This document shows, piece by piece, positions 1 to 17,402 of a DNA stretch of 17,402 bases. The stretch lies in the IMG/VR virus record IMGVR_UViG_2617270979_000005, positions 1-17,402 of that record; one strand, written 5' to 3'. The notes below the pieces were generated by a model, which had not been told where the DNA came from, searched no databases, and was given only the letters and a program-made list of their open reading frames with translations. The stretch comes from a virus. Taxonomy: Duplodnaviria; Heunggongvirae; Uroviricota; Caudoviricetes. The position numbers were made by a program, and so were the translations under genes. Positions within the stretch are counted from its first letter, which is position 1. Every line of letters starts with the position of its first letter.

Positions 1-7701: not shown

Positions 7702-8388
7702 TCACTCCTTCTCTTCTTTTCCGTAGTGGAGTTGGCCAATTTTGATAAGAGGGCGTCCCTGAGATTTGCGGTGTAGATTGGTATCGCGCAGAGAATACAC
7801 ACAGCCACAATATTCCTGCTGATAGAATTTTTCGCGCTTGCTGATTTCAATCATACGGGACGAGCCGCCCTGCTTGCGCCAGTTATAATCCCAGTACACC
7901 ATACCCGGATAATGCGCAACAGCTCGCCGCCCACACTCGTTAACCTGCTGCATATTTTTCCAGCGTGAAATGCCCAGTGAACTGCTGATCACACTGAAAC
8001 CATTTTCAGCAGCGTACAACGCTGTCCGCTCAAAACGCATGTCAAAACACATGGTACAACGGATCCCCCTCTCAGGCTCCCATTCCATTCCTTTGGCACG
8101 TTCAAACCAGTTGTCGGTGTCGTAATCAGCATCGATAAACGGCACGCCGTGTTGTTCAGCAAAGCGAATATTTTCATCCTTACGAATTAAATACTCTTTC
8201 TGAGGATGAATGTTCGGGTTGTAGAAAAAGATGGTGTAGTCGATTCCCGAGGCCTGAAGCGCCTCCATCACTTCACCGGAACATGGAGCACAGCAAGAGT
8301 GCAGTAGTAGTTTGTTTGCCCCGTTTGGGAGTTCCAATTTAGGCCGTTTGAAATCAGCAATAGTCATAAATATTTTTATTGGGGTCAT
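7702..8388 (-). CDS. queH: QueH-like protein (DUF208, epoxyqueuosine reductase family)
   Basis: 228-aa ORF (ATG 8388; alternative ATG 8367; neither has a strong SD); family-defining motifs '[11 protein letters not shown]', '[10 protein letters not shown]' and 'YCGCVYS'. Family call from memory of DUF208. Confidence 0.75.
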
Positions 8389-8541
8389 GAAAATAGCACA
8401 GAGTGTAGCATCAGAGCAGGGCTATCGGGAATATATGTCTAAATCTGGTAATATCTGGTTTTGACGCAAAGCGGACAACCACGCTGGCTCTACCCTGCGC
8501 CATGAAAATGTCAATTCACATCTGAACTAATGCTCTTTAAT

Positions 8542-8937
8542 CTAGTAACGTCTAAAATACCTAACATTTCCTTGATAAAATGTCAGTACACGCTGCATAG
8601 CTTCGCTCTTCCGGCACTCGCGACAGATTATATTCAGGCGCCTGTCGTAGCGGCGTATTTCTCCGTCTGGTAACTTTCGAATCAGTGTCGGGTCAGCAGC
8701 CTTCTCCGGTGTCTTACGCCATACGCGATACGCCTGCTCTGATGGAAATACCCCGCAATCACAGAGCCAGACATCACCACTGGCCGCAAGCGCACCAGAT
8801 AAACGACGAATAGCGGTCTTACTGACACCCGTTTTATCTGCCAGTTGTCGAAAAGTTTCTCGTCCGCTCAGGCGCACGAATTCCACAATGCGCGCCTTCA
8901 CTTCTTCCCGCTCTTCTGGTGTAAATACTTTTGCCAT
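8542..8937 (-). CDS. Hypothetical nin-region protein (131 aa) with HTH-like segment and Cys cluster
   Basis: ATG at 8937 preceded by GGAGG (5-nt spacer); 'RQLADKTGVSKTAIRRL' HTH-like; CDC…CREC cysteines. The track start at 8952 is a TTG. Confidence 0.6.
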   Translation of the reverse strand: MAKVFTPEEREEVKARIVEFVRLSGRETFRQLADKTGVSKTAIRRLSGALAASGDVWLCDCGVFPSEQAYRVWRKTPEKAADPTLIRKLPDGEIRRYDRRLNIICRECRKSEAMQRVLTFYQGNVRYFRRY

Positions 8938-8952
8938 AAGCGCCTCCGGCAA

Positions 8953-9723
8953 TCACTTTTCCGACACAATACGACCGGATGAATCGACAATCTGTCGAAC
9001 AATATCCCGGTGCTTGTACAGCTCCCGCAGCGCGGCGCAGACTCGCTCCCACTTCTGAACCTGACCTTTTGCCCGGCGCAGCTCGCGGTTAGCCACATGC
9101 AGCGATGGTAAAATCAGACCATCCGGATGTTTTCTGGTGAACGACGGCTGTGACTGCACTGTGACCGCCACACTTTCAGTTTTTATTTCTTCCTGTGTTT
9201 CCGCTTCCCGGACAGGTAACGCAATACCTGCTGGCTGAGGAATGGCTTTACCATCCGTTTCCGCTACGGATGCAGCTTCCGGCTCTGCCGGTAAATCAGC
9301 GCCCGGTATGCAGTAACGAAATTTACCGTTCTGATTTACGCGTGCCAGGCGCCCCGTTGCTGTTACGACCGCCAACGTGGAAGCAACCTTGCGAATGCTA
9401 ACACCGAACTTATCCGCCAGTTCCTCACACGTTTTAGCCCCATCCTGACAGATAAACTCAATCATCATGTCCGCGGTAACTTTTTGTTCGACCTCCCCGG
9501 TCAGCATATCCTGTGCTTCAGATTTTACTGGCCGCTCTTCGGTTACCCGGGATTCACCTTCGCCAGCCAGAAACCAGGTGTGACCAGTTTTATCAACGAC
9601 GCCATTTCTTTTGAGTTCCCACAGCTCGTTGACAGCCTCTTCACGACTGATTCCAAGGCGAGCTGCCACCACATGTGAAGAGGCTTTTTTCAGTGCTTTC
9701 AGTGCGTCAAATACGGTTTCCAT
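8953..9723 (-). CDS. Hypothetical nin-region protein (256 aa), acidic, possibly DUF1627-like
   Basis: ATG at 9723 preceded by GGAGG (8-nt spacer); N-terminal winged-helix-like segment 'AARLGISREEAVNELWELKRNG'. DUF1627 assignment is a weak recollection. Confidence 0.55.
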   Translation of the reverse strand: METVFDALKALKKASSHVVAARLGISREEAVNELWELKRNGVVDKTGHTWFLAGEGESRVTEERPVKSEAQDMLTGEVEQKVTADMMIEFICQDGAKTCEELADKFGVSIRKVASTLAVVTATGRLARVNQNGKFRYCIPGADLPAEPEAASVAETDGKAIPQPAGIALPVREAETQEEIKTESVAVTVQSQPSFTRKHPDGLILPSLHVANRELRRAKGQVQKWERVCAALRELYKHRDIVRQIVDSSGRIVSEK

Positions 9724-9756
9724 TAATATTTCCTCCGACAAAATCGTTTCTCAGAT

Positions 9757-10419
9757 TCAAATAAAACCAGCTGCCTTCCGGCGTTCGTATTCCTGTTTCA
9801 GCCGTTCAATTGGCGTTGGCCCTTGCGGGTGTTTCGCCCCTTCCAGTTGTCGTCGCACTGGCGGAACACTCATCCCGTTACCAACATGCTTTGCCCATTT
9901 CGTCAGTTGCCGTTCCGCAAGTCGTTTTAACTCACCCTGCGTCATCTGGCGCTCAATCCCTCTGGTACGCATTTCGAGGCAGATGTGGTACAGCACAGGC
10001 TGTGGCCACGGGTATTTATCACTCCCGTCGTATCGCCAGGATTCATTGCGCCAGCGCCGGTACTCTTCCATCACTGCATCCACCGTAAGACCAAATGGAT
10101 TTGCCCCACTCTCCGAAATCAGTGCAACAAACTCAGCCAGGTCCGGGGGCCACGTTTCACCCGCCCGGCAGCGGTCCATGCACTGACGGCAGACCAGCCG
10201 GATTTGCTGTTCAGTCATCGCGCCAATCTGGGCAATCCAGAGCTTCGAAGGTGCGGCCCCGTTCTTCTGTGTCCAGCGGTTCGAATACACCTCCCCCATA
10301 AGCTCCCACAGCTTCCAGGCCGTTTCCGTTGCTGATAAATCCGTTGTCACGTTCCCACTGTTCGCGTGCTGCCCGGATTTCCTGAACTGCCCGTGATGCC
10401 GTGCCACCTGATGCTGCAT
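9757..10419 (-). CDS. Replication protein P-like (lambda P family helicase loader); start uncertain
   Basis: 220-aa ORF; C-terminal half aligns by eye with remembered lambda P (…YPWPQ…/…YPWKS…, …TEQQ…/…TMEQV…); ATG 10419 has an AGGGGG RBS but overlaps the O-like gene by 209 nt; alternative ATGs at 10299 and 10218. Confidence 0.65.
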   Translation of the reverse strand: MQHQVARHHGQFRKSGQHANSGNVTTDLSATETAWKLWELMGEVYSNRWTQKNGAAPSKLWIAQIGAMTEQQIRLVCRQCMDRCRAGETWPPDLAEFVALISESGANPFGLTVDAVMEEYRRWRNESWRYDGSDKYPWPQPVLYHICLEMRTRGIERQMTQGELKRLAERQLTKWAKHVGNGMSVPPVRRQLEGAKHPQGPTPIERLKQEYERRKAAGFI

Positions 10420-11227
10420 GGCTTACCCCCTTGCTGACTGGTTTTACCTGTGCCCTGACGTGCTGCACGTGGCGGGCAAATTTCTGCTCCCACTGAACCT
10501 GCGTGAAAACCTTCCCCTCCGCCATCCAGTAATCCCGGAATGCGGCAAGCTCTGCAGGTGTAAATTCCGGCTCAGGCAGAGCCATACCCCACACTGCTGC
10601 CCGTTGTCGAAAATCCGACGACAGCTGCCAGACAGTAGTCATCGAAAATTTCCCGATCGGTTCGCTCAGGCCGTCCAGGTATTCAGGTTCGGCTGTCTGC
10701 AACGGCGCACCATGCGACTCACCGGTTGGAGCACTCTCGCGCATGCGCGCGTTATGTGTGGGGTTTAATTCTGTATCTGTATCTTTATCTGTCGTGACTT
10801 GTCGTGACATGTGCGTGACATTTCGTGACGCGCCGTGACAATCGCCATTTTGTTCCCGCTTTCTTTCCCTCTCACGCTGCGCCCTCTTGCGCTCTGCCGG
10901 AGATTTTGCGGTTTGCGAAATATTGCCGTTGTCCTCTTTAAGCACCTGGCGTTTTTCCCATCCAGTGATTAAATCACCATCAAGTACCCGCCCCTGCATC
11001 GTCTGCAAAATTGAATCAATTACCTCTTCTGTCACGTCGAGCGCACTTGCCAAATCTTCTGTCGTGACATCAATGTGACCTCGCGTGACATTTCGTGACG
11101 CGCTCACCAGGAGGTGGATATACACTGCCATCACTGTTGCAATTGGCTGCCCTGACACCCTGGCAATTGTTCGCCACTTAGGGTCATTTGGCATGTCATG
11201 CCATAATCTGAGCCAGGCGTTAGCCAT
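10211..11227 (-). CDS. Replication initiator (O-like, iteron-binding replisome organiser)
   Basis: 338-aa ORF from ATG 11227 (GAGGTG RBS; track start 11233 is GTG); contains two arrays of CGTGAC iterons; sits immediately upstream of the P-like gene as in lambda O-P. Confidence 0.7.
   Translation of the reverse strand: MANAWLRLWHDMPNDPKWRTIARVSGQPIATVMAVYIHLLVSASRNVTRGHIDVTTEDLASALDVTEEVIDSILQTMQGRVLDGDLITGWEKRQVLKEDNGNISQTAKSPAERKRAQRERERKREQNGDCHGASRNVTHMSRQVTTDKDTDTELNPTHNARMRESAPTGESHGAPLQTAEPEYLDGLSEPIGKFSMTTVWQLSSDFRQRAAVWGMALPEPEFTPAELAAFRDYWMAEGKVFTQVQWEQKFARHVQHVRAQVKPVSKGVSHAASGGTASRAVQEIRAAREQWERDNGFISNGNGLEAVGAYGGGVFEPLDTEERGRTFEALDCPDWRDD
10791..10840. repeat. Iteron array A: five CGTGAC-core repeats at 10-11 bp spacing (candidate origin), inside the O-like gene
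   Basis: CGTGAC at 10793, 10803, 10814, 10824, 10834; preceded by tatct repeats (10770-10790). Confidence 0.65.
11061..11103. repeat. Iteron array B: four (C/T)GTGAC-core repeats at 10-11 bp spacing, near the 5' end of the O-like gene
   Basis: CGTGAC at 11063, 11084, 11094 and TGTGAC at 11074; the 21-mer GCGTGACATTTCGTGACGCGC (11083-11103) is an exact copy of 10813-10833. Confidence 0.6.
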
Positions 11228-11298
11228 ACTCACCTCTTCTGATACCGAATCTTTTTACTCACGAGTTGCCGGAAGCGATTCGATATGGCTATTGTCAG

Positions 11299-11724
11299 TC
11301 AATGTACTGCCACAGCATTTCCTGCCGGGCCACCACGGTTCATCTGATTGAAACCGGCGATTGCCACTGCGACAAAATCATCAGCGTCTCTCACCAGTCG
11401 CTCCCGCGTCTCCACCAGCTCCCGAAAATAAGCTGAACTGTGGCTGCGCATTCTGGCCACCAGCAAAGGTGGCATTGCCTTTTCGATCGCTGGTAACAAC
11501 GCCTGAATTTTTTCAACTGCATCAGGGGTGTCTTTCTCTACCCAGCGGAAAATTTTCTGGGTATTACGGGCCAGGGCTTCCGGATGGCTGTCGTCGTACA
11601 GTTCCGGGAACGTCATCCCCAGTTCGAAATAAGTCCGGGCTATTTCAGCTGCTGGAACTTTCTCACCGTCTGGATACGCCCAGGCATTCATTGCCATGCG
11701 GATGTGTTCATGCTTGATTTTCAT
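11299..11724 (-). CDS. YdaT-like protein (Rac-type, proposed cII-like regulator/toxin)
   Basis: 141-aa ORF; ATG 11724 with GGGGGTGA RBS; N-terminus 'MKIKHEHI' resembles remembered Rac YdaT; directly downstream of the Cro-like gene. Confidence 0.65.
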   Translation of the reverse strand: MKIKHEHIRMAMNAWAYPDGEKVPAAEIARTYFELGMTFPELYDDSHPEALARNTQKIFRWVEKDTPDAVEKIQALLPAIEKAMPPLLVARMRSHSSAYFRELVETRERLVRDADDFVAVAIAGFNQMNRGGPAGNAVAVH

Positions 11725-11983
11725 GAATCACCCCCGCCTCTGGTTGTGTGTTAGCCTGATACTCGACAGGTAAGCCGTCGGTTGGGTTGGGATAAGTACT
11801 GCCATCAATCTCGTGCGGAGTTACTATCCAGCCTGTTGCTTCGCACCAGCGTAAAATTTTTTTCCCCGTAAGTTTCGCCCGTCCGGTAATGACATGGCTT
11901 ACCATCCCTTGGGTTACCCCAACAATTTCAGCAAAATGCTTCTGAGTTATACCGGAATGATGCAAATATTCTCCAAGATTCAT
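11708..11983 (-). CDS. Cro-like HTH protein (YdaS family)
   Basis: 91-aa ORF; ATG 11983 with GAGGTGA RBS; HTH 'ITQKHFAEIVGVTQGMVSHVITG'; divergent from the repressor gene. Confidence 0.7.
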   Translation of the reverse strand: MNLGEYLHHSGITQKHFAEIVGVTQGMVSHVITGRAKLTGKKILRWCEATGWIVTPHEIDGSTYPNPTDGLPVEYQANTQPEAGVIHENQA

Positions 11984-12090
11984 TGTTCACCTCATGTGAT
12001 GTCATCACGATCATTAATAGCATTGTTATTTTTAAAAGTAAATAGCATCACTATTTCAAAGAGATTAATAATCTTATTAGAATTGAAGGT
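11984..12090. promoter_or_regulatory. Divergent immunity control region with operator palindromes
   Basis: Perfect 13-bp palindrome GTGATG-T-CATCAC (11996-12008); two imperfect copies of AATAGCA-N-TGCTATT (12016-12030, 12041-12055); AT-rich -10/-35-like hexamers on both strands (tentative). Confidence 0.55.
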
Positions 12091-12591
12091 ATGAAAAGAA
12101 AATCCCTGTCAGAGATCGACCTGCAAGCCGCCCAGAGACTGAAAGAAATCTGGACGGCGAAAAAAAATCAACTAGGGTTAACCCAAGAGCGTGCGGCAGA
12201 AATTCTGGGATTTTCGACACAGGGAGCTGTAAGCCATTATCTAAATGGTCAGACACCTTTAAATCTTGAGGCTGTTATCAAGTTCGCAGGGTTGCTGCAA
12301 GTTCCTCCCGAGTCAATCAGACCAGATATGGCCGAGTTGTTACAAATTGTAAGGATGTATCCCCAAGAATCTGGGGAGGACAATGTTGTCACTATATCTG
12401 CAGATATGGAACAATCGGAAAACGAACTTCCGTTTAATATAGACCCCATGGAGCGGGATTTGCTCCAGACGTTCAGGGCTTTCCCCAAAGAAGATAAAGA
12501 GAAAATGCTTAAGGAAATGAAGGAGAAAAAAGAATCAATTGAAGAAATCGTTGCGCGATGGCTAGCTGCGCAAAAGGGTCGTCGCGCCTAA
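12091..12591 (+). CDS. Prophage repressor, XRE-family HTH (RacR/DicA-like, no S24 peptidase domain)
   Basis: 166-aa ORF; HTH 'LGLTQERAAEILGFSTQGAVSHYLNG'; divergent from the Cro-like gene; 5 of 10 Arg codons are AGA/AGG and 2 Ile codons are ATA. Confidence 0.8.
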   Translation: MKRKSLSEIDLQAAQRLKEIWTAKKNQLGLTQERAAEILGFSTQGAVSHYLNGQTPLNLEAVIKFAGLLQVPPESIRPDMAELLQIVRMYPQESGEDNVVTISADMEQSENELPFNIDPMERDLLQTFRAFPKEDKEKMLKEMKEKKESIEEIVARWLAAQKGRRA

Positions 12592-12608
12592 TCTGAGGAG
12601 GTAAAAAC

Positions 12609-12800
12609 ATGAGTACAGCCCTTTCCCCGATAATTTCTGAATTTGAAACAGTCGAACAAGAAAACAGCTATAACGAATGGTTGCGAACCAAAGTGGCAGC
12701 AAGCCTCTCAGATCCCCGTCCTGCAATTCCACATGACGAAGTAATGGCTGAAATGGAAAACCTTATTGCTCAATTAGCTGCAACGAACAGGAGTGAGTAA
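12609..12800 (+). CDS. Type II antitoxin (ParD/RHH-like) paired with the downstream ParE toxin
   Basis: 63-aa ORF; GAGGAGG RBS at 12594-12600; stop overlaps the toxin start (TAATG); family assignment by partner and size only. Confidence 0.65.
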   Translation: MSTALSPIISEFETVEQENSYNEWLRTKVAASLSDPRPAIPHDEVMAEMENLIAQLAATNRSE

Positions 12801-13090
12801 TGCTGCCCATTTTATGGCTACCTTCTGCACGTGATGATTTACGTCAGATCGTAGCCTATATTGCTAAGGAAAACCCTCCCGCTGCACGTAGACTAAAAAT
12901 ACGCATTGAAACATCAGTTTTGTCACTTACTGAACACCCTTATCTGTACCCACCGAGCGAAAGAGTTCCAAGTCTTCGTGAGATAGTGACTCATCCTAAC
13001 TACATAATACTTTACCGAGTAACAGCATCTAACATCGAGATCGTAAATGTAGTTCACTCACGAAGACAGTATCCAAACAAAACCTGTTAA
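12800..13090 (+). CDS. ParE/RelE-superfamily toxin
   Basis: 96-aa ORF; ParE-like pattern 'LWLPSARDDLRQIVAYIAKENPPAARRL … ILYRV … IEIVNVVHSRRQ'; translationally coupled to the antitoxin. Confidence 0.8.
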   Translation: MLPILWLPSARDDLRQIVAYIAKENPPAARRLKIRIETSVLSLTEHPYLYPPSERVPSLREIVTHPNYIILYRVTASNIEIVNVVHSRRQYPNKTC

Positions 13091-13103
13091 TCCTTCCTGT
13101 CAA

Positions 13104-13128
13104 CAACCACCTTCGGGTGGTTTTTTTC
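13104..13128 (+). terminator. Rho-independent terminator after the toxin gene
   Basis: AACCACC-TTCG-GGTGGTT hairpin followed by TTTTTTT (13121-13127). Confidence 0.7.
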
Positions 13129-13138
13129 TTGCCACGAT

Positions 13139-13153
13139 AATAGCACTGCTATT
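13139..13153. promoter_or_regulatory. Operator: perfect palindrome AATAGCA-C-TGCTATT upstream of the ydfA-dicB operon
   Basis: Perfect 7-1-7 inverted repeat; same motif as the two imperfect copies in the immunity control region. Confidence 0.55.
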
Positions 13154-13359
13154 TACATAATTAAATAGTAGTGGTATTGTTCATTCATCAACCCACCCCG
13201 CCCCACAGAACGCCAGGCAATACTTCGAGTTACCCGGCAGTGGTCAGGGGTTAAGTAGCCAGCCCGAGGCGTATGAACATGACGGCGGGAACACTTTATA
13301 TAACAGCGCAGCAGTTTTTTAGTTCCGCTACCCCGGCGTTAAGGGGAAATGAGGTCAGC

Positions 13360-13515
13360 ATGGATACTATCGATCTTGGCAACAATGAATCTCTGGTGTA
13401 CGGCGTGTTTCCCAACCAGGACGGCACATTCACCGCGATGACGTATACCAAAAGCAAAACGTTTAAAACCGAAAATGGTGCCCGTCGCTGGCTGGAAAGA
13501 AACTCAGGTGAGTGA
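13360..13515 (+). CDS. ydfA: YdfA/YdaF-like small protein (51 aa)
   Basis: ATG 13360 preceded by AAGGGGAAATGAGG; size and position match the first gene of the Qin dicB operon (from memory). Confidence 0.65.
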   Translation: MDTIDLGNNESLVYGVFPNQDGTFTAMTYTKSKTFKTENGARRWLERNSGE

Positions 13516-13516
13516 T

Positions 13517-13645
13517 ATGGATTTCGACACAATCATGGAAAAGGCTTACGAAGAATACTTCGAAGGCCTTGCCGAAGGCGAAGAAGCTCTCAGCTTCAGT
13601 GAGTTTAAACAGGCGCTTTCCAGCTCGGCAAAATCTAACGGCTGA
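13517..13645 (+). CDS. ydfB: YdfB-like small protein (42 aa), absent from the ORF track
   Basis: Hand-translated: ATG 13517 (AGGTGA RBS) to TGA 13643-13645 gives MDFDTIMEKAYEEYFEGLAEGEEALSFSEFKQALSSSAKSNG; size and position match ydfB. Confidence 0.6.
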   Translation: MDFDTIMEKAYEEYFEGLAEGEEALSFSEFKQALSSSAKSNG

Positions 13646-13674
13646 TAAGCGAAACAGCACCGCGAGGAATCAGT

Positions 13675-13893
13675 ATGCAGAAACGAGAACCCGTCATCAT
13701 CGCGCCAGACTATACCGATGATGAACTTTATGAGTGGATGCACCAGAAAATTAATGCAGCGCAGGATCTGAAATGGGCCAATGAAGCCAGGGCTAAGCAG
13801 GCTGAAAATCTGTCCGCTCTGGAGCAGGATATCACTAATCTGGAAAAAGCAGCGGCATTAAGCATTGCCAGAATGATTACATACCCGCGTTAA
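13675..13893 (+). CDS. ydfC: YdfC-like protein (72 aa)
   Basis: ATG 13675 with GAGGAA RBS; size and position match ydfC. Confidence 0.65.
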   Translation: MQKREPVIIAPDYTDDELYEWMHQKINAAQDLKWANEARAKQAENLSALEQDITNLEKAAALSIARMITYPR

Positions 13894-13915
13894 TAGCTAA
13901 CCAACGAGGCTAATA

Positions 13916-14290
13916 ATGGAATTTAAAGATTTACCAATGCAATTCCAGGAAATGGCAGCGAATATAGTTCGTTCCCAACTGGCGACTCTTGACCTGAGTA
14001 CCGTAGAAAAAGAAACCATCGACAATATATCCGGTAACGTACGCCGAGCCTTTATCGGGCTGTACGAAGAGAAGCAGCTCTCTGATAACCAGGATTTACA
14101 TGAAAAATACTTTCTGGAATTAATGGACATCATTAATAAAGGATTTGGCTTGTTAATGAAAAAGAAAGGGATTCGAATAGCTCCCCTTGAAAATCATTTT
14201 ACAGCAAGCAGTATTAATTCCTGTGATTTAAAGCATCACACATCCGATGGGAAAGTTGAATCAAACAACAAAATATCGATTAATCATTAA
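13916..14290 (+). CDS. Hypothetical protein (124 aa), AT-rich insertion between ydfC and DicF
   Basis: ATG 13916 with GAGG RBS (6-nt spacer); 4 of 11 Ile codons are ATA; no recognisable family. Confidence 0.6.
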   Translation: MEFKDLPMQFQEMAANIVRSQLATLDLSTVEKETIDNISGNVRRAFIGLYEEKQLSDNQDLHEKYFLELMDIINKGFGLLMKKKGIRIAPLENHFTASSINSCDLKHHTSDGKVESNNKISINH

Positions 14291-14596
14291 TTTATTCACA
14301 GGTGAGGTAGAGTGCGTGCGCCGGACACGGATAAGAATCCGGCACTGACAGTTTACTGAAAAGGATATATCCCTGAAAAGTCAGGGCATAACACGAAAGC
14401 GCCCGGAGAAGTTAGTCTCTCTGTATAGGTCGTCGTTAAATTTAATTCGATCGTGCGCTTCCGGTTGTGGCAATCCGCGAAATGGCGCGGCGGTAAGTAT
14501 GGCGGGGTTATTCCTTCCCCCGCTGAGGACACCGGGTTGTCAGGTTGACCATACGCTTAAGTGACAACCCCGCTGGCAACGCCCTCTGTTATCAAT

Positions 14597-14649
14597 TTTC
14601 TGGTGACGTTTGGCGGTATCAGTTTTACTCCGTGACTGCTCTGCCGCCC
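14597..14649 (+). ncRNA. dicF: DicF small regulatory RNA
   Basis: 53-nt stretch TTTCTGGTGACGTTTGGCGGTATCAGTTTTACTCCGTGACTGCTCTGCCGCCC followed by TTTTT matches the remembered DicF sequence; located between ydfC-like and dicB as in Qin. Confidence 0.85.
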
Positions 14650-14823
14650 TTTTTAAAGTGAATTTTGTGATGTGGTGAATGCGGCTGAGCGCACGCGGAA
14701 CAGTTAAAACCAAAAACAGTGTTATGGGTGGATTCTCTGTATCCGGCGTTAATTGTTAACTGGTTAACGTCACCTGGAGGCACCAGGCACCGCATCACAA
14801 AATTCATTGTTGAGGACGCGATA

Positions 14824-15012
14824 ATGGAAACGTTATTACCAAACGTTAATACGTCTGAAGGTTGTTTTGATATTGGTGTTCTGCTCAGTAACCGGGAGTT
14901 TACGGAAGATGCCATTAAGATGAGAAAATATGAACCTTATCTTCTCAATGATAATTCCATACTTTCCAGAATTGCCCTTCTTGAACTTGGTATTATCGGA
15001 GAACAGCAGTGA
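14824..15012 (+). CDS. dicB: DicB cell-division inhibitor homolog
   Basis: 62-aa ORF 'METLLPNVNTSEGCFDIGV…'; N-terminus matches remembered DicB (MKTLLPNVNTSEGCFEIGV…), C-terminus diverges; GAGGA RBS. Confidence 0.8.
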   Translation: METLLPNVNTSEGCFDIGVLLSNREFTEDAIKMRKYEPYLLNDNSILSRIALLELGIIGEQQ

Positions 15013-15197
15013 CTTCAGCATTTGCACTGGTGATGACCGTTTTTCTTATAACGGGTGAGCCACAAAATGTGATTACCGGAATTTATGACAGTAAGTCATC
15101 CTGCATTCAGGTAAGGGACGAACAAAAAATCCCCGGTGAATGCCTCCCGTTAAAAAAAGTATCGCTGAACCTGAATAACGAAATACCGGCTGGATAA
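15009..15197 (+). CDS. ydfD: YdfD-like small protein
   Basis: 62-aa ORF with GTG start overlapping the dicB stop; 'MTSAFALVMTVFLITGEPQNV…'; position matches ydfD. Confidence 0.7.
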   Translation: MTSAFALVMTVFLITGEPQNVITGIYDSKSSCIQVRDEQKIPGECLPLKKVSLNLNNEIPAG

Positions 15198-15291
15198 CCC
15201 GCCAGCCATATTAACGCCATACCAACGGATTAAAAATGCCACAATGGCAGGGATTCGTTCACCCTGAAATCTGTAATGAGGTTAAAACAAA

Positions 15292-17402
15292 ATGAGTAAA
15301 GTCTTTATTTGCGCCGCCATTCCGGACGAACAGGCAATAAAGGAAGAAGGTGCGTCGCTGTAGCCACTGCCATTGAAGCCGGTGATGAACGTCGCGCCCG
15401 CGCAAAATTTCACTGGCAATTCCTGGAACATTATCCGGCTGCTCAGGACTGCGCTTATAAATTTCTTGTCTGCGAGGATAAACCCGGTATACCCCGCCCT
15501 GCCCTCGATTCCTGGGATGCTGAATATATGCAGGAAAACCGCTGGGATGAGGAGTCTGCTTCCTTTGTCCCGGTTGAGACTGAATCAGATCCGATGAACG
15601 TCACTTTTGACAAGCTGGCCCCTGAAGTACAGAACGCTGTCATGGTTAAGTTCGACACATGTGAAAACATCACCGTTGATATGGTGATTAGCGCACAGGA
15701 ATTGTTGCAGGAAGACATGGCAACATTCGACGGCCATATCGTTGAAGCGTTGATGAAAATGCCAGAAGTTAACGCTATGTATCCGGAGCTTAAGCTGCAT
15801 GCCATCGGGTGGGTTAAGCATAAATGTAAGCCTGGTGCCAAATGGCCCGAAATTCAGGCAGAGATGCGCATCTGGAAAAAACGTCGCGAAGGTGAACGCA
15901 AGGAAACCGGAAAATACACGTCTGTTGTTGATCTCGCCCGCGCCAGAGCCAATCAACAGAACACTGAAAATTCAACAGGAAAAATCAGCCCGGTCATTGC
16001 TGCCATTCATCGCGAATACAAGCAGACATGGAAAACACTGGATGACGAACTGGCCTACGCTCTCTGGCCTGGTGATGTGGATGCCGGAAACATTGACGGC
16101 AGCATCCATCGCTGGGCAAAAAATGAAGTTATCGACAACGACCGCGAAGACTGGAAGCGTATCTCGGCATCAATGCGCAAACAGCCTGATGCCCTTCGCT
16201 ACGACCGCCAGACTATTTTTGGCCTTGTCCGTGAACGTCCGATCGACATTCACAAAGACCCTGTGGCACTGAACAAATACATTACTGAATACCTGACTAC
16301 AAAGGGCGTGTTTGAAGATGAAGGAAGAAATCAGAGCGCAACTGATACTCTCTCGTCGCCAGTACCAGAAACTGATGCAGTGGAAACGGCAATTCCGGAC
16401 AACGAAAAAACCGAATGCAAAGTGGAAGTCGAACCATCTGTAGAGCGTGAGGGGCCGTTCTACTTCCTCTTCACCGACAAGGATGGCGAAAAATACGGTC
16501 GCGCAAACAAACTTTCTGGTCTGGAAAAAGCACTGGCCTTGGGAGCTACGGAAATCACAAAAGAGGAATACTTCGCACGTAAAAACGGCACGTACTCAGG
16601 TTCACAACAAAATACTGGTGCATCTGACACGACCGCACAACCAGAGCCGGTAAAAGTTACAGCTGACGAAGTAAACAAAATTATGCAGGCAGCCAATATC
16701 AGCCAGCCTGACGCCGATAAGTTGCTTGCTGCCTCTCGCGGAGAATTTGTTGCAGGGATTAGCGACCAGAATGATCCGAAATGGGTTAAGGGGATCCAGA
16801 CCCGCGATTCTGTAAACCAGAACCAGCATGAATCGGAACGGAACTACCAAAAAGCGGAACAAAACAGCCCAAATGCGTTACAAAACGAGCCAGAAACGAA
16901 ACAGCCTGAACCAGTGGCGCAACAGGAAGTGGAAAAAGTCTGCACCGCCTGCGGTCAAAGCGGTGGCGGCAACTGCCCTGATTGTGGCGCGGTGATGGGT
17001 GACGCAACATACCAGGAAACATTCGATGAAGAGAATCAGGTTGAAGTTCAGGAAAATGATCCGAAGGAAATGGAAGGCGCTGAACATCCACACAAGGAGA
17101 ATGCTGGTAGCGCTCAGGATCACGCCAGCGATAGTGAAACTGGCGAGACGGCAGATCCCTTAATTACGATGAACGGTCATCACGTTATCACATCCACCAG
17201 CAGGACGTGTGACCATCTAATGATCGACCTTGAAACCATGGGAAAAAATCCTGATGCCCCGATTATCTCAATAGGTGCAATATTTTTCGATCCGCAAACC
17301 GGAGATATGGGACCGGAATTTAGTAAGACTATCGATCTGGAAACTGCTGGCGGGGTCATTGATCGGGACACCATTAAATGGTGGCTTAAGCAATCACGCG
17401 AA
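15292..17402 (+). pseudogene. RecE/exonuclease VIII-like gene (YdfE-like N-terminus), 3'-truncated by the window, with an apparent frameshift near codon 20
   Basis: ATG 15292 (GAGG RBS) opens a 23-codon frame ending at TAG 15361-15363; the adjacent frame (positions divisible by 3) is open from 15300 to the window end (hand-translated, about 700 codons, no stop). That frame contains a CxxC-x9-CxxC zinc ribbon (16941-16985) and ends in a DnaQ-like motif 'MIDLETMGKNPDAPIISIGAIFFD'. A single-base indel in 15300-15360 would fuse the frames. Confidence 0.6.

Follow-up and report, generated by a model that had tools for sequence, protein, structure and literature searches.

The locus analyzed here raises a simple question: why would a lambdoid prophage of Escherichia coli carry a gene for a tRNA-modification enzyme of the QueH family, when its host already possesses QueG? 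The gene was noticed in a stretch of viral DNA of 17,402 nt (IMG/VR record IMGVR_UViG_2617270979_000005; hereafter the window) by a sequence-only reading, which pointed to a neighbouring restriction-modification (R-M) pair and suggested two possible roles for the enzyme, one on host tRNA and the other on DNA. The answer argued for below is that the prophage gene most probably encodes a functional, cobalamin-independent epoxyqueuosine reductase that was captured as cargo and serves as a back-up to QueG in lysogens, a reading to which we would assign a probability of roughly 0.7.

Identity and extent of the prophage queH gene

An uninterrupted ORF of 228 codons occupies positions 7702..8388 on the minus strand of the window and carries the cysteine motifs first noticed in it, including YCGCVYS. 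The proposed membership in the DUF208/QueH family was borne out by a profile search, in which Pfam-A assigned the ORF to one family alone, PF02677 (QueH, formerly DUF208), with E=1.1e-65 and 221.5 bits (cutoff 23.5) over nearly the full length of the profile (positions 1-174 of 175). This match is real and far beyond chance. No NCBIfam model matched the product, a result that reflects the content of that library and is not counted against QueH membership. Residues 27-203 of the product also align with the crystallised QueH of Thermotoga maritima (PDB 7lc5, E=8e-22).

The limits first given for the gene stand at the stop end and probably need revision at the start. Seven E. coli prophage and phage copies were aligned together with their flanks. 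In the Rac-type prophage copy the frame from the first ATG (8388) is closed by an in-frame stop, and the homology between prophage backbones starts only about 50 nt 5' of the second ATG, which is also the start chosen by RefSeq/PGAP (221 aa, WP_000150294.1). On these three grounds, translation probably begins at the second ATG (Met8), and the upstream in-frame ATG is probably unused.

7702..8367, minus strand: queH coding sequence, 221 aa (assigned by Pfam, PDB, fold, invariant residues and dN/dS; start from the alignment of copies and PGAP)

The prophage protein shares its family, fold and invariant residues with the QueH family as a whole (IPR003828/PF02677; T. maritima structures 7LC5, 7LC7 and 9DEU). 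A family alignment was made from 64 representatives, 35-74% identical to the query and selected from the results of an exhaustive HMMER run against 1.84 billion cluster representatives, together with the T. maritima sequence. All of the invariant or near-invariant columns among the 64 representatives are kept in the prophage protein, namely (in the numbering of the 228-codon ORF) C32, C33, C36, N59, E65, Y66, R69, E106, R110, C111, C114, R118, K144, Q191, C194, G195, C196 and S199, so that the cysteine motifs CCxPC, CxxC and YCGC and the other invariant polar residues are all present. The conserved cysteines and polar residues of QueH build a [4Fe-4S]/Fe active site, the putative metal ligands being those that conservation indicates. 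The protein differs from T. maritima QueH in having a cysteine, Cys36, aligned with Asp13, the residue mutated in PDB 9dco, and cysteine is the family majority in this column (61/64).

An AlphaFold2 model of the prophage protein (pLDDT 78.7, pTM 0.80) was compared with the PDB by Foldseek, and the top five matches were all T. maritima QueH, with probability 1.0 and target-normalised TM-scores of 0.87-0.88. The rmsd was 1.9-2.3 Å for four of these entries and 3.7 Å for 9deu; for 7lc7 and 7lc5 the TM-score was 0.87 and the rmsd 2.1 Å. The next matches, TtuA and other adenine-nucleotide alpha-hydrolase folds, reached TM-scores of at most 0.5. Taken together, the conserved residues and the predicted fold indicate that the prophage gene is an intact, genuine member of the QueH family.

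Distribution and prophage setting

Of 5426 complete E. coli genomes, 995 (18%) carry the 687-bp queH stretch, usually as a single copy, and 985 of these positive genomes have at least 80% of its length. The remark that E. coli already has QueG is correct for this whole collection: queG is present in 5426/5426 genomes, every queH-positive genome is thus also queG-positive, and QueH would therefore always be a second epoxyqueuosine reductase. Laboratory K-12 has QueG alone, at its chromosomal locus, and a scan of the species-representative collection gave no QueH match in the species-representative E. coli genome. Carriers of the prophage gene include ST131-type clinical isolates and some O157:H7 strains. 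At the level of annotation the gene is already known, since RefSeq names it QueH; the PGAP product name for the stretch is "epoxyqueuosine reductase QueH", and the identical protein appears under this name on at least 1000 contigs of a large protein collection. The corresponding PHROGs family, phrog_3217, is labelled "unknown function".

Among viral sequences, at least 189 IMG/VR contigs encode a QueH relative; 80 of these were kept for analysis, all with the identical protein. When 50,697 phage records were searched by tblastn, queH was found in one cultured phage only, the temperate Escherichia phage HannyBb (PP925841), where the gene is 93.5% identical at the nucleotide level and annotated as hypothetical. 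The remaining matches were set aside: some are short metagenomic contigs named "Bacteriophage sp." that have no annotation, and others are "phage" records too large for their label, which probably contain bacterial DNA as well.

Two types of prophage carry the gene in E. coli. The first is Qin-like, with DicB/DicC, ydfT/ydfU, rem and hokD, and the second is Rac-like, with racR, ydaS/T/U/V, kilR and sieB. The cassette with queH has spread over different prophage backbones. In each of the two types, the replication module ends with the DUF977 (Ren-like) gene and queH comes immediately afterwards; the DUF977 gene is a conserved neighbour of queH in all of the prophage contexts examined. The window is a lambdoid prophage of the same queH-carrying kind. 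Its minus strand encodes lambda-P-like and DnaT-like replication genes, DUF1627, DUF977, queH, the R-M pair and DUF968, as well as RusA, antiterminator Q, an N6-methylase and tRNA genes, and its other arm encodes DicF RNA. The borders of the region of interest in the window are as follows.

8542..8952, minus strand: DUF977/Ren-like gene, last of the replication module and upstream border of the cargo slot (Pfam DUF977 E=1.8e-38; PHROG 142)

4010..5056, minus strand: DUF968 (HNH-like) nin-region gene, downstream border of the variable cargo interval (Pfam DUF968 E=1.4e-76)

In syntenic prophages that lack queH, the interval between DUF977 and hokD holds small hypothetical genes or an alpha/beta-hydrolase gene. 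The view of queH as prophage cargo, put forward from the sequence alone, is well founded in that 18% of E. coli genomes have the gene and syntenic prophages carry other cargo at the same position. queH is an accessory cargo gene at a module boundary, one alternative among several.

Chromosomal origin, leader and selection

The nearest relatives outside Escherichia/Shigella are named QueH and are 75-92% identical, from many Enterobacterales and other Proteobacteria. Those with 80-92% identity in Enterobacter, Scandinavium, Kluyvera, Erwinia, Providencia, Photorhabdus and Serratia lie in non-phage neighbourhoods. In Erwinia the order is purL - queH - glrK/glrR/glnB/hmp/glyA, in Providencia the gene is found between tmcA and purC, and in Photorhabdus it adjoins benE; the Scandinavium and Enterobacter genes (88-92% identity) lie among dehydrogenase, DeoR-regulator, glycosidase and methyltransferase genes. 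Lambdoid markers were absent at 79 of 80 species-representative loci, the sole exception being a 100% identical copy in E. albertii. Because of this high identity to QueH in ordinary chromosomal neighbourhoods, and because nearly all of the loci are free of lambdoid markers, the prophage gene is one captured from an enterobacterial chromosome and no divergent paralog peculiar to phages.

The captured segment apparently included some DNA upstream of the coding sequence, where three elements can be recognized.

8368..8416, minus strand: conserved 5' leader that accompanies queH on different prophage backbones (defined by the onset of homology between Qin- and Rac-type copies)

8410..8402, minus strand: extended -10-like element TGCTACACT (phylogenetic footprint; putative promoter)

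8398..8390, minus strand: second extended -10-like element TGCTATTTT, within the leader

The first element conforms to the extended -10 consensus TGnTAnnnT, and its 3' end lies 35 nt before the start codon. The transcription start predicted for this leader is near 8395. Either TGCTACAAT or TGCTACACT is found upstream of chromosomal queH in Scandinavium, Kluyvera, Enterobacter, Symbiopectobacterium and Erwinia; in these five genera TGCTAcAnT is kept at an equal distance upstream while the flanking bases diverge. More generally, among 78 chromosomal orthologs the 90 nt upstream contain TGnTAnnnT in 21 cases, and control windows contain it in 3 of 78. These comparisons support the view that queH was captured together with its native, putative promoter. 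No -35 element was found upstream of queH, and a simple sigma-70 scan, which requires both hexamers, called no promoter there. There is also no obvious Shine-Dalgarno sequence upstream of the queH ATG, and no terminator was found after the gene. queH is located within the early-right operon and may therefore be transcribed mainly after induction.

Pairwise comparison by the Nei-Gojobori method gave dN/dS of 0.040-0.061 among prophage and phage copies spanning Qin-type and Rac-type backbones and one cultured phage, with dS as high as about 0.46. The ORF is intact in all seven of the aligned E. coli copies and at all 80 of the viral-contig loci. These values indicate that queH has long resided in the lambdoid gene pool and that purifying selection on it has been strong there, and such low dN/dS over this range of dS argues against a neutral passenger.

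The R-M cassette and the variable slot

The R-M pair had been described as lying directly downstream of queH. The two are in fact separated by a 178-nt spacer that holds a remnant hok/sok leader, and the arrangement on the far side of queH is best described by comparison with strain JE86-ST05, whose queH is 100% identical.

5436..7529, minus strand: insertion with a type II R-M cassette, not related to queH (boundaries by alignment to the JE86-ST05 queH locus)

6399-7517, minus strand: C5-cytosine methyltransferase (Pfam DNA_methylase E=4e-54)

5507-6385, minus strand: NgoMIV-family endonuclease (Pfam NgoMIV_restric E=1e-126)

7530..7699, minus strand: remnant of a hok/sok type I toxin-antitoxin system, leader and sok region, between queH and the methylase gene, with no part in the function of queH

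The 7530..7699 stretch is collinear with the queH-hokD spacer of JE86-ST05, and Rfam RF01794 (sok) was matched at 7454-7634 with 61 bits (gathering score 59). Altogether 3923 E. coli genomes contain this leader stretch, and most of them lack queH. Positions 5436-7529 of the window take the place of a 287-bp segment of JE86-ST05 with the mok/hok ORF (hokD), and the R-M cassette thus replaced the mok/hok frame, an exchange of one addiction module for another. A hairpin followed by a T-run at 5434-5418 is backbone sequence just past the insertion. The R-M pair is present in 60 of the 5426 E. coli genomes, with at least 99% identity in 59 of the 60, which marks the cassette as a recent replacement. 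The block around queH had been called AT-rich, a description that fits the R-M pair (GC 0.40-0.46) and does not fit queH itself (GC 0.46-0.48).

The junction of queH with the methylase gene occurs in 57 of the 995 queH-positive genomes, or about 6%. The interval between queH and the DUF968 gene, the anchor of the survey, was examined in 80 viral-contig loci, with the following contents.

hokD, with no extra cassette: 32 of 80 loci

R-M pair: 21 of 80 loci

Extra lipoprotein gene: 6 of 80 loci

Rosmer (RmrT/RmrA) systems, in two variants: 6 of 80 loci

ParE/ParD pair: 2 of 80 loci

IS elements: several of the 80 loci

In strain W2-5, moreover, a Kiwa (KwaA/KwaB) pair separates queH from hokD. 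queH therefore sits at the edge of a cargo and defence hotspot, and its adjacency to the R-M pair is coincidental and uninformative with regard to function. The link is judged incidental because the junction is so infrequent among queH-positive genomes and because the cassette recently replaced mok/hok. A functional tie to the R-M pair, entertained when the locus was first read, finds no footing in these counts or in the variable content of the slot. The candidate role of queH as an accessory of the adjacent type II R-M system was likewise rejected, as there is no consistent co-occurrence or co-inheritance of the two (995, 60 and 57 genomes for queH, the R-M pair and the junction). What looks like a "QueH + R-M" module is a hotspot accident, and it cautions against over-reading gene adjacency in prophages.

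A proposed cobalamin-independent back-up for queuosine maturation

An effect on the Q status of host tRNA is the best-supported function for the prophage gene. QueG (YjeS), a cobalamin- and [4Fe-4S]-dependent enzyme, catalyses the same last step of queuosine synthesis as QueH; the two differ in fold and cofactor, and QueG is core to E. coli whereas QueH is accessory. QueH carries a [4Fe-4S] cluster plus mononuclear iron, and E. coli has no de novo cobalamin synthesis. Since QueG needs cobalamin and the host cannot make it, a prophage QueH would be useful when B12 is low. The conversion of oQ to Q by QueG in E. coli requires a cobamide, according to a passage of PMC4646009 that cites Frey 1988, and QueH has been described as a cobamide-independent alternative to QueG (PMC6461909). 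Staphylococcus aureus has both QueG and QueH, and differences in their expression have been attributed to cofactor availability (PMC13443448).

The proposed course of events begins with the capture of queH from an enterobacterial chromosome into the lambdoid pool as a self-contained "moron", made up of about 50 nt of native leader and the ORF. The extended -10 promoter in the leader would drive queH in the lysogen, and the product would reduce oQ34 to Q34 on host tRNA-Asp, tRNA-Asn, tRNA-His and tRNA-Tyr, duplicating the reaction of host QueG. When B12 is scarce, prophage QueH would keep Q maturation complete. Three parts of this scheme, namely oQ-tRNA reduction on E. coli tRNA, expression in the lysogen from the gene's own promoter and B12-independence as the selected benefit, are inferred. 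To our knowledge, no clear phenotype has been described in E. coli for oQ as opposed to Q. Deletion of queG left growth unchanged in one tested setting (PMC11841063).

Several known systems help to place this proposal. The prophage protein, 80-92% identical to the chromosomal QueH proteins of other Enterobacterales, presumably carries out the same reaction as these, oQ34 to Q34 in tRNAs with GUN anticodons; unlike them, the prophage copy is found on temperate lambdoid phages and prophages and, in E. coli, always beside QueG. The same logic, in which a B12-independent enzyme backs up a B12-dependent one, applies to MetE/MetH and to the B12-independent and B12-dependent ribonucleotide reductases (PMC6461909), with the difference that the back-up QueH is supplied by a prophage and is thus strain-variable and horizontally mobile. 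In its present-or-absent distribution between conserved modules, with a putative promoter of its own, queH resembles the lambdoid morons bor, lom and the prophage tRNA genes ileZ-argN-argO; it differs from classic morons in that no terminator of its own was found and in that the cargo is a tRNA-modification enzyme.

The identity of the enzyme is ordinary. No description of its carriage by phages or prophages, as a widespread, selected and putatively promoter-bearing cargo gene, was found in the literature searched. About one fifth of sequenced E. coli would potentially be B12-independent for queuosine maturation. Almost all of queuosine physiology was worked out in laboratory K-12; if prophage QueH is active, the classic accumulation of oQ without cobalamin would not hold in queH-positive E. 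coli strains. Differences among strains in Q status, in codon-biased translation and in the supply of queuine to the animal host could then be prophage-determined.

Phage-host conflict, neutral carriage and DNA modification

Another possible explanation, which we consider unlikely, is that QueH serves phage-host conflict instead of host metabolism, tuning translation or the vulnerability of tRNA at induction, during superinfection or under attack by anticodon nucleases; QueH would then assist the nearby hotspot in defence or counter-defence. The position of queH at the edge of a slot that holds R-M, Kiwa, Rosmer, ParDE or hok/sok genes in different prophages speaks for such a role, as does the fact that colicin E5 cleaves exactly the four Q-containing tRNAs. 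A work in the reference list of PMC13185646 reports that Q protects tRNA from ribonuclease cleavage. According to a 2026 preprint on Shewanella, infection by phage specifically up-regulates queG, with a shift from oQ to Q, and Q is linked to phage resistance and biofilm formation (10.64898/2026.03.05.709803). On the other hand, queH is constant while the defence cassettes beside it vary, and the prophage protein is nearly identical to housekeeping enzymes. The PADLOC models that were matched in other prophages were matched by the variable neighbours, KwaA/KwaB and RmrT/RmrA; for QueH itself PADLOC found no family at E<=1e-3, and the candidacy of QueH as a known component of anti-phage defence was rejected accordingly. 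A further candidate, an enrichment of phage genes in Q-decoded NAU codons, was unsupported: prophage genes have an NAU fraction of 0.51-0.55, compared with 0.54 for a segment of the K-12 chromosome, giving no sign of Q-dependent phage translation. Bias was seen for the foreign R-M pair alone, whose value of 0.79 reflects its AT-richness.

Signals from the host influence Q levels in EHEC, whose virulence genes show codon bias (PMC13185646). There is an outside chance that prophage QueH has a role in phage-host conflict or in the translation of virulence genes. It is also conceivable, with slim odds, that temperate phages deliberately control the cofactor-gated last step of queuosine synthesis, with QueH made from an autonomous promoter fixing the oQ/Q ratio independently of B12. 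If this were true, the decoding of Asp, Asn, His and Tyr codons would be reprogrammed, or the susceptibility of tRNA to anticodon nucleases changed, and lysogen fitness, virulence-gene translation (in EHEC/ExPEC carriers) or the outcome of superinfection could be affected. QueH would then also be the first enzyme of Q-branch tRNA modification that phages employ for host takeover or in a defence-linked function.

An improbable alternative is neutral carriage, in which queH would be a hitch-hiking remnant that currently does nothing in E. coli. Its redundancy with the universal queG would fit with this idea, and many of the carrier prophages look defective, with IS1 or other IS insertions nearby. 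The dN/dS of about 0.05 among diverged copies (see above) is difficult to reconcile with it, as are the intact ORFs in the aligned copies and viral contigs, the presence of at least 80% of the gene in 985 of the positive genomes, the retention of every catalytic residue and the occurrence of the cassette on different backbones. Neither of the marks expected of neutrality, a dN/dS close to 1 or frequent frameshifts and stops, is observed.

The back-up role in tRNA maturation also compares favourably with the second role first suggested, in which QueH would act on DNA or be a partner of the neighbouring R-M system, with the maturation of a 7-deazaguanine DNA modification as one example. Phages do use 7-deazaguanine enzymes for DNA modification (PMC6884629), and queH is physically adjacent to the R-M pair in the window; this reading is nonetheless very improbable, given the infrequent junction and recent arrival of the cassette (see above), the ordinary C5-cytosine nature of its methylase and the lack of partner genes. 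The absence of such partners had been noted, and it extends beyond the window. Pfam scans of the named and larger ORFs of the window found no DpdA/TGT-like, FolE, QueC, QueD or QueE protein, the families present in the scanned ORFs being those of phage replication, nin, regulatory, toxin-antitoxin, R-M and methylase genes only. The annotation of the JE86-ST05 prophage between integrase and terminase lists none of these genes, nor does that of the early region of phage HannyBb. A role in DNA modification is accordingly disfavoured, with the transglycosylase and preQ0-pathway genes missing from the window and from the prophage regions examined. Phage DpdA clusters (FolE/QueD/QueE/QueC with or without QueF or Gat-QueC) belong to the same 7-deazaguanine/queuosine metabolic family as QueH, but they need a DNA transglycosylase and preQ0 genes, whereas prophage queH comes without these and belongs to the tRNA-specific branch. 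Deoxy-queuosine was detected in none of the phage DNAs tested in a survey of viral 7-deazaguanine systems, which also stated that QueA, QueG and QueH are encoded by no virus analysed (PMC6884629). Phage-borne QueH was therefore unknown to that field in 2019, and the statement would need qualifying if the prophage enzyme is active.

The DUF977-to-DUF968 interval

The interval between the DUF977 and DUF968 genes, in which queH lies, is a cargo and defence hotspot in Qin/Rac-like lambdoid prophages. Its contents vary by strain and include Kiwa (KwaA/KwaB), two variants of Rosmer (RmrT/RmrA), a ParE/ParD pair, a lipoprotein, IS elements, an alpha/beta-hydrolase and a DUF1971 gene. The cargo segments in the compared loci are:

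L012, 5153-6792
L088, 9226-10982
L044, 9225-10959
L014, 9579-10204
L020, 9203-9595
L175, 4041-4814
L011, 6037-6375

Conservation and annotation of QueH

The E. coli prophage QueH shares 75-82% amino-acid identity with proteins from Pseudomonas, Sphingomonas, Stenotrophomonas, Neisseriaceae and rhizobial genomes (loci L119-L172). Conservation of this degree is unusual and points either to extreme constraint or to horizontal transfer that happens often. A further match, at 77%, is in a contig of "Bacillus subtilis SK7B5" and looks like contamination or transfer.

QueH matches the PHROGs family phrog_3217 with E=1.7e-138, and that family is labelled "unknown function". The queH gene of phage HannyBb (PP925841 CDS0046; 8001-8687 of locus L002) is likewise labelled hypothetical, and QueH could be assigned as the annotation of both. 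Because the phrog_3217 profile starts at residue 34, the members of the family may be N-terminally truncated calls.

Exchange of mok/hok for a restriction-modification cassette

In the window, a type II restriction-modification (R-M) cassette stands exactly in the place of the mok/hok ORF that belongs to a hok/sok locus, arranged as follows:

7530-7699, upstream flank with the sok/leader region
5436-7529, cassette of a C5 methylase and an NgoMIV-family endonuclease
5418-5434, downstream flank with a terminator-like hairpin of the shared backbone

With the sok/leader region retained on one side and the backbone hairpin on the other, one post-segregational killing module has thus been exchanged for another, and the hok transcription signals may now be used by the R-M cassette. 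In the R-M genes (5507-7517), Asp, Asn, His and Tyr are encoded by their U-ending codons at a fraction of 0.79, compared to 0.51-0.55 in the remaining prophage genes and K-12 genes. Such a bias fits acquisition of the pair from a foreign, AT-rich source in the recent past. The skewed codons are exactly those decoded by the queuosine-bearing tRNAs. The bias is probably no more than a compositional effect.

Prophage type and other modules

14598-14649 (+), DicF antisense sRNA (Rfam RF00039, 76.7 bits)
12091-13090 (+), HTH regulator (166 aa), then PaaA2-family antitoxin (63 aa), then ParE toxin (96 aa)
1181-2230 (-), N6/N4 DNA methyltransferase (PF01555)

The DicF sRNA marks the prophage as Qin/Kim-like. 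An IS1 (InsA/InsB-like ORFs; 1-~770) adjoins its tRNA cluster (860-1140). The JE86-ST05 prophage, which carries an identical queH, has a trio of tRNA-Ile, tRNA-Arg and tRNA-Arg, whereas the middle tRNA in the window (about 968-1044) is scrambled and was called by neither ARAGORN nor Rfam. The tRNA whose anticodon is CAT was called Met in the window, and RefSeq annotates it as tRNA-Ile.

The HTH-PaaA2-ParE trio is similar to PaaR2-PaaA2-ParE2, a three-component module found in O157:H7 prophages, and it occupies the position at which one would look for a CI-type repressor. The PF01555 methylase, an orphan and a second methylase in the prophage, follows antiterminator Q and precedes the tRNAs, the same relative position as in Stx-type phages.

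Follow-up and report, generated by a model that had tools for sequence, protein, structure and literature searches.

The locus studied here raises the question why a phage replication initiator gene should carry two separate iteron arrays within its own coding sequence. The window, by which we mean the whole stretch of 17,402 nucleotides that was analysed, comprises the immunity and replication region of an E. coli lambdoid prophage, with the early-right operon on the minus strand. Iterons inside an initiator gene are textbook knowledge, and the point at issue is the second array, for which a preliminary description of the sequence had listed three options: two origins, an origin together with an autoregulatory site, or a recombination remnant. 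Of these, an origin plus an auxiliary or autoregulatory site is the option that survives the analysis reported below.

Two iteron arrays inside an initiator gene

The relevant features of the window are as follows, with amino acid (aa) and gene nucleotide (nt) positions counted in the initiator gene.

9757..10218, minus strand: lambda-P-like helicase loader gene (Pfam PF06992, 58 bits; phrog_109; coordinates of the RefSeq CDS)
10211..11227, minus strand: O-like replication initiator gene, 338 aa (ORF and translation; RefSeq CDS; PHROG)
10448..10648, minus strand: DnaT-like ssDNA-binding domain, aa 194-260 (PF17948, 54.8 bits with a cut-off of 25; NCBIfam DnaT, E 2.3e-25)
10738..10749, no strand assigned: perfect 12-bp GC palindrome CGCGCATGCGCG, just past the AT tract (sequence; predicted stem)
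10764..10792, minus strand: AT-rich hexamer tract, ACAGATAAAGATACAGATACAGAATTAAA in gene sense, encoding the peptide DKDTDTEL (lowest GC; period-6 repeat)
10765..10775, no strand assigned: mosaic recombination joint within the AT tract (comparison with phage Evi; partial E. coli and phage matches)
10793..10839, minus strand: array A, five direct GTCACG cores at gene nt 389, 399, 409, 420 and 430
10850..10906, minus strand: coding region of the basic helix, aa 108-126, KSPAERKRAQRERERKREQ, candidate specificity determinant (AlphaFold2 helix 110-126)
10943..11227, minus strand: N-terminal winged-helix-like domain, aa 1-95 (AlphaFold2 model; sub-threshold Phage_rep_org_N / TIGR01714)
11031..11036, plus strand: inverted core, GTCACG read on the plus strand, 32 bp promoter-distal of the last direct core of array B
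11063..11099, minus strand: array B, four direct cores at gene nt 129, 139, 149 (GTCACA) and 160
11299-11724, minus strand: YdaT/cII-like gene
11708-11983, minus strand: cro-like HTH gene
12091-12591, plus strand: cI-like repressor gene

The initiator gene, the same CDS of which is annotated by RefSeq in an E. coli locus with 99.9% identity, matched the PHROG replication-initiation family phrog_1408 with an E value of 2e-109. The loader gene overlaps the initiator stop by 8 bp, which places a P-type loader directly downstream, and the cro-, cII/YdaT- and cI-like genes are the upstream neighbours. That iteron-type arrays lie within an O-like initiator gene, as the preliminary description had it, and that this gene is located upstream of a P-like loader, is supported by the Pfam and PHROG assignments. 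In a whole-protein Pfam scan DnaT was the sole hit, and there was no match to Phage_rep_O. The N-terminal part aligned with Phage_rep_org_N / TIGR01714 over positions 1-119 of the 119 model positions, with E values of 0.002-0.017 and scores below the curated cut-offs (PF09681, 15.6 bits versus 23.3; TIGR01714, 18.2 versus 49.8); at the level of such profiles, a remote kinship to the N-terminal domain of replisome organisers of the SPP1 G38P type is plausible. The AlphaFold2 model of the initiator has a mean pLDDT of 72.5, with values of 88-96 over aa 11-90, and its N-terminal helices at aa 16-25, 29-45, 56-63 and 67-77 are followed by a beta hairpin. A Foldseek search against the PDB returned only generic winged-helix regulators (MarR, CRP, GntR) at E > 0.2, and a profile search of PDB sequences returned nothing relevant.

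Array A had been described as five CGTGAC cores at a phasing of 10-11 bp, and on the plus strand these cores indeed start at 10793, 10803, 10814, 10824 and 10834, with spacings of 10, 11, 10 and 10 bp. Tandem Repeats Finder reported the same array at 10790-10840, with a period of 10 and 5.0 copies. For array B, four more cores had been claimed; three exact CGTGAC copies are present on the plus strand (11063, 11084 and 11094), but the fourth, at 11074, is degenerate and reads TGTGAC. The repeat unit is approximately 10 bp, with an asymmetric core of 6-7 bp, TGTCGTGACA. In the AlphaFold2 model, the segment encoded by array B covers the end of helix 29-45 together with the loop of aa 46-55. Among E. 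coli alleles this array also occurs with six cores, owing to a 21-bp (7-aa) insertion that is tolerated in the loop. Array A encodes part of a predicted disordered linker, aa 130-146, which follows helix 110-126 and has pLDDT values below 50 from aa 136. The inverted core is located in the helix-turn-helix coding segment, at D64-V65-T66. Neither this inverted core nor the minus-strand orientation of the gene had been mentioned in the preliminary description.

The plus strand of the window contains 12 CGTGAC sites, of which five adjacent pairs are spaced 10-11 bp apart. Among 300 sequences simulated with a first-order Markov model (mean 3.55 sites), not one contained a pair at this spacing, and there were never more than two sites per 50 bp. 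The exact 21-mer GCGTGACATTTCGTGACGCGC, said to be shared by the two arrays, is present at 10813-10833 and at 11083-11103, 270 bp apart, and 200 shuffles produced no such duplication. A simple recent duplication is not supported as its source. The double unit TCACGnAATGTCAC was found in array B of 15, and in array A of 10, among 25 GTCACG-type loci, and since it recurs across loci of this type, the exact 21-mer is largely a conserved unit.

The 'tatct' repeats that had been noticed beside array A correspond to a period-6 tract, TCTGTA x3.8, at 10770-10792. The GC content at 10760-10799 is 0.375, the minimum of the gene, and this minimum is immediately promoter-distal of array A. The AT-rich hexamer tract is presumed to be the DNA-unwinding element. 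In the window the tract is short (~29 bp) and its AT-richness is moderate. Its 12-bp unit is present in one to four copies among E. coli alleles, and throughout the family the repeats that come after array A are (GATAAA)n or purine-rich. Only array A adjoins an AT tract; the surroundings of array B have a GC content of 47-60% and do not contain a repeat tract. The 12-bp palindrome shows a 6-bp indel polymorphism among alleles. Rfam families were not found in the array region, and a promoter and terminator scan inside the gene gave background-level hits only, with no promoter overlapping array B.

Phage Evi is ~99% identical to the window from the gene start to gene nt ~455 and unrelated beyond this point, as are many E. 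coli prophages, and many E. coli and phage matches span only query positions 560-1090, i.e. window positions 10770-11300. From a joint inside the AT tract it follows that this tract, the two arrays and the N-terminal part move as a unit, in combination with differing C-terminal recruiting domains.

Both arrays are under selection at the DNA level

The repeats are mirrored in the protein, as had been pointed out before, with the peptide ASRNVT occurring twice, at aa 43-48 and at aa 133-138. The GTCACG cores are found in all three reading frames, where they encode Ser-Arg (SR), Val-Thr (VT) and Cys-His or Gly-His (CH/GH), and the repeated ASRNVT is therefore a translation by-product of the DNA. 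For a codon analysis, 21 divergent GTCACG-type homologues were aligned by codon, and the third codon base of conserved residues was compared inside and outside the cores. In these 21 loci, the normalised codon entropy was 0.09 in cores versus 0.81 outside (Mann-Whitney p = 8.6e-8). The 13 CGAACG-type loci, which form a second and independent group, gave comparable values, 0.08 in cores versus 0.76 outside (p = 3.7e-4). Outside the arrays, conserved residues of the 21 homologues make use of nearly the full range of synonymous codons. Within array B, Ser44 is encoded by TCA in 20/21 homologues, Gly50 by GGT in 21/21, His51 by CAC in 20/20, both Val47 and Val54 by GTC in 21/21, and Thr48 by ACG in 21/21. 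Within array A, this holds for His131 (CAC, 19/19), Ser134 (TCA, 21/21) and Val144 (GTC, 21/21). In the inverted core the codon for V65 is GTG in all 17 valine cases, and two Cys-Asp variants keep GTGAC. Also the AT tract codons GAT/AAA/GAT are nearly fixed in the 21 loci. These results show that selection acts at the DNA level on the two arrays as well as on the AT tract, and the codon data exclude a neutral remnant and likewise selection at the level of the peptide.

Searches with the N-terminal part of the initiator yielded 801 related proteins at E <= 0.001, as well as 63 loci in species-representative genomes and 461 metagenome stretches. In viral sequences, relatives of the initiator were found on at least 594 contigs; a first scan of viral contigs had returned close E. 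coli relatives only, which did not serve the co-variation analysis. The domain is present in only 25 deposited phage genomes, and no model phage is among these 25. In most loci the gene has one array at nt ~125-165 and another at ~345-450, and the 2-kb flanks contain no comparable cluster. This layout was found in Enterobacteria, Pseudomonas, Bordetella, Chromobacterium, sphingomonads and Acidobacteria MAGs. A recombination remnant, as suggested in the preliminary description, is not compatible with the constant gene positions of both arrays across Proteobacteria and some Acidobacteria, combined with the constraint on synonymous sites.

The core differs between lineages, the types being GTCACG, CGAACG, GTAACG and GTGACG, and in each type array A and array B share their core. 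In a set of 129 distinct loci, an array A was recognisable in 116, and in 102 of these its core was shared by array B. Broken down by type, a matching array B was present in 25/27 GTCAC, 71/79 GAACG, 5/6 GTAAC and 1/2 GTGAC loci (about 89% together). The inverted copy co-varies as well, with GTGAC replaced by GTTAC at the same position in the GTAACG-type locus L034. The comparison with related prophages, which had been proposed as a check, thus revealed that both arrays are conserved and that their core is shared and co-varying.

Array A is near-universal in the family, also where array B is missing, as is the case in L043, L045, L059, L066, L217, L227 and L209. Loci with array B but without array A were never seen, whereas the reverse was seen in several lineages. 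Because lineages without array B persist, array B is not essential, which is equally compatible with a negative regulator. The helical phase between the two arrays gave Rayleigh R values of 0.3-0.63 at every period from 9 to 12 bp, with a peak at 9.8, values that have to be read against inter-array distances that are similar by descent. Since these distances are alike by common descent, there is no specific 10.5-bp phase signal.

The basic helix and natural chimeras

A basic helix is encoded directly upstream of array A, and we scored the residue that follows 'ER' in this helix in the 129 distinct loci. With a GTCAC core, this residue is K in 24/27 loci when scored by script, and in 26/27 when L009 and L014 (ERKN/ERKA), which were read by eye, are added. 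With a GAACG core it is A, S or G in 72/79 loci, and never K, V or T. V was found in 5/6 loci with a GTAAC core, and T in 2/2 loci with a GTGAC core. Exceptions to this rule are L023 and L030, which have Ala. Iteron specificity appears to be set by this basic helix, although shared ancestry is a partial confounder of the association. The core does not follow the winged-helix part, as L045 shares 81% identity over aa 1-100 with a protein of the CGAACG type. If specificity is set by the basic helix, the helix, array A and the AT tract would be expected to travel together as a cassette.

One narrow clade provides natural chimeras, in which a near-identical winged-helix domain and AT tract are retained and the basic helix and array A have been exchanged. 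The loci with a switched helix and array A are the following.

L045/L171 and L214: helix AERKR/ADRKR, with ATGTCACGCC repeated 3-5 times
L173: helix DRVRE, with GTAACGCC-like repeats
L186: helix TERSRQ, with ATGCAACGCC x4
L227: helix ERVKK, with GTAACG
L209: helix AERTK, with GTGACG

A matching array B is absent in most of these chimeras; L186 is a partial case, as by script count its 5-mer core occurs twice in the zone where array B would lie. In L214, the loop peptide SNATERG has been kept and each of the old CGAACG cores has been erased by synonymous changes, so that it reads TCA AAT GCG ACA GAG CGC versus the ancestral TCG AAC GCA ACC GAA CGC. The preserved peptide and the decayed cores of L214 separate DNA-level from peptide-level selection. 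The chimeras also show that array B persists only as long as its specificity agrees with that of array A, which is what would be expected if the initiator binds array B. The peptide of the array-B loop was also considered as the reader of specificity and rejected, since L045/L171, L214 and L043 have GTCACG or CGAACG cores in array A although neither the loop peptide nor the codons that belong to these cores are present.

A probable two-part origin and its alternatives

Taken together, the comparative sequence data make it reasonably probable, in our judgement, that the initiator coding sequence contains a two-part origin, with array A and the AT tract as core and array B as an accessory cluster. 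The core origin would consist of the five GTCACG copies of array A, one per helical turn, and the adjacent AT-rich tract. Array B, with its four direct cores and one inverted core ~230 bp upstream, where a surface loop and the first part of the helix-turn-helix are encoded, would provide accessory sites for the same initiator. Initiator protomers may occupy one helix face at both arrays and assemble into a single looped nucleoprotein complex, which would raise the local initiator occupancy and the stress on the AT tract. The C-terminal domains of the initiator would subsequently recruit the P-like loader together with host DnaB. Initiator binding, unwinding of the AT tract, looping and a positive effect of array B are what we infer from these comparisons. 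We also favour a positive sign for the effect of array B, but with much less confidence than the model as a whole.

The main alternative, in which array B would act as a negative element, is less likely in our estimate. It could form a roadblock to RNA polymerase coming from the early promoter, resulting in autoregulation of O-P and damped transcriptional activation of the origin, or it could act by titration or handcuffing. Such a role would agree with an array that has the same specificity as the origin, yet is non-essential and lost in several lineages, that is accompanied by a conserved inverted core, and that is placed between the promoter and the remaining O-P operon. In iteron plasmids, for instance pSC101, R6K and F, inverted iteron copies are operators of autorepression. 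A precedent is also found in ori2-inc of V. cholerae, where additional iterons that do not belong to the minimal origin exert their effect through titration and handcuffing (PMC6090056). However, no promoter overlaps array B, lytic phage replication has no obvious need for copy-number restraint, and a positive role fits the same sequence evidence.

It is highly improbable that the window contains two independent origins, with each array nucleating its own initiation. The arrays are separate, of similar size and in the same orientation, and SPP1 has an initiator-bound oriL inside gene 38 in addition to oriR (PMC6316719), but here the AT-rich tract flanks array A only, array B lying in DNA of 47-60% GC, and several lineages have lost array B while keeping the near-universal array A, never the reverse. 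This makes the two origins of the preliminary description unlikely. SPP1 also inspires another reading, which we consider very doubtful, namely that array B, when bound, is a roadblock for the replication fork that makes replication unidirectional or causes the switch from theta to concatemer replication. In the SPP1 model the fork collides with gp38 that is firmly bound at oriR (PMC6316719), and array B does form a dense set of initiator sites near the origin, on one side only. However, array A, only ~230 bp away, would itself be bound, and the conserved inverted copy would be left without a reason. Finally, the exact 21-mer common to both arrays and the repeated peptide could be explained neutrally, as what is left of a duplication or recombination inside the gene, or by selection on the ASRNVT peptide. 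We assign this a negligible probability, because the cores occupy three frames, their synonymous sites are frozen whereas neighbouring conserved codons are near saturation, the cores co-vary between the arrays across lineages, and L214 keeps the peptide while its cores decay.

The proposed two-part origin shares several properties with ori-lambda. Lambda iterons are ~19 bp long, have internal dyad symmetry and are bound by initiator dimers. Unlike these, the cores described here are asymmetric direct repeats of 6-7 bp, with one repeat per helical turn. In lambda, the O-some is made up of iterons plus an AT-rich tract situated midway along O, and the number of iterons is four in lambda and six in Stx phages (PMC7466680). 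In both systems, iterons and, after them, an AT-rich tract occupy the central part of the gene, between the segments for DNA binding and loader binding, the gene for a P-type loader comes next, the N-terminal part and the origin form the unit of specificity, and the iteron number varies. The pairing of the N-terminal part and the arrays with differing C-terminal domains matches the division of labour of lambda O. In contrast to lambda, the initiator is not a lambda-O homologue, as it lacks Phage_rep_O and its N-terminal part has only a remote likeness to Phage_rep_org_N, its C-terminal domain is DnaT-like, and the second array and inverted copy are located inside the coding region of the DNA-binding domain and not in that of the linker.

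The replisome organiser G38P of SPP1 binds direct repeats beside an AT-rich unwinding element within its own gene (PMC6316719; PMC5615212). SPP1 G38P/oriL thus resembles the present locus in having intragenic repeats with an AT-rich element, a helicase loader gene next to it and a second set of initiator sites. However, oriR is ~13 kb away, non-coding and equipped with its own AT-rich element, whereas array B is ~230 bp away, coding and without AT tract. Auxiliary iteron clusters are also found in iteron replicons, examples being incC/incA of P1, the 5+3 iterons of RK2 and ori/crr of P4. In ori2-min/ori2-inc of V. cholerae, the sites of a separate cluster have the specificity of the origin and influence initiation, be it by titration, handcuffing or enhancement (PMC6090056). 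The combination of a minimal origin, consisting of iterons and an AT-rich region, with a separate cluster of the same specificity is common to these replicons and the locus described here. Their clusters, however, are mostly non-coding, belong to plasmids or chromids under copy-number control and serve other initiator families, whereas here both clusters lie within the initiator reading frame of a lytic-type lambdoid module.

In the literature accessible to us, which was limited, on iterons, replisome organisers, DnaT-like proteins, Eru units of Stx phages and TP901-1, neither the family nor a dual intragenic array was described, and within the same limited access we found no experiments on any family member. 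Likewise, in this limited literature we did not find described a conserved second array that is accompanied by an inverted copy where a DNA-binding domain is encoded, a family-wide concerted change of arrays, or a specificity cassette of helix plus array.

A more detailed version of the two-part origin, which we can offer only tentatively and regard as doubtful in its entirety, is a cis code of three elements: the array in the loop, the inverted copy in the helix-turn-helix segment, and the array in the linker with the unwinding tract, which together would specify a looped bipartite origin. The short basic helix, in place of the winged helix, would read the core, and a single one of its residues (K, A/S/G, V or T) would go with one or two core bases. 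Helix and array would be exchangeable as one cassette, each switch being followed by reconstruction or loss of the accessory array.

Parts of this module are present in about half of the complete E. coli genomes (2556/5426), with up to six matching places per genome in a full-query search, a number that includes partial C-terminal and P-like matches. If the model is true, the family would represent a natural series of initiator/origin specificities, GTCACG, GTAACG, GTGACG, CGAACG and GCAACG, whose members would differ by one or two bases and one helix residue, and it would offer a compact system for the joint change in specificity of a replicator and its initiator. It would also be a case of overlapping codes, in which the sequence of a protein loop is dictated by the predicted binding sites for that same protein. 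In practice, the iteron type should predict the cross-activation of origins among co-resident prophages.

Repeat variation among E. coli alleles

Adjoining array A, the AT tract (10764-10792), which is the presumed DNA-unwinding element, is followed by a further sequence element within the initiator gene:

10738-10749, perfect 12-bp palindrome CGCGCATGCGCG, just past the AT tract

In the lambda origin, a palindrome is likewise present past the AT-rich region. The 12-bp palindrome carries a 6-bp indel in three of the E. coli alleles (L002, L004, and L005), and when the alleles L002-L007 were compared with the window, the 12-bp unit ACAGATAAAGAT of the AT tract was found in one to four copies. 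The same comparison showed that the number of cores in array B (window 11063-11099) is either four or six, the six-core form arising from a 21-bp insertion that encodes the peptide TCHGVSL.

Genes downstream of the initiator

Upstream of the annotated start of the P-like loader (9757-10218, -), the frame continues for another 201 nt without a stop codon. The resulting 220-aa ORF (9757-10419, -) overlaps the initiator gene at its 3' end. Similarity to the Pfam family starts only at approximately residue 58 of the longer ORF, in keeping with the shorter annotated start. Downstream of the loader lies a gene that is intact in the window:

8953-9741, DUF1627 gene

In E. coli 2013C-4991, this gene is split by an IS3 element (1119-2332 of L001, the 99.9% identical E. 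coli locus). The intact gene in the window contains two GTGAC pentamers 11 bp apart (9150-9165, +), which are not full CGTGAC cores, and this pair is probably due to chance.

RNA genes and a toxin-antitoxin pair

The following RNA genes and toxin-antitoxin pair are located elsewhere in the window:

882-955 and 1059-1131, minus strand, two tRNA genes matching Rfam RF00005 at 68 and 72.5 bits
7454-7634, minus strand, sok-type antitoxin RNA (RF01794, 61 bits, barely over the gathering score)
12609-12800 and 12800-13090, plus strand, RelB/RelE-type toxin-antitoxin pair (RefSeq annotation of L001)
14598-14649, plus strand, DicF antisense RNA (full-length Rfam match, 76.7 bits)

Both tRNA genes are close to the left end of the window and probably represent a phage tRNA cluster upstream of the late genes. 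The sok-type RNA overlaps the start of a DNA methyltransferase-like ORF (6399-7523), suggesting a hok/sok-like module at this site. The RelB/RelE-type pair is situated immediately downstream of the cI-like repressor, and DicF is a typical feature of lambdoid prophage regions of the Qin/Kim type.

Initiator family members with other repeats or split gene calls

Several Pseudomonas phages (among records H50-H55) have the region homologous to the initiator annotated as two distinct hypothetical proteins, suggesting that the genes were miscalled across the repeat region. Two members of the initiator family, from a Serratia MAG (L049) and Pantoea (L064), lack both array types. Instead, CTACGTAG/GTAGTA repeats are present at approximately nt 330-480 of the gene, and since the downstream domain differs as well, these two loci may use a different type of origin.

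Follow-up and report, generated by a model that had tools for sequence, protein, structure and literature searches.

The window (the whole 17,402-nucleotide stretch of Caudoviricetes DNA analysed here, IMG/VR record IMGVR_UViG_2617270979_000005) includes the immunity region of a lambdoid prophage of E. coli. A gene for a short repressor and the Cro-like gene ydaS, which is accompanied by ydaT, diverge from a 107-bp intergenic region. The repressor gene is the first of three in an operon, the others encoding a PaaA-type antitoxin and a ParE-type toxin, as in the PaaR subtype, and the operon is followed by a terminator and by a second rightward operon that begins with ydfA. The features of the region are listed in Table 1.

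Table 1. Genes, predicted promoters and candidate operator sites of the immunity region (positions in the window).
Feature	Position	Strand	Remarks
ydaT	11299..11724	-	CII-like activator gene
ydaS	11708..11983	-	Cro-like, 91 aa; HTH TQKHFAEIVGVTQGMVSHVITG, close to the repressor HTH TQERAAEILGFSTQGAVSHYLNG
YdaT box TTGATTttcatgAATCAc	11714..11731		lies across the ydaT start codon and the ydaS end (PMC9986795)
Perfect 13-bp palindrome GTGATGTCATCAC	11996..12008		about +1 to +13 of the predicted PR transcript; judged incidental
PR (predicted)	12014..12042	-	-35 TTTACT (12042..12037), 17-bp spacer, -10 TATTAA (12019..12014)
OR1 AATAGCATTGTTATT	12016..12030		1 mismatch to AATAGCANTGCTATT; overlaps PR spacer and -10
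OR2 AATAGCATCACTATT	12041..12055		2 mismatches to AATAGCANTGCTATT; overlaps PR -35 by 2 bp, adjoins PRM -35
PRM (predicted)	12055..12083	+	TTCAAA, 17-bp spacer, TAGAAT; called by scan
Possible weak third site (OR3?) ATTAATAATCTTATT	12064..12078		5 mismatches; over PRM spacer and -10
Repressor gene	12091..12591	+	166 aa; lambda-CI-like N-terminal HTH, basic N-terminal arm, DicA/PaaR-type C-terminal domain
paaA-like antitoxin gene	12609-12800	+	63 aa; co-transcribed with repressor gene
parE-like toxin gene	12800-13090	+	co-transcribed with repressor gene
Intrinsic terminator	13105..13129	+	stem 13105-13122 and T run; ends the repressor-paaA-parE operon
OL2 AATAGCACTGCTATT	13139..13153		perfect 15-bp palindrome; final 2 bp overlap PL -35 (TTTACA)
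PL (predicted)	13152..13180	+	TTTACA, 17-bp spacer, TATTGT, TG before -10; called by scan
OL1 AATAGTAGTGGTATT	13164..13178		2 mismatches; overlaps PL -10
PL operon start	13360..14649	+	ydfA (13360-13515, ATG 13360), ydfB, ydfC, an ORF, DicF sRNA (14598-14649); dicB next

The two halves of the repressor have different relatives. Its N-terminal domain matches that of lambda CI (E 1e-9), and residues 107-162 match the DicA model (E 1.5e-7), although the full-length DicA model scores 31 bits, far below its 101-bit cutoff. The C-terminal domain aligns with the C-terminal domains of repressors from other paaA-parE loci and includes the motif of DicA/PaaR-type short prophage repressors (...LLQTF.AFP.ED.E.ML.EMK.KK......RWLAAQKGRRA). 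An S24 peptidase domain with an autocleavage site was not found in the 166 residues, for which Pfam gives only HTH_3 and HTH_31. The recognition helices of YdaS and the repressor are nearly identical (TQGMVSHVITG and TQGAVSHYLNG, respectively). The Shine-Dalgarno sequence of ydaS, GAGGTG, lies at 11988-11993 on the minus strand. The published YdaT box is a TTGATT-N6-AATCAA inverted repeat at the ydaS/ydaT junction (PMC9986795), and the box in the window is conserved across immunity types.

Three promoters are predicted. PR, with a start near 12005-12008, is predicted to drive ydaS-ydaT and the replication genes leftward; it was not called by the consensus promoter scan, because its -10 hexamer has A rather than the usual T at position 6. 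Its hexamers are conserved in relatives, and PR aligns without gaps to PL over about 48 bp (31/48 positions by hand count from OR2/OL2 onward). PL, whose start is predicted near 13187, would drive ydfA-ydfB-ydfC-dicF-dicB and genes beyond. The start of PRM is predicted at about 12090/12091, which coincides with the repressor ATG, so the mRNA would be leaderless. The PRM -10 ends 7 nt before this ATG. A Shine-Dalgarno-like GAAGG lies 1 nt from the ATG and is not conserved, reading GGATG in relatives with 78%-identical repressors. The scan of the region returned 4 promoter-like sites where 3.2 were expected; thus, the promoter calls alone carry little weight. The terminator stem is conserved in relatives. 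The conserved 176-nt leader between PL and ydfA was considered as a structured RNA and rejected (z 0.5, no match to an Rfam family).

The initial annotation described a 15-bp palindrome, AATAGCA-N-TGCTATT (AATAGCANTGCTATT), in three copies. All three are where it had placed them, two imperfect ones between the divergent Cro-like and repressor genes and a perfect one after the toxin-antitoxin terminator and before ydfA, but the actual count is four, as a further copy (OL1) lies exactly 25 bp from the perfect one. Centre spacing is 25 bp in both pairs, and the four good copies are confined to two 40-bp stretches. With up to 3 mismatches allowed, the window has 5 matches to the motif, compared with 0.88 +/- 0.84 in 200 shuffles of the window, none of which reached 5.

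The arrangement of the sites is that of a lambdoid switch. Dyad repeats lie between divergent repressor and cro-like genes, and the same sites recur in a second cluster at a predicted promoter beyond the repressor operon. Each pair covers the -35 and -10 of a predicted outward promoter (OR at PR, OL at PL), and the intergenic pair adjoins the -35 of the predicted PRM, with the centre of OR2 at about -42/-43 relative to the predicted PRM start. A weaker third site might lie over PRM. Its counterpart in relatives with 78%-identical repressors, ATTAGCAATCTTATT, has 3 mismatches, and the PRM -10 offers another explanation for its conserved right half. A 14-bp palindrome at 12066-79, TAATAAtcTTATTA, was considered as a third operator and rejected, since its left half lacks conservation and its half-sites lie 3 bp nearer to each other than in the main sites, so this stretch is kept only as a possible weak OR3 in the 15-bp frame.

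Conservation was assessed in 44 related IMG/VR loci together with the window (45 loci, repressors 78-100% identical). The palindrome is present in these homologous control regions, with all four sites kept in register in the 44 relatives. The outer AATA and TATT (positions 1-4 and 12-15) are the same in every locus, with variation at positions 6-10. OR1 lies at -75 from the repressor ATG in 45/45 loci and occurs in 5 variants, all with the outer positions unchanged. For OR2 there are 10 variants among the 45 loci, differing only at positions 6-10, and in 4 loci the site is a perfect palindrome. OL2 is present in every locus (45/45), as a conserved island amid diverged, indel-rich flanks (30 distinct PL sequences). 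OL1 is a perfect AATAGCAGTGCTATT in relatives with 89-90%-identical repressors, and its start-to-start spacing from OL2 is 25 bp in 39/45 loci. At PL, operators and hexamers alike stand out as conserved islands, and the spacer between the sites diverges where the sites do not. Part of the PL invariance is imposed by the AATA...TATT-anchored pattern with which the relatives' PL sites were extracted; nonetheless, 45/45 loci matched. The intergenic sequence from 12016 to 12090 is well conserved throughout in relatives, and the sites stand out there less than they do at PL.

The operator word changes with the DNA-binding domain of the repressor. In loci whose repressors share the C-terminal domain but have other N-terminal domains, other words are common to OR and PL: AACAGTTTTT in L048 and L049, ACTTTAAAAGT in L050, and ACAACC repeats at OR and PL in L046. 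The words of L048 and of L050, which is PaaA2/ParE2-like, are both unlike the published GTTTAGTAA. Throughout, paaA and parE stay similar while the word follows the repressor N-terminal domain. A distant relative (L053), with an N-terminal domain 36% identical to that of the window repressor and a similar recognition helix, SQGNLGHYIKK, has three intergenic AATAG-N5-CTATT sites. The 17 other single-hit contigs of the scan for the two-operator pattern were mostly AT-rich and had no relative of the repressor or YdaS; they are chance matches. A search of genome contigs for the repressor found no relative, megablast against isolated phages gave matches to the flanking modules only and none to the immunity region, and a literature search for the operator strings returned no match.

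Based on these observations, the 15-bp palindrome is likely to be the operator of the CI-like repressor encoded at 12091-12591, acting both at PR and at PL of the dicB operon, and the operator core, as read from the sites, is AATAG-N5-CTATT. The suggestion in the initial annotation that one repressor controls both the lytic promoter and the dicB-type operon thus gains support from conservation, promoter overlap, the tracking of the word with the DNA-binding domain, and precedents. Since the HTH of YdaS closely resembles that of the repressor, YdaS very probably acts at these AATAG operators too, like Cro in lambda.

Other readings of the sites can be weighed against this evidence. Classical type II toxin-antitoxin operons are autoregulated by the antitoxin (PMC8630535), and the 15-bp sites flank the toxin-antitoxin operon at both ends, which might suggest that they are bound by the PaaA-ParE complex. 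The 63-aa antitoxin, however, matches only the 33-residue toxin-binding module of PaaA2 and has no DNA-binding domain, in CP-933P the operon is regulated by PaaR2 and not PaaA2 (PMC8630535), and the operator word shifts with the repressor N-terminal domain in loci where paaA and parE remain similar. Binding by only one regulator, rather than by both the repressor and YdaS, might likewise be proposed, as a preference of Cro or CI for particular sites cannot be read from sequence, but the HTHs of the two proteins are nearly the same. Taken together, these variants of the regulator's identity seem unlikely. It is less likely still that the palindromes have no protein-binding role and are chance features or by-products of duplicated AT-rich promoters. 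The gap-free alignment of PR and PL and the AT-rich, palindrome-rich character of the region would fit duplication, but no shuffle reached the observed motif count, dyad symmetry is kept while the central bases drift, and the spacer between sites diverges while the sites stay. Moreover, other symmetric words occupy the same places in other immunity types, and the half-site is kept in the distant homologue. Least credible of all is that the OL2/OL1 pair is a nucleic-acid hairpin, acting as a second terminator or attenuator. A scan did list 13144-13173 as terminator-like (12 pairs), and the arms 13139-55 and 13162-78 are 88% complementary, but any two adjacent copies of a palindrome necessarily give such an inverted repeat. 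The stem has only 3 G-C pairs and a poor T tract, a strong terminator is already present 20 bp upstream, transcription from PL is predicted to start only downstream of the stem, and the same sequence pair occurs at PR, where a terminator is not expected. An operator role for the 15-bp sites accordingly remains the preferred reading.

The 13-bp palindrome GTGATGTCATCAC presents a different picture. It is perfect and adjoins the ribosome-binding site of ydaS, 2 nt from the Shine-Dalgarno sequence, as the initial annotation had stated. Its further proposal that this palindrome is bound by the Cro-like or the YdaT-like protein found no support in relatives that keep the YdaS helix or YdaT. The window contains 13 perfect palindromes with 6-bp arms and an odd centre (4.8 +/- 2.3 expected), and about 13% of shuffles of the 107-bp intergenic region hold at least one palindrome with 6-bp arms; thus, GTGATGTCATCAC alone is not beyond chance. 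A separate functional operator for YdaS or the CII-like YdaT could be argued from its perfect symmetry between the PR -10 and the ydaS Shine-Dalgarno sequence, from a second palindrome with matching outer bases (GTGATTAAATCAC, at 10965), and from the Rac prophage, where the YdaT footprint between racR and ydaS covers the ydaS promoter and ribosome-binding site (PMC11879457). Nevertheless, this is improbable. The sequence reads GTGATGTCATTAC in 8 loci, six of them with identical YdaS, GTTATGTGACCAT where repressors are 89-90% identical and GTGATGTGTTACC where they are 78% identical, yet the YdaS recognition helix is invariant across all loci with an altered palindrome. L034 and L049 have a 100% identical YdaT and lack the palindrome. 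The YdaT box differs in geometry and sits elsewhere, at 11714-31, conserved across immunity types; in GTGATGTCATCAC the TGAT and ATCA are 3 nt apart and intergenic, and do not match TTGATT-N6-AATCAA. In addition, the YdaT of CP-933P, a closer homologue, is reported not to bind the paaR2-ydaS region (PMC11879457). Most likely, the presence of GTGATGTCATCAC in the ydaS 5' leader of some members of the lineage is incidental. Three other roles were considered and rejected: an RNA hairpin in the ydaS leader would be weak (-4.5 kcal/mol, z 0.63), a CRP site would have the wrong spacing (TGTGA-N5-TCAC, by eye), and no CTGT-N8-ACAG is present for a LexA box (by eye).

The layout suggests how the switch might operate. 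Repressor dimers would fill OR1 and OR2 as well as OL1 and OL2, shutting off both outward promoters. A dimer at OR2, adjoining the -35 of the weak and probably leaderless PRM, would stimulate PRM in the manner of lambda CI, and the degenerate third site over PRM might serve negative autoregulation or be a Cro target. Given that PaaR2 reportedly forms octamers and that the C-terminal domain belongs to the DicA/PaaR2 type, looping of about 1.1 kb of DNA may bring the two pairs of sites together. With no RecA-cleavable domain in the repressor, induction would depend on an antirepressor or on the Cro switch. The sites, their conservation, their overlap with promoter-like hexamers, the protein homologies and the change of the operator word with the DNA-binding domain are observed directly. 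We infer binding, activation, looping and transcription starts, taking PaaR2 and lambda as models for octamerisation, looping and PRM activation. A bolder and decidedly tentative proposal is that the repressor, a natural chimera, combines a lambda-CI-type DNA-binding domain with a DicA/PaaR2-type oligomerisation domain, and that its octamer would bridge exactly two OR and two OL sites and loop out 1.1 kb containing the repressor gene itself and the ParE toxin operon. If true, the lambda long-range loop would have a minimal, RecA-independent counterpart here, with a previously undescribed operator specificity, AATAG-N5-CTATT.

About 1% of complete E. coli genomes (72/5426) carry this immunity type, which would control a ParE toxin operon as well as the DicF/DicB cell-division inhibitors. 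The analysis defines the operator word, site layout and likely promoters of this uncharacterised type, allows predictions of heteroimmunity among the many paaR-paaA-parE prophages, and offers a clean 2+2 operator system for studying looping by DicA/PaaR-type repressors.

The closest parallel in gene order is prophage CP-933P of E. coli O157:H7 (promoters PR933P, PRM933P and PL933P), where ydaT, ydaS, the intergenic region, repressor gene, paaA, parE, terminator and PL follow one another as in the window, and antitoxin, toxin and YdaT are homologous. There, PaaR2 and YdaS footprint the paaR2-ydaS intergenic region and repress PR933P and PL933P, the latter next to parE2 (Jurenas et al. 2021, PMC8630535); operators are thus both intergenic and at the promoter adjoining parE, as is proposed for the window. 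The paaR2 and lambda cI mRNAs are leaderless (PMC8630535), a property demonstrated for the CP-933P repressor gene and predicted here. In contrast, the CP-933P repressor has about 133 aa compared with 166 aa and a DNA-binding domain unlike the lambda-CI-like one of the window. The reported CP-933P operators are 18-bp inverted repeats of the GTTTAGTAA type, three or four per promoter, compared with AATAGCA-N-TGCTATT and two strong sites, known from sequence, in the window.

In the Qin prophage, DicA represses dicCp and dicBp, the latter upstream of ydfA (PMC10448788, PMC3441716). DicA and the window repressor are both short proteins with related C-terminal domains and no RecA-cleavable domain; the Cro-like gene (dicC) is divergent, and a second operator-controlled promoter precedes ydfA-dicF-dicB, as is predicted for the window. 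The N-terminal domain of DicA, however, resembles P22 C2, its operator Oc is TTGTTAGTCATAACTAACAA, unlike AATAGCANTGCTATT, and no paaA-parE lies between the repressor gene and dicBp. The differences of the window sites from both Oc and the PaaR2 repeats suggest a different immunity specificity.

Lambda CI shares with the window repressor a homologous N-terminal domain, including the basic N-terminal arm, but has an S24 autocleavage domain that the window repressor lacks. Both systems have the same topology (PR / PRM-repressor-accessory genes / PL), with tandem operators, spaced by about 24-25 bp, that cover the -10 and -35 of both PR and PL, and in lambda a site by the PRM -35 is centred near -42, as predicted for OR2. 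The window operators are 15 bp long and unlike those of lambda in sequence, and only two are clear in each operator region, compared with OR1-3 and OL1-3. The accessory genes are rexAB in lambda and paaA-parE in the window, where YdaT is the analogue of CII. The region is a switch of the lambda/Qin/CP-933P type with a new operator specificity, ordinary in kind, and it leaves the known picture of lambdoid switches unchanged.

Three copies of a 15-bp palindrome, AATAGCA-N-TGCTATT, had been proposed in the initial annotation to serve a single repressor. Sequence reading and a motif search recovered all three exactly where they had been placed, and a mismatch-tolerant search revealed a fourth, AATAGTAGTGGTATT (OL1), 25 bp from the perfect copy (OL2), equal to the start-to-start spacing of the pair between ydaS and the repressor gene (OR1 and OR2). 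With up to 3 mismatches allowed there are 5 matches in the window, compared with 0.88 +/- 0.84 in shuffled sequences, and 0 of 200 shuffles reached 5. The observation of a repeated palindrome is confirmed and extended.

From its predicted genes, the region 11000-14200 is identified as a lambdoid immunity region, read by means of ORFs, domain searches, solved-structure matches and the RefSeq annotation of the best match. E. coli chromosomes match the window at 99.9% identity, and at least 80% of 11250-13400 is carried by 72 of 5426 complete genomes; a sequence search of isolated phages found the immunity region in no isolated phage record. Directly after DicF there is a sub-threshold match to STnc100 (14647-14856; 38.7 bits, threshold 47). 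The replication gene holds perfect 13-bp palindromes, GTGATTAAATCAC and AATTGAATCAATT, together with several (C/T)GTGAC repeats (10965-10977, 11009-11021, 11030-11110), which may be origin iterons.

Features of the immunity region and operator regions of other loci
Feature	Position	Strand	Basis
DnaT-like/O-like replication gene	10211-11233	-	ORF, domain search
ydaT, CII-like	11299-11724	-	95% identical to PDB 3C4R; ~85% to CP-933P YdaT 8BT1
ydaS, Cro-like	11708-11983	-	HTH_3
YdaT box	11714-11731		
ydaS-repressor intergenic region, 107 bp	11984-12090		
13-bp palindrome	11996-12008		
OR1	12016-12030		
OR2	12041-12055		
PR (predicted)	-35, 12042..12037; -10, 12019..12014	-	homology to PL
PRM (predicted)	12055-12083	+	consensus scan
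HTH repressor gene, 166 aa	12091-12591	+	structure and domain matches
PaaA2-like antitoxin gene	12609-12800	+	structure and domain matches
ParE2-like toxin gene	12800-13090	+	structure and domain matches
Intrinsic terminator	13105-13122 plus T run		
OL2	13139-13153		
PL (predicted)	13152-13180	+	consensus scan
OL1	13164-13178		
ydfA, then ydfB, ydfC	from 13360	+	RefSeq annotation, domain search
DicF sRNA	14598-14649	+	76.7 bits, above gathering threshold
dicB, exonuclease gene	downstream, beyond DicF		RefSeq annotation of best match
Repeated-word regions, L048	1964-2071, 2980-3095		
Repeated-word regions, L050	1957-2072, 2981-3095		
Repeated-word region, L046	3831-3940		
Repressor-cro intergenic region, L053	870-998		

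The consensus scan calls PRM, the repressor's own promoter (TTCAAA-17-TAGAAT), and PL, which reads towards ydfABC-dicF-dicB (TTTACA-17-TATTGT). PR, leading to ydaS-ydaT, is not among the calls because the last base of its -10 is A; it is predicted by homology to PL (-35 TTTACT, -10 TATTAA), the minus strand of 12002-12057 and the plus strand of 13137-13192 giving a gap-free alignment. In each outward promoter one operator (OR1 at PR, OL1 at PL) overlaps the -10 and the other (OR2, OL2) the first bases of the -35. The last base of OR2 is also the first of the PRM -35, and OR2 is centred at about -42/-43, the same position relative to PRM as in lambda. A degenerate, possible third site (12064-12078) covers the PRM spacer and -10, with 5 mismatches in the window and 3 in relatives with 78%-identical repressors. 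PRM stops 7 nt short of the repressor ATG, which predicts a leaderless or almost leaderless mRNA; an SD-like GAAGG 1 nt from the ATG is not conserved, reading GGATG in relatives with 78%-identical repressors.

Scanning IMG/VR with the repressor yielded 46 loci. In 44 of them the repressor is 78-100% identical (two of these copies are frameshifted), and the other two share the C-terminal domain only. All four sites are in register in 44/44 of the former plus the window. The OR sites, extracted by position alone, are invariant at positions 1-4 and 12-15 (AATA/TATT), and OR2 occurs in 10 variants (perfect in four loci) whose differences all fall within positions 6-10. The PL sites were extracted by a pattern anchored on AATA...TATT, which matched in every locus, so that outer invariance is here partly imposed. 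The terminator-OL2 and OL2-OL1 spacers diverge with indels, leaving the operators, TTTACA and TATTGT as conserved islands; OL2 and OL1 lie 25 bp apart in 39 of 45 loci, and relatives whose repressors are 89-90% identical have a perfect OL1, AATAGCAGTGCTATT. In L026-L033 and L043 (78%-identical repressors) the OL2-OL1 spacer (13154-13163 in the window) consists of a poly-A run whose length varies, giving site spacings of 24 to 28 bp. L025 (3145-3643) and L044 (2605-3101) carry a frameshifted repressor gene and L037 a truncated ydaS, all with four intact operators; these may be cryptic copies in decay, or the lesions may be sequencing errors.

The N-terminal 90 residues of the repressor match the solved N-terminal domain of lambda CI (E about 1e-9), the alignment taking in the basic N-terminal arm and the helix 2-3 region. 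Within residues 31-38 (gene 12091-12200), E33 and E37 align with E34 and D38 of lambda CI, acidic residues of its positive-control patch; such a pair would be compatible with PRM activation. Towards the other end, residues 107-162 match the C-terminal portion of the NCBIfam DicA model (E 1.5e-7, the score falling well short of the full-length cutoff) and align with the C-termini of 133-134-aa repressors heading other paaA-parE loci, and a domain search found no S24 peptidase domain. The HTH of YdaS aligns with that of the repressor (TQKHFAEIVGVTQGMVSHVITG against TQERAAEILGFSTQGAVSHYLNG), a likeness expected if the two proteins share their operators in the manner of lambda CI and Cro. For the antitoxin, the only match is to the short toxin-binding module of PaaA2, and structure and domain searches found no DNA-binding domain in it.

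Relatives with the same C-terminal domain and other N-terminal domains have other words common to OR and PL: AACAGTTTTT... in L048/L049 and ACTTTAAAAGT in L050. In L046, whose contig ends before PL, ACAACC repeats occupy the intergenic region only. L048, L050 and L046, which are paaA-parE or ydaS-ydaT loci, encode 133-134-aa repressors with different HTH domains. None of their words matches the published GTTTAGTAA consensus of CP-933P, and several immunity types therefore exist in this family. Searching for a pattern of two operators and a -35 recovered L053 (IMGVR_UViG_3300012940_001438), a metagenomic contig whose repressor has a 36%-identical N-terminal domain, a similar recognition helix (SQGNLGHYIKK) and a different C-terminus. 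Between its repressor and cro genes lie three AATAG-N5-CTATT sites, start-to-start 25 bp and 39 bp. The leader of ~180 nt from the PL -10 to ydfA (13181-13360) is near-identical in L048, L049 and L050 despite their different repressors and operators, and the boundary of the immunity module thus falls right after the PL -10. This leader matched no Rfam family, and shuffled sequences are predicted to fold just as stably (z 0.5).

The initial annotation had further suggested that a separate 13-bp palindrome may be bound by the Cro-like or YdaT-like protein. The palindrome is perfect and lies precisely where described, as a single copy that would occupy roughly +1 to +13 of the transcript predicted from PR and is separated by 2 nt from the Shine-Dalgarno sequence. 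Such palindromes (6-bp arms, odd centre) number 13 in the window, against 4.8 +/- 2.3 expected, and ~13% of intergenic-region shuffles contain one with 6-bp arms. At its position 8 loci have GTGATGTCATTAC (YdaS identical in six); where the repressor is 89-90% identical the stretch is GTTATGTGACCAT, and where it is 78% identical, GTGATGTGTTACC. The recognition helix of YdaS does not vary in any of them. In L034 and L049 the palindrome is absent and YdaT is 100% identical to that of the window. The operator reading of the 15-bp repeat is supported, and the proposed role of the 13-bp palindrome is not. An RNA hairpin formed by the palindrome proved weak when folded. A YdaT site, TTGATT-N6-AATCAA, has been described at the ydaS/ydaT junction (PMC9986795), and TTGATTttcatgAATCAc, with one mismatch to it, lies over the start codon of ydaT and the 3' end of ydaS. 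Loci representing at least three immunity types conserve this box as TTGATTTTCATGAATCA[A/C], and it therefore travels with ydaT, not with the repressor. Rac YdaT binds the racR-ydaS intergenic region, and the closer homologue from CP-933P is reported not to bind its equivalent (PMC11879457). We conclude from these comparisons that the 13-bp palindrome is probably incidental; it may have a lineage-specific role.

Repressor dimers would occupy OR1/OR2 and OL1/OL2, probably cooperatively, and block PR and PL, so that neither the replication genes nor the DicF/DicB division inhibitors would be expressed; the dimer at OR2 would stimulate PRM. YdaS might flip the switch by competing for the same sites, and YdaT, acting from its box, would drive a PRE-like promoter. 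An OL-OR loop formed by the repressor is plausible, because two plus two sites lie 1.1 kb apart and the C-terminal domain is of the PaaR2 type.

The operator strings had no match in the literature searched. In CP-933P, footprints of PaaR2 and YdaS fall in the region between paaR2 and ydaS, and these proteins repress both PR933P and PL933P, the promoter adjoining parE2; the paaR2 mRNA has no leader, its product reportedly forms an octamer, and a PRE-like promoter is activated by YdaT (PMC8630535). In Qin, DicA represses dicCp and dicBp, the latter 5' of ydfA (PMC10448788), and its operator Oc is TTGTTAGTCATAACTAACAA (PMC3441716). Both share the layout of the present locus, which differs in its DNA-binding domain and operator word, the CP-933P repeats (GTTTAGTAA) being unlike its sites. 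On sequence grounds, the locus appears to be a new immunity specificity within a known kind of switch, and ordinary in kind.

Follow-up and report, generated by a model that had tools for sequence, protein, structure and literature searches.

A predicted three-component toxin-antitoxin operon of the paaR-paaA-parE type in the immunity region of a lambdoid Escherichia coli prophage

The paaR-paaA-parE systems of E. coli O157:H7

Prophage CP-933P/Sp12 of Escherichia coli O157:H7 carries RAE2 (paaR2-paaA2-parE2), a toxin-antitoxin (TA) system that has been studied genetically and structurally (Hallez 2010; Jurenas 2021, PMC8630535; structures 3ZBE, 5CW7, 5CZE and 5CZF). According to the portion of PMC4803016 that cites Hallez 2010, paaR, paaA and parE are transcribed together, starting at a sigma-70 promoter 5' of paaR, and O157:H7 harbors two such systems as paralogues, with no cross-neutralisation by their antitoxins PaaA1 and PaaA2. 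In CP-933P, PaaR2 is the CI analogue and is translated from a leaderless mRNA, as determined by 5' RACE; YdaS and YdaT are the Cro and CII analogues, and a repressor-controlled promoter, PL933P, lies with its operators past the TA genes, in the same position as the PL-like promoter of the locus described below (PMC8630535). The same study reported that the CP-933P locus is bistable, that PaaA2 has no DNA-binding motif of any kind and decays via ClpAP and ClpXP, that ParE2 induces SOS, and that RAE2 matches ccdAB in stabilising a mini-F plasmid, through post-segregational killing (PMC8630535). The replacement of the lambda rexA-rexB genes by paaA2-parE2 is likewise published (PMC8630535; PMC9986795; and PMC4803016 in the portion citing Hallez 2010).

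We analysed a window of 17,402 nucleotides, the whole stretch of IMG/VR record IMGVR_UViG_2617270979_000005 under study. A sequence-only reading of it had pointed to a gene pair downstream of a phage repressor, in the slot that rexA-rexB occupies in lambda, and had put it forward as a candidate addiction or defence module. The idea of the rexAB slot was already in print, since PMC9986795 states it for paaA2-parE2, and the pair is no new candidate: its arrangement was described in 2010 and dissected in 2021 and 2023, and in the E. coli genomes that carry the two genes, PGAP already annotates a type II TA. By homology, the window locus is a variant of the known and characterised paaR-paaA-parE three-component type II TA system. 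As a natural variant of a well-studied TA, it has little importance beyond annotation. The coordinates of its genes and signals, together with those of other features of the window, are collected in Table 1.

Gene identities, expression signals and operators

The predicted antitoxin matched the Pfam family PaaA2 (PF21217, 'stability determinant') with an E value of 1e-21 and 77 bits (cutoff 27), the 33-residue toxin-binding model covering residues 16-48 of its 63 amino acids, and it matched PaaA2 in the PDB (3zbe/5cw7) with an E value of 2e-22 and 38/54 identical residues. No ParD, RHH, Phd or HTH family was among its Pfam matches listed up to E 10; there the best other match was DUF2922 at E 0.066, so that no second family reached E 0.01. 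On these grounds we rejected the ParD/Phd/RHH-like assignment that had been proposed from the sequence, and class the antitoxin, by homology, as a member of the PaaA family lacking a DNA-binding domain. The protein also passes the NCBIfam model NF050103, to which NCBI gives the name 'RelB family antitoxin' (92.8 bits), and PGAP uses the same label. Since both Pfam and the PDB assign this very protein to the PaaA2 family, we take the RelB label to be a matter of naming; the PGAP name for PaaA proteins is an inconsistency that curators may want to note. Given that a PaaA-family antitoxin has no DNA-binding domain, the repressor encoded upstream would be the third component of the TA system and not a mere neighbour.

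The toxin was correctly recognised as a ParE-family protein of a type II TA pair. It matched Pfam ParE_toxin (PF05016) with an E value of 6.6e-18 and aligned end to end with the crystallised ParE2 of E. coli O157:H7 (PDB 5cw7_B; E 5e-36, 60/92 identical, 65%). A RelE-type mRNA interferase was considered as a better label and rejected, because the NCBIfam model TIGR02385 (RelE_StbE) reached 27.6 bits, under its cutoff of 27.9, and the nearest solved structures all belong to ParE or 'plasmid stabilization' proteins. Against five homologous loci, and wherever dS was unsaturated and could be estimated, dN/dS was 0.05-0.15 for the toxin gene and 0.07-0.22 for the antitoxin gene; both are under purifying selection. 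These values, spanning 0.05-0.22, and the Pfam matches of both proteins indicate that the two are real genes and not chance ORFs.

Table 1 Features of the 17,402-nt window
Feature	Position	Strand	Remarks
IS1 transposase fragment	1-504	-	window edge
tRNA-Arg(tct)	879-955		
tRNA-Met(cat)	1056-1131		
DNA methylase, N6/N4	1181-2230		second DNA methylase
NgoMIV-family endonuclease	5507-6520	-	Pfam E 9.9e-127
C5 cytosine methyltransferase	6399-7523	-	E 4.2e-54
sok antitoxin RNA	7454-7634	-	Rfam
QueH epoxyqueuosine reductase	7702-8388	-	Pfam E 1.1e-65
ydaT, CII analogue	11299-11724	-	141 aa; PDB 3c4r E 2.4e-89, 8bt1 E 1.3e-78
ydaS-type Cro analogue	11708-11983	-	91 aa; divergent from repressor; HTH_3 E 9.4e-6
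Candidate YdaT operator, OM-like	11714-11731	+	TTGATT-N6-AATCAc; ydaS/ydaT junction
OR-like operators (predicted)	12016-12030, 12041-12055		15-bp palindromes AATAG-N5-CTATT; overlap divergent promoters
PRM-like promoter	12055-12083	+	TTCAAA-17-TAGAAT; consensus scan
Repressor ORF (paaR-type, CI analogue)	12091-12591	+	166 aa; stop TAA 12589-12591
Promoter-like site in repressor gene	12386-12415	+	TTGTCA-18-AACAAT, extended -10 TG; consensus scan
Shine-Dalgarno of antitoxin gene	12595-12601	+	GAGGAGG; read from the sequence directly
Antitoxin ORF (paaA-type)	12609-12800	+	63 aa
Toxin ORF (parE-type)	12800-13090	+	96 aa
Intrinsic terminator, t_imm analogue	13105-13122	+	AACCACC-TTCG-GGTGGTT, then TTTTTCTT; ends the paaR-paaA-parE operon
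OL-like operators (predicted)	13139-13153, 13164-13178		AATAG-N5-CTATT; just past terminator
OL/PL-like region	13139-13180	+	promoter TTTACA-17-TATTGT overlapping operators
DicF small RNA	14598-14649	+	76.7 bits

The layout of the three genes was as it had been described from the sequence. The strong Shine-Dalgarno motif GAGGAGG of the antitoxin gene lies 3 nt past the repressor stop and 7 nt ahead of the antitoxin ATG at 12609, the antitoxin and toxin ORFs have one base in common within TAATG, and the pair is followed by a terminator-like hairpin and TTTTTCTT (7-bp stem with 4 G-C pairs, TTCG loop, T-run; MFE -10.4 kcal/mol). The repressor and paaA genes are separated by 17 nt, and a signal scan found no terminator in this gap or elsewhere before 13105. 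Co-transcription of the repressor with paaA and parE is thus the expected state, given the short, terminator-free gap and the experimentally determined operon status of the homologous paaR2-paaA2-parE2. The -10 element of the PRM-like promoter ends 7 nt 5' of the repressor ATG, compared with GATAAT located 6 nt 5' of the ATG in paaR2 of CP-933P, so the repressor mRNA is probably leaderless as well. A further promoter-like match inside the repressor gene was set aside as a feature, being a bare consensus match within a non-conserved linker. Such a site could render TA expression partly independent of PRM, or of the repressor; repressor-independent TA transcription has been seen for RAE2 in both switch states (PMC8630535).

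These observations bear on the possibility of a canonical two-component ParD-ParE system that regulates itself and adjoins the repressor gene by chance. The toxin does belong to the ParE family, and the 'RelB family antitoxin' name given by PGAP and NCBIfam would suit such a system. However, the antitoxin, at 63 amino acids, matches the 33-residue PaaA2 model and otherwise, among Pfam matches up to E 10, DUF2922 alone; PaaA2 is reported to lack a DNA-binding motif (PMC8630535); a consensus scan found no promoter-like site within the 17-nt gap; and a PaaR-type repressor gene precedes the pair in 7/7 sampled E. coli loci and in phage Evi. As an antitoxin without a DNA-binding domain is incompatible with self-regulation, we give a two-component ParDE next to no chance of being the correct description.

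The repressor itself appears to be a composite. It matched Pfam HTH_3 (E 9.9e-10), and its residues 2-90 aligned to the N-terminal domain of lambda CI (E 1.5e-9, 34/86 identical). Its C-terminal part is of another kind: 33 of the last 48 residues are identical in the repressor of an O157 locus (L002 in our comparison set) and 24 of the 48 in PaaR2, and the C-terminal ~50 residues are similar to the C-terminus of DicA (NCBIfam, E 1.5e-7; BLASTP against residues 80-130 of K-12 DicA, E 2e-5). No S24 peptidase (autocleavage) domain was found in the 166-aa protein. By homology, then, the repressor is a lambda-CI-like HTH N-terminal domain joined to a conserved PaaR/DicA-type C-terminal module; its homology to PaaR1 and PaaR2 is partial, with an N-terminal domain of a different, CI-like type. 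This combination gives sequence-level support to the published claim, made on the basis of function, that PaaR proteins are CI equivalents. As the DNA-binding domain differs from those of PaaR1 and PaaR2, operator use by the window repressor is a prediction only.

A pattern search for AATAG-N5-CTATT returned five matches in the window versus 0.41 expected, a number that none of 200 shuffles reached. Four of these palindromes are predicted OR and OL operators for the repressor and YdaS, with an equal centre-to-centre spacing of 25 bp in the OR and OL pairs. By eye and by palindrome scan, no convincing third OR operator of this form overlapping PRM was seen. On the minus strand upstream of ydaS, TTTACT-17-TATTAA can be read by eye under the same operator arrangement. 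On the other side, the PL-like promoter, found by consensus scan, reads rightward into ydfA-ydfB-ydfC-dicF-dicB. The pair had been assigned to a slot equivalent to that of rexAB, and it does lie between the repressor gene and this OL/PL-like region, the position of rexA-rexB in lambda.

The divergent genes complete what resembles a lambdoid immunity region. The YdaS-type protein, whose gene has the position that ydaS has in CP-933P (PMC8630535), matched PHROG 35 ('transcriptional repressor', E 3.6e-20), and YdaT matched PHROG 163 ('CII-like transcriptional activator', E 1.2e-44). YdaT binds TTGATT-N6-AATCAA at the end of ydaS (PMC9986795). The window contains one match to this site, with one mismatch; 20 of 200 shuffles also give a match, so the count is weak, and the position agrees with OM of CP-933P, the site of a PRE-like alternative operon start. 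Beyond these genes lie a DnaT-domain replication gene (Pfam), likewise divergent from the repressor, and a lambda-P-like replication gene, while 3' of the terminator we found ydfA (DUF1391), ydfB, ydfC, the DicF RNA, dicB and an exonuclease gene. From this gene content we conclude that the TA operon belongs to the immunity region of an E. coli prophage of the lambdoid, Qin/CP-933-like kind. The DicF small RNA is placed in the PL-side operon, 5' of dicB, as in K-12 Qin.

The remainder of the window carries several accessory genes. The NgoMIV-family endonuclease and the C5 cytosine methyltransferase together span 5507-7523 on the minus strand and form a type II R-M cassette within the nin-like part of the prophage. 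The sok antitoxin RNA scored 61 bits, just above its gathering score of 59; it suggests a hok/sok type I TA, in which case the prophage would have two TA systems. The queH gene, for a tRNA-modification enzyme, is another accessory gene that the prophage carries. In most related prophages, the match to the window begins only at ~870.

Mosaic structure and distribution

For comparison, seven other E. coli loci (L002-L008) and the corresponding locus of phage Evi (L010) were fetched. The three-gene order with divergent ydaS-ydaT was present in all seven loci and in phage Evi. Locus L007 serves as the RAE2 archetype, with a ParE that shows 100% identity to ParE2 in the PDB and a PaaR that starts MQKKE, as published. 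We take L002 to be, probably, paaR1-paaA1-parE1 (RAE1) of the O157:H7 prophage CP-933M. The window antitoxin is 62% identical to that of L007, 84% to that of L002 and 92% to that of L004; the corresponding values are 65%, 85% and 95% for the toxin, and 35%, 43% and 90% for the repressor. L004 is of the same type as the window copy.

Sliding identity along the locus resolved three segments. Two are immunity-specific: 11740-12450, comprising the 5' part of ydaS, the operators, and the N-terminal domain and linker of the repressor, and 13086-13167, comprising the terminator and OL. Between them, the segment 12450-13086 is common to all types and holds the C-terminal module of the repressor, paaA and parE. 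Across differing immunity specificities, the TA genes therefore stay together with the 3' part of the repressor gene as a single conserved block, and at least four repressor types are found ahead of paaA-parE (window/L004/L008; L002/L003; L005/L006; L007). The repressors of L005 and L006 are 98% identical, whereas their antitoxins and toxins are each 73% identical, L005 being RAE2-like and L006 RAE1-like; with the same repressor and a different TA class in each, the two loci indicate that the TA cassette recombines independently of immunity type. The mosaic boundaries, like the gene identities, their order, the signals, the operators and the purifying selection, are established here for this locus.

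Within the common block, divergence from RAE2 is concentrated in two places. The C-terminal tail of PaaA retains 2/11 identical residues versus 36/43 before the tail, and the 5' part of parE has 38-50% nucleotide identity over 12740-12937. The comparison suggests where PaaA/ParE pairing specificity resides: the PaaA tail and the 5' part of parE are its plausible seat.

We next considered the distribution of the locus in 5426 complete E. coli genomes. The window-type repressor segment occurred in 72 of these, and at least 80% of the 1.6-kb region was likewise present in 72, which suggests that the window-type repressor always comes with the TA pair, assuming that the equal counts refer to the same genomes. 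Any paaA-parE homologue was found in 842/5426 genomes, and in 615/5426 at a coverage of at least 80%. PaaA homologues were also present on 122 plasmids, mostly of Pseudomonas and Acinetobacter, one record labelling the gene 'stability determinant'; this occurrence fits a stabilisation role. In sequenced phages, there was no near-identical DNA covering the locus, and a protein search recovered ParE only from phage Evi, where it is of the RAE2 type. The record of this phage (LR597642.1, 24917-25192) contains a paaR2-paaA2-parE2-type cassette in which parE bears no annotation.

Proposed function and relation to known systems

All in all, the locus is in our view, with a probability of roughly 0.88, a type II TA operon of the three-component paaR-paaA-parE kind within a lambdoid immunity region, the addiction steps being taken from homologues. 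In a lysogen, the repressor, as the CI analogue, would be expressed from the PRM-like promoter, probably from a leaderless mRNA, and the transcript would extend across the 17-nt gap, take in paaA and parE and end at the terminator. PaaA, a short protein without a DNA-binding domain, would wrap around ParE and neutralise it; since it cannot bind DNA, control of the operon would be handed to the phage switch. There, the repressor and the Cro-like YdaS would compete for the AATAG-N5-CTATT sites at OR and OL, with an alternative promoter driven by the CII-like YdaT. If the immunity region were lost or replaced, the labile antitoxin would be degraded and the stable ParE freed to damage DNA metabolism (the homologue induces SOS), such that the cell would be killed or arrested. 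The net effect would be addiction, with the module stabilising the prophage and notably its immunity region.

Co-transcription, toxicity, PaaA lability and post-segregational killing are expected here by analogy with the characterised RAE1 and RAE2; for toxicity, neutralisation and co-transcription of the window allele itself, the homologues that serve as models are 62-85% identical. One published observation counts against the addiction operon as the best explanation: in CP-933P, no toxin activity, measured as SOS, was seen in either switch state (PMC8630535), so that any role other than post-segregational killing is hypothetical.

Of the two roles first suggested for the pair, addiction agrees with the published phenotype of the homologue, while defence found neither a PADLOC match nor support in the literature. 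A role that is mainly anti-phage would make the pair a counterpart of RexAB, acting in superinfection exclusion or abortive infection: an incoming phage would release ParE, by silencing transcription of the host or the prophage or by setting off the breakdown of PaaA, and the toxin would then bring the infection to an abortive end. The pair does occupy the rexA-rexB slot and is expected to share its expression with the lysogenic repressor (PMC9986795), the prophage region holds other conflict cassettes (the NgoMIV-type R-M and hok/sok), and phage defence has been linked to type II TA systems as a class. Position is weak evidence, however, because the slot is a general moron site; we found no report of such activity in the literature on PaaA2 and phage defense, and plasmid stabilisation is the only phenotype that we found reported for the homologue (PMC8630535). 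Nor did PADLOC return a match for any of the three proteins, on which ground we rejected membership in a known defence system. A chiefly anti-phage role is, in our estimation, quite improbable.

The expected expression together with the lysogenic repressor in the rexAB slot also raises a broader idea, that the TA is a phage-triggered abortive-infection or exclusion module, or else a guard against related lambdoid phages that exchange the immunity region, killing the recombinants that result. We regard this as unlikely. Were it true, specificity classes that do not cross-neutralise would be defined by two co-varying elements, the C-terminal tail of PaaA and the N-terminal hairpin of ParE, and these classes would shuffle independently of immunity type, as L005 and L006, with the same repressor and different TA classes, illustrate.

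The locus resembles RAE2 in its gene order, its slot between OR and OL, and its divergent ydaS-ydaT (YdaT 83% identical); in a -10 element 6-7 nt before the repressor ATG and a conserved C-terminal module in the repressor; in the pairing of a ParE toxin with a PaaA antitoxin that has no DNA-binding domain; and in the ydfA...dicB or kil genes and exonuclease downstream. It differs from RAE2 in its repressor, which is 35% identical overall and has a predicted CI-like N-terminal domain (PaaR2 is said to show no similarity to CI in sequence), and in its predicted operators, AATAG-N5-CTATT instead of the GTTTAGTAA half-sites of RAE2. Among the reference loci, L002 has the closest TA (84% and 85% identity for antitoxin and toxin), and its flanks are alike, with ydaT 88% identical and ydfA-ydfB downstream. 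Its repressor has a different DNA-binding domain (43% identity overall) and its Cro-like YdaS differs too (37%), which makes L002 a different immunity type.

Compared with cI-rexA-rexB of lambda, the locus has the same succession of OR/PRM, a repressor gene (leaderless in lambda and probably so here), two accessory genes that in the lysogen are (here by expectation) expressed along with the repressor gene, a terminator and OL/PL, and its repressor has an N-terminal domain homologous to that of CI. Unlike in lambda, the repressor is without an S24 autocleavage domain, and neither PaaA nor ParE is related to RexA or RexB; no Rex family appeared in the Pfam, PHROG or PADLOC results, so that only the position is equal. 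K-12 Qin has the same downstream genes, ydfA-ydfB-ydfC-dicF-dicB, and the C-terminal region of its DicA is homologous to the repressor C-terminus. As the sequence-only reading had it, the TA pair is absent from Qin, in which ydfA directly follows dicA. Finally, canonical parDE systems (RK2; parDE2 of Vibrio cholerae) likewise combine a ParE-fold toxin with replicon stabilisation, but there the RHH domain of ParD autoregulates the operon, whereas PaaA lacks this domain and a separate repressor regulates (PMC8630535).

Follow-up and report, generated by a model that had tools for sequence, protein, structure and literature searches.

A 124-residue protein gene in a variable slot between ydfC and DicF of a Qin-like dicBF operon

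The dicBF operon and its counterpart in the window

Work on the dicBF operon, the textbook case of an operon in a cryptic prophage that influences host division, metabolism and phage resistance, has been confined almost entirely to Escherichia coli K-12. DicB, like the Kil proteins of lambda and Rac, is a small early-operon protein that binds host division proteins. In K-12, dicBp, situated upstream of ydfA, transcribes the whole operon as a single transcript from which an internal promoter is absent, and the DicF precursor is known to be processed by RNase III as well as RNase E (10.1101/2023.04.14.536235).

The locus described here was compared with these systems. An open reading frame (ORF) of 124 codons lies between ydfC and DicF in the window, which denotes the whole 17,402-nt stretch of prophage DNA that was analysed (IMG/VR record IMGVR_UViG_2617270979_000005, positions 1 to 17,402). 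Its product has operon, strand, a similar size class and uncharacterised status in common with YdfA, YdfB and YdfC of the K-12 dicBF operon, but it displays no sequence similarity to them and most copies of the ORF occur without ydfB or ydfC. Like DicB and Kil, the protein is small and predicted to be soluble, and its gene is located in the early-left region adjoining recE/exo genes, where it is presumably under repressor control; unlike them, it yielded no match to PF05358 or PF06301 at E <= 1. As in lambdoid morons and accessory slots (e.g. sieB), the ORF is AT-rich and variably present between collinear prophages with conserved flanks. However, in contrast to morons, it is in operon orientation and a consensus scan, which is a weak tool, detected no promoter or terminator of its own, and in contrast to SieB, its product has neither a PF14163 match nor a membrane segment.

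The window is a lambdoid prophage carrying Q, RusA, a type II restriction-modification pair, replication genes, YdaS/YdaT, a repressor, a RelE-family toxin-antitoxin pair, the dicBF operon and a RecE-like exonuclease. RefSeq annotation was taken from the near-identical JKHS016 locus (99.8% identity to the window), where the genes at approximately 5507-7523 (minus strand) correspond to ones annotated as encoding an NgoMIV-family type II restriction endonuclease and a DNA cytosine methyltransferase; a gene for QueH (epoxyqueuosine reductase) is found after these at approximately 7702-8388. An Rfam match to the sok antitoxin RNA at 7454-7634 (minus strand), the score of which (61 bits) is barely over the gathering score of 59, would imply a hok/sok-type module within the prophage. 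Two tRNA genes on the minus strand (879-955 and 1056-1131) encode a tRNA-Arg(UCU) and a CAU-anticodon tRNA, the latter assigned to Met by ARAGORN, which we take to resemble the ileX/ileZ-type tRNA-Ile2 that reads AUA. A two-gene module encoding a 63-aa protein and a 96-aa RelE/ParE-family toxin (12609-13090, plus strand) is positioned between the repressor gene and the presumed dicBF promoter, and K-12 Qin is without this module at the corresponding place.

A terminator-like hairpin (13105-13122) after relE precedes a promoter-like site at 13144..13180 on the plus strand (TTTACA-17-TATTGT with TG), which was identified by consensus scan only. The hexamers of this site, upstream of ydfA, are overlapped by a palindrome with 12-bp arms (CACTGCTATTTACATAATTAAATAGTAGTG) at 13144-13173 (plus strand). 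Judged from the sequence, the site probably constitutes the operon promoter and operator, equivalent to dicBp, with the palindrome as the likely operator for a DicA-like repressor. The operon itself was delineated on the plus strand as ydfA (DUF1391), its first cistron, at 13360..13515 (Pfam PF07151, E 5.8e-28; RefSeq annotation of the JKHS016 locus), ydfB at 13517..13645 (RefSeq annotation of the JKHS016 locus; PHROG 2061), ydfC at 13675..13893 (RefSeq annotation; PHROG 1744, E 1e-39), the DicF sRNA at 14598..14649 (Rfam RF00039, 76.7 bits, E 9.8e-16), dicB at 14824..15012 (Pfam PF05358, E 3.7e-38) and a ydfD-like DUF1482 gene at 15009..15197 (Pfam PF07358, E 2.8e-15).

The ORF begins with ATG and encompasses 13916..14290 on the plus strand, where the ORF list, the PHROG match and a RefSeq coding sequence (WP_032178987.1, "hypothetical protein") coincide, and, counted from ydfA, it is the fourth cistron of the operon. 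It starts 22 nt after the end of ydfC and is separated by 307 nt from DicF. The original prediction was based on the letters of the DNA and a list of ORFs; it placed the ORF between the same neighbours and credited it with a good ribosome-binding site and with ATA at 4 of its 11 Ile codons, and these particulars are borne out. A Shine-Dalgarno GAGG was read directly from the sequence at 13906-13909 (plus strand), 6 nt 5' of the ATG, and the codon count gave ATA 4, ATT 4 and ATC 3. AGA and AGG codons are absent from the ORF, yet 4/11 of its Ile codons are ATA. Its GC content of 37.3% compares with 48.9% for the window and 47-48% for ydfA, ydfB and ydfC, and declines from 44.8% in the N-terminal half (first 165 nt) to 31.4% in the C-terminal half. 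The base composition of the ORF is thus distinct from that of its neighbours, as is looked for in a moron. As is looked for in a cistron of the dicBF operon, the ORF is on the same strand as ydfA to dicB and lies between them with no separating terminator or promoter found: by consensus scan, a weak tool, the plus strand between 13893 and 14598 contained no terminator and promoter matches at chance level only. Since the promoter scan is weak, an internal promoter for the ORF may nevertheless exist.

Coding evidence and protein architecture

A scan of IMG/VR identified 80 loci (prophage contigs) with the full ORF, representing 30 distinct DNA alleles. The original prediction depended on conservation of the coding frame in relatives, and the frame is kept: all 30 alleles are exactly 375 nt long with zero stop codons or indels, their variable sites are distributed over codon positions 1, 2 and 3 as 19, 15 and 41, and the Nei-Gojobori estimate of pooled dN/dS is 0.17 for the annotated frame, as opposed to 1.7 and 2.1 when the remaining two forward frames are read. 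By segment, dN/dS was 0.17 for the N-terminal, 0.17 for the middle and 0.14 for the tail portion. When the 404-nt AT-rich segment was shuffled 5000 times, an ORF of this length was obtained in 0.02% of the shuffles. The ORF is a true gene under purifying selection as a protein. An antisense ORF at 13897-14133, which shares wobble positions with the sense frame, was rejected as a real gene, being interrupted by a stop codon in 20 of 25 alleles.

The encoded protein has a mass of 14.2 kDa, a pI of 5.9 and no hydrophobic segment, the maximum Kyte-Doolittle hydropathy over 19 residues being 0.53. Its N-terminal module (N-module; residues 1-55, 13916..14080, plus strand) is acidic (pI 4.65), is predicted to form two helices and bears the motif MEFKDLPxxIQxIAA...RNVRxAFxGLY, while the type-specific C-terminal part (14081..14287, plus strand) would add a third helix at residues 59-83, followed by a polar tail (residues 91-124) for which disorder is predicted. 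An AlphaFold2 model calculated with a 60-sequence alignment is of low confidence (pLDDT 58.9) and places helices at residues 8-23, 32-53 and 59-83, with the tail disordered from residue 91. As modelled, the product is soluble and mostly helical, combining a two-helix N-module with a type-specific C-terminal helix and a predicted-disordered tail. A lambda N-type antiterminator was considered and rejected, as the N-terminus is acidic rather than arginine-rich and the gene is the fourth cistron, not the first.

Contrary to the original description of the ORF as unassigned, the HMM of PHROG 6937 matches it end to end (residues 1-124 on 1-124 of 124, E 9.7e-79), although no functional family is recognisable, in agreement with that description. 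PHROGs 1363, 2151, 9419 and 33007 share only the N-terminal residues (1-52 to 1-63); PHROG 2151, labelled 'Ybl81', is in this way a sister of PHROG 6937 through the N-module. As PHROG 6937 and its sisters are without known function, membership names the gene and does not explain it. When 1.84 billion representatives were searched exhaustively with an HMMER profile, 47 matches were obtained, nearly all through residues 1-50 to 1-65; distant relatives of the C-terminal part did not emerge, this part being restricted to the 124-aa type and its truncated 106- and 109-aa forms. Homologues of the N-module at 35-50% identity keep the motif (alignment A2), and stand-alone N-module proteins of 50-65 aa occur in Salmonella, Raoultella, Klebsiella, Providencia and Citrobacter. 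In early regions without DicF, the N-module gene adjoins SieB and Kil in a Raoultella prophage and is near RecE in a Salmonella prophage, and in Stx2 Oslovirus phages, which also have no DicF, it is located between the genes for a DUF2303 protein and PAPS reductase. Among the species-representative genomes of GTDB, the N-module profile recovered only 2 weak loci. The conserved motif, the stand-alone forms and the DicF-free settings together indicate a real protein domain and not a mere recombination arm, and the module, which occurs in prophages lacking DicF, has no obligate link to it. In one 149-aa protein (P0160), a YdfC-like N-terminal part is fused to an N-module (residues 91-141), which suggests that the gene order of ydfC followed by an N-module gene may be old and has occasionally given rise to fusion.

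Searches for function were negative throughout their respective ranges. No credible Pfam, NCBIfam or PADLOC domain was identified in the ORF product, at least nine paralogues or the antisense partners; PADLOC-DB gave 0 families at E <= 0.1 for the ORF product and five variant or partner proteins; and neither the single sequence nor the family profile retrieved a PDB sequence below E 0.07. Structure prediction, which had been suggested as a means of assigning function, was uninformative: Foldseek comparison of the low-confidence model with the PDB produced generic helical bundles only, with no match at E <= 0.001 and no fold from which a function could be read; fold matches for the 212-aa paralogue were likewise generic only. 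Literature searches by accession, PHROG identifier, 'Ybl81' and dicBF terms retrieved no paper mentioning the protein.

The slot upstream of the DicF leader

The window aligns collinearly with the Qin prophage of K-12 MG1655 as far as 13913 (97.8% identity), and collinearity returns at 14297 (92%). Between these points 383 nt of the window correspond to 22 nt in K-12, which amounts to a gene-sized indel that reaches from the ribosome-binding site to a point 6 nt beyond the stop codon. The proposal that the order ydfA-ydfB-ydfC-DicF-dicB is that of K-12 Qin with the ORF as an extra therefore agrees with the alignment, K-12 being without exactly this gene. From 14297 to 14597 (plus strand) extends the untranslated leader of the DicF precursor, recognised by its 92% identity to K-12. 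This is the stretch that had been described as GC-rich, structured and following upon the ORF: both hairpins are present, but at 51.5% GC it appears GC-rich only beside the AT-rich ORF, and it is the normal DicF precursor leader rather than a feature of the ORF. Across 42 DicF loci the last approximately 215 nt of the leader are nearly invariant and its hairpins show 0 compensatory pairs out of 73, so that covariation neither supports nor refutes the hairpin fold. The approximately 85 nt before these (14297-14380), at the start of the leader, differ between DicF loci, for which at least three unrelated versions of the sequence are seen.

Among 5426 complete E. coli genomes, the ORF was present at >=80% of its length in 723, and its first 113-180 nt in 1357. 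At every one of the 80 IMG/VR loci it follows ydfC at a distance of 22 nt or else comes straight after ydfA, the latter arrangement, without ydfB or ydfC, accounting for approximately 70% of copies, and it is always 305-307 nt upstream of DicF. Occupancy was assessed in a sample of 120 DicF-bearing contigs chosen regardless of the ORF, 101 of which encompassed at least 1800 nt upstream of DicF. An N-module gene immediately preceded the leader in 40 of these 101 loci and was lacking in the other 61. At least eight C-terminal types were distinguished among the 40 genes, the products of which comprise 124 aa (10 loci), 133 aa (9 loci), 121 aa (6 loci), 112 aa (4 loci), 212 aa (3 loci), 135 aa (2 loci), 106 aa (2 loci) and singleton sizes (4 loci). 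When the window was compared with four variants, homology stopped at recombination breakpoints nested inside the ORF (14028, 14075, 14194 or 14232); for three variants it resumed at 14297, for the fourth at 14315. The slot is polymorphic: the ORF is one of its alleles, and in K-12 it stands empty. The comparison of presence and absence across related prophages that the original prediction called for thus upholds a variable site, but not the direction implied by the word 'inserted': the empty site of the K-12 type retains 26 nt (GGTTRGTAATTAAGGAGTTCTCCACG) that recur at the right-hand end of the 106- and 135-aa cassettes, so that insertion is not established and K-12 may instead derive from a deletion.

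In most other variants of the slot, the N-module gene is accompanied by a small gene that converges on it and encodes approximately 64-100 aa (for example L003 2114-2551 and L004 2127-2360, both on the minus strand, and the DicF loci L192, L179 and L106). This convergent gene is preceded by an AGGAGG ribosome-binding site of its own, and its 3' end overlaps the sense gene by 12-41 nt. Convergent genes of at least five mutually unrelated sequence types were observed, and the two that were scanned had no Pfam or PADLOC match. Some RefSeq calls of convergent genes (145 aa) seem over-extended into the conserved DicF leader. The 124-aa type has no convergent gene.

Proposed role and competing explanations

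In the reading that we favour, to which a probability of roughly 0.6 is assigned, the ORF is a genuine optional cistron of the dicBF operon in the early-left, repressor-controlled region of a Qin/Rac-like lambdoid prophage, and its product is made on derepression and binds a host or rival-phage protein. Lifting of the DicA-like repressor would allow the protein to be made, and only then, alongside DicF and DicB. By analogy with DicB and Kil, its binding to a host or rival-phage protein might serve host takeover, exclusion or anti-defence, in which case the N-module could provide the common functional core and the C-terminal part could tune specificity. This role is proposed because of the position of the gene, the size and the helical, soluble nature of its predicted product, and the analogy with DicB and Kil.

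Four other readings were weighed and are less likely than that of an early-operon accessory protein. The ORF could be a moron expressed in the lysogen, that is, a horizontally acquired superinfection-exclusion or defence gene with its own promoter and independent of the early operon. Its GC content (37% vs 49% in the window, and 31% in the C-terminal half), its presence/absence polymorphism, the small convergent genes that occupy the same slot in other variants and the antisense SieB gene adjoining the N-module gene in Raoultella all point in this direction. However, the ORF is on the operon strand 22 nt after ydfC, the consensus scan, weak as it is, found no promoter or terminator of its own beyond chance, and its product has neither a PADLOC match nor a membrane segment such as that of SieB-type exclusion proteins, which renders this reading rather unlikely. 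An improbable sub-case of the favoured reading is a growth or cell-division inhibitor acting alongside DicF, DicB and YdfD. Judging by its operon position, the ORF would be co-transcribed with the division inhibitors DicF and DicB, it occupies a slot where other prophages carry kil, and its product is modelled as a small soluble helical protein, but similarity to the DicB or Kil families was not found, a gene of this type is absent from 61 of the 101 sampled DicF loci, and the toxicity of the K-12 operon is ascribed to DicF and DicB alone (10.1101/2023.04.14.536235).

A role in cis, in which the DicF precursor would have its stability, processing or Rho termination tuned by translation of the ORF or by its RNA, the protein being secondary, would be in keeping with the stop codon lying a constant 305-307 nt upstream of DicF and the ORF being immediately 5' of a conserved leader. 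It is made very improbable by selection on the amino-acid sequence (dN/dS 0.17), by N-module genes in prophages that have no DicF, by the production of DicF in K-12 without the ORF (10.1101/2023.04.14.536235) and by an untranslated leader that is equally long with or without the ORF; pairing of DicF with the start region of the ORF was moreover no better than with shuffled sequence. The absence of a recognisable domain, and of the gene itself from K-12 and those same 61 loci, is what a chance or decaying functionless ORF would entail, but 30 intact alleles under the constraint described above, the rarity of such a length among shuffles (0.02%) and the presence of the ORF in 723 of 5426 complete E. 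coli genomes leave this reading scarcely credible.

Beyond the favoured reading of an optional dicBF cistron, a broader interpretation of the slot is advanced tentatively and is itself considered unlikely. The site 5' of the DicF leader could be an undescribed diversifying hotspot, in which a constant 55-aa N-module is joined to swappable C-terminal modules, usually with a convergent partner. The family would then form a modular effector repertoire serving anti-defence, exclusion or host takeover, and derepression would release it along with DicF and DicB; within it, the 124-aa protein would be the member that has no partner.

The ORF is an already catalogued and fairly ordinary accessory gene of a variable slot in a well-known prophage operon, and as such its inclusion in an expression screen would be reasonable without being urgent. 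The model strain for dicBF, K-12, displays only the empty state of this slot, while approximately 40% of the sampled DicF loci are filled by members of an uncharacterised modular family. Should the slot proteins affect the host or infecting phages, some of this operon's biology in natural and pathogenic E. coli would have been overlooked.

Follow-up and report, generated by a model that had tools for sequence, protein, structure and literature searches.

Host cell division is inhibited by two prophage products, DicF and DicB, and the setting of their relative output is under study. In E. coli K-12, a 72-nt form of DicF that depends on RNase III has been described (Faubladier, Cam and Bouche, 1990, as cited in PMC5069750 and PMC9438474). 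That RNase III processes the dicF-dicB region has been known since that publication, and the stem analysed below is largely a rediscovery of it. The K-12 dicBF transcript (ydfABC-dicF-dicB-ydfD) comes from the same locus with a near-identical spacer and, by the length given in the citing papers, its 72-nt DicF has a 3' end in the left arm of the inverted repeat studied here.

In the 16S/23S rRNA stems, the spacers of T7 early mRNA and the rnc and pnp leaders, a duplex of about two helical turns, either long-range or a hairpin, is cut by RNase III on both strands, and a single transcript is divided into its functional RNAs. The dicF-dicB duplex differs from the leader and spacer sites in that it encloses a conserved structured RNA and forms only after an intrinsic terminator has been read through.

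The DNA analysed is a 17,402-nt stretch of viral sequence (the window), which is a PPompW-type lambdoid prophage of E. coli. By blastn, the dicF-dicB region matches PPompW-type phage records with 100% identity over 241 nt and belongs to a different prophage from K-12 Qin. The two prophages are collinear here, and a window position equals the NC_000913.3 coordinate minus 1634785. Between K-12 Qin and the window, the spacer shows 2 differences in 301 aligned nt, one of which lies in the stem: C14791 is T in K-12, so that the pair G14674-C14791 becomes G-U. The DicF model of Rfam (RF00039) matches 14598-14649 at 76.7 bits, above its threshold of 48. Elsewhere, the window holds a sok antitoxin RNA (7454-7634, minus strand, 61 bits), two tRNA genes (882-955 and 1059-1131, both minus strand) and, at 12609-13090 between a repressor-like gene and a ydfA-like gene, two small overlapping ORFs of 63 and 96 amino acids that by eye resemble a RelE/ParE-type antitoxin/toxin pair.

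A conserved stem between DicF and dicB

The inverted repeat that brackets the dicF-dicB spacer is a real, conserved 21-bp RNA stem in the read-through transcript. A sequence-only reading of the window had singled out two 14-mers, TGAATTTTGTGATG (14659-14672) and CATCACAAAATTCA (14793-14806), as perfectly complementary, and both the coordinates and the complementarity are exact. The same reading took an adjacent GCGG/CCGC as an extension of the pairing, but this does not hold: GCGG occupies 14681-14684, 8 nt past the left arm, in a predicted internal hairpin. The repeat is instead extended inward by UGGUG (14673-14677), which pairs with CACCG (14788-14792) through a U14673-G14792 wobble and brings the helix to 19 pairs (an inverted repeat of 19 nt with 95% complementarity). 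Outward, A14657-U14808 and G14658-U14807 are added at the base, giving 21 uninterrupted pairs on the plus-strand RNA that enclose an interior of 110 nt (Table 1). The U-tract of the DicF terminator ends 2-3 nt before the stem. Since the stem lies 3' of this terminator, it is present only in transcripts that have read through it.

Table 1. Features of the dicF-dicB region, in window coordinates
Feature	Position	Strand	Basis or remark
DicF sRNA, 53-nt form including the terminator hairpin	14597-14649	+	NC_000913.3 dicF, 1649382-1649434
DicF terminator U-tract and AA (UUUUUAA)	14650-14656	+	Sequence
Stem, 5' arm	14657-14677	+	Holds the 14-mer 14659-14672; pair probabilities 0.8-1.0
Putative RNase III cleavage site in the 5' arm, where the 71- to 72-nt DicF would end	14667-14669	+	Position good to about 1 nt
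STnc100-like interior	14678-14787	+	MFE fold; family alignment A4 and consensus structure; blastn ends
Stem, 3' arm	14788-14808	+	Holds the 14-mer 14793-14806
Mapped K-12 RNA 3' end, interpreted as RNase III cleavage of the 3' arm	14798-14800	+	Term-seq, A14799, wild type
Match to Rfam STnc100 (RF02076)	14647-14856	+	38.7 bits, E = 6.6e-7, model 1-206 of 206
dicB Shine-Dalgarno (GAGGA)	14812-14816	+	Sequence; 4 nt 3' of the stem
dicB, 62 aa, AUG at 14824	14824-15012	+	Pfam PF05358 (DicB), 129.5 bits; RefSeq annotations

On its own, the inverted repeat is modestly significant, suggestive rather than overwhelming. The 14-nt repeat is the longest exact inverted repeat in the window with a loop of at most 300 nt, and the 21-bp stem is the longest helix when G-U pairs are allowed. 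Among 200 dinucleotide shuffles of the window, four contain an exact repeat of at least 14 nt, and two contain an uninterrupted helix of at least 21 bp, again with G-U allowed. Folding of the RNA from 14590 to 14830, proposed as a check in the sequence-only reading, produces the 21-pair stem with z = -4.08, and the pair probabilities remain at 0.8-1.0 in all five contexts (205 to 721 nt, both arms included). An 18-bp helix on the minus strand (9403-9462) was set aside; it lies inside a long ORF (8953-9741, minus strand) and is within the range expected by chance. The stem is convincing because it is conserved and carries compensatory changes, rather than because of the repeat alone.

A search of genome contigs with the DicB protein returned only two E. 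albertii loci. As these are too few for covariation, DNA motif scans of viral contigs were used. Copies linked to a DicF-type sRNA, taken from phage records, viral contigs and E. albertii, provided 15 distinct arm haplotypes, in which standard pairs fill 98.7% of the pair cells; shifting the 3' partner by 1-3 columns lowers the value to 35-52%. Three pairs are compensatory, a number reached in 0 of 500 shuffles, with each change found in one haplotype only: 14659:14806 (U-A to C-G) and 14670:14795 (A-U to G-C) in one copy (L161) and 14668:14797 (U-A to G-C) in another (L157). At four pairs the variation is one-sided, always through G-U; U14673-G14792 alternates with C-G, and 14663:14802 alternates between U-A and U-G. 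This one-sided variation is G-U compatible on the plus strand only. The same variants are A-C mismatches on the minus strand, and thus the structure belongs to the plus-strand RNA, which argues against a repeat that acts at the level of DNA. A 96-aa ORF of the minus strand runs across the region (14625-14915) and has no match in Pfam. In the copies upstream of kilR, the left arm is the same and the right arm has one bulged A. In the E. albertii copy L124 (about 1005-1060), DicF carries an internal deletion, its hairpin is altered, and 8 nt are inserted in the interior of the module; the stem of this copy differs from that of the window at two pairs, both in a G-U-compatible way.

An STnc100-like module inside the stem

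The stem closes a 4-way-junction RNA that is related to STnc100. In a permissive scan, the window copy aligns with the full length of the Rfam model, whose outer helix corresponds to the inverted repeat; its 38.7 bits lie below the 47-bit gathering threshold, and there is no match in gathering mode. The interior is predicted to form hairpins at 14681-14696, 14697-14744, 14745-14771 and 14773-14787, the last being CCUGG-AGGCA-CCAGG. With STnc100 and the related PasD sRNAs of EPEC, the window copy shares the core motif GGUGAAU ... CACCNGGAGGCACCNGGCACC, a location in prophages and an architecture of one closing and three internal helices. It differs from STnc100 in the first hairpin, which is GCGGC.../...GCGC in the window and CCCCC/GGGGG in STnc100, and in the closing helix: 7-8 bp in the family, where the Rfam model includes an internal loop, compared with 21 uninterrupted pairs in the window. 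In addition, high-scoring STnc100 members often stand in tandem beside tRNA clusters, whereas the window copy follows DicF.

Against phage genomes, blastn gave matches confined to the span from arm to arm (14644-14808), which directly precede kil in Rac-type phages and in Stx phages, and matches to the interior alone in P7 and D6. The latter gave rise to the idea of a c4-type antisense RNA in the spacer, which was rejected, as P7 carries the match in the ban operon, between tRNA-Thr and terB/tciA, and not in immI. Rfam detects no C4 in the window; in other phages, the module is followed by C4 and isrK. When viral contigs were scanned for the core motif GGTGAAT...CACCNGGAGGCACCNGGCACC, many loci were returned, and seven of them were sampled and all run against Rfam. 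Six of the seven score 68-161 bits with RF02076; the seventh (L013), which has the hairpin type of the window, gave no threshold-level match.

An invariant core and a common structure, comprising the closing helix and the internal helices, are shared by 50 non-redundant sequences (the window and 49 others). In the family consensus, 93.8% of the cells are paired compared with 80.6% in shuffled data, the covariation score is 0.385 compared with 0.144 (0 of 500 shuffles as high), and 16 of 28 consensus pairs show changes on both sides. The closing helix of this wider family is 7-8 bp long, made of GGUG/CACC and 3-4 covarying pairs, and any pairing beyond it is at the level of chance. The 21-bp closing helix is confined to copies that come after a DicF-type sRNA and its terminator, and these long-stem copies are found upstream of dicB, kilR, the isrK-C4-ant module or a 94-aa ORF.

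Several arrangements of these RNAs were noted in other contigs. High-scoring STnc100 elements occur as tandems of 2-4 copies by tRNA clusters (L011 2265-3380, L020 3121-3798, L021 342-1038 and L008 1121-1794), and the STnc100-like copy of P7 lies between tRNA genes (L002 2501-2616); this adjacency suggests co-processing with the tRNAs. On the minus strand of L162 (5482-5964), a DicF-like sRNA, a long-stem STnc100-like module, isrK, a C4 antisense RNA and an ant-like ORF follow one another, an order, seen in some phages, in which an antirepressor gene is preceded by four consecutive structured RNAs. In Rac-type and other prophages, both the DicF-like and the STnc100-like RNAs have scores of 33-44 bits (L126 1490-1723, L161 3265-3490 and L125 977-1233). 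These scores fall just below the Rfam gathering thresholds, and standard annotation would miss both RNAs.

Probable RNase III processing of the read-through transcript

Counted from the DicF 5' end at 14597, the 72 nt reported by the papers that cite the 1990 work lead to a 3' end at U14668 in the left arm, 12 bp from the base of the helix and 9 bp from its top. The partner cut predicted for this end, with a 2-nt 3' overhang, falls between 14798 and 14799. In Term-seq data from wild-type MG1655, a 3' end is listed at NC_000913.3 1649584 in two condition sheets, with average reads of 1034.9 and 753.4, an intrinsic-terminator score of 1.20 and a Rho score of 0.95 marked 'No' (Adams et al., 2021; PMC7815308); it is classed as a terminator of neither kind. 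This end is A14799 of the window, in the right arm, 25 nt upstream of dicB and at most 1 nt from the predicted cut. Conversely, an end at 14799 implies a 5'-arm cut between 14667 and 14668 if the overhang is 2 nt. The ends at 14668 and 14799 were obtained in separate studies by different methods; together they match a 2-nt 3' overhang with a deviation of at most 1 nt. The -25 end of dicB shares its table with 3' ends in the leaders of rnc (-121) and pnp (-119) (PMC7815308), a point of likeness to these leaders; a distance of 1 nt separates the pnp end from the known site that Gordon gives at 3311286. Near the paralogous kilR stem, the published tables examined list no Term-seq ends. In a coverage comparison of rnc- and wild-type cells, a peak in the dicF-dicB intergenic region at 1649470 has 26 reads against 0 and is marked 'Known: Yes' (PMC5371410). 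It corresponds to window position 14685, just inside the stem, a position that is approximate.

The rules derived for RNase III in vivo call for a duplex of about 22 bp, with a G-C among the paired positions between the cuts (PMC6212723). The 21 uninterrupted pairs of the stem agree with the length at which E. coli RNase III makes a double cleavage (about 20-22 bp), and G14667-C14798 is among the pairs between the inferred cuts. Because the stem coincides with the published ends and RNase III dependence is reported in the literature, the stem is taken as an RNase III substrate. The coordinates coincide by direct observation, the RNase III dependence comes from work on K-12 Qin, and with the two combined the stem is quite probably the substrate. 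We infer that both ends come from one staggered double cut within it. The proposal that a long stem serves as the RNase III site defining the DicF 3' end thus fares well, as the stem forms and the K-12 ends at 14668 and 14799 lie in its arms.

A simple course of events can be proposed. When polymerase reads through the DicF terminator, 14657-14677 would pair with 14788-14808 and close the 110-nt multi-hairpin module. RNase III would then make a staggered double cut near the middle of the helix, at about 14667/14668 in the 5' arm and about 14798/14799 in the 3' arm. Such a cut would give a longer DicF of about 72 nt, which could be trimmed back to the terminator hairpin, set free an RNA of about 132 nt that holds the structured interior, and leave a dicB mRNA with a 25-nt, 5'-monophosphate, single-stranded leader that carries the Shine-Dalgarno; the cut may in this way affect dicB expression, either by activating translation or by speeding up decay. 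A scan of the plus strand found no sigma-70-like promoter inside the dicF-dicB spacer. The dicB frame is open upstream to a GTG at 14719 (14719-15012, 97 aa), running through the structured RNA, and an extended frame of this kind is in line with the title of the article by Cam et al.

Other ends have been placed upstream of DicF. An imperfect long-range helix pairs 14387-14402 with 14455-14469, and a published 190-nt DicF that depends on RNase III would have its 5' end in the 3' arm of this helix, at about 14460-14464. This predicted helix may be the substrate for a second RNase III cut, upstream of DicF. A 2023 paper from the Vanderpool laboratory (J Bacteriol) discusses RNase III only for the 5' end of the 190-nt DicF; its numbering ('813/814', '1,146 nt'), which has no reliable mapping onto the window, was left out. 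In addition, a Term-seq 3' end with about 5400-5570 reads lies at 14583-14584 (NC_000913.3 1649368/1649369), 13 nt upstream of the DicF 5' end. It is probably the end of an upstream fragment left by RNase E cleavage and trimming.

Other functions of the repeat have to be weighed against cleavage by RNase III. The sequence-only reading had also offered, as an alternative, that the stem could occlude dicB translation, which is unsupported because the stem ends at 14808 and leaves both the Shine-Dalgarno and the AUG outside. In a broader form, the stem or an extension of it would hide the dicB ribosome-binding site, and RNase III cleavage or melting would activate dicB. The helix can in fact be extended past a bulged G14809, with UUUUUAA (14650-14656) pairing with UUGAGGA (14810-14816) across the Shine-Dalgarno; in long contexts the pairing probabilities between the Shine-Dalgarno and the U-tract region add up to about 0.55, and the stem base lies within the footprint of a ribosome, given the established footprint size. 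An operator that sequesters a ribosome-binding site holds the Shine-Dalgarno or start codon inside its helix, whereas the 14-nt repeat itself contains neither, and only a weak, non-conserved extension reaches the Shine-Dalgarno. This extension has 7 weak pairs, 3 of them G-U, that stack on the stem and face competition from an intragenic partner (14878-14882), and it is not kept upstream of kilR, where an A-run is the partner of the U-tract and the helix stops short of GGAG. We therefore regard a hidden ribosome-binding site as doubtful. A role of the repeat as DNA is far less plausible still. If the arms were the terminal inverted repeats of a small mobile element, a palindrome recognised by a protein or a point of recombination between phage modules, this would explain why the repeat-bounded module occurs in varied gene contexts (dicB, kilR and the ant module) and why blast matches stop at the arms. 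However, the variation is G-U compatible on one strand only and amounts to mismatches on the other strand or as DNA, the arms carry compensatory substitutions, and the wider family shows covariation of the inner pairs without conservation of the arm sequences. A MITE would have a conserved terminal repeat recognised as DNA, whereas these arms covary and their wobble changes are strand-specific; for a simple operator, the 110-nt spacing is too long.

A further possibility, compatible with cleavage by RNase III although on balance unlikely to be the main role, is that the stem chiefly closes and excises an autonomous sRNA of the STnc100/PasD type (about 132 nt, 14668-14799). This RNA would be a third product of dicBF with its own trans- or cis-function, and the DicF 3' end would be a by-product. 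The match of the interior to STnc100, the covarying 4-way junction common to the window and 49 family members, the scores of 68-161 bits for core-motif members against RF02076 and the homology breakpoints at the arms are all in keeping with such an RNA, as is the accumulation in wild-type K-12 of an RNA that ends at 14799; a 2026 preprint also relates PasD sRNAs to STnc100 by structure. Conversely, no RNA with a 5' end near 14668 has been reported, wild-type K-12 coverage at 14685 is 0 reads in one data set, and STnc100 has no known function. The family-wide closing helix is only 7-8 bp long, so excision by RNase III cannot be general to the STnc100 family. A more specific proposal, which we put forward tentatively and consider rather improbable as a whole, is that the spacer constitutes a discrete STnc100/PasD-type RNA, about 132 nt long and cut out of read-through transcripts by RNase III by way of the long stem, and that in this lineage the long stem evolved from a short closing helix, coupling the maturation of DicF, this RNA and DicB. 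If true, the operon would yield two small RNAs (DicF and the RNA of about 132 nt) plus the DicB protein.

Implications for lambdoid prophages

Leaving the 1990 original aside, the dicBF literature examined contains no description of the stem, of the partner cut at -25, of the conservation or of a relation to STnc100. To the known processing event, the present analysis adds the exact stem, its agreement with the Term-seq end, the compensatory changes and, as a modest addition, the link to STnc100/PasD. Three sets of K-12 data, published in 1990, 2017 and 2021, can be related to one another through this stem. A known RNase III event is placed on a specific, conserved 21-bp stem, which offers a precise target for mutagenesis. 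The occurrence of the same long stem upstream of kilR and of the ant module suggests that lambdoid prophages carry a reusable cassette with the order sRNA, terminator, processing stem and gene.
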